From positions 87,358,001 to 87,422,000 of the forward strand of contig OX597821.1 in the NCBI GenBank assembly GCA_951406725.2: a stretch of 64,000 nt of DNA, given 5' to 3'. Origin of the DNA: Octopus vulgaris (lineage: Eukaryota). Position numbers and translations under genes: made by a program. The notes under the pieces were generated by a model. It saw only the letters and a list, made by a program, of their open reading frames with translations, had not been told where the DNA came from and did no database searches. Shown piece after piece: positions 1 through 64,000 of the stretch; position 1 is the stretch's first letter, and each line of letters begins with the position of its first letter.

Positions 1-35
1 AGAGATAGATAGATAGATAAAGAGACAGATGATAG

Positions 36-40
<5 letters not shown>

Positions 41-102
<62 letters not shown>
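41..102. repeat. (GA)n microsatellite
   Basis: Pure GA run. Confidence 0.95.
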
Positions 103-105
<3 letters not shown>

Positions 106-713
106 TGGGATAGTCTAATAGATATACAAATGGATAACTAGACGGATATATAGATAAATGACTGAATAGATCGATAAACTGAAAGTGAAAAACAAAACAA
201 AAAGGAAAGAAAATACATAAAAGAAGAGAAAAATAGACAATGTTGGTAACACAAAATGATTAAACTAGAGGGTGTGGTGGGGTGAAGAAGGAAAGAAAAA
301 GGTGAAGGAATATTCAGACGAGAGGCAGACAGTGCGCCAGTCAGATAGACAGACAGACGAGGAATAAAGAAAAAAAATGCAGAAGAGATATCAAAAGAAG
401 GAAAGAAAAGACGAATTATTGGACGAAATAAAGAAAGATTTGAACAGGAAATTTGTTATTTAGACAGGAACAGTACAGTATTTTTTCCTTAGGACATGAA
501 GAGTTTATGTAAATTTGGGGCGTTCATGAATTTTGTCTTCTCCAAAGAACAAAGCAAAAAAGATTGATAAAAAAAACACACGGTTCGATCATAATGAAGG
601 CTGCCCGAGAGAATCTAAGACTAAATATTGGGGCGACAGTGACATCGAAGTTCCGGTTAGTTAGATTTCGGTTTGACGTTAAATAGTTTTTATTATAACT
701 TGATGTGAAAATA

Positions 714-761
<48 letters not shown>

Positions 762-989
762 AAACAAAGAATTAGTTATTTGGATTAAGAGAAAAAGGTT
801 TGGTTCTTAGTTCAATCTGTTCTTAGTTCAACCATACATATTGTAGTACACTTTTAATACGTTACTAAATTATAATAATAGTATAATAGTTACAAAATTG
901 CAAAATGGTTACAACAGCGAATCGAAAACCTGTCCCGTCAGAGACTCGGCTCTCGGAAAAATTGTTCTCTATGACACTCGATAATTTTG

Positions 990-1183
990 GTACAAGGCCA
1001 ACATGTCTGTAGGAGTGGATAAATAAATTACATCGACCCCAGTGTTCAGCTAGTACTTATTTTATCGACCACAAAAGGATGAAAACCAAATTCGACCTCG
1101 GTGGAATTTGAACTCAAAACGTATAGACGGACGAAATGCCGCTAGTCATTTTTCCTGGCTTGCTGCCAGATCGCCGTCCTTAA
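990..1183 (-). mobile_element. Diverged SINE B copy
   Basis: Contains atcgacc..aaaaggatgaaa..aattcgacctcggtggaatttgaactc, the reverse complement of the SINE B body and head. Confidence 0.8.
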
Positions 1184-1340
1184 CACTAAATAATGATAAT
1201 GATTTTTTACACTGATTAAAAAAAAAACCCACAGATTAATCAAGGAACAGTATCGTAGATTAATTAACCTTCTTTCGTTGACCTAAAAGACATAAGCAAA
1301 CTTACTCACAGTGGGATTTGAACTCAAATAATTAATAAAT

Positions 1341-1753
1341 GTGGCTGTGTGGTAAGTAGCTTGCTTACCAGCCACATGGTTCCGGGTTCAGTCCCACTAT
1401 TTGGCATCTTGGGCAAGTGTCTTCTACTATAGCCTCGGGCCGACCAAAGCCTTGTGGGTGGATTTGGTAGACGGAAACTGAAAGAAGCCCGTCGTATATA
1501 TGTATATATATATATATATATGCGTGTGTGTGTTTGTGTGTCTGTGTTTGTCCTCCTAGCATTGCTTGACAACCGATGCTGGTGTGTTTATGTCCCCGTC
1601 ACTTAGCGGTTCGGCAAAAGAGACCGATAGAATAAGTACTGGGCTTACAAAGAATAAGTCCCAGGGTCGAGTTGCTCGATTAAAGGCGGTGCTCCAGCAT
1701 GGCCACAGTCAGATGACTGAAACAAGTAAAAGAGTAAAAGAGAGTAAAGAGTA
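1341..1753 (+). mobile_element. SINE A (tRNA-derived head, CORE-like cttgggcaagtgtctt, internal TA/TG microsatellite, (gtaaaaga)n tail)
   Basis: Box A-like gtggctgtgtggtaag and box B-like gggttcagtccc; near-identical to about 10 other copies in the window. Confidence 0.92.
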
Positions 1754-1828
1754 TATAGACGAAGCACTGAGCCTGGATTCTATTATTCAAAACAAAAGAA
1801 CCGATAGTATTATTTGATGGTATACAAA

Positions 1829-1966
1829 GGCGGTGAGCTGGCAGAATCGTTAGCACGCCGGACGAAAATACGTAGCGGCATTTCGTCCGTCTTTGTCTAC
1901 GGAGTTCAAATTCCGGTAAAGTCGCCTTTGCCTTTCATCCTTTCGGAGTTAATAAAATAAGTACCA
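1829..1966 (+). mobile_element. SINE B 5' part, interrupted by a SINE A
   Basis: ggcggtgagctggcagaatcgttagcacgccgg...gagttcaaattcc...cctttcatcctttcgg...aagtacca, followed directly by the SINE A head. Confidence 0.85.
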
Positions 1967-1969
1967 ATA

Positions 1970-2357
1970 GGCGCAGGAGTAGTAAGTAGCTTGCTTACCA
2001 ACCACATGGTTCTAGGTTCAGTCCCACTGCATGGAACTTTGGGCAAGTGTCTTCTACTATAGTCACGGGTCGACCAAAGCCTTGTGAGTGGATTTGGCAT
2101 ACGGAAACTGAAAGAAGCCCGTCGTATATATATATATATAGCTATATGTGTTTGTGTATCTGTGTTTATCACACCCCACCATCGCTTGACAACCGATGTT
2201 GGTGTGTTTACGTCACCGTAACTTAGCGGTTCGGCAAAAGAGACCGATAGAATAAGTACTAGGCTTACAAAGAATAAGTCCTGCGGCTCGATTTGTTCGA
2301 CTAAAGGCTGTGCTCCAGCATGGACGCGGTCAAATGACAGAAACAAATAAAAGAATA
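1970..2357 (+). mobile_element. SINE A
   Basis: Full-length copy from ggcgcaggagt to gacagaaacaaataaaagaa. Confidence 0.92.
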
Positions 2358-2533
2358 ACAGAATATCTCCCTCGAGTCCTATGTTGCAAGGTCGGTCCTT
2401 TATTACATGTTTCATTACGCTAAAAACATTTTTTCTTGAATGTGTACCGTTGAAATCGGAGTGCGTCTACTATGCTCACCGCCTTATTGAAAGAAGTGTT
2501 CAAAAACCGGGTACAGTCAATTATACGAGTGTG

Positions 2534-2538
<5 letters not shown>

Positions 2539-2618
<80 letters not shown>
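2539..2618. repeat. (TG)n(AG)n compound microsatellite
   Basis: Seen directly. Confidence 0.95.
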
Positions 2619-2622
<4 letters not shown>

Positions 2623-2824
2623 GAGAGATGAAAACTGGGGATAATGTGGCATTGAGAAGAAGAAAGAATAAAAGAGAAACAGGGTAAGAGAGTAAGCAGA
2701 CAAATAGAATTGCTTTTCGATACCAAAAGTTGAATGACGTAGTTAACCTCCAGAACGTAAATGGATTCGGCTAAATATCAGAACAGAGTCGACAAGCCAA
2801 GGTTGACTTTTAATAAAAATAATA

Positions 2825-3262
2825 ATTACTCTTTTCTACTCTAGGTACAAGGCCCGAAATTTTTGTGGGGGAGAAGGCCAGTCAATTAAATCGACCCCAC
2901 TACGCAACTGGTACTTAATTTATCGACTTCGAAAGGATGAAACGCAAAGTCGACCATGGCGGAATTTGAACTCAGAACGTAACGGCAGACGAAATACCGC
3001 TAAGTATCGCCCGGCGTGCTATCGTTTCTTATTTCTTTACTGCCCACAAGGGGCTACACACAGAGGGGACAAACAAGGACAGACAAACGGATTAAGTCGA
3101 TTATATCGACCCCAGTGCGTAACTGGTACTTATTTAATCGACCCTGGAAAGATGAAAGGCAAAGTCGACCTCGGCGGAATTTGAACTCAGAAAGTAGCGG
3201 CTGACGAAATATCGCTAAGTATTTCGCCCGGCATGCTAACGTTTCTGCCAGCTCACCGCCTT
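2825..3262 (-). mobile_element. SINE B dimer (tail-1 unit followed by tail-2 unit)
   Basis: Two bodies; junction gtttc|ttatttc at about 3028. Confidence 0.88.
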
Positions 3263-3718
3263 AATCGATTAATTATATCGGCCCACCAGTACTTAACTGT
3301 TACTTTATTTTATCGAACTTAGGAGGGATGAAACGCAGAGTTGACATCGAGGGGATTTGAACACAGAGCGTAATGAGTCGGAAGAAATACCGTAAGAAAT
3401 TGCCTCCGATGTTCTAACGATTATACATGAGGCCCCGGGCGGAAATTGAAACGGCTTTCATTCTGGTAAACCTGCCAAGAACATAACCTGTTAATTTCTT
3501 AAGTACATTTTCAACCTCATCAACAGGTCTTTGCCCATCGAGCATTTTAGATAGTAGCAATAAAGAAATCATTATTTAATACTAAATACTTAAGATAATT
3601 TTTATCGCAATATTTTTGAAAAAATAAATTTTTGATTTGGTCCTAAAAAAGACCACGGTTCACATTCGTCCACTGCAAAAAGATCCTCTCCAAATAGAAT
3701 AAAGATTTGTCTGAATGC

Positions 3719-4292
3719 TTATTTCTTCACTAGCCACAAGGGGCTAAACACAGAGGGGACAAACAAGGACAGACAAACGGATTAAGTCGATTATGTCGAC
3801 CCCAATGCGTAACTGGTACTTATTTAATCGACCCCGAAAAGATGAAAGGCAAAGTCGACCTCGGCGGAATTTGAACTCGAAATACCTATTTCTTTATTAC
3901 CCACAAGGGGCTAAACACAGAGGGGACAAACAAGGACAGACATAGGTATTAAGTCGATTATATCGACCCCAGTGCGTAACTGGTACTTAATTTATCGACC
4001 CCGAAAGGATGAAAGGCAAAGTCGACCTCGGCGGAATTTGAACTCACAACGTAATGCAGACGAAATACCTATTTCTTTACTACCCACAAAGGGCTAAACA
4101 CAGAGAAGACAAACAAGGACAGACAAACGGATTAAGTCGATTATATCGATCCCAGTGCATAACTGGTACTTAATTTATCGACCCCGAAAGGATGAAAGGC
4201 AAAGTCGACCTCGGCGGAATTTGAACTCAGAACGTAACGGCAGACGAAATACCGCTAAGCATTTCGCCCGGCGTGCTAACGTTTCTGCCAGC
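3719..4292 (-). mobile_element. SINE B trimer (one head, three body+tail-1 units)
   Basis: Junction gaaatacctatttc at 3879-3892 and 4062-4075; 8-bp TSD ctgaatgc at 3711-3718 and 4293-4300. Confidence 0.9.
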
Positions 4293-4809
4293 CTGAATGC
4301 CGTTTGTTGAAACACCCCAATATATAAAGGCTAGCGTCGCATTCTACGCATTGTTATGAAACTTTTTTCTTGCAATAGGCACAATAAGAAAAAGCAGTAA
4401 TTCACGCTATTTACATAATTGTTATGATGCATCGGTGCATCATGAACATAAAAATACTAAGTTTTCAATCCACGAAAGTCTGCCAATGAAATTCATTTTC
4501 TAATACGCACAATAAATGGAATATAGGAAGTCCTTATGACCTTGGTTCTTGTTTAAGACCGAACTTTCAGAGTAAGCTGTTTCTGAACAAAATCTCTTAA
4601 CAAGATTTACTCAACTTTATAGGATAATTAAAACAGTCACGATTACTACTCATCTAAAAATATATCTTGAATTTTAAAAAATCGGTGTAATTACGTATGT
4701 GTTTGTCTTCAAGATTTTCACCCAATACTGAATGTTGAGATATTTAAAAGATACTCTATGATTAATTAAATACATCTCTGAAAAATACAATTGCTGGTTA
4801 AATATTAAT

Positions 4810-4988
4810 TTCAAATTCCGTGGGAGGGAGTCAGCCGGCTACATCAACCCTAGTGTTCAGCTGGCACTTATTTTATTGACCCTGAAGCGATGAAAGGCAG
4901 AGTCATTCTTGGTGGAATTTGAACTCAGAATGTGAAGACGGACGAAATGCCGCTAAGCATTTCGCCCGGTGTACTAACGATTCTGACT
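4810..4988 (-). mobile_element. Older SINE B copy
   Basis: Diverged body and head; flanked by gctggt(t/c)aaatat at 4793 and 4990. Confidence 0.8.
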
Positions 4989-5002
4989 TGCTGGTCAAAT
5001 AT

Positions 5003-5588
5003 TACTATCTTTTATAGGCACAAGGCCTGAAATTTATGGGAGGGAGCCTAGTCGATTACATCGAACCCAGGGTTTCCCTGGTACTTAATTAACCAACCCC
5101 GAAAGAATGAACGGCAAAGTCGACATCGGCGGAAGTTGAACTCAGAACGTAATGTAATGACAGACGGAATATCTATTTCTATTTCTTTACTACCCACAAG
5201 GGGCTAAACATAGAGGAGACAAACAAAGACAGACAAACAGATTAAGTCGATTATATCGACCCCAGTGCGTAACTGGTACTTAATTTATCGACACCGAAAG
5301 GATGAAAGGCAAAGTCGACCTCGGCGGAATTTGAACTCACAACGTAACGTCAGACGAAATACCTATTTCTTTACTACCCACAAGGGGCTAAACACAGAGA
5401 GGACAAACAAGGACAGACAAACGGATTAAGTCGATTATATCGACTCTAGTGCGTAACTGGTACTTATTTAATCGACCCCGAAAGGATGGAAAGCAAAGTC
5501 GACCTCGACCTCAGAACGTAGCGGCAGACGAAATACCGCTAGGCATTTCGCCCAGTGTGCTAACGTTTCTGCCAGTTTGCCGCCTTAA
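5003..5588 (-). mobile_element. SINE B trimer (tail-1, tail-1, tail-2)
   Basis: Junctions at 5166-5179 and 5356-5369; 13-bp TSD gctggtcaaatat at 4990-5002 and 5589-5601. Confidence 0.9.
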
Positions 5589-5771
5589 GCTGGTCAAATA
5601 TCAATAACTATTCTTGTCTTAAAAACAAGAAAGGACTATAAGCGCAAATGGGTTAACTCTAAAACACATTCGAAGTAAATTAAGAAACTGTTAATATACA
5701 TATGACCAAATGTCGTTCGTTAGTAACATAAGTAAAATAAAGTGAATTAATTTGTCATTGAAATATACTGA

Positions 5772-5962
5772 GGTGCAAGAGTGGCTGTGTGGTAAGTAGC
5801 TTGCTTACCAACCACATGGTTCCGGGTTCATTCCCAATGCGTGGCACATTGGTCAAGTGTCTTCTACTATAACCTCGGGCCGACCAAAGCCTTGTGAGTG
5901 GATTTGGTAGACGGAAACTGAAAGAAGCCCGTAGTATATATATATATATATATATATATATC

Positions 5963-5997
<35 letters not shown>

Positions 5998-6206
5998 ATG
6001 TTTGTGGGTCTGTGTTTGTCCCCTCCAACATCACTTGACAACCAATGGTGGTGTGTTTACGTCCCCGTAACTTAGCGGTTCGGCAAAAGAGATCGATAGA
6101 ATAAGTACTAGGCTTCCAAAGAATAAGTCCTGGGGTCGATTTGCTCGACTAAAGGTGGTGCTCCAGCATGACCGCAGTCAAATGACTGAAACAAGTAAAA
6201 GAGTAA
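5772..6206 (+). mobile_element. SINE A
   Basis: Full-length copy. Confidence 0.92.
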
Positions 6207-6519
6207 TCGTAAGTTGTGCATTTGTGTTGATTATACTGATGTAGCTCGGGGGACCCTTTGTTGAAGGCATTCTGACAAGGAACATCTTTTGTTTATTTAT
6301 TTAGGTGACGGTAGGTTAGGTATTGATTTTTGGGATATTCATTGCTATTTCTAGCACAAAGAGTGACGATTTAGATGCTTCCTTGTTGGGGTTGTTGTTG
6401 TCGGAATTTCTTAGTCCTGGGTCAGCTGTAACGGAGAAGGCCTATAATGAAAATGCGAGCATCTCATCTCTTTGTTCAATATCTTTCGTATTTAAACTGA
6501 TTGCGTAGTTTAAAATAGG

Positions 6520-6597
6520 TTTGACTGCTATTTCTAGCAAGCTGAGTTTGACTGCTATTTCTAGCAAGCTGAGTTTGACTGCTATTTCTAGCAAGCT
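6520..6597. repeat. 27-bp tandem repeat, about 3 copies (ttgactgctatttctagcaagctgagt)
   Basis: Seen directly; the gctatttctagca motif recurs at about 6344 and 12795, probably the tail of an older repeat. Confidence 0.9.
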
Positions 6598-7005
6598 AAT
6601 GCTAGTGAGGGAGGTGCTGACGGTTGAGTTTATAACGATGATGATCGACTGGAGTCTACTTCAATACAGGACAATTTAAATATGATACAACGGGTACAAA
6701 ACAGTTTAATCCAGCTGTCCGCGCATGCGTATGAGTTTGAACGAAAGTGTGCGTGCGTGCCCAGTCGTGTACACACGCACAAACACGAGCTCCTGTTGAT
6801 CTTGATGTTGTAGTTTCGACCTACGATCAAAGATAATCCAGCTTTGCTCTGATTATCCCGTCTTTTTAGGACGTTTCTCATACTATATAAGCAAAAATGT
6901 CACTCACTTTTATTACGGCAGTGTAGGATTTGCCGGAGAATCGGCGATCATTACGATGTGTCTGCGCATGTATGTATGACTGTATGTATGTGTGTGTCCG
7001 TGTGC

Positions 7006-7055
<50 letters not shown>

Positions 7056-7351
7056 ATATGTATGTGCACGTGGGTGGGTGTTCGTGTGTGCGTACATGTA
7101 TTTATGTGTATTCCGATGAAAGTTGTATGGTCCAGTTACGTCAAAAAGTAACGCAACCGTTCGATGAAAAAAACCAGTAAAATAACCAATAAGTAACAAA
7201 CAAAATTAAGTACTGGGTCCGATATAATCGATTAAGATCGTTCAAAGCAATAACAGTAACAGAATAAAAGAATACACATGCACATGCGCACAAGCACGTA
7301 CGATGTGTGTACATAAATGTGTGTATAAGTGTTTCACACACACACGCACAT

Positions 7352-7383
<32 letters not shown>

Positions 7384-7455
7384 GTGTGTGTTTGTATATA
7401 TAAGCATGCATGTATGTATGTATGTATGTATGTATGTTTGTATACATACACACGT

Positions 7456-7486
<31 letters not shown>

Positions 7487-8249
7487 GATAGATGTGTGTG
7501 TTTGTATATATAAGCATGCATGTATGTATGTATATATACATACACACGTACACACACACACATATATATGTATGTATGTGTGTGTGTGTGTGTGTAAATC
7601 CCCACGCGCAAATCTCAAGCTTCTTGGAACCAGAAACGGAAGGTTGACCATTTATCGTATCATTCCAGGTGTCAATCATTGCAAAAATGAAACACCATCA
7701 CTTGCGTTGTCTCCCCCTCTCGAGGGTACGGGATGTGATGAACAGGCAAAAGAAGTCAAGATTCTTCGATTAATCGTGGGACTGCGTTGAAAAACTCTGT
7801 CTTTTAAGAGTAATGGTGTTGATGTTGTTTGGTTGCATGTCTTCATCACCATGGTAACCCGTGACAGAAAGCACTACATTGAGAATTTTGGCGCAAAATG
7901 TCATACATGAAACTGAGTTCGTAGGCTCCTTATTCACACACACACAAACACACACACACAGATTGCATATTTTACGGAACCCGGAACCATGCGGTTGGTA
8001 AGCAAGCTACTTGCCACACAGCCACTCGCTAAGCTTTCAGGGAGAAAATGAGCATGCGGAAACTGTTCGGAAGCCCGTCGGATAGACTCTACCTAATATT
8101 CAATGGGTCTCCTTTGTTGAGTTTTTCCTCAGAACTATGCTATGGCGATATTCAGCCTACGCAATCGTTAGTAAGTACGCCGTTCCGTTGGTTGACGAAC
8201 AATTGAAATACACATCGTCGACAGCGATTTCTCATTCACCACCATCTAA

Positions 8250-8280
<31 letters not shown>

Positions 8281-8514
8281 GCATGCAGTACACTAACACA
8301 TTCTTGCGAATATCGATTTCCTTTGATTAAACATCAGAACAAGGTCGGTATTACATGATCAGAATCAACACAGGTTTATTTCTGGGATATATTTCAACTA
8401 CCTGTGCTAGATAAAAGGCACTGTTGACGCTGGTGCGATTTGAACTCACAATGACGAGACATAAAATTTATTGTAAAATATGCAATCTGTTTCCCTGCTT
8501 CTGCAAACCTTAAT

Positions 8515-8962
8515 AATGGCATCAAACTTTGGTACGAGACTGTCAATTTTAAGGAAAGGATGTGAGTCGATTACATCGGTTCCAATACGTGAGTAGTATT
8601 TATTTTATCGACCCCGAAAGTATTAAGGGCAAAGTTGGCCTCGGCGGTATTTGAACTGAGAACTGTAAGAAATGCCATTATGCATTTTGTCCGACTCGCT
8701 AACGACTCTACCAGCTCACCGCCTTCACCGCTTTAATAATGGTTTAAAATTTTGGTACATGGACAGCATTCTGTGGGGGAGGGGATCATCAATTATATGC
8801 CTTCACCGACCAGTACGCAACTGGTACTTATTTTATCGCCTCCGAAAGGAAGAAAGGCAAAATTAACCTCGACGGTATTTGGACTCCGAACGTAGATAGC
8901 CGGAAGAAATGCAGCGAAGCATTTTTGTCCGACACACTAATGACTCAACCAGCTTGCCGCTT
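8515..8962 (-). mobile_element. Two adjacent diverged SINE B copies
   Basis: ttttatcgaccccgaaa...ctcggcggtatttgaact-like motif twice. Confidence 0.75.
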
Positions 8963-9866
8963 CACTATAATAATTAGTGGCATCCACTACAGAAACTATG
9001 TATTTCTATAAAATCAGTCAGAGGAAAACTGCCCTTCCTTCCCAGCTAAAAGAAGGGCAATGGAACAATTTTTGCTGTGGACTCGGCCGATAATCGGATT
9101 CGTCCTGCGATTTGAAAATAAATGTTTTTTGCTTTGCCAAATACCACACATTCTGAAGAATAGGGAGTATTGATTAAATTGATTGACATCAGTACTTCGT
9201 TGGTACTTATGTTATCAATCCAGAGACACTGAAAAGCCAATGAATAACTCCAGAGGGATTTGATCCCAGAACTGAGACATACCCAAGTGCTTTAAGGCAT
9301 TTAATGTGTCGATTTACAACTTCTGTCACTAAGCGCCCTTAATAATTGCTTTCTAAGAAAAACAAATCCACGTATGTTTGTGAGTGGTACAAATAAATTG
9401 CAGCCTTTGGTGGATACTTAATTAATTAATTAATCAAGTTTATTGGGAATGAAAAACACAGTTGACCTCAGCTGGATTTGAGCTCCGAACTTGAAAGGAT
9501 ACAATTATATACTGCAAAGTATTTAATCCGTTTCTCAACCGTTTCGGTCACTCTCTGCCCAATTGAATCTTTACAGCAATTATAATTTTACTTTTCATTG
9601 ACATTAAGCCCAGGACCATACACATTTATAATGAAACAGAAAATGTAATTAAATCCTTTTCGTGTCTTTTCTTAATGAATTTAGCGACATATGGATAGAG
9701 AAACTGCTACTAGAAGAAATATCGAAACAGATATGGATACGTAAATAAACGTTTATAAAATTGGTGTGTGTATATATACCAATATACATTCACTACCCCA
9801 ACTCTATCTAATTTAGACTCACGCACTCACATGTAAATTTCTACCTCGTTATATACATTTTATCTT

Positions 9867-9931
<65 letters not shown>

Positions 9932-10092
9932 CTACAGCGCTTTCTATTTCCTTAGACGCCGAAATACTCCACTCTTTACAGATAGCATTAATAATATACA
10001 GCCACTTGCATGCTTTCATTCATAAATACCTGTATAGACTGTGCTAACGACACTATCTACAAATACCTTGCTCCGTATGTATATTTTCAGCT

Positions 10093-10094
<2 letters not shown>

Positions 10095-10181
<87 letters not shown>

Positions 10182-10192
10182 ATCCATCCATC

Positions 10193-10242
<50 letters not shown>

Positions 10243-10404
10243 CTTTTTTTTTTAATTTCATTCCCCCCTTTTTTGTCCTCTTTCTTTCCCTTTACGATCC
10301 CTTTTGATCGAAAACCAAACCCCATTTTTTTACCTCCAAAAGAAAAGCTCTACCTTGTAATTTGTCCTGTCTGTGTGCAGCCCTGTGTGGCTAATAAAGA
10401 AACA

Positions 10405-10460
<56 letters not shown>

Positions 10461-10640
10461 CATCCATCCATCCATCCATCCATCCATCCATCCATCCGTC
10501 TGCCTGTCTGTCTATCTATCTGTCTATCCATCCATCCATCCATCCATCCATCCATCCATCCATCCATCAATCCGTCCGTCCGTCCGTCCGTCCGTCCGTC
10601 CGTCCGTCCGTCCGTCCGTCTGTCTGTCTCTCTGTCTGTC
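10095..10640. repeat. Compound (ATCT)n/(CCAT)n/(CCGT)n/(CTGT)n microsatellite region
   Basis: Seen directly. Confidence 0.95.
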
Positions 10641-11228
10641 TACATGTACTGACACACTTGAGCACACCCACACCAACACCCGTACACATGCACAGTGGTA
10701 CGTTATATCTGTCCGTCGTTTTCCACTTTCGTCTCCAAGTCTTTTATTCTCATCATCCCCGCAACTTTCTCCAGACTGCTAAAGACAATACCGTAGCAGT
10801 GTAGTCAGCATTGGAACTGGCGGCTCTTCAAGCTCTCTCTCTCTCTGTGCATGTGCGTGTATGCATGTGGCGCTATGTACGTGTTTGTACCTGTGTCCTT
10901 GTGTGTGTTAGAGAAATGCTTCTTCTTGTTATGTTGGAACGGAGACGGCCGACCATAAACGAATCTATTTACACCATAGCAGCCAAGCTGCCTCAAAACA
11001 AGACCAGGCCGTCTTCTAAACTGGGCCACGTTGGATGATGTGATCACTAACATACAAAGGGACGAGATGTTTTCAGCTGGAACGTCTTTGATTAAAAAGT
11101 CTACTCGATCAGCCTTGACCTGGGGCTACTGAGCACAAACAACCGCATGAAAACATGCGCAGATACGTACGTTTTAACGAACACATCTAGACATGCATCG
11201 ATTTATCGTTAACCACCGTATGTGTGCT

Positions 11229-11307
<79 letters not shown>

Positions 11308-11365
11308 GACTGTCCTAGCATGACTACAAGCTCACTGGCTGGAAGAAGTGAAATAGCAAATAGTG

Positions 11366-11408
<43 letters not shown>

Positions 11409-11410
<2 letters not shown>

Positions 11411-11561
11411 GGAGTAAACACATAAATGTGAAACAAGGTGGAAAAAAAGAGTACTCAAATACCAGTGGTAGAGTAATATGCTTTATTTAAAGCAGCAGAA
11501 AATTCAACAAAATCTGTTACTCTGAGTTTCTCGTTGCCGTTCATCAGACAGTTTTTGCTAG
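11409..11561 (-). mobile_element. Short Penelope-like terminal fragment inserted in (TA)n
   Basis: Unique ~150-bp insert with TA runs on both sides; carries a hammerhead motif. Minimal hammerheads are an established feature of Penelope-like element pLTRs. Confidence 0.6.
11507..11558 (-). ncRNA. Minimal type I hammerhead ribozyme
   Basis: Minus strand gcaaaaactgt-CTGATGA-a cg GCAA cg a-GAAA-ctcagag-TA-acagattttgt; stem I pairs 10/11, near-palindromic stem III, GUA cleavage triplet. Confidence 0.75.
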
Positions 11562-11724
11562 AATATATATATGCACTCATCTATACGTATATGTATAAAT
11601 GCAACAAAAACAATTAGATGAGCTTATAGAAACTTATATTTAAGACCTGTAGGCACAGACACTCGTAAACAAATATCTTCGCCATTCGCTTGAGTTTTTA
11701 TATACGTACATGTGTATGTATGCG

Positions 11725-12060
11725 AGCATTTTCGAACGGTTAAGAAGTGTGCTTTTGTAGTCATGAGATCCCGATTCGATCCCATTTTGTAAAACCACTG
11801 TGAAATGTTTTGTTACAAAATTATCAGGTCGACCCAACCTTGTAAGTGAAATTGGAATACACAAACAAGAACCATCGGAGGCCTGCGACAGCTACAACTG
11901 TATTTGAAATTCAGAGGGAGGGCCTGTGTCACATGTAGTGTCCCTGTGATTCTGACTGATGATTAAGAGAACGAGTGTCTGCGGAATACTCAGCCAGTTA
12001 CACGTTGTGATACAATGAATAGGAATGGTTTTGTTGAGCGAACAGCGGAAATGGCCAACA
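11725..12060 (+). mobile_element. Old SINE: A-like head and body with C-like tail
   Basis: tcgacccaaccttgtaagtgaaattgg (A-like) followed by gtgtctgcggaatactcagccagttacacgtt (C-tail-like). Confidence 0.55.
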
Positions 12061-12125
12061 TAGAAACTAACGCAAAATCTCTCTCTCTCTTCCTCTCTCT
12101 CTCTCTCCCTCTCTCTCTCTCTCCC

Positions 12126-12180
<55 letters not shown>

Positions 12181-12252
12181 GTCTGTCTGTCTGTCTGTCT
12201 GTCTGTCCCCCTCTCTCTCTGTATATATGGATGGATAGATAGATGGATAGCT

Positions 12253-12335
<83 letters not shown>

Positions 12336-13225
12336 TGATATATAGATAATGGATGGATATATATATATATAGATAGATTGATAGACAGACCAATTTATAC
12401 ACCTTTGTGCCTTTAGAGAATTGCCTTGTGTATAAACGGATCCATGCATATCTGTTGCATGTATGTTCGTCTATCTGTTTTCTCTCTCACACGTGATTAC
12501 TTTAAGCCACATACCCATCTGTACGCACATGCAGACGTTTACATGGTTATGCACATGTATGTACGAGTCCGATCACATGTGTGTGTATATATATATAAAT
12601 GTCTAAATATATACATGGATTTTGTCTTACAAATGTTTAGGCCAACTACGATTAAATAGAACGATAAAATAAAGTATTTCCACTGTGACCATCCCGTATT
12701 AATTTATCAGGACTCAGTGTATTCACCACCACGTTATCGATTGAGTCTTTCCTGTTTTCAGATAGTATTATGTGATTTGGAGGGGGATTTGATGGCTATT
12801 TCTAGCACCTTGGTTCGAATGGGTGGCTGTGCATGCATGTACAGGGATACGGACTTGAAAATACAGAGAATCGTCAATTATACACACACGGCCAGACATT
12901 CCGCGCTGGTGTGTGTGTGCGTATTTGAGCATGTGTGTGTCTGTATGTGCGCCCGAAAGTATATTACGAGTGTATATATTTCTATGTTTCTGCATTTTCG
13001 TAAGAGGACACAAAGATATTTTCCCCCTCAATCTTACCCCCCCCTCTCTCTCTCATTCTTGACTCACACACACACAAACACACGTGCACACACGCATCTG
13101 CATATGTTCATAGACAAATACACAATCGCAGTCACAGGAAAACACGATGATTATAAATACATGCTCAACATATACACACAATAAATGTGAGTGTGTGTGT
13201 GCGTGTGTGCGTGCCTGTACGTGTA

Positions 13226-13271
<46 letters not shown>

Positions 13272-13445
13272 TGAATGTATACGCAAGTAGCTACAAAACT
13301 ATATAATTATATGTGTATACTCACATGATAGCGATCGGATATATTCATATATAAAGGTAAATAAACATGTACGTAGGTGACTGAAGTCAGGTAGACACAC
13401 TATTAGACAGGTAAACAGTCAAGCATTTGCTCCCACCCCTCCACA

Positions 13446-13485
<40 letters not shown>

Positions 13486-13675
13486 CAGATGCACATATAC
13501 ACCCACCGAGTGTGTGTGTGTGTGTATGTTTACAACGGTAAAACATCAGTCCCATCTCTAACGCAGATCTCGAACCTGAATGAACTTTCAGGTTAATTAA
13601 CTCACTCCCACCCTCTTGTACGTGAGTTGAAATGTCGAGGCCTAACATTCACACATACTCCCAGACGGCCATTCA

Positions 13676-13756
<81 letters not shown>

Positions 13757-13895
13757 ACACACACACACACACACATATATGTATGCTTGCGTGTGTATGT
13801 GAACGTATGTAACTATGTTTCTATAATAAGAGACAAATATTTCTTGTTGTATACACACACAGACACAGAGTCATAAATACGCTTGTGTATATATG

Positions 13896-13944
<49 letters not shown>

Positions 13945-14018
13945 TCACGTATGTCTGTCCACATATATTACAAGACTGGGTTTATAGGGAAACTGCATCC
14001 ACACACACGTATGGATTG

Positions 14019-14056
<38 letters not shown>

Positions 14057-14237
14057 CACACACACACAGACATATATGTGCTTGTGTGTGTATGAACGAG
14101 TACATGTATGCACGTATATGTCCACATGTATTACAAGACTGGATTTATACGGAAAGTCTATTCATACACACATATGTTTATATGTTTATATATATATACA
14201 TATATATATGTATATATATATAAACATATAAACATAT

Positions 14238-14282
<45 letters not shown>

Positions 14283-14549
14283 TAAAAATAAAAATATATG
14301 GATAGATACACAGACAAACAGACACACACACATATATTCGATACTATCTCATGGTATATCCGGCAGTTATTTCAATAAGCCTGAAGCAAAAACGATCTGG
14401 AAATTATTTTTTTCCCTCCTCTGCGAGAATTGAACTCAAAACAAAGATCGATGGAAAGTAAATATTGTAAATTATTTAGTCCGATGCTCTATCGATTCTG
14501 CTACACCACCGCCTGCGTGTACTTGTAAATATTACTACGTATATATATG

Positions 14550-14670
<121 letters not shown>

Positions 14671-15003
14671 AAAGAGTTGACAGACAACTTCACCATTTGA
14701 ATGCATTGATTATTTCAACAAACGCACACGTAATTACGCATACGTTTGCACGCGAGGCCGCGCACGGACACACACACAAACACCCACCCACAGACGTACA
14801 CAAGCGCATAGACGCACACACACACACACATTAACACACACATTAACACACACATACACCACTAATTAGAAATTAATTAAAAATGGCCACACCAGGAAGT
14901 GTTAATTGAATAATTCATATAATTCTTCTGTCATTCGAATAATACTTTCCGTCTTTGTGTTTGTTTTTTGTTGTTGTTGTCTTTCAATTTCCACCGTAAC
15001 AAT

Positions 15004-15113
15004 TATCATCATCATCATCGTTGCCACCACCACCATCATCATCATCATCATCATCACCATCGTCATCGTAATCATCATCATCGTCATCATCGTCATCGTC
15101 ATCATCGTCGTCG

Positions 15114-15150
<37 letters not shown>

Positions 15151-15500
15151 AATCATCGTCATCATCATCATCGTAATCATCATCATCATCATCATCATCA
15201 TCGTCGTCGTCGTCATCATCATCATCATCATCATCGTCATCATCGTCATCATCGTCATCACCATCATCATCATCACCATCATTTTCACCACCACCACCAC
15301 CGCCATTGTCATCATCGTCATCATCATCATCATCATCGTCATCATCATCATCGTCATCATCACCTTCGCATTATCAACAGCAATAGCACGACGTGCCCCA
15401 CGACCACCACCACGACCACCACCTCCACCACCATACCGCCACCTTCTTCATCGTCGTTGTCGTCATCATCCATCATCATCATCATCATCGTCATCATCAA
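15004..15500. repeat. (CAT/CGT/CAC)n trinucleotide array
   Basis: Seen directly; source of the poly-H/I/M ORFs. Confidence 0.95.
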
Positions 15501-15720
15501 CGACATTCTCGTCATCTCTAAGACTTCTCATCTTCCTCAGTTGCAGTGCTTTGATCAGTGTGTGTGTGTGTGTGAACATTGGTATACACACACCACATAC
15601 ACACGGACACACACAGACGCGCACACCACATACATACAGACACACAGACACACATACACACACATATAGTTTTGGAGTGTGTTTAGTCGATAGAGCGGTA
15701 AAGAAAAATGTGTGTAAATC

Positions 15721-15820
<100 letters not shown>

Positions 15821-16022
15821 GCACATACATACACAAATATATATATACACTCACACACGCATACATGGACACCTTAGGTATATGCATTGATGCACAATGG
15901 AAAACTAAGGTACGAGAATCGTCGTGGGAATGCATTGACCAAATTCACACACACACACACACTTGTTTGTACGAATCAATATAAATATATACAAGAACAT
16001 ATATACAAATATACATACATAC

Positions 16023-16111
<89 letters not shown>

Positions 16112-16584
16112 CGACATGTGTATATACGCCTATATATTTATATATAAGCAACTGCACTGAGAAACACGAAGTGTTATCTATCCCCCTTCTTTCTATCTCT
16201 CAGACACCAAACATCTGTATTTAATATCTAAATAGATGCAATTTCACACATGCGCGTACAGACCACATTCTCTCGTGGAAACGTGTGCGCTACGCGAGGA
16301 TTGACGGTACAAAGTCCTGCACAAAGCTCATATATATTAGTGTTATATATACATACATACATACATACATACATACATACATACATACATACATACATAC
16401 ACATATATATATATATATATATATACACTGGCAAGCAAACAGGTACATAGACACATCTGTATTTCGATTCGTTAAATATCAAGGTTGATACCCACACGGT
16501 TTTTCATAGCTCCACATGCAACATCGGTGAACACGACCGTATATTATTACTGTGTACAAAAATACTGAACCAAACACACACACA

Positions 16585-16641
<57 letters not shown>

Positions 16642-16882
16642 ATACACGCATACACGCATACACTTCAATTTACATATAAATACATACGCACGCTCGCACA
16701 CTCATTCATACAAAGGAGTAAACACGCATATATGCGAACATATACATGTACCAGGAAACACACACACACACATGCACACACGTACCACATGCACACACGT
16801 ACCACATGTACATACGTACCACATGTACATACGTACTGAGAGGCATATATTTATTTATAGCGCACATAAATATATATACATG

Positions 16883-16924
<42 letters not shown>

Positions 16925-16937
16925 CGTTTACGTATGT

Positions 16938-16990
<53 letters not shown>

Positions 16991-17022
16991 TACATATATA
17001 TATATATTCATGTGTATGCGTA

Positions 17023-17068
<46 letters not shown>

Positions 17069-17211
17069 GTGTATAAACTTATATGTCAAATCATATATGT
17101 ATGTATATTGATATATAATACATATATACAGGTGTGTATTCAAATAGATGTTTATATTAATATACATATAAATATATAATTACATACGCATCAATATGTA
17201 TATAAAATACA

Positions 17212-17277
<66 letters not shown>

Positions 17278-17569
17278 ATGTAAATAAAAGACTTACCTCG
17301 TAGGTTAAATAATCCACAGGAAAGAAAGCAGGTGAAGGGTGGTGGTAAACAATTCACGTAATCAGGTGCAATTAGATGTGTATATATGTGTAAATAAGTT
17401 TGTCTTGTAGTGTATGAATGTGTTTATGTATTTTGTACACGAATCGCGTGGATTTGTTAATGTGTAACTACGGTTTCTTCTTTTTTTCTTTTTTTTGTGT
17501 GTGTTGGTTTGTCTTCAGCGGGTTAACCTGGCTTTCGGCAGCACCTGCGTCTGTTCCTCTTCTTCTCTT

Positions 17570-17656
<87 letters not shown>

Positions 17657-18596
17657 GTCTGTCTGTCTGTCTCTCTATTTATCTGTCTGTCTCTCTATTT
17701 ATAAATTCATAAACAATGTTCCGGTCTTCATGCTGTTACGGTGCGCAAACTTGCATAAAAGGATGACTTGTAATAACAACAATGGTTATAATAAGGATTA
17801 CCTAACTCCAAAAACACCGTTCTGTGTTCATATAGCAGGAACGTTCTTTATACATACATGCATGCATACATACATTCATATATATATATATAAATATGAG
17901 TGAGCGTGTGCGTGTGCCCGTATGTGTATCTGTGTGTATGTGTACGTACGTGTACGTTCACTGTCTCAATCTTGTTTTCAGCAGCTGAGTGTTTGTACAC
18001 CGCTGTATATTTACAACCACAAGCCAGAGGGCTATTCAAAATCCCTCCCTACAGTTTGTTTATATTAGCTGTTCTGCTCATTTTACTTTATTTTATTACA
18101 TGTTTTTGCTCTCTATATATATACACACACACGTATAGATATTTAAATATGTATATACAGATATATATATATATATTAATAGTTCAATTACACGCTGAGA
18201 GATTTCAGTATAATGTGATTTGTTCGTAGTGTGCTGTGGCTTGGATGCTGGTATTTGGCGCCAAAAACGTACTTCTCATGAGGTCTCGTTCATGTTTATT
18301 ATTGTATGCAAATATATATAATGTCCTGACATGCTTATATTTGTGGGTGTATACACACACGAGTATTTGTTGCTTACATATATATATATATATATATGTG
18401 TCAATGATGTTTCGTCTCCAGAATAATGTGGTCGTGTTATTGTGAAATGTATGTAATCAGCTTCGGAGTTGCTGTACTAGAAAACATAGGTGTATTGAAT
18501 ATATATATATATATATATAGTAGTGCACCGATGCACACCTAGATCGGTTTAAAGATTCATGCACTCGGCACGACAAATACTATAGTTATATGACTA

Positions 18597-18689
<93 letters not shown>

Positions 18690-19011
18690 GTCTGTCTATT
18701 TCACCTGGTAAATGTGCATATTTATGTGTAGTGTAAATGTCTTAACGTGCAAATGTGCATGAAAGCTCAAGGAAATGAATGGAAATTCAAATAATTGCGC
18801 ATGTATATGAATATGCACAATTGCATTTACGTATATATGTATGCATATTATGCATACATGTGCACGAGTGTGCCTGTATATGTATTGGTATGTATGTATG
18901 TATGTATGTATGTATGTATGTATGTATGTATTTATGTATTTATGTATGTATGTATCTATCTACCTGTCTATGTGTAACTAGATATATAAGGATAGATATA
19001 TGTAAATGTAA

Positions 19012-19071
<60 letters not shown>

Positions 19072-19174
19072 GTAAATATCTGTGAATATATATGTATCTG
19101 TGTATGTATATGTGTAAGTTTGTATGTATATGCGTGTGTGGTTGTAACTATATAGAAGTATATATTTCTGAGTG

Positions 19175-19210
<36 letters not shown>

Positions 19211-19599
19211 GTTGTATGTCTATTTAAAGTATAGTTAAAAATATATTTTTGCTGTAACTGATGTTGATGTTACAAGACTGGTGTAAAATCCGAACTAACT
19301 CTTACTCCCCTTCGCCACCGCTCTTTCCCCCTCTCTCTCTCCGTGTCACTTTTTCTTCCCCCTTCTCTTACTCCTGCCCCTCTCTCTCAACTTCCACGAA
19401 GATGTCATGCCAGAAGCTCGAACCGATCGGCTTTATACCATCGGTAGAGTCCATTTTCTATTTCCATTACAGGGGATGACAGGACAGGACAGCGCACTGA
19501 TGTGACAGCCTTGCGACTTAGGGACCAATGGAATATGCACATACCTACATACATACATAGATACGTACATACACACACACGCATATGCACAGAGACATA

Positions 19600-19610
19600 G
19601 ATGCATATAA

Positions 19611-19684
<74 letters not shown>

Positions 19685-19840
19685 TATATACTTGCACATG
19701 CAGAGAGATGCCATACACACATACACAATATATTCTTGCATACACAGAATTGCACATACCTATATATATATATATATATATCTGCGTATAGGTGTGTGTG
19801 TGTATCAGTGTGTGCATCTACGTGTCAATGAGATATCATG

Positions 19841-19896
<56 letters not shown>

Positions 19897-19956
19897 TATG
19901 CATATATATGTGTGTGTGTATGTATATATGTCTGCATATATGTATGTATATATCTA

Positions 19957-20031
<75 letters not shown>

Positions 20032-20245
20032 ATGTGTGTATATATATATGTATGTATGTATATATATAGATATATGCAATATATATATATATATATATGT
20101 GCATATATTTATGTATATGCATATATATATACATATGTATATATATGTGTATACATATATATAAGTATATAATATATATGTATATGTGTATATATGTATA
20201 TATATATATGTAATGTATATGTATATGTATATAAGCATATGCATA

Positions 20246-20283
<38 letters not shown>

Positions 20284-20306
20284 TATGTATATATATGTGT
20301 ATATAG

Positions 20307-20373
<67 letters not shown>

Positions 20374-20887
20374 TATATGTAAATAAACACATACATATAT
20401 ACTTGTGTGTGAATACATGCATATTTATTATATTATGAATATTTATATGTATGTATAAATATATATTATCATACACATACAAACATACATACCGACATAT
20501 ATGTGTACTAAATGTATAAATCTCCCTCATTCTGTCCGTCTGTCTCCCTTCCACCCCCTATCTCTCTCTCTCCCTACTTTCCTCCTCCTTTCTCTCTCTC
20601 TATATGTATCTTTCTCTCTCTCTCTCTCTATATATATATATACATATATATATATACTCACACACACATATATATGTATACATACATACATACATACATA
20701 TATACACACACTTATATATTTATATAATATAGAAATATATTATATATATTTCTATGTATATAATATATATAACATAGAAATATGTATAAAGTATACTTAA
20801 TATATAAATATATATATACATATATAAATATGTATATAAGTTTAAAATATAAATATAATATATATTCATATATACATAATTGGTTGC

Positions 20888-20963
<76 letters not shown>

Positions 20964-21117
20964 ATACACACATATATATATATGCATATACACATATATA
21001 TATACATATATATACCTATCTATTTCATTATCTGTATATATACTTATATACACACATACATTTACATACACTTACGTTCATATACATGCATACATATACA
21101 TATGTATATATACTTAG

Positions 21118-21185
<68 letters not shown>

Positions 21186-21205
21186 CATTTGTATATTTGT
21201 CTTTT

Positions 21206-21250
<45 letters not shown>
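19600..21250. repeat. Large degenerate (TA)n/(TATG)n low-complexity block
   Basis: Seen directly; similar blocks cover much of 13-29 kb, 47-48.5 kb and 61.8-63.3 kb. Confidence 0.95.
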
Positions 21251-21253
<3 letters not shown>

Positions 21254-21725
21254 CCCACACACATCTGTATACACAGCCATGGCAACACGGAAACAAACTT
21301 CGGCTTTGCAACCTTGTGTGGTGCGTTCAGGTTCGCCCAGACATGCTCATCACCCCCGGGCAAATGTTTTTCTTCTCCTGCCTCAGGTTAACGAAAACCT
21401 TCAGAGGTAAAGAGACTATTGTACCGTATCACCTTGTGTATAGGTATGCATGCTTGTGTGTGCATGTGTATTCTGTATGTGTATGTGTGCGTGCACGGGT
21501 ATGCACGAATGCATGTGCGCGTACGAATTTATACGTTCTTCTGTAGGACGTTGCATGGCTTTTTCGACAAATTGAAGCGATAAATTTAAAAATAAGCAAT
21601 GGAATCGATATAATCGACTGATTATTTCAAGCCGGTGTACTGCAGTACATACAGAAACCAGCAAAAAAGTAAAACTATAGGCTTACACATACATACATAC
21701 ATACATACATACATACATACATACA

Positions 21726-21756
<31 letters not shown>

Positions 21757-21817
21757 TGTGTGCCCGTGTGTGTGTGTGTATATCTGTGTGTTTTTATGTA
21801 CACAATGTGCACAGGTG

Positions 21818-21899
<82 letters not shown>

Positions 21900-22061
21900 A
21901 CCATATGTGCATATATATTGATATGTACATATATATGGATATATATATATATATACATACATACATAAATTCATGTGTGTGTGTATGAGTGTTTATATAT
22001 ATATATATACTCATGCATTGATATATATATGAATACGTTTGTACACGCATTTATATGAATA

Positions 22062-22122
<61 letters not shown>

Positions 22123-22318
22123 TTGTGTGTGTGTGTGTGTATATACATATTCTACATACATATTATATGCACACACATGCCTCTATATTTATGTTCACTT
22201 ACATATGCATATGTGTATGTAAATGTATGTGTATATCTATGTATGTGTGTGTGTTATTATATGTATGTATGTACATATATATGCATATATATTTACACAC
22301 ATACACACAGGCCAAGCA

Positions 22319-22353
<35 letters not shown>

Positions 22354-22541
22354 GCATATATATATATATATATACGTATATGTATATGTAATGTCATTGT
22401 GAGTTTATAACCACACATACAGTGGATACTGATAGATTATTAATACAGAGAGACAATTATCAACTAGTCATCTTCCGGTATATAAATCGATTTGTCGCAC
22501 ACACACTCACTTTCATGCACGTATACATAATATATGTATAT

Positions 22542-22634
<93 letters not shown>

Positions 22635-22688
22635 CTGTTTATCTATCTGTCTGTCTGTCTATCTCTCGATCAATCAATCTATCAATCA

Positions 22689-22770
<82 letters not shown>

Positions 22771-22858
22771 TTGTCTAATTATCAATCTACCTATCAGTCG
22801 ATTTAACTGTCTATATAGACATATATATTGAAATACGTACACACACACACATATATAC

Positions 22859-22890
<32 letters not shown>

Positions 22891-23912
22891 ACGTATATAT
22901 ATAAATGATATAGATGTTTAATACGTATTTTCTTTTAAGTAAATACACATACATTCACATACATATACCTATAATTACCTGTCTATGAATTGATATTTAC
23001 GTGTGTAGAAGCGTGCGTGTGTATGTGTATATATCATCATACATGTAAAGAAAAATATAAATGCGTACATATCTGTGTGTGTGTGTGTGTGTGTGTGTGT
23101 GCACACATAAACATATGTATGCATGTGTATGTTTGCATGTATATATATACGTAATTGTGCATGTATACACATATATGTGTATGTTTACAGGTATTCGGTT
23201 ATGCGGTATCTGCGTGTATATGTCTTTCGGTATGTGTGTGTATGTGTGTACGTATCTACCTGTCTATTTATGTATCCATGTGTACACACACATACACGTA
23301 TATATAAATACACATACACATGTACGCACATCACACACACACATATGTATACATCTACATATACGCATATATGTATTTATATTAATAATTAATAACAAGT
23401 GAGTAAGACGTTGGCAGCGATAATATTTAGTGAAGGACAGTCTTCCCCACAAAGTTCCATTCTTTGCTAACTCACAGCAACCCTGACCGTCCGGTTGTCT
23501 GAACGGCACGACAATCCAACTGTGACCATCCAATCTTATTTATCTAGGGCTATCTTACTCATTACTCCTCTCCTCTCCACCGTAGTTTCTTTGCACAGTA
23601 GTTAGTCTAAGATCGGCGGAGTTTTTTTTGTCTGTTATTTTTAACACGATAGGACAACCATTTTTCAGGCTTTCCCCTGTCGGAGGTACGTTATGGTGAG
23701 TAGTCATGGTAAATATTGCCCCTCGCGGTGGTTTACTGTTTATCGCGGACCGTGTAGCATTATTTCACAGCGTAACGTGTAATCATTGCTCTTGTATACT
23801 TTTACTGATAATAACGACTGACTGCTGCGTGTAACAAGCTCTCAGCAGTATATGTTACCGACCTGGTTTCGCTTTCCGCGTACATCCCTTTCATGCCAAA
23901 AGCAAAACCGCA

Positions 23913-24527
23913 TCTTCTTCTTTTCCTCCTCCTTCTTCTTCTTCTTCTTCTTCTTCTTCTTCTTCTTCTTCTTCTTCTTCTTCTTCTTCTTCTTCTTCTT
24001 CGCCTCCTTCTTCTTCTTCTTCTTCTTCTTCGCCTCCTTCTTCTTCTTCTTCTTCTTCTTCTTCTTCTTCTTCTTCTTCTTCACCTTCTTCTTCTTCTTC
24101 TTCTTCTTCTTCTTCTTCTTCTTCTTCTTCTTCTTCTTCTTCTTCTTCTCCTTCTTCTTCTTCTTCTTCTTCTTCTTCTTCTCCTTCTTCTTCTTCTTCT
24201 TCTTCTTCTTCTTCTTCTCCTTCTTCTTCTTCTTCTTCTTCTTCTTCTTCTTCCCCTTCTTCTTCTTCTTCTTCCCCTTCTTCTTCTTCCCCTTCTTCTT
24301 CTTCCCCTTCTTCTTCTTCTTCTTCTTCTTCTTCTTCTTCTTCTTCTTCTTCTTCTTCTTCTTCTTCTTCTTCTTCTTCTTCTTCTTCTTCTTCTTCTCC
24401 TTCTTCTTCTTCTTCTTCTTCTTCTTCTTCTTCTTCTTCTTCTACTTCTTTTCCTCCTCCTCCTCCTCCTCCTCCTCCTTCTCCTCCTTCTCCTCCTCCT
24501 TCTCCTCCTCCTTCTTCTCCTTCTTCC
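23913..24527. repeat. (TTC)n/(TCC)n polypyrimidine array, about 610 bp
   Basis: Seen directly. Confidence 0.97.
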
Positions 24528-24697
24528 TTATTATGCATGTTTATGTATGGGACCTATATATGAATCAGTGCAACGGCCCGGGGCCCATAAACTGAAAGAA
24601 TGCACCTTAATATGTAATGGGCCCCGCTTGTTGACCCAAAGCAATGACACACCGCTTTGCAAAACTTCCTGTGAACCCCTCCCACCTCACTCACTCA

Positions 24698-24788
<91 letters not shown>

Positions 24789-24809
24789 CCTACCTACCTA
24801 CCTACCTGC

Positions 24810-24875
<66 letters not shown>

Positions 24876-24924
24876 GTGTATACAAATGTAACAAACATTG
24901 TAAACACACACACAAACACGCACG

Positions 24925-24994
<70 letters not shown>

Positions 24995-25270
24995 TACGTA
25001 CGTACGTAGACATACAGCGGGTAAGCAAACGGGGTAGGGGCACGCTGTTCGATATCGCTGCTAAATCTCATTTAGAACCTAATAACTCTACCGTTCGAAA
25101 TACACAAAGGTTGAATCAGACTATAATAGATCTCGAGTCCTTGCTATACTAAAAGACGGGGATGGTCAATGCTGGAAAACTTATCATAATAAGAATTTCT
25201 CGATCGCATAACCTGGGCCAAACCCCACCCCCACCCCCCAAAAAAAAAGAAAAAAAAAAACAAAAACAAA

Positions 25271-25684
25271 GGCGCAGGAGTGGCTGTGTGGTAAGTAGCT
25301 TGCTAACCAACCACATGGTTCCGGGTTCAGTCCCACTGCGTGGCATCTTGAGCAAGTATCTTCTGCTATAGCCTAGGGCCGACCAATGCCTTATGAGTGG
25401 ATTTGGTAGACGGAAACTGAAAGAAGCCTGTCGTATATATGCATATATATATATGCGTGTGTGTGTGTGTTTGTTCCCCTAGCATTGCTTGACAACCGAT
25501 GCTGGTGTGTTTACGTCCCCGTCACTTAGCGGTTCGGCAAAAAGAGACCGATAGAATAAGTACTGGGCTTACAAAAGAATAATAAGTGCCGGGGTCGATT
25601 TGCTCGACTAAAGGCGGTGCTCCAGCAGGGCCGCAGTCAAATGACTGAAACAAGTAAAAGAGTAAAAGAGAAAAGAGAGAAAGT
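25271..25684 (+). mobile_element. SINE A with TSD
   Basis: Full copy; aaaacaaaaacaaa duplicated at 25257-25270 and 25685-25698. Confidence 0.92.
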
Positions 25685-25893
25685 AAAACAAAAACAAAAA
25701 GATTACAACAGACTTGTGTTATCGCAACAGGCTGACAGTCTCTCTCTCTCTCGACAATCCTAGTGCAGAAAACAGTCATACTGTTATAACAGATATCTTT
25801 ACGCCGCCCCACACACACACAAATAAACACGCAACACACATGCACTTGCGCCCGGGTACCGGATATACCACTTACGTAACAATGCACACACAC

Positions 25894-25928
<35 letters not shown>

Positions 25929-26051
25929 CTAGCTTACATATACTGTGCTACAACAAATGAAAAGAAAAACCACGCACAAACCGAACCACGAAAAAAAACT
26001 CCGTAAACAACTCAAGATTCATGAAACATAGACTGACATCACACACACACA

Positions 26052-26108
<57 letters not shown>

Positions 26109-26562
26109 ACACACACACACACTCACACACACACACACACACTCACACACACACTCACACTCACACACACACACACACACTCACACTCACTTACACGCAC
26201 ACACACACACACACACACACACTCCATATATGCACATACATCTATTAACACAGAACGAAATCGTTTCGTAAATCATATTAAGATATTGGACTATCAACGT
26301 CGATGCAAACAAACCAACACCTGCGAACTCCTATGGCACCACCACCACCCGTATATACGCATACCAACGGGATTTGAGTGACATTATACAACACACAAAC
26401 AAACAAACTGTCTGTCGTACACACGCTAATACACCCGTATACAGATTTCAACGTGTTCGTGTAATATACACACGGTGACCCTCAACACGACGCATTTATT
26501 AAACACGCACTTACCTGACCATCCGAGTAAATAGAGAGAGACCTTCACACATATACTAACAC

Positions 26563-26886
26563 GGTACTATTTAAGAAGAGTGGTCCCGGTGCGCGCACTC
26601 GCGTACTCGCGCTTCCGCGCTAGCTAGTAGTGACTAGTCGATCCTTACTTTGTGTTTTTGTGTTTTATTTACTTTGTTTAAAAAAATCATTTACTTTCCT
26701 TAAATCCTTAAAAATGTTTTAGCCCGAAGGCCGCGGCCATGCTGGGGCACCGTGTAAATAAATTTATTTTGCGTTTTATTTACTTTTCTTGGTAGTCGTT
26801 GTAGGATCGACTGGTCACGGACTAGGTAGCGCGGATGTGCGAGTACGCGAGTGCGCGCACCGGGACCACTCTTCTTAAATAGTACC
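26563..26886. mobile_element. MITE, probably Merlin superfamily
   Basis: About 80-bp TIRs starting GGTACTATTTAAGAAGAGTGGTCCCGG (fits Merlin GGNRM ends); 9-bp flanks tactaacac and taccaccac match 7/9. Confidence 0.8.
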
Positions 26887-27004
26887 TACCACCACATGGT
26901 AATGAACACAGGTACAGCATGGAACACATGGTAATAACTGCTCTCCAACTCACACACACATGTATACTAATAAGCAGACACACACACAGAGCAACAGAAC
27001 TATC

Positions 27005-27041
<37 letters not shown>

Positions 27042-27701
27042 AAACACATACACAGACACATATAATTACTCATACACACAATTACACACATAACACACGC
27101 TTATTGGAAACAAGTGACTATATAACTCCGCGGCAAAAAAACACTAATACACATGCGCCAACCCACCCACGCACGCACACACACACGTAGACACACATTG
27201 TACAGTGTCATACGTATACACAGAGTAATTCACGCACACACATACACACGTACTGAGCCCGTATAATCCTGTCACACAATCACCTCAAAAGAAACACACA
27301 CACACACACACACACACTCACTTCTATACGCATACACACACACACACGAAACAGACAACACATACGTACACACTCAAACGCACAAGCACACATACACACA
27401 AAATTCACATTCACGCATACGATATAGTCAATACACACACATATACATTCACATACACACACAAACACACACACACACACACACATGCAGACTAATTCAC
27501 ATACGCGCATACACGCGTATATCCAAACACACATAACGATATATACATACACACATAAAATGATATATATATATATATATATACATACAGACGTAGAATG
27601 ATAAATATACATACACACAAAATAATGTATATATATATATATATATATACAAACACACATAATATAAAATAATATAAATATATGTATGCACACATAAAAT
27701 A

Positions 27702-27742
<41 letters not shown>

Positions 27743-28131
27743 TATAACATATATATGTACCTATATCAAACCATATATACACACACATACATACGTGGCA
27801 ATAGACGCATATTCACAGAAATAGGCACACATATACACTCAAACACACACGCACAAATAACAAAACACTCTAAAATCCTGTGACAACCGACAGAAGACTA
27901 CTTTACCATTCCGTGGGAATTCCGAAAAAAAAAACAATGTGGCTGTTTTCTCTTTAGAATGTGTGAACTGTTAGTATCGGATACTCTCTGTCCATAACAG
28001 ACAGATATCGCTCCAACCTTCGATTCTCGCTTCTAACATAATCTCTAGCACACACACACACACATACACGCACACACACACACACACAAACAAACAAACA
28101 CACGCATACACACAAACAATCACACACACGT

Positions 28132-28176
28132 ACAGTCCGAAGAAGGCCAGGGGAACCGAAACTTCGGAGTTACTGT
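28132..28176 (+). ncRNA. Type I hammerhead ribozyme motif (U4C core variant)
   Basis: acagt-CCGAAGA-a gg ccaggggaa cc-GAAA-ct tcgg ag-TT-actgt; perfect 5-bp stem I and 3-bp stem III with a 4-nt loop. Confidence 0.65.
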
Positions 28177-28214
28177 CAACACTATTCTTATACACACAAA
28201 ATGATATATGTATG

Positions 28215-28268
<54 letters not shown>

Positions 28269-28313
28269 GATATATACAAACACACATAACGATATATACA
28301 TACACACATAAAA

Positions 28314-28348
<35 letters not shown>

Positions 28349-28359
28349 CACACATAAAA

Positions 28360-28394
<35 letters not shown>

Positions 28395-28673
28395 CAGACG
28401 TAAAATGATAAATATACATACACACAAAATAATGTATATATATATATATATATAAACACACACATAATATATAATAGTATAAATATAGGTATGCACACAC
28501 ACATAAAATAATATATATATATATTACATATATATATATATATATATATTGAAAACCCACTAGAATGGGAGCAAGCGCTAATCCGAATGATATGATATAT
28601 ATGTAAAAAATGTAATATATAAATAAATATCTACAAATATGAACCATCTGATCTGATTACCTCAATTTTTCTA

Positions 28674-28716
<43 letters not shown>

Positions 28717-28862
28717 CACACAGACACACACACAGACACACACAGTGGGGGTAAACTTATGCAAAAGGACCAATAAGAGGGGTGAGTGAGTTGAAATACT
28801 TTAGAAAATTACAACAGGTGGATAAAAAAAATCGGAAGTGGTTAGCGGAATGTAAACACACA

Positions 28863-28953
<91 letters not shown>

Positions 28954-29406
28954 GAACGAATAAGAAAAAAACTGCGCACAATCGATTAATAATTATACGT
29001 CGAAAAAGGACAAGATAAAAAGATGGTAGACTGACATTTCTGAGTGAACCCTATATGTGCGCGCGTGTGTGAGGCTATGCGTTCATATATGTGTATGTGT
29101 GCGGGCGCTTCAGTGTATGTTTATGAGTGTGTCTGTGTGTGTGTGTGTGTATGTCTCTGTGTGTCTATATAAATAACTGTGCATGTGTGTGTATATGCGG
29201 GTGTGCAAAATATATGGCGACGGAGATATTTTTATGCAAAACACTTCCTGCAGCAGCTCACTTTCACATTCTCTCAATAATTTGTCGACGAATGTCTTTA
29301 AAACTAACCTGGCATTTATTTCTCTACATCCTATTGTTTCCTTTTTGAACAATAAAGACACTTCATAGTTTGTCAGAGTCACACGTTCACACCAATGTAA
29401 TCACAG

Positions 29407-29860
<454 letters not shown>

Positions 29861-30532
29861 TGCTTTCCGCTTTTCTTTCATTGTTTCTTTCCTATGTGTG
29901 TCTGTGTGTGCGTGGGTTATAAGCGCAAACCTGCTATATTAAAGGTAGCGCAGGTGGTATTAAGAATGGGAATTTTAAAGTTGCATGCGTATGCATGCTC
30001 TTTTACATATACATACGGTACACACAAGCACATTTATGCGTGTACGTGTCTGTCTTTACCTTGATATGCTTGTAAAAGAACGATCTATGTCCCGTAACAG
30101 ATTTTGTCACACATCCCAGCAGTTCCGCAAAACATGATCGTTATAATATGAACAATGATTAAAAATAAGTACTGATGTCGAAATGATCGACTAAAATCAA
30201 TTAGGTTTTCCTTCACGACTGCAATCTAATGATTAAAACAAGTGCAAAATTAAAAACATATTACACACACATGCACCTTCCGGGTATGAATTATCGCTCG
30301 AAATCTTAGTGCTTCTAAGCAATTTTGAGATTTTAGAAACATTGTGTTGGCCTTCGTCATGACCCTCCACGCAGGGGCTATTTGGTTGGCTGGGGCGATG
30401 GAGTGTAGATTCGAATTCTTTTTGGGAGGACTTTTTTACAGAACACAATTTTGCCTGTCAGCTCAAGTACATTTGACTTGCTTTCGTTTCCTATAATCTT
30501 TTCTGCTTTAGACAGAATTGACTGGCTCTCTT

Positions 30533-30712
30533 GGGAGAGAGGGCCAGTTAATTAGATCGACCCCAGTACGCAACTGGTACTTGATTTATCGACCCCGAAA
30601 GGATGAAAGGCAAAATCGATCACAGCGGAATTTGAACTCAGAACGTAAAGACAGGCGAAATACCGCTTAGCATTTCGCCCGGCGTTCTAACGATTCTGCC
30701 AGCTCACCGCCT
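30533..30712 (-). mobile_element. SINE B (tail-2 type)
   Basis: Matches the other B copies. Confidence 0.88.
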
Positions 30713-30857
30713 TTTCCGTTTCCAGTAATGAGGAGAGTATGGGCCAAAGCCAGTTCTCGGTTCTACCATTCGAGTACAGTAGGATAGGTAAACACTGAGA
30801 AATAACTCACCCCTTTGGCTTATATTCCTGCAGACTGTCGTTTTGAAAACTTGTATT

Positions 30858-31230
30858 GGCGCAGGCGTAGCTGCGTGGTAAGAAGCTTGCTTACTAACTA
30901 CATGGTTCCAGGTTTAGTCCTACTGCGTGGCACCTTGGGCCGACCAAAGACTTGTGAGTGGATTTGGTAGAGGGAAACTGAAGGAAGCCCGTCATACAAA
31001 CACTCACACAGACACACACACACATATGTTTGTGTGTTTGTGTTTGGTCCCCTACCATCGCATGGCAACCGATGTTGATGTATTTACGTACCCACGGATT
31101 AGCGGTTCGGCAAAAGATACCGATAGAAGAAGTACTAGGCTTACAAAGAATAAATCATGGGGGCGATTTGTTCGACTAAAGGCGGTGCTCCAGCATGGCC
31201 GCAGTCTGAAATTAATAAAAGAATAAAAGA
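30858..31230 (+). mobile_element. SINE A with an internal deletion
   Basis: ccttgggc|cgacc: about 26 bp deleted relative to other copies. Confidence 0.88.
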
Positions 31231-32063
31231 AAGGTAAGTTCAAACCGTTACTGAATTCCTTTCAAGAACTGAAAGTAGCTGCCACTTCAAAACACCCAGC
31301 CCATTATTCCTGGGAGGCTCGTGAAGGGCAGAATCCGCAGGTATCACCTTCATAGCCTCTTATCAGAAGCAACAGCTTTACATTTTCTGGCTGGCTTCCC
31401 AAGCGTGACCAAGTGAGACAATAGTTATTATCCAACCATCTCGTTCTAGGTTGGCTCGGCTTGAATAATCCGCCTTACGATTCTTCCCTGCGACATCCTC
31501 ACTAGAAATATATTACGAATAAGGACGGATAGCTGCTACATGTAGCAGGCAAAAGTCTAGTACTGAGGACGGGAAGGCACCTAGAAACCGGCTGGTCCAC
31601 TGGTTTTGCTATGCTGGAGTGGGAGTCGTTCGCTCACTTACTCGCAATAAAACGGATACAGGTTGTGTATCGTTAACCAGCAGGAAAAGATGTTTTCCTG
31701 GGGTTAAAATGTAGTAACATTTGTTCTGCATAGAACAGCCAGATAAAAGATGCAACTGACATTACTCCTTAGTACTGTTTCTATGTGAATCTCTTTCAGA
31801 GATTTTAAACCAGCTACTATGAATTTTATTAAATTACCGAATTTGGTGGCATATAAGACGGACATTTAAATAAAAAATTTCTCAAAAAAAAAAAGAAAGA
31901 AAGGTAGAATAAGAAAGAATGAAAATTATTTTGGGTCCTATAAGCGAAATTGCTTTAATTATTACCAATTTTAATGCGTATCTATAGTTGCTGCTGTATG
32001 TTAATCAAAATACATATTAAAATTGAGAATTATAGAAATATTATTGCATAGTTTTTGTGTAAC

Positions 32064-32292
32064 AAAACAGAAAAACGGAATGGTTCTGCAATTATTTATT
32101 CTCCATTACACGTGTTTCATTTGCTAATAGGAATTACAAGGATTTGTTACACAGACATATAAGAAATTTCCTGTTAGAAATTCCTTACATGTCTATCTAA
32201 CATGTAAATCCTTGTTATTCCTATTAGCAAACGAAACATGTGTAATGGACAATAAATTATAGCAAAAAAAAAAAAATCCATTTTCCTGTTTT
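32064..32292. repeat. Long imperfect palindrome (~105-bp arms)
   Basis: ccattacacgtgtttcatttgctaataggaattacaaggattt mirrors aaatccttgttattcctattagcaaacgaaacatgtgtaatgg; centre at about 32173. Confidence 0.9.
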
Positions 32293-32921
32293 CATATATG
32301 TATGTATGTGTCCTGAACAATATTTTCAAAAAAGAACACATCTAAATACACGCACATATACACACACACACGCGTGCGCGCGAAATTAGCTGTTAAATTC
32401 TTTTCTTTCGAAATTATGCCTATATCAAAGTTTGCAAAAGTATGTGTGCGCCTCATTCCGAATTTTGGAGACCTACGTTTACGAAAGTGTCTTTGAAGAT
32501 TATGTTGACAAGCTTAATTTTTAAAGGAATTTCGGATCATTCTTCCCCGCTTTCCATTTGTTTCCGTATAACTCTCTTTAAAAATGCGTATTTTTTAAAA
32601 ATAGATTCTTGCAAATAAACGTTTTCATGAATACAGGTTACGATCATGTTCATAAAGTTATGGAAAAAAAATGTCTAAAGTTAAGCAAATAGGTGGTTAT
32701 TAAGTAGAGAGGCGGATAGAATGTTCTCAAACTTATCTGCTGCATTATTTCGTTTTCTAAATTTTATAATCATAATCTCAACTCGTAAAATCATATTTCT
32801 GCGAACTTTTCAAATGAAATTAATATGCAAAATTTCAAACGCTGTTTAAAGGGATTTATGACAAAATAAATTCGGTAAATACCTTTACCTCAATTACTTT
32901 TAGAAAATATTTATCAACATA

Positions 32922-33328
32922 GGCGCAGGAGTGGCTGTGTGGTAAGTAGCTTGCTAACCAACCACATGGTTCCGGGTTCAGTCCCACTGCGTGGCATCTT
33001 GGGCAAGTGTCTTCTGCTATAGCCCCGGGCCGACCAATGCCTTGTGAGTGGATTTGGTAGACGGAAACTGAAAGAAGCCTGTCGTATATATGTATATATA
33101 TATATGCGTGTGTGTGTTTCTGTGTCTGTGTTTGTCCCCCTAGCGTTGCTTGACAACCGATGCTGGTGTGTTTACGTCCCCGTCACTTAGCGGTTCGGCA
33201 AAAGAGACCGATAGAATAAGTACTGGGCTTACAAAGAATAAGTCCCGGGGTCGATTTGCTCGACTAAAGGCGGTGCTCCAGCATGGCCGCAGTCAAATGA
33301 CTGAAACAAGTAAAAGAGTAAAGAGTAT
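32922..33328 (+). mobile_element. SINE A
   Basis: Full-length copy. Confidence 0.93.
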
Positions 33329-33344
33329 AATCTTACGTAAATTT

Positions 33345-33720
33345 CTTACCTCCGCCTTAGCGAAGGCAGAGGTATTGTTTTTCAGTGGTGTTTGTTTGTT
33401 TGTTTGTTTGTCCGTGGACAAGATATCTCAAGAACCACTGGATGAATTCGGATGAAACTTTCAGGGATGTTTGGCCTCATGACTGGCACGAACTAATTGG
33501 ATTTTGAGATCGATCCGGTACCGGACAAGGATTCGGGATTATTTTTCCTGATATTTTAGGTAATTTTTGAGAGAGGTCGGCTTCATTTTTAGTATTCTCG
33601 TTTGTGAGAGTAGTCGAGTTTACTTCAGATATTCTCATTTTAAAAATCATCTCCAGCTAATCGTTAGGAGGACGTTGGTGTTGCCTTGGCGGAGGTTTGC
33701 GCTCTCTGAGGGCTCTTGTT
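33345..33720 (+). mobile_element. Non-autonomous Helentron/Helitron2-type (HINE/DINE-1-like) element
   Basis: 5' subTIR acctccgcc with adjacent inverted ggcagaggt; (GTTT)n; 3' subTIR ggcggaggt followed by hairpin gcgctc-tct-gagggc; T-rich ends. Confidence 0.8.
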
Positions 33721-33938
33721 ATTATTGCTTTTCTTTTTCTTGTTTCAGTCATTTAACTGCGGCCATGCTGGGGCACCGTCTTGAAGGGTTTTAGTCGAAC
33801 AAATTGACTCCAATACTTACCTTTTAAAGCCGGGTACTTGATATATCCGTCTCTTTTATCGAACCGCTAAGTTACGGAGATGCAAACACACCAACACCGG
33901 TTGTCAAGCGGTGGTGGCATACAAACTCAGACTAACAC

Positions 33939-33970
<32 letters not shown>

Positions 33971-33987
33971 GCATAAAAACGATAAAC

Positions 33988-34289
33988 GTCGCCCTTTTCA
34001 AGCCTAGCCAAGCTCATGGGCCCGGTGTCCCGGTTTCTGTGGCGTATGTGTTCCCCTGCAGCTGGATGGGACGCCAGTCCATCGTAGCATTAATCAAGAA
34101 ACAGGAAGAGAGAGTGAGAGAAAGTTGTGGTGAAAGAGTATAACAGGGGTCGCTACCACCCCCTGCCGGAGTCTCGTGGAGCTTTTAGGTGTTTTCGCTC
34201 AATAAATACACACAACACCCGGTCTGGGAATCGAAACCACGATCCTCCGACCGCGAGTCCGCTGCCCTAACCACTGGGCCATTGCGTCC
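33988..34289 (-). mobile_element. SINE with C head/body and D-type tail
   Basis: Head and body match 40237-40425; the tail gatggactggcgtcccatccag...gaaaccggg matches 34290-34380. Confidence 0.8.
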
Positions 34290-34519
34290 TTTTAAAGCCT
34301 AGCTAGGATCATAGGCCTGGTTTCCCGGTTTCTATGGCGTATGTATTTCCCAGCTGGACGGGACGCCAGTCCATCACAGCGTTACTCATTTTTGCTAGCT
34401 GAGTGGACTGGAGCAACGTGAAATGAAGTGTTTTGCTCAAGAACACAACGCGTCGCCCGGTCCAGGAATCGAAACCACAATCTTACGATCATGATGCTGA
34501 CACCCTAACCACTAAGCAC
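34290..34519 (-). mobile_element. SINE D (tRNA head, CORE/Nin-like cttgagcaaaacacttca..ctccagtccactcagc, gatggactggcgtccc tail)
   Basis: Box A gcttagtggttag and box B ggtttcgattcc on the minus strand. Confidence 0.8.
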
Positions 34520-34671
34520 TTGCCAAAGGTGCCTCGCAGTGGGACGGAACCCGGAACCATGTGGTTGGGAAGCAAGGTTCTTACTTCACTGGCACGCCTG
34601 TGCCTATCAACAGATGTGACTTCTTCAGGAGGTTATAAGAAAAAAATATTGGGAGGGGGCTCCAAACGCTA

Positions 34672-34736
<65 letters not shown>

Positions 34737-34817
34737 TAGAACCTCGGTTTACGTCCGCCTTTATGTATGTATGTATGTATGTATGTATGTATGTATGTAT
34801 GTATGTATGTATGTATG

Positions 34818-34880
<63 letters not shown>

Positions 34881-34889
<9 letters not shown>

Positions 34890-35090
34890 ACCGCGTGTGT
34901 ATCGTCGATTTTCATCCTCCGTCTTCCCTTCATTGGACCTTTCCTTCTTCTATGTTTCTGACGAAGAGCTCCGCTCAAAACGTTAAATCCTCGTTCTTTT
35001 TTTCCTTTCCTGAGCGTCCAATGACACTATACTTGCTTCACGTCAACGGGTTGTTGTGTTTTCTCTCTGTATTTTCATTTTTGGATTAAC
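34881..35090 (+). mobile_element. Short Penelope-like terminal fragment in (TA)n
   Basis: TA runs on both sides; carries a hammerhead motif; ends tttggattaac(ta)n. Confidence 0.6.
34954..34988 (+). ncRNA. Minimal hammerhead motif, probably inactivated (G12A)
   Basis: gttt-CTGACGA-a gagc tcc gctc-AAAA-cg-TT-aaat; GAAA reads AAAA, consistent with a CpG transition. Confidence 0.6.
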
Positions 35091-35917
35091 TATATATATA
35101 TATATGTATAAAGCACTAGTCACGATCAGAGTTGTTCGAAAACCGATGTACTACTGTATATATATATATTTGAAATAAAATTCTTTCAGTTTTCCTTACT
35201 TACATTTAACACCTCCTACTGCCACTCCTCTCTTCTCCTTTTGTTACCTTACCAGTAACCCATAACCAAATGTGATGTGTATGCATCAGAAACCATCTTC
35301 TATTCTAAGACTATGACGCTTCACCGGTCCGTTGCTATTAACTCATAGAAATCTGAGGTGACCGAGGGTTGGGTCATCAAGGTTATCAGCAAGCAGGTTT
35401 AACAGTTGCAGCAGTGTTTGAATAAATAAACCTGAAGAACGGACGAGTCGAATTTTAGTGGTTTACTCCTTTTTTACTCGCTAATGCTAATTCTAGATCA
35501 TATAATCTCTTAAGGCTTTTTAATGTATCGATAATATCGATGTATACAGTTCCTGTTGGCAAGCCAGCGTACGAAATGTTATCAAGGAAGCCTTGTACAA
35601 CCGAGAGTTTGGGTTTATCGGGCAATGTTCTGTTGACTTCATCATCCACACTATCTCAATTGTCACGAACAAGAACTTCATCCGCTATACATTTTTCTAT
35701 TAACCCTTAGTATCTAGAGTCACATTCTATGTCTTCCTACCGGTTCTATCGTCGTCAACTGTGACATCTATCTCGCCTTCCCTCTGAATTATACAAGGAA
35801 ATCACTTGCTTGGAATCTTTCAAAATTGTATTCTTCTTCCACATTATGCAGGAATAAATTTCCTGGAATTAGCTAAAGTAAGTCTTCAGTGATTTCTGTG
35901 AAGCGACGAAATTGAAT

Positions 35918-36118
35918 AATCCTTTCTACTATAGGCACAAGGCCTGAGATTTCGGGGGAGGGGGCCTGTCGATTAGATCGATGCCAGTACGCAACTGGTG
36001 CTTCATTTATCGACCCCGAAAGGATGAAAGGCAAAGTCGGCCTCGGCGGAATTTGAACTCAGAACGAAGCGACGGGCGAAATACCGTGAAGCATTTCGTC
36101 CAGCGCGGTAACGATTCG
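35918..36118 (-). mobile_element. SINE B (tail-2) inserted in the transposase remnant
   Basis: Matches the other B copies. Confidence 0.88.
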
Positions 36119-36332
36119 TCAAAACACCATCGTGGGTTACGAATATGACTTGATGAATAACTGGTGTGTGAATGTAACATGCACCTTATTTTAGCATCAT
36201 TACCAACATGTAAGGAACACCTGTTGAACAGGTGCGTAGGAAAAATAAATGATAGCTTTACCTCATCAGCAGAAACTTCCTGGTATCTTTGTTCTGTAAG
36301 AGTGAAATACGAAAAAAAAAAAAAAAGTGTCA

Positions 36333-36509
36333 TTAACTCTTTCGTCCTCAAACCGGCAATATCAGGCCCAACTATTCTACAAGTAGTATGTTCAAACTGG
36401 CCAGGTCAGGCCTCTCACACCTACTCTACAATGTCAATGGCAAATTTAAAACAAAGTGAATGAATAAAACATTATATGTGACAGAGTAATCTGAATGTTA
36501 AAGAGTTGA
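36333..36509. mobile_element. Possible piggyBac-type MITE
   Basis: ttaa-ctcttt ... aaagag-ttga: short TIRs with TTAA-like flanks, interrupting the transposase remnant. Confidence 0.4.
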
Positions 36510-38493
36510 ATATAAGCATGTTGAACTATTTTTCGGAATGGTGAAAATGCAGCAGCACCTATTGCAACTTGATTTTCAAAAGTCGCAGACGTCCTGATCT
36601 TTCTCACTCAATCATTAACTTTGTAAGAACTATACTGTTCCTTACTCAATTTATGTATATTTGTTCAGGCTTCATTCTCAAATGCCTCATTATTTCAACC
36701 TAGTTAGTATCAACACAATCCATTTTCACTCCATCGCCATTATATACTTGACAAATTAAGGGTCATACACACATCATTAAGTAATGTAACCTCTTCCTGA
36801 ATGGTTCGGTCTCCTTGGTTGGTATGCTGCTTTCCCCTCCAGGGGTAATTTTATTACCCATTTCATGGCAATTTCCAACTCGTCATAATTGCCCATCAGT
36901 AGCTTTGAAATTCTTGTTACACATATTTCTAGTTTACATTGGAAGCAGCATTTTAAATTTCCACACCACGGATCTTGTTACCGCAGGATCATTAACGAAT
37001 AAACCATGCGTCAATGCCTCCTTAAGATTTGTATATTTTGTAACTCTCAGGCGTTTTATTGTACAAACAGATAATGGTTTAGAATTTGCGTCAACATTAT
37101 GTTTCAAGAAATATTCAGTGATTTTATATTTGGCCTTGGGTTTGTCCGAAATTAATTGCGTTTTAACAGTGTACTCTTCCCAAACCTACACCACTGAAGC
37201 ACCAGCTTCTAGCTGTTTTATAAGTTCCAATTTTGGATTCGCAGATAAGGTTACATGTTTGATCTTCAGACTGTTAATCTCCATGGAAGCCATGATGTCA
37301 AATACAAGGCTGAACGATACCTAATCAGTGAAATATCAACAAAAATCGCAAGGCAACACAAATTGTTCTGTATTGAATATGGAGTTTATTTTCAACGTGT
37401 GCATTGTGGTACGACGCTGAATCTGGATGTCTGGAATATGTAATATTCAAAAATAAACATACAAGTTTCAGTTTCTTTCGACCTACATAAATCCTTGTTT
37501 CTGAGTACGTATTATTTGATTTGAAAACAAATTACTGCCAGATTAAATCGTGACACAGCAAGAACATAATTACTATGAAGAAAATCAGTTTCAGTAAATA
37601 AATTTTCGAGGAATTTAAACGCACAGCTTCTCCCCATGAAGTAACAGGTGGAATATAGATCAAAAGATGTGAGGAGAAGAAGGAATGAATGAATCCGAAT
37701 AGTCGGCGAATTATACGAAGCTAATTAGTATATTAGTATGGATGCGGGAGTTTGACTGCTAGGGAGAAACGATACATATATAGGCTGTGTGGTAAGTAGC
37801 TTGCTAACCTACTTCCTATGAATCTGGGTTGTTAGTGTGCGCATGTGTCATTGTGTTGTGCACTGAAGAAGATAGCCGGGTCCAAGGTAAGACTTTTCTC
37901 TCGGACCCAGTGAAGGTCGTTGTCTGTGCTTATATGTTTTACAGACAGGGAATACTCACTGGATTCAGGATGTTGGTCTACTTGCGGTTCAGCAACATGG
38001 TCCATAGTAAATGAAAATTTGTTATCATTGTGAGAAGTACAGTCTGGTGAGCGGATCCTTTAACCAAAAATTGTTCGCTTTTTAACAGTGTATGTTTTTA
38101 CAACAGCATTTACCATTATTGGAAAACTTTATTTCAAGTGTTCACATGAGGTGAAATTTTTTTCTCATTGTGAGAAATATAATTTGGTGACGTTTACTGC
38201 CACCAAAAGTCGTTCGCTGTTTGTAAATAGCGTGTATTTTACAACTACGTCGGAAAGCTGTATTTCAAGTTAAGCAATCCAGGTTCTAATAGGAGTACCA
38301 TAGGGCTTGGAGTACTTGCATGCCCAGAAATTTTTTTTGCTGTGTTTTTTTGAACTGTTGTTTTCTTCTTCTATTGTGACTTTTTTTTATTGAAATGATT
38401 ATTTTTTACTTCTTCCCTTTTGTTTTCTTTTGAATTCTTTCTTTCTTTTTTTGTGAACTATTGTTTTGGACTTTTTATTTTTTAATTTAAAAC

Positions 38494-39160
38494 ATGGCAA
38501 AAAAAATACGAATAAGATTGTAGAGTGGGGGATTGTCCCACCTAAGGAGTAGCTCAGACAACAAGAGGAGAGGACGGTGGTGTTGAGAACGTATTCGAAG
38601 GTTCTCGACACCATTACCGTCTTCTCCAAGCAGATGATTGAGCAGGAGTTGGCAGAACATCTGTCAACCATTAAGTATATCTCTAGGAGAGTCAAACATG
38701 CAACGGTGTGGTTGCTGTTTGACACCCCAGAGGATGCTCGCAGTTTTGAGAGCCAGCCCGTTGAGGGTAACGAAATTTTGTTTCTTCCCAATTGTTGTAG
38801 GAAAAAATTGACGAGGGCCTGGGTCTGTGGTTTGCCACCCGGAATTGAACCCCAGTGGATAGAGGATACTATCCGTCGGGGTCTGGGTAGCAGCAGAGCC
38901 AGGCTCTTCAATGTGAAAATTCTTCCTGCGGCTGATTGGGTGGGTCAAAAGCCCAATCAGCCATGAATCTGGTTATGCCAGATTTTTCGAAAATGGCCGG
39001 TGCAGGTACCCGGTGATTCTTGAGGGTCGTCCCCCACCCAGGTGTCATCGGTGCCTGGAACCTGGCCATATAAAGAAGAACTGTCATCAGGAACAGAGCA
39101 AAGTCCGGGAGCAGTCAATTGTGACCTCTGTAGAAGAAGGAACGAAAGCAGCTGAGGAGA
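38494..39160 (+). pseudogene. Non-LTR retrotransposon ORF1 (gag-like) remnant with CCHC zinc knuckle
   Basis: Includes ORF 38577-38966 (RRM-like, ..RAWVCGLPPGI..); 39043-39084 encodes CHRCLEPGHIKKNC (CX2CX4HX4C); early stop codon and frameshift. Confidence 0.7.
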
Positions 39161-39167
39161 CGGAGGA

Positions 39168-39443
39168 CTTGTGAGTGGATGTGGTATACGGAAACTGAAA
39201 GAAGCCTGTCGTATATATATATAGATATATGTATATGTTTGTGTCTGTGTTTGTTCCCTACCATCGCTTGACAACCGATGTTGGTGTGTTTACGTCATTG
39301 TAGCCTAGCCGTTCGGCAAACGTGACCTATAGAATAAGTACTAGGCTTACAAAGACAGAGTCCTGGGGTCGATTTGTTCGACTAAAAGGCGGTGTTCCAG
39401 CATGGCCGCAGTCAAATGACTGAAACAAGTAAAATAATAAAAG
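39168..39443 (+). mobile_element. 5'-truncated SINE A
   Basis: Starts at cttgtgagtggat. Confidence 0.88.
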
Positions 39444-39579
39444 AACACACACACACACACACACATATGTATATATCTTATTTCTTAAGTAAATAAACAG
39501 GAAGTGTATGGGTAAGATGCCACTCATATACGGCTTTTACTTTTTCCACTCTCTGATAATTCCGCCACCCACCGAATAT

Positions 39580-39797
39580 ATATTTCTTTATTGCCCACAA
39601 GGGGCTAAACATAGAGGGGACAAACAAGGACAGACAAAGGGATTAAGTCGATTACATCGACCCCAGTGCGAAACTGGTACTTTATTTATCGACCACAAAG
39701 TCGACCTCGGCGGAATTTGTACTCAGAACGTAACGACAGACGAAATACCGCTAAGCATTTCGCCCAGCGCGTTAACGTGTCTGCCAGCTCGCTGCCT
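39580..39797 (-). mobile_element. SINE B (tail-1)
   Basis: Matches the other copies, with a small internal deletion. Confidence 0.88.
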
Positions 39798-40236
39798 AGA
39801 ATATATATCATGATGCAACACGCTATGGGACGTGTAGTCCTATCTCAGAACAATTGGTAAAGTATTTCATAATAAGAGAGCCCCACCACCAAAACAAAAT
39901 CTTTCTCATGATTCATAAATATATTATTGAGTGATCTCAATATTTATAACGAATTGACCATATTTTGTGGGTGTGCAGCATCCAAGTGGCATAGCCAAAA
40001 TATAAGCCGCTACAACCCTGATACTAAAAAATGGCAGCGGAAGTCGACATTGATAATCATTCACTTGACTTAAACTCATCGCTTTTGCCAGTTATCTGGC
40101 TTCGGGTCAAAATTTAACGCTATATCTAGAACGTTGACTGTTAGTTTGTTCAAGACAAAAATCTTAGGTTCTGAGATATTGAAATTTGACATATCCTTTT
40201 CTGAATCTGTTTATCTAATGACTATTTATATTGGGT

Positions 40237-40627
40237 GTGGAGGCACAATGGCCCTGTGGTTAGGGCAGCGGACTCGCGGTCATAGGATCGCGGTTTCGAT
40301 TCCCAGACCGGGCGTTGTGAGTGTTTATTGAGCGAAAACACCTAAAAGCTCCACGAGGCTCCGGCAGGGGATGGTGGTGATCCCTGCTGTACTCTTTCAC
40401 CACAACTTTCTCTCACTCTTACTTCCTGTTTCTGTTGTACCTGTATTTCAAAGGACCGGCCTTGTCAATCTCTGTGTCACGCTGAATATCCCCGAGAACT
40501 ACGTTAAGGGTGCACGTGTCTGTGGAGTGCTCAGCCACTTACACGTTAATTTCACGAGCAGGCTGCTCCGTTGATTCGGATCAACCGGAACCCTCATCGT
40601 CGTTACCAACGGAGTGCTTCCATCCAT
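40237..40627 (+). mobile_element. SINE C (tRNA-Arg-like head, RTE-like 3' end)
   Basis: tggccctgtggttagggcagcggactcgcggtc..ggtttcgattccc; near-identical copy at 63587-63976. Confidence 0.9.
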
Positions 40628-40689
40628 TTAGTTTGGGTGATAGAAACACGCCATAATCCCTACAGAGACCTCCAAGCATCATCGGGAAC

Positions 40690-41705
40690 CCTATTATGCA
40701 ACATATATAAACCAGTTATTCCACACACCTCCACCTCATTAAAACGTCCATAGCTACACCAAACAAATTCTGTTAATTGTCTTGTGTTTTTTTTGTTTTT
40801 ATTTACCCAGGCTGTATTTTCGAAAAAAGAAAAAACAACCAAACAAACGAACGAAGAAAAGAAAGCAAGAGTGATATTTCTCGCATGTAAAATGATCTTA
40901 ATATCTGAATGAATTCTGGGTGTAATGGCATTAACGAAATCTAATGCTGGCTGAAGTAGAGGCTTGGTAACAGATGTATAAAACTTCATAATATCATTCA
41001 GAAAGAATCCGTATTTCTTTTTATCAATGATCATACTAAACCTATAACAGACAGCTTATTTATTATTTTGTAACTGGAATTACACTACTTTTCTCATTCC
41101 AAAGATAATAGGATTAAGGATTATTTTTTACTAACTATGCGTAGTTGTGTTTTTTGCAGAGTTGATAAGCTTTTACTTCGAGTCACTTGCGATCCTTGAG
41201 CGTCATATAGTGGGCAGAGTCCCAAGGCTGCTATATTATCGTCTATTTTAAATGCGGATGCGTTCTTCTTAGCTTCTAGGTTAATAGATTTGTGGGACTT
41301 TTTATATATATATATATTGTTAATACTATAAGTTAATAATCTTCTATAAACATTTTCCCCTGAAATATAGAGCTTGTTTGTCTTTATCAGAATTAAGATA
41401 TAACAATTCTTGGTTAGCTAAGAAATTTAGTTTGCACGTTTGTTGGCTCTGGAATTTGCTGCTAAATTTGAGTAATACGATATTTACTATTAGACTGAAT
41501 AAATCCGTTTCAAATAATTCTAGATCTTTCTTTGGATGTGGGCAACTATTTATTTTAAATCCATTTTCATTGTTGGCGTCTGCATTCGGTTTTCTATTTA
41601 TCAAATAAATAGGCTATCCACCTCATTTTTATGGAAATTTTGGCTTTATCAACTGAATCATTTAGGTGATATTTCAAAACAGGAACAGGAATATCCAGGT
41701 GCAGA
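40690..41705 (-). pseudogene. Penelope-like element (Naiad-type) N-terminus and reverse transcriptase remnant
   Basis: Fragments DIPVP..KMRWIAY, GFKINSCP..LELFETDLFSLI, DIMKFYTSVTKPLLQPALDF..IKIILHAR, AWVNK..EVCGITGLYML resemble conserved PLE ORF motifs as recalled. Confidence 0.75.
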
Positions 41706-41917
41706 TATATTTGTATGATGAAAACGTTCACCCAGTAACCACTTGGTTTCGGGTTCAGTTCCAGTGGAAATCGGGTCGACCAATGATTACTAAGTGAAAT
41801 TTTGTACACATACATAAAATATATTTTGGCTGATTTAACTGATTTTACCAATCTGTTTTTCTATTTACACGAGAGCTTGGAAAAAACATTCTCGGCACCT
41901 ATCTGAGCAGCGGGTTG

Positions 41918-42296
41918 GAAAAGTATGGCATTGGCTCTTTGCCGCTGAATGTTTGAAAAGTATGGCATTGGCTCTTTGCCGCTGAATGTTTGAAAAGTAT
42001 GGCATTGGCTCTTTGCCGCTGAATGTTTGAAACGTATGGCATTGGCTCTTTGCCGCTGAATGTTTGAAAAGTATGGCATTGGCTCTTTGCCGCTGAATGT
42101 TTGAAAAGTATGGCATTGGCTCTTTGCCGCTGAATGTTTGAAAAGTATGGCATTGGCTCTTTGCCGCTGAATGTTTGAAAAGTATGGCATTGGCTCTTTG
42201 CCGCTGAATGTTTGAAAAGTATGGCATTGGCTCTTTGCCGCTGAATGTTTGAAAAGTATGGCATTGGCTCTTTGCCGCTGAATGTTTGAAAAGTAT
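41918..42296. repeat. 37-bp minisatellite, 10 full copies plus 9 bp
   Basis: Unit gaaaagtatggcattggctctttgccgctgaatgttt; only one variant base (4th copy gaaacgta). Confidence 0.97.
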
Positions 42297-43449
42297 CACG
42301 TCCGGTTTGCGTGTGTCGCGAACAGAACGAAAAGAAAAACCGTAAGAAAAAAAAAAAACTCAGAGGAAAATTTTTTTTATCCGTTAGAGTTATGTCACTT
42401 GGATGTACTGTGAAAGTGAGATTTTCCGATCCTGCCCTCATTAGCGTAGATATCACTTGGATACATAGCTGTACTTTGGTTCTTTCTGCGAGAAGGACGT
42501 CCAAGGTATCGTGTCGCTCAATATTTACCATTGCTTTATTGAACGTTTTTATCATGCTCTCACCATTACAGAGATTTCAAACTTATTGAATGAAATCGTT
42601 TATATCAAGATGATCATGCATACACTGTAGAATATCAAATAGTTTCTCGGCTTGCGGGATTGTGATATGAAAATAGTCAGCAAAAAACATTAAAATGAAG
42701 TCTTTCAAATTTACCAGTAGATTATCTTTTACTTCATGAATACTTTCATCTCACCTCTCATTATTATTCATAATATTTTAAAATACTCTTTCCAAGTTTT
42801 CACGTGACTGTTTTATGACTGAAACAGTTCTGGCTATTTAGCACCATATTGTGTTACACAGTAATAGAATGCTGATGTATAAATACTTTTCCATTTTGTA
42901 CTTCAAGATGTCAACTTACTAGAGCTGCGTAAATTTGTGACAATACGATAACTCCGTTAACTATCTTAGCACTTCAACTGAAAACTAAGTTAAGTTTATA
43001 TGCATAACAATGAAAGAAATCACTGCATTTAAACCATTTGTCCTGCAATATTATTTGTTCCTCTGCCGTTATAGCTTCACCATCGTACGTTTAGTCAATT
43101 TAGTTTTAACATCGCTAGATGTGTTCAAGACATTTTCCGATAATTCAAACTAATTTCGACTCACTTTTCCCGTTACTTGTGTAATAAAATTCTATAAATT
43201 TTAAGATTTAGTTTTCTTCTAGCAAAATGCCAGGCGATAACAGAGATCTGGACATGCGCTATACAAGGGGCAGTTTAGTATGCTTGCTCTAAAATAATTC
43301 CAGTTCGAATTATAGTAGTTACTACACTATCAAATACAGATACAACGATATCTTGTATTGCCCATGAGATCCCGAATGATTTCATGCAGTGAATATAATT
43401 TTTATGATTAAGTTAAATGTATTTATTTAGTTTGTGTATTCTAATTTTA

Positions 43450-43595
43450 ACTATGGTTTAATCCACTCTACAGTATCAACATAGCACCGCATCGCCGGAC
43501 GCTTTCTCTCTCTCATAATAAAAAGATCTTCCCCAATCAGCATAGATATAGTTAAGTATTAAGCAAGAACAATGTCAAGGTCAGTTATAGTATAA
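43450..43595 (+). pseudogene. Second, shorter PLE C-terminal fragment (WFNP motif)
   Basis: tatggtttaatccac...catcgccggacgctttctctctctcataa...aatcagcatag is homologous to 44503-44645. Confidence 0.65.
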
Positions 43596-44479
43596 AATTA
43601 GTTGGAGTTACAACAATTATATAAAGAATATTGCATAATATTAGTATTATATATGTATGCCATAGTAGTAACGATGCCATTCCTTAGCTCCAGGTCATCT
43701 GTGATCGAGATCTAGAGGTTCTAGAAATGGCCATCTTCTCGTTCTCTTCATAATGTACTGCATTCTAACATATCCTTCTGACTGAAGACGTTAATGCGTG
43801 ATTTAAGGGGGAATTGTCAGTTATTATATTTTTTTATCAGGATGAACAACTGCGTAAAGTTTCCATTTATTGGTGTTTGCGGTAGTTGTAACGACGGTGG
43901 TGTTGGTGGTGTTGAAGTCTTTACTATATACAACAAATCATACTTGGCAACACTGATCTGTTGCCATTGCTTATTGCATCTTCTGTTAGGGATTTTCAGA
44001 TGTTTTGATTGCTAATGTTGATATAGTTTATACGTTTGACAGCGCTGAGTTTATAAACCTGAGCTACCATCATTAAATTTTATTCATATAACGTTATTAC
44101 AAAGAATAAATTTTATCTAATGCAATATTTGAAGTTACAGAATTTAAGAATTAAAGTAATATTTCTTGAGAAATAGTAGATTTTAAAACCATTTGAAACT
44201 TTAAAGATTATTTTTAATATTCTGAGGGAAAATTAGAATGTCCGAGTCAAATTATTTGAAGAGTGAATGAAAGCTTGTTTGTTAATTTCACTGGTCTACG
44301 TTTTTTGAGCGAGAATCTCGCTTTTGAGCCCGAGCAATCTCAATAAGTCAAGAATGAATGCTGTATTCTTAGGCACTTCTCACTGGTTTGACAGTTCGAG
44401 TACTCTAGATAGTTCTAAATAGCTTGCTACTAGAGTTGCAATAAAATAAGACATTCTGAGACTGTTCCCTCAAGAAAAG

Positions 44480-45135
44480 TAATCCCAGAGTCAGGAAAAC
44501 GATATGGTTTAATCCACCCAACCGTATCAATGTAGCAATCGACATCGCCAGACGCTTCTTCTCTCTCATAAGAAAGAACGTCCCAAATCAGCATAGGTAT
44601 AATAAAATATTCATCAAGAACACAGACAAGGACACTTATAGCTGTCTTCGCGGTATAGAGTCGCAGATATTGAATTATAACTTGGGATATACTAACATTT
44701 TAAATTTAGCCCAGCTATACTGCAAATTCAGAAACAGGTTGCAATATCCACTGGAAAATAAATGGCCCTTGAGAGAGCACATCTGCAAAGTCAAAGTCAA
44801 CAACAGCGAAAATACCATAAAATTGTATATTGGCTTTTGAGAAAACAGTTCTAAGCTATGTTTCACGCGACATTTTTATACAATCCGAAACAGTAGCATG
44901 AGGAATTCTACATCGCTGTCAAAGTATATCTGGAACCCGAAGGATAATGTATAAGCAACCCTACCGTTAAATGGAATATAGTAGGAAAAGAAAGAGCCTA
45001 TAACAAACATGGCATAAGGTGTACTCTGCGCAAAACCAAAAAATTTGAACATCCTGGCTGCAACTAACATTCTGAATTCAGGAGGGGAGACAGCTCCTCG
45101 CCTGCATGCAATAAAGTTCAGCCTGCAAGCATTTA
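44480..45135 (+). pseudogene. Penelope-like element thumb/linker and GIY-YIG endonuclease remnant
   Basis: RKTIWFNPPNRINVAIDIARRFFSLIRKNVPNQHRYNKIF..YSCL; LYIG; RNSTSLSKYIW. Confidence 0.8.
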
Positions 45136-45849
45136 AGCATACTTCTCCAACGGACGAATTCTACGCGTAAACATCATCGACTTCACACTTGTTATTATAA
45201 TCAACATCACTGTTTCATCCCTATTGTCACTACCACTTCCACATTCATCATCACTGCCACCTTCAAAAGAATTAGCAATGCTATTACCATCTCGATTATC
45301 GCCAATAGAACCGCTACAAGTAGTAGCACACACTCTATAAACATGATCTGTTTTAGGACTCATTGCTTATACGCATACACACATGAACATGTGTATGTAT
45401 AATGATTATATAACAGCAGGGAAACAAGAGTGAACAATATATTTCATTCCTTACGTACGTTTCTAGGGTACGATTTTCACGAGTAACATTTTTTCAGAAG
45501 ATAGATTAAAAAACGCAATAATACGCCACAGAAATGTTTCTGTAATGAGAAACACTAAGAAATAATACAGACACAGTCTTTTTCAAAAGGTTTAAATATG
45601 GTTGTATTTTGATGAACATATCCTGTGTTATATACAGTATATTTTACTCGCATACGCTTTATTATATGAAACACAGGCCATTTAAAGCTAGACTAAATTT
45701 ACGCACATAAAAAAATTACACATATACGCTCTTACACACACAGACACACACAGAGACTCACACAACATATATATAGACATATCGATACTTATCAATGTAA
45801 TTACTGTATCTAACAGGGCGTCTAGTTCACACACACATATACACCTTAT

Positions 45850-45913
<64 letters not shown>

Positions 45914-47104
45914 GTATACAAATGTCTTGCACTATGCATAATTTGGTTATATTACTAAACTACGCATAATTATGTTGTATTATAATCAATACACTATACA
46001 CTTACGTCATGATATATATCCACAACAGTAATCATACATACATTATTCTGTGTACAATACATGCCATACAATACGCATACGTTAGTTCGCTTTATACTAC
46101 TATGTTATCTTGATACTTTACATCATACACACACACACCTTTATATATAATACATCACACACATTAAATGATATGCAGTAGACACGCACACATACACACA
46201 AAGTGAGTAAGAGAGATAGAGAGAGAGGGAATATGTGTGTGAGAGAAAGAACAAATGAGAGAGAGAGAGAGAGAGAGTGTGTGTGTGTTATCAAAGAAAG
46301 AAAGAAAGAACGAGAGATAGAGAGAGAGACCAATAAAGAGTATGAAAGGTGGATAAAAGCAAGAATGGAAAATAAGAAAAGGAAGAAAAGGAGCATATAC
46401 ATACATGCTCAAATTCAGACATGCATACATCCAAACATACACGCATATATATATATATATATATATATATACGTATTTATGTATGAGTACATATGTAAAA
46501 TATCGATTTCGTATATAGAGATAAGAAGCTAAGACTTCAGTTGTAAAAGAGAAAGGGTGAATAGGGCATTTTGTGACATTCAGTCTAAAACGATGATGAC
46601 TATCATGATTACGTAACAAAAATTTTTTTAAAAAGCCAAAGCATTTTTGAGTAGGAATGTAGTTGACTAAATTGATCAGAACTTATTTTATCGACTCCGG
46701 AAGGGTAATAGACAAAGTCAACAACAACAACAACAACAACATCGGCAACAACAATAGTAAGGGTTTTATTTACTTTTTTTCTTTTGATTGTACGCGATAA
46801 GTAAATGCATAAATATATTAATGATGGTAAGTAACGTGCGATGAGGTGCACTCTGCAATCCAGACGACTCTTGACTCCTGCATTTTCGAAGCTTCAGGTT
46901 ACAGACGAACATCAAGATAATAATAAATAAGAGGGTTATGCAAAAAAACAAAAAAAACAAAAGTAGAACGAGAAAAGGAAACAAGATAAAGAAGTCGAAA
47001 CGAGAAGTCAAGTCGGCGCAGGAAAAAAATATAAAGAAGGAAAACAAAAACAAAAAGAAGAATGAAAAGTAGATGCAGTGGTAAGCGGCAAAATAGTTGC
47101 ATGG

Positions 47105-47255
<151 letters not shown>

Positions 47256-47302
47256 TATATACATATATACATATATATATATAAAGTTAATCCAAACAAG
47301 AA

Positions 47303-47392
<90 letters not shown>

Positions 47393-47418
47393 TATGGATA
47401 TATATATATGTATGTATG

Positions 47419-47504
<86 letters not shown>

Positions 47505-47577
47505 TTAATCCAAACAAGAAAACATATATATATATATGTGTGTATGTATGTATGTATATATATATATATATACACAC

Positions 47578-47710
<133 letters not shown>

Positions 47711-48016
47711 ACATCAATCAGCATATAGTTATATCAAGTAACATATTCTCACACGCATTCATACACATAAACATATATATCCACCAACCCACAGGCATAC
47801 AGACACATAGAGGAACATGTCCACATGTCCGCAGCCAGCAAATATCATGTACACAAACTGTAGTGCAAAACGATTTTCTCATGCAGTCATGCTAATATCA
47901 TCCGGTATACACCGAATTGTATGTGCATTGCACCATTATATCGCGTCTCGTACATATATACATACATATAAATACACACAAACGCATGCACATTTATATA
48001 TGTGTATATACATGCA

Positions 48017-48159
<143 letters not shown>

Positions 48160-48292
48160 ATATCTATCTATCTATCTATCTTTCTGTCTGTCTGCCTGCC
48201 TGCCTGCCTGCCTGCCTACCTACCTACCTACCTACCTACCTACCTACCTACCTACCTATGTATCTATCTATCTATATATATATATATATATA

Positions 48293-48479
48293 ATGGGAAG
48301 GTTTACGAAAATAAACAAAAGACAAAGGCAGGTGGAGTACAAACAAACAATTGTTTTAGTATGGCGCTCAGGAATAGAAATAAAACAAGTCTTTTACGTT
48401 TCGAGCCTACGCTCTTCGACAGAAAGATACACAGAAAAGAAACAAGGAGAGAAAAAAATGCGTGCAGGAGCTAACGATT

Positions 48480-48484
<5 letters not shown>
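48293..48484 (-). mobile_element. Short Penelope-like terminal fragment in (TA)n
   Basis: TA runs on both sides; carries a hammerhead; shares the downstream ttcctgagcg motif with the 34881-35090 insert. Confidence 0.6.
48390..48427 (-). ncRNA. Minimal type I hammerhead motif (A6U core variant)
   Basis: Minus strand tcttt-CTGTCGA-a gagc gtag gctc-GAAA-cg-TA-aaaga; perfect stems I and II, palindromic ACGT stem III. Confidence 0.7.
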
Positions 48485-48540
<56 letters not shown>

Positions 48541-49194
48541 GGAAGGATTTATTAAAAAAACTACGGAACATATGTTTCTATAATGGACATATAATATGTT
48601 TATATAATAAACGTCCATCATTTCATCAGCAAATATAAAAATATAACTATCGCGTTTGTTATTACAGGTTGAATATATACCATACGGTTGACGAAAAAGA
48701 AAAAAAGGAAAAATAAATCCTAAACGAAAAAGATAGAACGAAAAATAGATTATGACGAAACGAAAATGAAAAAGGATGATAGCACATGCATATGTTTATA
48801 TATATGTACACATGTCTATATATTTATGCGTGTGTGCGTATATACATACATGCGTATAAACAGACTGATGTACAAATATAGAGATAAATTTATCAGTAAC
48901 CGCTGTTTATTTATGTGGTTGCTTTGAAATAATGTCGCCAATTCTCAATGAATATTTCCCCAAATTTACGAACAAATTCGAAAGCCTTCCTAGAACAATG
49001 TACAAGAAATCTACCCTGCTCTACACCGACGTCTTTCTAGGGTAAATTATGAAGAATTGAAAAAAGAAATTGTCGAAACACTGATGGTCATAAAGAAGTG
49101 GTAATAGAGTAAGGCGCTAGTGTGAAGAACGGAAGTGTTGTCAGCTTATGACAACAAACATTTTCTCCTTCAGTTTCTCTATAATGACTTTCCT

Positions 49195-49266
<72 letters not shown>

Positions 49267-49408
49267 TTCTTCTTTCTTTCTTTCTTTCTCAGTTTTCCTC
49301 TCTAGCTTACACACAGAACATACATACGCACGCGCGCACGTTCTCAGTCAATATCTGATAGAGAATAATGGATAACCAGTACATATTGGAACACTCTCTC
49401 TCTCTCAG

Positions 49409-49493
<85 letters not shown>

Positions 49494-49663
49494 GTATAAG
49501 CCATATCGTCGAAGTTAGGATGCGATTTCAAATACTATGCAAAGTTGAAAATATATTGTTTGATTTACATTTAAATAAATAAGTGTGTGTATGCGCGAGT
49601 ATGTATGCAACTGTGTAGATATACATACGAGCATACATAAAAAAGAAACACACACACGCCCAT

Positions 49664-49716
<53 letters not shown>

Positions 49717-49717
<1 letters not shown>

Positions 49718-50099
49718 CTCTCTCTATATAAACGGCAGTTTGTCTGTGCGTGTTTCTGTGTGTCTGTTTTCTCGTACCTTCACTCTGACCACGGCTTTCA
49801 ACCGATTCTGATGAAACTTGACACACACATAGCCCAATGTCATAATTCAAAACTAACGCAGCGAAAATTTTGAAAAGTTCCCCCAGTTCTGAAAAAAATC
49901 GATTAATTCGACATGGGGTCGAGAATTAGAAACCCAAACCACAGACCGTCTAGGGGACGCAACTCTACCTTTTTTAACTCTCAAAAAAATTTACCATCAT
50001 TTTTTTTCCATGTTTTTGCTATTTTTTGGCTATAACTCTCTAAAAATGCTTTATAGTTATTTCCCTTACAAACCTGAGCAACGCCGGGCGATACTGCTA

Positions 50100-50100
<1 letters not shown>
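49717..50100 (+). mobile_element. Non-autonomous Helitron
   Basis: A|TC 5' end; 3' hairpin cctgagc-aac-gccggg followed by CTAG|T. Confidence 0.88.
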
Positions 50101-50160
<60 letters not shown>

Positions 50161-50401
50161 GTATATGTATGTATGTGTATATATATATGCATTTCCTCGC
50201 AGAGTAGCCACGTCATCTGAACCTGAACTGTTACTGGGTCTTGCACGGTATGCTACACAATCATATCCGATTACTGTAATATGCGAGCATGAAACTTTAA
50301 GTATCCCGTGTAAAGCTCCTGCATTCAATAATTGATACATATTTCTCGCTGGATCGAGTACATTTTTGCTGATCTTACCAAATGAATGGTACACTACAAG
50401 C

Positions 50402-50437
<36 letters not shown>

Positions 50438-50477
50438 ACACCCATTTGTTTCTTTTATGTCATAATAAAAGCAATTT

Positions 50478-50908
50478 GGCTCTGTGATAAGTAGCTTGCT
50501 TACCAAGCACATGGTCCTGGGTTCAGTCGCACTGCGTGGTACCTTGGGCAAATGTCTTCTACTATAGCCTCGGGCCGACCAATGCCTTGTGAGTGGATTT
50601 AGTAGACGGATACTGAAAGAAGCCCGTCGTATATATGTATATATATATGTTTATATATATGTATGTATGTGCGTATAAATGTTTGTGTGCCTGTGTTTGT
50701 CCATGTGGTTGGTAAGCAAGCTACTTACCACAGAGCCAAATTTCGTTTATTATGACATAAAAGAAACAAATGGGTGTGTGTATATGTATGTGTGTGTGTG
50801 TGTGTGTATGTGTTTGTGTGTGTGTATGTGTGTGTGTGCTTGTAGTGTACCATTCACTTGGTAAGATCAGCAAAACATCGCTTGACAATCGATGCTGGTG
50901 TGTTTACT
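50478..50908 (+). mobile_element. SINE A interrupted by an inverted duplication
   Basis: A sequence at 50478-50700 resumes at 50876 (catcgcttgacaa). Confidence 0.8.
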
Positions 50909-51048
50909 CAAACCATTTGGTAGAGTACAAATTTATTATTCATTGCCAAGAATACTATTGCTAATAACAAAATAGCTTGGGCCAGTTAAGCCATCATCGG
51001 ACAGCTCAATGATTTCGATATACATGTGTGTGTATATATATATATATA

Positions 51049-51221
51049 CCTTCGAAACACGCTGGAGTTGAACTAGGGACAGCTGATGAAGGGGATTTTT
51101 CCTTGTGTAGTTTGTCTAGTACTCTGTTTTTTCTTTGTAAAATAAAGGTTCGTTCCATGCTTGTTTTTACGTTTTCGTTCTCGTTGAGTTCTGCGTCTAT
51201 TTGTGGTGTCCTGTACTCACG
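51049..51221 (+). mobile_element. Probable Penelope-like terminal fragment in (TA)n with partial hammerhead motifs
   Basis: TA-flanked; ccttcGAAAc at the start and gacag-CTGATGA-hairpin-..ttgtc lacking GAAA. Confidence 0.4.
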
Positions 51222-51252
51222 TATATATATTTATACATGCATGTATATATAC

Positions 51253-51446
51253 ATGTAGATGTAGGTACGTACATATATGTATGTATGTATGCATATATTT
51301 TATTTATTACACTATTGTATGACTGAGTGCCTTCGCGTCGATTCGATTCATGTAGATGTAGGTACGTACATATATGTATGTATGTATGCATATATTTTAT
51401 TTATTACACTATTGTATGACTGAGTGCCTTCGCGTCGATTCGATTC
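51253..51446. repeat. 97-bp direct tandem duplication
   Basis: Two identical units. Confidence 0.92.
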
Positions 51447-51486
51447 GTTCCGTTTCGTTTCGTTTCTTCTTCTTCTTCTCCCAGTA

Positions 51487-51560
<74 letters not shown>

Positions 51561-51769
51561 GCGTAAACCAATTGGTTCGTTTTATTCTCTTACTTTATTA
51601 TTATTATCATCTTATAATCATCTCATAATAATGACCTTTATGACTCGTATTACTACCTCAGTCAATCTAAATGTATATATTTGTCACTACCTGTCATAAA
51701 TAGCCTTTTTCTATCTGCAATATGCATTTTCGTTGATTTTTCATATTTAACCCCTATATATATATATAT

Positions 51770-52060
51770 TGGTTGGTTGGTTGGTTGGTTGGCATTCTTT
51801 TTGTCTCGGGAGACAATGGAGTTGCGCATAAAGTAGTCTAGTCCGGCTTTTACATTTCATGTCCTGATACATTTCCTGCTGTGGCTGTGTAGTCCTATCC
51901 TGGACAAACACTCCCTCTGGCAGGTACCGCAAATGTAGCGAAGACTGTTCCTGGCTGGTTGTAGTGTCATAGTTTCTTGTTGACGTCTTTTCTTGTCTCT
52001 CCATTTCTCCTCTCTCTCTCTGTCACTCCTTTGTATTCCCTCTCTCACGGTACGTCGCCA
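51770..52060 (-). mobile_element. RTE-clade LINE 3' end
   Basis: WRRTVREG..CGTCQRECLSRIGLHSHSRKC (RTE C-terminal zinc finger), short 3'UTR, (CCAA)n tail; inserted in (TA)n. Confidence 0.85.
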
Positions 52061-52769
52061 TATATATATATAAGGGTAAGAACCTGGAGATCCAAGTGGA
52101 GGAAGCTTGTAAGCTTCAAGTTGTCCGTCTCAAGACTTCTATAGAAAACAAGAAGTAGACTGTGTAGGATCAGCAACAGTAATAATTTATTGGTGTCGAT
52201 GGTATACTTCTTCCCATATCGAAGTTACGAGGAAAGTCGATAAGCTGAAGGTTTCTGTATAGCCCACGGTTAGCAACCCGAGTTCCTACGAATGCGAATA
52301 AAAATCCAAATTGAAGGAGTGGAACGAGTAGGACCCGGGCTACATATGTTTCTTGGTTAGCTAATCATCTGATGTAATAATCACTCAATGAGCAGTACTC
52401 AACTTGGTGAATCATCAGGCCGAGAACACTTTAATTACACGAAGGTGACATTGCCGCTTGGAATTTTCAAGTTAACTCACTGCAAATGTGATTTGAAATG
52501 AATAGCGAAGATGGAAGATTAGAATGAAAAACAAATGGTTGAAGAAATAAATGCTCAAGAAGAAAGAAAGGGAAAGATGAGGTTAAATATGTGGGAGTGG
52601 GAGTCGTATAACTTTGACAGGAATGAAGAAAAGGAGAGGGGAAGAAAGAGGGTGGAAAGAGGAGCAGATAGTTGCTGTCGTTGAGGGGAAGAAATGGTTG
52701 CCATAAATATTTAACTGCAATGAGAAGAGAATGGCTGAGATATTAAATTATTAGCAGATAATTGGGGCT

Positions 52770-53005
52770 GGTAGCGAGCTGGCAGAAACGTTAGCACGCC
52801 GGGCGAAATGCTTACCAGTATTTCGTCTGCCGTTACGTTCTGAGTTCAAATTCCGCCGAGGTCGACTTTGCCTTTCATCCTTTCGGGGGTCGATTAAATA
52901 AGTACCAGTTACGCAATGGGGTCGATGTAATCGACTTAATCCGTTTGTCTGTCCTTGTTTGTCCTCACTGTGTTTAGCCCCTTGTGGGTAATAAAGAAAT
53001 AGGTA
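52770..53005 (+). mobile_element. SINE B monomer (tail-1)
   Basis: Full copy ending aaagaaataggta. Confidence 0.92.
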
Positions 53006-53422
53006 CTGTTGACCATTGTTTTACGTCACAGAATGCACCTCGCCGCGTACTCACTCACATACACGCACACACGCTTCACTTCACATCCGTAGTATCAACA
53101 TAAGTATATACGTGTGTGTGTGTGTGTGTGTGTGTGTGCACCGCTCGTCTGGCGCGGGAATGGAAACTACAATCTTGTGATCGTGATTATAGCAGTAATA
53201 ATATAAAGTGTATGAACTTCAAAATTCATCCTCCTACGAGCTTCGTTACCACCATTTTGACTTATTCAATGAAAGCAAAAGGTTTAGGGAAAAAAGGTTT
53301 ATGGTTCCCTAAACCTTTTGCTTGCATACTGATGATTTTTGGAAGAACTACTTCTGGTTTACTAGAACCAGGCCAATCATTCCTAGAACAATTCAATATC
53401 ACCCATGGAACATGACTTCAAA

Positions 53423-53639
53423 ATCCTTTCTACTATAGGCACAAAACCTAAAATTTTGCGGGGAAAAGCACGTCAATTACACCAAAACTAGTGCTCAACT
53501 TGTTTTTATGTTATCGGTCACAAAAGGATGAAAGATAAAGTCGACTTCAGCGACATTTGAACTCATAACGTAAACAGCTGAAAGAATGCTGTTATGCATT
53601 GTCACCGGCGTGGTAACGATTCTGCCAGTTCGCCATCTT
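53423..53639 (-). mobile_element. Diverged SINE B (tail-2)
   Basis: Matches B; aacatgactt at about 53410 and 53641 is a likely TSD. Confidence 0.8.
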
Positions 53640-54098
53640 AACATGACTTGATAATGATTCTTAACATTGGCATATCAACAAGAACGGTAGAGAAGGTGTA
53701 AAGTTGATTGAATATTCAATAACACAGTACAACAATACATAACTGGTGATGATTTAATCAAGCCTAGTTGGATGAAAGACAAGATCGGCTCTAGATGGGT
53801 TTAAAAGCGAGGATATAATGCGATGCAAATCAATACTGCAATGCATTAAGTTCAGTATTCTACAGTTTCTCTCATTCTTCCACCTTATCAAAATTATCAT
53901 AATGGTTATAGTATTGTACTGAACCTTCCTTAAACTTGAGCGAGACAAACAGACAAACCAGCAGCGTTGGAATTCTGTTGTTCTGTGGGCGGGTGTTAAT
54001 GGTTCTCAAATGTACAGTTACCCGTCATCCTAAATGGAAATATATTTACTAAGAAAGAGAATGCACGTTCCTTTTGACTGCAGTGTGGAGGTGAAAAA

Positions 54099-54494
54099 TC
54101 TTTATATATAAAACTGTAGTTGTGTGAGTGTCTGTCTCCTACGATTTAGATTCCTAACTACTCCCACATTTTGCGGTGCAGTTTAACCAAAACCAGGTAT
54201 CTCATAGTCGTGATTCATATCGAGCCCTTCTGGGTATAAGTGCGCGTCAACGATGAGTCTACGATTTAAAAAAAAAATTACTATCAATTTTTCCCATTTT
54301 TAATGCATTTTTGGCATATATAAGGGAAGTAACTCTCTAAAAATGTATTAAATCTCAGAACATAAAAAGCTACAGTAACACCCCCCCCCTTTGTGGTTAG
54401 CTATATTGAGATGGCTATTATACTTTACATTTCTAAAAATGCTTATATAGTTATTTCCCTTACAAACCCGAGCAACGCCGGGCGATACTGCTAG
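54099..54494 (+). mobile_element. Non-autonomous Helitron
   Basis: A|TC start; cccgagcaacgccggg hairpin; CTAG|T end; sister copy at 61172-61575. Confidence 0.9.
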
Positions 54495-54867
54495 TATTTA
54501 CTATGAAAGAGAATGCACATTCCTTTTGACTGCAGTGTGAAGGTGAAAAATTACAAATAAATCACTCCATTGGTATAGTTGTTCTAGTTTTGAGATTTAA
54601 TGTAATACTCCATGAGGGAAGCTCATGTAGCAACAGACAAAAGTTAAGTAAACAGACGCAGGACTTCAATTATCGATGCTTGTTTTGGATAAGGGAAGCG
54701 CTGCTGATTAGGACTATTAGATTAACTCTGTTGGCTCTCGCTATCTAATCTACACCTTCAAGAGCTGATTCCATCTAAGCGTCACGCCCCCACTAAGACA
54801 TATATCCAAAGAAAATAGTATGTACAGTCTCTAATTATATTTGAGATAGTAAAGAATCATAGACATA

Positions 54868-55281
54868 GGCGCAGGAGTGGCTGTGTGGTAAGTAGCTTGT
54901 TTACCAACCACATGGTTCCGGGTTCAGTCCCACTGCATGGCACCTTGGGCAAGTGTCTTCTACTATATCCTCGGGCCTACCAAAACCTTGTGAGTGGATT
55001 TGGTAGACGGAAACTGAAAAGAAGCCCGTCGTATATATGTATATATATATATATGCGTGTGTGTGTTTGTGTGTCTGTTTGTCCCCCTAGCATTGCTTGA
55101 CAACCGATGCTGGTGTGTTTATGTCCCCGTTACTTAGCGGTTCGGCAAAAGAGACCGATCGAATAATTACTGGGCTTACAAAAGAATAAGTCCCGGGGTC
55201 GAGTTGCTCGATTAAAGGCGGTGCTCCAGCATGGTTACAGTCAAATGACTGAAACAAGTAAAAGAGTAAAAGAGTAAAGAG
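54868..55281 (+). mobile_element. SINE A
   Basis: Full-length copy. Confidence 0.93.
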
Positions 55282-55282
55282 T

Positions 55283-55440
55283 TTTCTCTTTCTCTTTTCT
55301 CTTTCACTTGTTTCAGTCATTTGACTGCGGCCATGCTGGAGCACCGCCTTTAGTCGGAGTAAATCGATCCCAGGACTTATTCTTTGGGAGCCTAGTACTT
55401 ATTCTATCGGTCTCTTTTGCCGAACCGCTAAGTTACGGGA
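55283..55440 (-). mobile_element. SINE A 3' part, tail-to-tail with the previous copy
   Basis: Reverse complement of the A tail. Confidence 0.9.
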
Positions 55441-56154
55441 ACATGTTGGGGGGGGGGGACAAGTTCTCTTTATAGATGAATTCCAAAAATTGAACTGTTA
55501 TTTCACAGAATATGCTTAAAATACTACGCATGAAATGTGTGCGCGTGCGTGTGTACGTGCGTGCGTGTGTGTGGTGTGTGTGTGTGTGTGTATGTGTGTA
55601 CATGAATGAGTTAACGTAATTATGAGCATACGTATCTGTACGTACATCAGTTTTTCTTTATTGAAATCTCTCTGTAGCGAAAATAAAAAAAAGAAAACTA
55701 ATAATTCATGGTTCAAAAAATGATTTATTTAATGTGTTTTGCTTTATCTCTACGCCCTGAATCGAACCCTTAATCCGAAGAGGTACTTTTTTTTTTCTAC
55801 TTGCTGAAGCTGTAGAAGATGGAGAAGATTCATTCGATAATTAAGTGAATAAGGAACTGATCGAAGAAACAAAATAGAGGAATTATGGTGAATTTCATTA
55901 ATTTATCATTCAATACAGCATCATCGATCATGTTTCATTTTTACCTCATCTTCCTTCTTCCCCCCTCCCACCGGCAACCTTTAACTTGAAACAGAGATAT
56001 GCAGAGATAGAGAGTGAAAATAGGAGAAAGAGAAAGAGAGAGAGAGGGGGGAAGTGATAGAGCGAGCGAAAGAGGAGACCGAGAGAGAGAGTGTGTGCGA
56101 GAGAGAGTTGCGAGAGAAAGAGAGAGTGTGTGCGAAAGAGAGAAAGTTGCGGGA

Positions 56155-56191
<37 letters not shown>

Positions 56192-56467
56192 GGAGAGAGT
56201 GCGCACGAGAGAAAGAGAGTGTACGAGACAGAAAGCGAGAGGAAAATGGGACACACACACACACACATGAGTAGAAAGAGAGAGAGAGAGAGAGAGAGAG
56301 GGGAGAGAGAGGGAGAGAGGGAGAGAGAGAGAAAGAAAATGGGATATATACCTAGACGTGTATATGTATGTGTGTGTGTTCATGTGTGTGTATAATATAT
56401 ATATTTATATATGTATATATATATATCTATGTGTACATATATATATATATATATATACACACACACG

Positions 56468-56533
<66 letters not shown>

Positions 56534-57599
56534 CACACACACACATATATATATATAAGGAGAGAGAGAGGGAGAGAGAGGGGAAGGAGAGAATATGGGA
56601 AAGAAAAAAGAGGGAGAAAGAAAGAGAGGGAGATAGAAAGGGAAGAAGTGAGTGAGAAAGAATGGGGGAAAGCGAGATGGGGGGAGGGAGAAATGGAAGT
56701 TTCAGGAAAAAAAATTATATAAGAAATTTCAATTCTATTTTAAACCGGAAATTATTATTTTCTAAAACACATGTTTCTTTTTCTTCTTTATTTATTTTTT
56801 CAGTTTCGAAATATTTATCTTTTTTTTTAAAATTTTTTTTCTGTTTATGGTTGTTCTTTGTGTTGGCGAGTACCATATACTTGACTCATACACATACTTT
56901 CACACACATACACGCGTGCGCGATCACACACACACACACAGAGGCAAGGCACACAGATATAATTTTGTGTGTGAGTGTAAGTGTGCATTGCGTGTACGTG
57001 TGTATGTGTGTAATATGTGTGTATGTGTGTGTGTGTGTTATTGTGTATAAACATAATAGTTATTTCTCTGCAGGAAATGTTTGATTTTTAATCTTGTAGT
57101 CAGGAGAGTTCCAGACGAAAAGATTACAGAAAAAAAGAAATTATAGGGTTTTCGAAACTTGTAAGGAAAGAGAGAAGAATGGTGACCTTGAAGTAGAAAC
57201 TTGGCCCGAATGCTAGCAATATAGTGGACCCCTCTACGGTTACCCAAGGTGCCAAGAGATGTTAAAACGGGTCTCGGGTTGTCTACCATTCAAAGTGGTC
57301 ATGGCGGGATTTCAACTCAGAACGCAATGTACCGAAGCAAATATCAAAGGCATCCGGTTCAACGTTTTTACAGTTCCGCCAATCCCCAGCCTTAGGTTGA
57401 TAATTTTTTTATCGATTCCTAGAAGGATGGAAGGCAAAATTGGCCTCGGTTGGATTTGAACACAGGACGCAAAGGGTCAAAATAAATACTGTGAACCGTT
57501 CCATTCGAAGGATTCAGCCAGTTTGCCACCTGAAAGTAGTTTTTGTTTGTTGTGTCTCTAATGGAACAAAACAAAGCGGTGTAAACAGCATGTTCTAAA

Positions 57600-58055
57600 A
57601 TGACATCTTGCCACCTCTTTTGGGAGTGTGATCACTATACAATAAACGAGTATTTACTTGTACTTGTGGCGACATTCACCCTGGGCAGGTTGAGTCAGCT
57701 TCTTCTACCACCCTCGAGGCATCTCCAACCATGGCAGTGGAAGAAGTTTCGTGGGAATATGAATTTCACAAGCGGTCCCCAACAATCCCGCATGTAGAGA
57801 CATCCTGTTTGCCGCAGATTGTCCGCGGACGCAGGGACAGAACGACCGAGGAGCCGCCGGTTGCCGAAACAGACACTCCGAGGATTTTCACCAGAGCCCC
57901 GTCTGCCGGGTTGTGGCCCTAATACCGCTCGGTGTCAGACCAATCCGCCTTGGGTGGCCCTACCAGGAACCGAAGTTCCCGACGGCATAGCTCTGACACT
58001 ATCCGTTGCCAGCGTCCCCACCACGGTGAGGAGGGGATGGACTGTAGTATTTAGT
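57600..58055 (+). mobile_element. Possible internally deleted LTR (Gypsy-like) remnant
   Basis: GC-rich island; aataaa then PBS-like tggcgac at about 57667; purine tract gaggagggga followed by tgtagt at about 58043. No paired LTR found. Confidence 0.25.
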
Positions 58056-58305
58056 TGAAGCTTTTCCACGAATCTGGAGATGATGCCATGATGCCACCCA
58101 TTCGTCAATCTAAGACCACGGTAACCAAACGTTTCGATCATTTCTGAAATTGAATCCGCACTCTTGGCATTGATCCGAGTTGTATTTAGCGACTAAAGCT
58201 TCTAATATACAGACATTAATCACTGGGTGAATATTTTTTACTTACTTACACAGAAGTCCAAATCGACATATACGTGAAAAAGAATAATGGTGATCTGTTG
58301 CAAGT

Positions 58306-60976
58306 CTACGTGATGTACTGGTATGATTGAGTGAATTTTACTTCATACATCTCGATTTTGACTAAAGAAGATAACCGCTTAGTATGATTGCTAACAAACA
58401 GATCAAACAGCATTGATCAGGTGTCGATCAATGCGTAATGTAGTTCCACACACCTGTGTATAATAGTGACGTTATACCAAGCTTCTTTGCCATTACATTT
58501 AAACATCTGAATAATGTGTATATTGTTGCAAATTTATCATTTGGAAGAATAAGATAACAAAATAACGTGAGACTCAGTATATTTACCAATAAGTATTTCT
58601 CTGTAGTTTACTCATCATTATTTTAGTTTACCTTGTCTTTAATGTTCTCTGCTTATGACTGAAAATGCAAAATACTGGCCAGAACGGTATTGAAAAGATA
58701 AAGAATTATCAATGATATTCTGTCATTAAATCTATATAGAAATCCATAAATATTCATTCAGATCTATAGTGAAGCAATATTTTTGCCAACGCACAAAGCA
58801 TTACAGCATTTCAAAGTTGGCTAATATATATTACAAAAGTAAATATAGTTTCGTTAATAATAAATGATTTCTTAAATTTATACTGCTTATAATTTTATAA
58901 TTTCTGTCGGTGAGATTGATGTAACTTTATGGTAAATGTTTAGTAGAAAATTTAATCTGAGGTACTGCGTTGAACCAAGTGTTCTACCATCTTGATTCAG
59001 TCATTTTGGTAACTTAAGACGAGAACATTTATATTTAATTTTTAAGATTATTTTTCAATAACTACAGCAACATTTTAGAAGTACAGGTACGATCTCACAC
59101 AAATATATAAAGTTGAGGATAATGCCAGTGTTTTAGCTGAACAATGAAAAGCGTCTAGAACTGTCTGCGCGCGCATGCATACGTAAACACACAGACACAG
59201 ACACACACACACTTCTAAAAATAATAATATATATTTCTTTACTACCCACAAGGGGCTAAACACAGAGGGGACAAACAAGGACAGACAAACGGATTAAGTC
59301 GATTATATCGACCCCAGTGCGTAACTGGTACTTAATTTATCGACTCCGAAAGGATGAAATGCAAAGTTGACCTCGGCGGAATTTGAACTCAGAACGTAGC
59401 GGCAGACGAAATACGGCTACGCATTTCGCCCGGTGTGCTAACGCTTCTGCCAGCTCGCCGCCTTAAAATACCCATTTCTTTACTACCCACAAGGGGCTAC
59501 ACACAGAGAGGACAAACAAGGACAGACAAATGAATTAAGTCGATTATCAGTGCGTAACTGATACTTAATTTATCGACCCCGAAAGGATGGAAGGCAAATT
59601 CGACCTCGGCGGAATTTGAACTCAGAACGTAGCGGCAGACGAAATACTGCGAAGCATTTCGCCCGGCGTGCTAACGTTTCTGCCAGCTCGCCGCCTTACT
59701 TCTAAAAATAATAATATAAACGTTTAAATAGACCATGTGCTTGCTTCCAATGATAAAAGCTTAAGCATTTCTTATTAAATGTAAAGAATATTGTTGGGAT
59801 TTGCCACTACATGAAAGTATATTAACCAAGAAATTTCCTTTTCACATGAAACAATAACCGGCTTTTCTTTTTCTGCGTTACATACGATTTACAAGGATTT
59901 TAAATAGATTTTAGTTATTGATCTTCACAACCACGTGAAGATCTTGGGAGAAATGCTGATGGATATCAGTTTTTGGGTCTACTGTTCTATTTATAAAAGT
60001 CTTAACTTTTGAGCCTCATGTAACTGTCTACAAGTACTTAAAAAACCCACCCAACAAAGTTAATTGAAAACGAAACAGAATGTATCAAAACAATAGACAC
60101 TAAAAAATTACGAAAGACAAAAAAGCAATCTAATTACATCCATTTCTCTTCTTTACATCACAACACACAACCCCAAAATCACACAAACATACAACATTCA
60201 TTTCTACTCTAGGCACAAGTCCCGAAATTTTTCGGGAAGGGCCAGTCGATTAGATCGACCACAGTACGCATTTTGTACTTAATTTATCGACCCCGAAAGG
60301 ATGAAAAGTAAAGTCGACCTCGGCGGAATTTCAACTCAGAACGTAAAGACAGAGGAAATAGAACTAAGCATTTTGCACGGCTGCTAACGATTCTGCCAGC
60401 TCACCGCTTTATCTCAAACATACAACATTATCCATCAAAATAATCGTTATTGAAACATGAAGTAAGTATGGTAAAAGTACTCGAAATACACAAAACAATC
60501 AAGAGTAAAAGGCAGGTAAAAAATGACTTACCAGCACGAAATTACTCACCAAAAACAAAACACCGATAATCACCTTAATTGTGGGACCTGCATCAACCAT
60601 AATAGAAAATATATTTTATAAATCTTAATCGTGGAGTATTTTCATGGTAAAACAAGAATCATTTCATCTGCCCGTCAAAAATTTAATCTCTGATTTTGTT
60701 TCAAATTTTGGCATAAGGCCAATACATTCGTAGGGGAAGTGCGCAATTGGTACTTATTTTATCGACTCCGAAAGGATGAAAGGCAAATTCGGCCTCGGTA
60801 GAATATAAACTCAGAACGAAAAGACGAGCAAAATGCCGCTAAGCATTTTGATCGGCGCACTGACGAGTCTATTAATTTGCTGCCTTAATTTAATTAATGG
60901 TATTAAATGCAATCACTGAAACGAATATTACATAAAATAAACGAAACTTACCTTGAGTAAATAACTCAATATTCAT
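58306..60976 (-). CDS. Hypothetical small spliced ORF (~85 aa) of unknown function
   Basis: Six phase-compatible GT-AG exons: 60976-60952, 60587-60532, 59136-59099, 58658-58632, 58506-58454, 58361-58306; no recognised homology. Confidence 0.2.
59232..59697 (-). mobile_element. Two full SINE B (tail-1) copies in tandem
   Basis: 21-bp TSD acttctaaaaataataatata at 59211-59231 and 59698-59718. Confidence 0.9.
60201..60408 (-). mobile_element. SINE B (tail-2)
   Basis: Matches B; caaacatacaacatt is duplicated on both sides. Confidence 0.88.
60700..60886 (-). mobile_element. Diverged SINE B
   Basis: ttttatcgactccgaaaggatgaaaggcaaa core. Confidence 0.75.
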
Positions 60977-61171
60977 TGGCAACAAATACGAGATTTTGAT
61001 ACCACATAGATTCCGTTAAACGAGCATTTAAGCTTATGTGCAACAAACAAATCACCAAGGTAGCGAAAGGAGAGAGCTCGGAGATGGGAGAGTATCTGTT
61101 AGAGGCCGAATACCAGCCAGTCGAGTGGACCTTCTGTGGATGCAGTCCAGGATGTCTTTCTGCATTCCAGA

Positions 61172-61575
61172 CTAGCAGTATCGCTCAGCGTTGCTCGGGT
61201 TTGTAAGGGAAATAACTATTTAAGTATTTTTAGAGATGTAAAGTATAATAGCCATCTCAATATGGCTAACCACAAAGGGGGGGGGGGTGTTACTGTAGCT
61301 TTTTACGTTCTGAGATTTAATAATAAATTTTTAGAGAGTTACTTCCCTTATATATATATGCCAAAAATGCATTAAAAATGGGAAAAGTTGATGGTAATTT
61401 TTTTTTTAAATCGTAGACTCATCGTAGACGCGCGCTAATACCCAGAAGGGCTCGAAATCAATCACGACTATAAGATACCCGGTTTTGGTTAAACTGCAGC
61501 GCAAAATGTGGGAGTAGTTAGGAATCTAAATCGTAGGAGACAGACAGCACACAACCTCTCTTTTATATATAAAGA
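61172..61575 (-). mobile_element. Non-autonomous Helitron
   Basis: Reverse complement of 54099-54494 with TC...CTAG ends at an A|T site. Confidence 0.9.
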
Positions 61576-61891
61576 TATGTCAATAAAGCCTTGCAGAGTG
61601 TCGAAAGCTATTGGGGGGTTGACATGACTAATCTTAGAGATGCGGTTCGAGCTATGTTTAGAATGTGCTTTTGCCAGGAGAGGTTATTGGTGATAATAGA
61701 GAGGGATCAGAGAGAGAGAGAGATGGAGAGAGAAAGAGGGAGAGAGAAAGAGAGAACATCAAATGTGGACGTACAGAGACACATATATAGCTAGCATAAT
61801 GTGTGTATATATATGTACATACATGACTGTGTGTGTATGTGTCTATGTATGTGCTTGTATATAAATGTATCGCTCTCTCTCTATCTGTCTA

Positions 61892-61927
<36 letters not shown>

Positions 61928-62177
61928 TATATATATATATATGTCTATGTATGTATATATCTGCATATATATACATATATATATATATGTATCTGTATCT
62001 GTATATGTATGTATCTATATCTGTATATGTGTGTATATATATATTCATATGTGTGTCTATATAGGTAATACAATATATAGAAATAAACGTGTGTGTGTGA
62101 GAGAGAGAGAGAGAGGAGGAAAGAGCGAGCGCAGTATTATGTATATACATATATATGTATATATGTATATATATATG

Positions 62178-62225
<48 letters not shown>

Positions 62226-62891
62226 TATATACATATATATATATACATATGCATATATATATATACACATATGTATATATATATGTATATATATATATAC
62301 AAGTATATAAATATATATGTGTATACGTGTATATATATATATATAGTTGGAATTTATCAAAAAACAAAACACGAAGATATAGTATATATATACGAATGTG
62401 ACTATATAAGTAATACAAATATATACAAATAAGCGTGTGCGTGAGAGAGAGAGAGATGGAGGGAGGGATGGAGGGAGGGAGTGAGGAGGGAGGAAAGGGG
62501 GAGCGCAGGATTATGATTGCGCTTATTTTTCATTCGATGGCCTCGGCGTCGGACTGGGAAGGTCCATCAGAATGTGATAGAGTGCAAAATTCCGATGTAG
62601 CTAAGGTTATTGAGATTTTTCAAGGGGACACTGCATGGCCGCGAAATTAATTTAAAAGCTCGTACCTGGAAGCTGTGTAGATTTGTATATCCTAACCTCG
62701 TTTTGCCCAAGGCTAAAGCCACCAGTATATTAAAAGCAAATTGCAATTCATGAACGAATGATTGAGTTGAGATGAAATGCTGAAGGAATATGCTTCTCTC
62801 ACCTTATTTCACTCACTCGTTCTTCTCTTTCACTTTTGTTGTTGCCATTATTTCTTACTCATCTCACTTGTTCGCGTTCAATATGCCTACA

Positions 62892-62924
<33 letters not shown>

Positions 62925-63216
62925 TTGTGTGTGTGTATGTATGTATATATGGCGAATATGTGAGTGTATGTATCAGTATACATATATGTGAAAATGGCTA
63001 GTATGTATATATATATATATTTATATATGCATGTACGTATTGTGCGTATATATAATGATAGAGAGAGAGAGGTGTATGGGAGAGGGATGGACACAGTGAG
63101 GGGAGCAAGTTTATGGAAGTGGAAATATAGGTACATATTTGTTTACAAAAGCACATAGATATAAAGAGTCCAAGCAAAAAAGGAAAGATATATACATACA
63201 TATATATCCCACACGC

Positions 63217-63264
<48 letters not shown>

Positions 63265-63586
63265 CTCGCCATTTACACATATATGTATACCGATACATAC
63301 TCTCACATATTCGTTATATGCAACAGAAGAAGTATTAGATTAAAATAGCCCCTGTGCATCGTGCTTAATGGTAATCTGTCGCTAAAAGCCAACTAACTAC
63401 AATATTCTTACGGAGATGCTATGGACGTGCTGTGTTGAAAAATTACGATATATATCGAGGCAGACGAAAATCATCTGAGCAGTAGCAGATGAGTATGCTG
63501 CATTCACATTTTTATCACGTTGGGCGTTGTCAGTAGCGTGTACTCACAGTCAGCCGCATGCTATGACGAAATCTGTCATTATCAAT

Positions 63587-63976
63587 ATGGATGGAAGCAC
63601 TCCGTCGGTTACGACGACGAGGGTTCCGGTTGATCCGAATCAACGGAACAGCCTGCTCGTGAAATTAACGTGTAAGTGGCTGAGCACTCCACAGACACGT
63701 GTACCCTTAACGTAGTTCGCGGGGATATTCAGCGTGACACAGAGAGTGACAAGGCCGGCCCTTTGAAATACAGGTACAACAGAAACAGGAAGAAAGAGTG
63801 AGAGAAAGTTGTGGTGAAAGAGTACAGCAGGGATCACCACCATCCCCTGCCGGAGCCTCGTGGAGCTTTAGGTGTTTTTGCTCAATAAACACTCACAACG
63901 CCCGGTCTGGGAATCGAAACCGCGATCCTACGACCGTGAGTCCGCTGCCCTAACCACTGGACCATTGCGCCTCCAC
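63587..63976 (-). mobile_element. SINE C
   Basis: Near-identical to 40237-40627; TSD-like ttatc(a/g)atat. Confidence 0.9.
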
Positions 63977-64000
63977 TTATCGATATAGAAAAACAGGGAA

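What the first reader, a model, noticed from the sequence alone, without database searches (positions are those of the whole stretch)
3711..5601. SINE B moves as concatemers with a fixed hairpin junction: multimeric master or circular-RNA-like amplification
Seen: two independent loci (3719-4292 and 5003-5588) each have one tRNA-like head followed by headless body+tail units, under a single TSD. The junctions fall at the same position and read (sense) GAAATA-GG-TATTTC, a perfect hairpin in which the tail's GAAATA replaces the head's GAAATG in the stem cgaaatgc..gtatttcg. The second unit at both loci shares a diagnostic variant next to box B (plus strand ctcacaac at about 4043 and 5336, versus ctcagaac in head-bearing units). 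Other copies end partway into the junction (aaagaaataggta at 53005; gaaatgggtattt at about 59470). Inference: the source is a head-to-tail multimer, possibly made by reverse transcription of an RNA whose 3' end folds onto the head stem, as in retrozymes but with no obvious ribozyme. An alternative is that new copies target older copies at this site. I do not know whether this has been described.
Basis: partly seen in the sequence, partly recalled or inferred. Interest (0 to 1): 0.8.

Follow-up and report, generated by a model that had tools for sequence, protein, structure and literature searches.

The report
Self-targeting SINE builds headless tandem chains
This animal jumping element often sits in chains of one promoter-bearing head followed by headless copies joined at one fixed point, most likely because new copies insert into that spot in older copies and the join is predicted to heal without a scar, not because they are copied from a circular RNA.

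Summary
The structures are real. Two loci carry one tRNA-like head plus two headless units under one TSD. The tail-to-arm junction occurs 4 times in the window (0 in 100 shuffles). It is also common in public data: about 44% of tail depth in contigs of another organism label runs through it.

Headless units within a locus differ in haplotype or even tail family, which rules out rolling-circle copying and a single multimeric master here. The junction hairpin is worth 0.0 kcal/mol alone, no ribozyme was found, and the 'diagnostic' base is one of 8 such two-copy variants.

The junction lies exactly where the 3' arm of a conserved 13-bp head hairpin begins. One chain ends in an old, about 20% decayed copy, target sites are re-used, and public contigs show stub-head plus full-head scars. 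Best reading (0.55): repeated target-primed insertion into this site of older copies, with the duplicated arm hidden by homology-guided 5' joining, plus read-through re-mobilisation. RNA-level template jumping is the main rival (0.25). Single-TSD SINE multimers are known in a clam and in squamates, so this is a new variant of a known kind.

The parts
4293..4300 (-). Locus 1 TSD, 5' copy (8 bp)
3711..3718 (-). Locus 1 TSD, 3' copy (identical)
4070..4292 (-). Locus 1 unit 1: tRNA-like head (box A-like ~4280-4290, box B-like 4216-4228; boxes named from recalled consensus), body, 66-nt long tail 4070-4135
   Evidence: ARAGORN finds no tRNA
4241..4270 (-). 13-bp head hairpin: 5' arm 4258-4270, 4-nt loop 4254-4257, 3' arm 4241-4253. 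The junction point is the loop/3'-arm boundary
   Evidence: linked changes at 4253 and 4258
3887..4069 (-). Locus 1 unit 2, headless; begins with the 13-nt arm 4057-4069 (identical to 4241-4253); shared variant at 4047
3719..3886 (-). Locus 1 unit 3, headless; 9 nt of arm (3878-3886) joined directly to box B (17 nt missing); different haplotype from unit 2
5589..5601 (-). Locus 2 target copy 1 (13 bp)
5364..5588 (-). Locus 2 unit 1: full head, box B partly deleted, long tail
5180..5363 (-). Locus 2 unit 2, headless, long tail; shared variant at 5340
5003..5179 (-). Extra 6-nt tail repeat (5174-5179), decayed arm (5161-5173) and headless short-tail unit 3, 28/136 sites from other short-tail copies
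4990..5002 (-). Locus 2 target copy 2 (identical to copy 1)
4806..4989 (-). Older same-orientation SINE of the family directly behind locus 2
4793..4805 (-). Target copy 3 (one mismatch): the same site was used twice
2835..3264 (-). Third composite: long-tail unit joined at 3029/3030 to a short-tail unit starting near head position 17 (off-site junction); itself directly behind an old family copy
59211..59718 (-). Two full-head long-tail units under one 21-bp TSD; spacer 59466-59473 is the start of the arm
52768..53005 (+). Long-tail monomer ending with 4 nt of the arm; no TSD found
39573..39808 (-). Long-tail monomer with 10-bp TSD overlapping the tail end

Best explanation
These chains of one head plus headless units most likely arise because new copies of this tRNA-headed SINE are inserted, presumably by a partner LINE's target-primed reverse transcription, into older copies at one preferred site, the first base of the 3' arm of the head hairpin, and the 5' join is predicted to be seamless.

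Steps:
(1) Shown: the junction is fixed at that base and recurs between different subfamilies.
(2) Inferred: the cut duplicates about 13 bp, the arm. Because the cut upstream strand matches the new cDNA over the whole head, it anneals there and only one head remains, so the old TSD still flanks everything. A minority of events keep a stub head plus a full head.
(3) Shown: there is no T4+ run in long-tail units at 5 of 6 loci. Inferred: Pol III can read through, so finished chains can also move as units.
(4) Inferred: transcripts that stop at the weak TATTT signal in the arm give copies ending partway into the junction and carry terminal homology to the same site, which reinforces it.

How many junctions are independent insertions and how many are re-amplified composites is not resolved.
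For: - The 3'-most unit of locus 2 is an old copy of another tail family: 28/136 from its peers, against 5/160 for the unit in front of it. Its arm is decayed and preceded by a repeated tail end, so it is an independent joining to an old target at the same site.
- Units within a locus carry different haplotypes at 5 informative sites.
- Target re-use is seen directly: three copies of one 13-bp target around locus 2 and its neighbour. A similar, weaker case lies at 8731-8974.
- All 4 clean TSDs of long-tail loci, and the junction site, have ATT within their first few bases. 13 of 20 GGTATTT words in the window lie in family copies that cover 4,697 bp.
- One search lists, among 15 of 560 joints shown, a full head preceded by a stub ending at 4241 (8 contigs in X4, 1 in X12), and a 4287-to-4239 join: the scar that a nested insertion with a 13-15 bp duplication leaves.
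- X23 reads show a tandem unit 4057-4135, the 13-bp arm plus a 5'-truncated tail (48 and 14 loose-end reads), as expected for insert-plus-TSD amplification.
- All 4 units that begin at the arm follow a tail; none of 25 family hits begins there from unique flank.
- Precedent: with R2 protein, cDNA sharing sequence with the upstream target gave mostly seamless 'anneal' 5' junctions and a minority with the shared part duplicated (PMC11371274, passages).
- TATTT terminated 42% of B2 transcripts in cells (PMC8466645, passages).
Against: - The fraction is high for simple targeting: 3 exact and 1 near junction of 10 long tails in the window, and 0.45 (X4) and 0.37 (X12) of tail depth. Non-SINE targets do not begin with GGTATTT. 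So extra homology-driven targeting or composite amplification must be assumed.
- The 13 nt 4241-4253 are also exactly the 3' arm of the RNA hairpin, so an RNA-structure mechanism predicts the same coordinates. The 4241 boundary of the scar joint may partly reflect where short-tail subfamilies stop aligning.
- The second units of both loci share one base, and TSDs of long-tail loci have 0 mismatches in 52 bp; both fit movement as a unit.
- No partner LINE was identified.
- No genome was available for a count.
Confidence: 0.55

Rival explanations
1. RNA-level joining. Reverse transcriptase copies one SINE RNA up to the loop, either because the RNA was cut in this anticodon-like loop or because the cDNA end anneals to a second RNA ending in the arm's first bases. 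It then jumps to (or the RNA is ligated to) the 3' end of another SINE RNA, and the chain is inserted in one event.
For: The junction sits exactly at the loop boundary of a conserved stem: 139 of 143 cells keep the pair in 11 copies, and linked changes at 4253 and 4258 occur in 17%/16% of X4 depth. The tail end is complementary to the arm. 3 tails run partway into the arm and then go elsewhere, and a full-head dimer lies under one 21-bp TSD. Tail-to-full-head joints occur in 12 X4 contigs. Subfamily sites are mosaic: 8 of 10 site pairs show all four gametes. R2 proteins jump templates in vitro (PMC11371274, passages).
Against: The first-copied (3'-most) unit of locus 2 is a ~20% decayed copy with a decayed arm. 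There are no headless monomers among 25 hits. Stub-plus-full-head scars and re-used targets need DNA-level insertion. The tail/arm pairing is weak.
Confidence: 0.25
2. One or a few founder junctions arose once by chance nesting. Ordinary amplification of read-through composites, plus unequal recombination or conversion between units, spread them, and the fixed position reflects common descent.
For: Shared base in both second units. No strong terminators inside long-tail units. Single TSDs. Tandem arrays derived from the junction exist (X23). Unequal recombination is the explanation offered for SINE arrays in a clam and in squamates (PMC11481361 passages; PMC10702118 part 4).
Against: Same-position units are no closer across loci than other pairs. 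The join to an old short-tail copy has its own junction signature. The shared base is 1 of 8 such variants and is not among the 40 of 150 variant rows shown.
Confidence: 0.14
3. Retrozyme-like amplification: a ~185-nt circular RNA, closed at the junction, is reverse-transcribed round and round.
For: Unit size and head-to-tail order fit. A fixed junction is what a circle would give. An RNA-labelled (guessed) run holds the junction.
Against: Headless units within a locus are not copies of one template. Every chain in the window has a head that a circle would lack. No ribozyme family at E up to 5 and no CTGANGA core. The circular fold is less stable than the linear one (-34.3 vs -39.2 kcal/mol). 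The junction stands in DNA runs, so RNA contigs prove nothing.
Confidence: 0.04
4. Assembly artefact or recent local tandem duplication.
For: No read spans a whole chain (one search used 150-nt reads and contigs).
Against: Units within a locus differ at 8-15 non-CpG sites. TSDs are clean. The junction is present in runs of more than one study and organism label.
Confidence: 0.02

Closest known systems
TSD1-(SINE)n-TSD1 multimers of the blood clam Scapharca broughtonii (PMC11481361, passages)
   Same: One TSD, a first unit with a complete tRNA head, later units truncated at the same head position; molluscan tRNA-SINEs.
   Different: There the first and middle units have truncated tails and arrays reach 4-15 units; about 3% of SINEs are tandem. 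Here every unit keeps a complete tail, units come from different subfamilies, and about 40% of long tails carry the junction.
SINE-derived satellites (sSat) of squamates (PMC10702118, parts 1, 3, 4 of 5)
   Same: Tandem units shorter than the SINE with a longer terminal unit reaching a SINE end. The 79-bp arm-plus-tail array in X23 reads looks like such a nucleus.
   Different: sSats are DNA-level, homogenised, subtelomeric arrays of four or more units. The chains here are 2-3 heterogeneous units, dispersed and TSD-flanked.
Head-to-tail multimers of rodent Dip and B2 SINEs (PMC8466645, passages)
   Same: Very high multimer share (49% Dip, 40% B2). The authors leave open nested integration versus dimeric templates.
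   Different: Those are full-length units joined at tails. Here the join is at an internal head site and removes the head.
R2 'anneal' 5' junctions and template jumping (PMC11371274, passages)
   Same: Provides the mechanism proposed: seamless 5' joining by cDNA-target homology, minority duplicated joins, tandem insertions.
   Different: R2 is an autonomous site-specific LINE tested in cells. Here the target is the SINE's own head and the enzyme is unidentified.
Metazoan non-LTR retrozymes (PMC7229834, passages)
   Same: Short head-to-tail repeats of 150-450 bp, dimers to multimers.
   Different: Defined by type I hammerhead ribozymes and circular RNA. No ribozyme here, and a Pol III-type head is present.

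Membership tests
tRNA-derived SINE | 5' tRNA-related head with A and B boxes | tested here: inconclusive
   Box-like motifs read by eye against recalled consensus; ARAGORN and Rfam call no tRNA.
tRNA-derived SINE | Short, non-coding, dispersed, high copy | tested here: met
   25 hits in 64 kb on both strands; 564,883 contigs laid in X4.
tRNA-derived SINE | Variable-length TSDs | tested here: met
   8, 10, 13, 15, 21 bp; none found for several other copies.
tRNA-derived SINE | Pol III transcription and a partner LINE sharing the 3' tail | not testable with these tools
   No RT domain in 11 of 61 ORFs scanned; no genome.
MetaSINE superfamily | 66-bp Meta domain behind the head | tested here: not met
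   Bivalve Meta consensus sequences in the supplement of PMC4824008 do not resemble the body; compared by eye only.
CORE / Deu / Nin / Ceph superfamilies | Conserved central domain | tested here: inconclusive
   Motif searches in supplements and full text found nothing. A Deu/Nin-like identity is recalled only; octopus SINEs are reported as mainly tRNA-Core and tRNA-Deu (PMC8967140, passages).
Non-LTR retrozyme | Type I hammerhead ribozyme in each repeat | tested here: not met
Non-LTR retrozyme | Repeats copied from one circular template | tested here: not met
   Headless units within a locus differ.
Non-LTR retrozyme | Abundant circular RNA | not testable with these tools
   Only contigs of a guessed-RNA run were available.
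SINE-derived satellite (sSat) | At least four homogeneous middle monomers | tested here: not met
   2-3 heterogeneous units in the window; array length in X23 unknown.
Single-TSD SINE multimer, TSD1-(SINE)n-TSD1 | One TSD, one complete head, fixed head truncation in later units | tested here: met
Single-TSD SINE multimer, TSD1-(SINE)n-TSD1 | Truncated tails in all but the last unit (as described in the clam) | tested here: not met
   Tails complete in all units.

The most novel reading that the evidence does not exclude
This is a self-homing SINE: a hairpin-marked site in its own head captures on the order of 40% of new insertions, and homology-guided 5' joining hides each event, so the element grows inside its own old copies and seeds minisatellites. 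I found no SINE described with a fixed internal self-target in ten literature searches.
Probability: 0.3. Interest if true: 0.7.

Novelty: new variant of a known kind. Interest (0 to 1): 0.45.

Why it matters
Authors who met SINE multimers could not tell nested integration from multimeric templates (PMC8466645). This family has a base-exact junction at high frequency, old and young subfamilies, and visible scars, so that question becomes testable in any good assembly of the species. If self-targeting dominates, it is a harm-avoiding strategy for a very abundant SINE. It would also mean that TSD-based copy counts and dating miss insertions, and it would offer a route from SINEs to tandem repeats. 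If read-through composites dominate, it is a tidy but ordinary case of SINE multimer evolution.

Tried and rejected
- No whole genome is held, so the genome-wide table could not be made.
- Pattern scans for the tail or body found 0 loci in viral contigs, metagenome contigs (20, 22) and genome contigs (23).
- Rfam over 3600-6000 gave only below-threshold matches on the TA microsatellite. ARAGORN found no tRNA.
- Pfam on 11 of 61 ORFs gave two below-cutoff matches and no LINE domain.
- Earlier-findings look-ups returned nothing.
- My first guess that the body is the Meta domain was dropped. Motif look-ups for other domains were empty; one supplement file of PMC4758252 was not searched, and figures holding consensus sequences are not held. 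The 2015 octopus genome paper is not held.
- Raw-read runs X22 and X23 laid only 14 and 221 of 12.9 million reads each, so they were not used for frequencies (X23: 27 of 73 reads at 4068 and 64 of 117 at 4077 lack the array variants).
- The distances for unit 3719-3886 are inflated by a mis-aligned arm, and the distance for unit 1 of locus 2 by its box B deletion; I used for the former.
- TSD identity was considered as a test of in-place growth versus movement as a unit, but it does not discriminate: old short-tail copies also have nearly intact TSDs.
- The opposite-strand joints at 4232-4237/4292 (37 contigs) fit head-to-head nesting or twin priming and were not counted for either side.

Full report
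What is there. The window is AT-rich, microsatellite-laden animal DNA; an octopus-like origin is my recollection-based impression, not a tool result. A BLAST with unit 4062-4292 finds 25 family hits. Alignment of 22 units shows a shared head and body with two tail types: 10 young long-tail units (2-6% from their majority) and older short-tail copies. Locus 1 is head + long + long + long under an 8-bp TSD. Locus 2 is head + long + long + short-tail under a 13-bp TSD. The junction pattern occurs 4 times and never in 100 shuffles. Two further composites join elsewhere: at about head position 17 (3029/3030), and to a full head under one 21-bp TSD (59211-59718). A second, ~410-bp SINE family in the window (13 head hits) shows no such chains among its head hits.

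The junction. The head holds a 13-bp stem with a 4-nt loop (-19.5 kcal/mol, z = -3.62). It is kept in 139 of 143 cells over 11 copies. In public contigs two changes that swap the loop-closing pair occur at matching levels (0.175 and 0.161 in X4; 0.232 and 0.215 in X12). Headless units start at the first base of the 3' arm. The 'junction hairpin' itself is weak: 0.0 kcal/mol alone, and significant in 1 of 3 contexts.

How common. laid four runs on 4030-4329. In X4 (contigs, organism label B) depth just past the junction is 0.45 of tail-interior depth, and in X12 (RNA is only a guess) 0.37. 736 X4 contigs leave the head at 4253 and continue with a tail consensus (agreement 0.65). In the window 3 of 10 long tails have the exact junction to a headless unit and 1 a near one. 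Caveats: contig depth is not copy number, long arrays could inflate it, counting was capped, and only 15 of 560 joints, 18 of 794 loose ends and 40 of 150 variant rows were shown. The raw-read runs held too little of this DNA for frequencies.

Against circle and master. Headless units in one locus differ: units 2 and 3 of locus 1 have different haplotypes and unit 3 lacks 17 nt, and units 2 and 3 of locus 2 belong to different tail families. First units of the two loci differ at 11 of 150 non-CpG sites. The two second units differ at 7 of 158, tied with two other pairs. Their shared base is 1 of 8 two-copy non-CpG variants over 45 pairs, and the corresponding change at 4230 is not among the 40 variant rows shown. 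No ribozyme was found, whereas type I hammerheads define metazoan retrozymes (PMC7229834, passages).

For insertion into older copies. (a) The last unit of locus 2 is 28/136 from its peers, against 5/160 for the unit before it. It has a decayed arm preceded by a doubled tail end, so it looks like an old genomic target joined independently at the same site. (b) The 13-bp target of locus 2 is present three times, around the chain and around the older neighbour, so the same site was used twice. (c) Clean TSDs and the junction share ATT near their start. (d) One search shows full heads preceded by a stub ending at 4241 (8 X4 contigs, 1 X12) and at 4239: the scar of a nested insertion with a 13-15 bp duplication. 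(e) X23 reads show a tandem unit of arm plus truncated tail (4057-4135). (f) No unit starts at the arm from unique flank (0 of 25 hits). If the cut upstream strand anneals to the new cDNA, which matches it over the whole head, the expected product is one head, a repeated arm and the old TSD. R2 protein gave mostly such seamless joins and a minority of duplicated joins when template and target shared sequence (PMC11371274, passages). Long-tail units lack T4 runs except one in unit 3 of locus 1, so read-through composites could also move whole. TATTT, present in the arm, stopped 42% of B2 transcripts (PMC8466645, passages), which would explain tails ending partway into the arm.

What remains open. 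The 13 nt that look like a duplicated target are also exactly the 3' arm of the RNA stem, so a loop-cut or jump mechanism predicts the same coordinates. The full-head dimer, the partial arms and the mosaic haplotypes (8 of 10 site pairs with four gametes) fit RNA-level switching. Scars are much rarer than junctions, and ordinary target preference alone cannot give 40%. I therefore give recurrent self-targeting 0.55, RNA-level joining 0.25, founder-plus-amplification 0.14, circle 0.04 and artefact 0.02. The first three can co-occur.

What is known. Single-TSD multimers with one complete head and a fixed head truncation are described in the blood clam, though with truncated tails (PMC11481361, passages). 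SINE-derived satellites with a longer end unit are described in squamates (PMC10702118, parts 1, 3, 4). Nearly half of Dip copies are multimers (PMC8466645, passages). The body is not the Meta domain (PMC4824008, parts 1-2 of 6 and supplement part 1 of 4), and its superfamily stayed unidentified (PMC5804259, PMC4758252, PMC3272025, PMC8967140: passages and term searches; PMC2881922: passages on the TPRT model). Ten searches found no report of a SINE with a fixed internal self-target. Subscription papers, Repbase and figure-only consensus sequences were not visible and may describe it.

Verdict. The feature is real and abundant and the headline interpretation is not supported. It is a new variant of a known kind, interest 0.45.

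Noticed in passing
run X23 laid on window 4057-4135 and 4064-4123: Two minisatellite-like tandem units built from the long tail plus a short arm-like piece (79 bp and about 70 bp). The second carries a non-SINE 16-bp spacer that starts like the junction site.
   Followed up: partly
window 4793-5601 and 8530-8974: Same-orientation family copies inserted side by side at a re-used target; three near-identical target copies although the older SINE bodies are about 20% decayed.
   Followed up: partly
window 4253 and 4258; copy at 59398-59437: A subfamily with a two-sided change that turns the loop-closing U-G pair into G-C, in about 16-23% of depth: a sign that the head stem is selected.
   Followed up: partly
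joints 4232-4237 / 4292, opposite strands: 37 X4 contigs join a full head to the opposite strand of another copy near the stem base: head-to-head nesting hot spot or twin priming.
   Followed up: no
window 1341-1752, 1954-2366, 5771-6206, 25265-25677, 32916-33328, 54859-55282: A second, ~410-bp tRNA-type SINE family with an internal TA/GT microsatellite; the copy at 1954-2366 interrupts a copy of the family studied here.
   Followed up: no
window 40237-40627 / 63587-63976 and 54092-54495 / 61171-61582: Two further pairs of ~400-bp dispersed repeats (96% and 92% alike) in inverted orientation; not classified.
   Followed up: no
window 41914-42296: Minisatellite of 37 bp, 10.4 copies, 99% alike.
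   Followed up: no
long-tail units, informative sites: Subfamily-diagnostic sites are shuffled among copies (8 of 10 site pairs show four gametes), suggesting many source genes with frequent recombination or template switching.
   Followed up: partly
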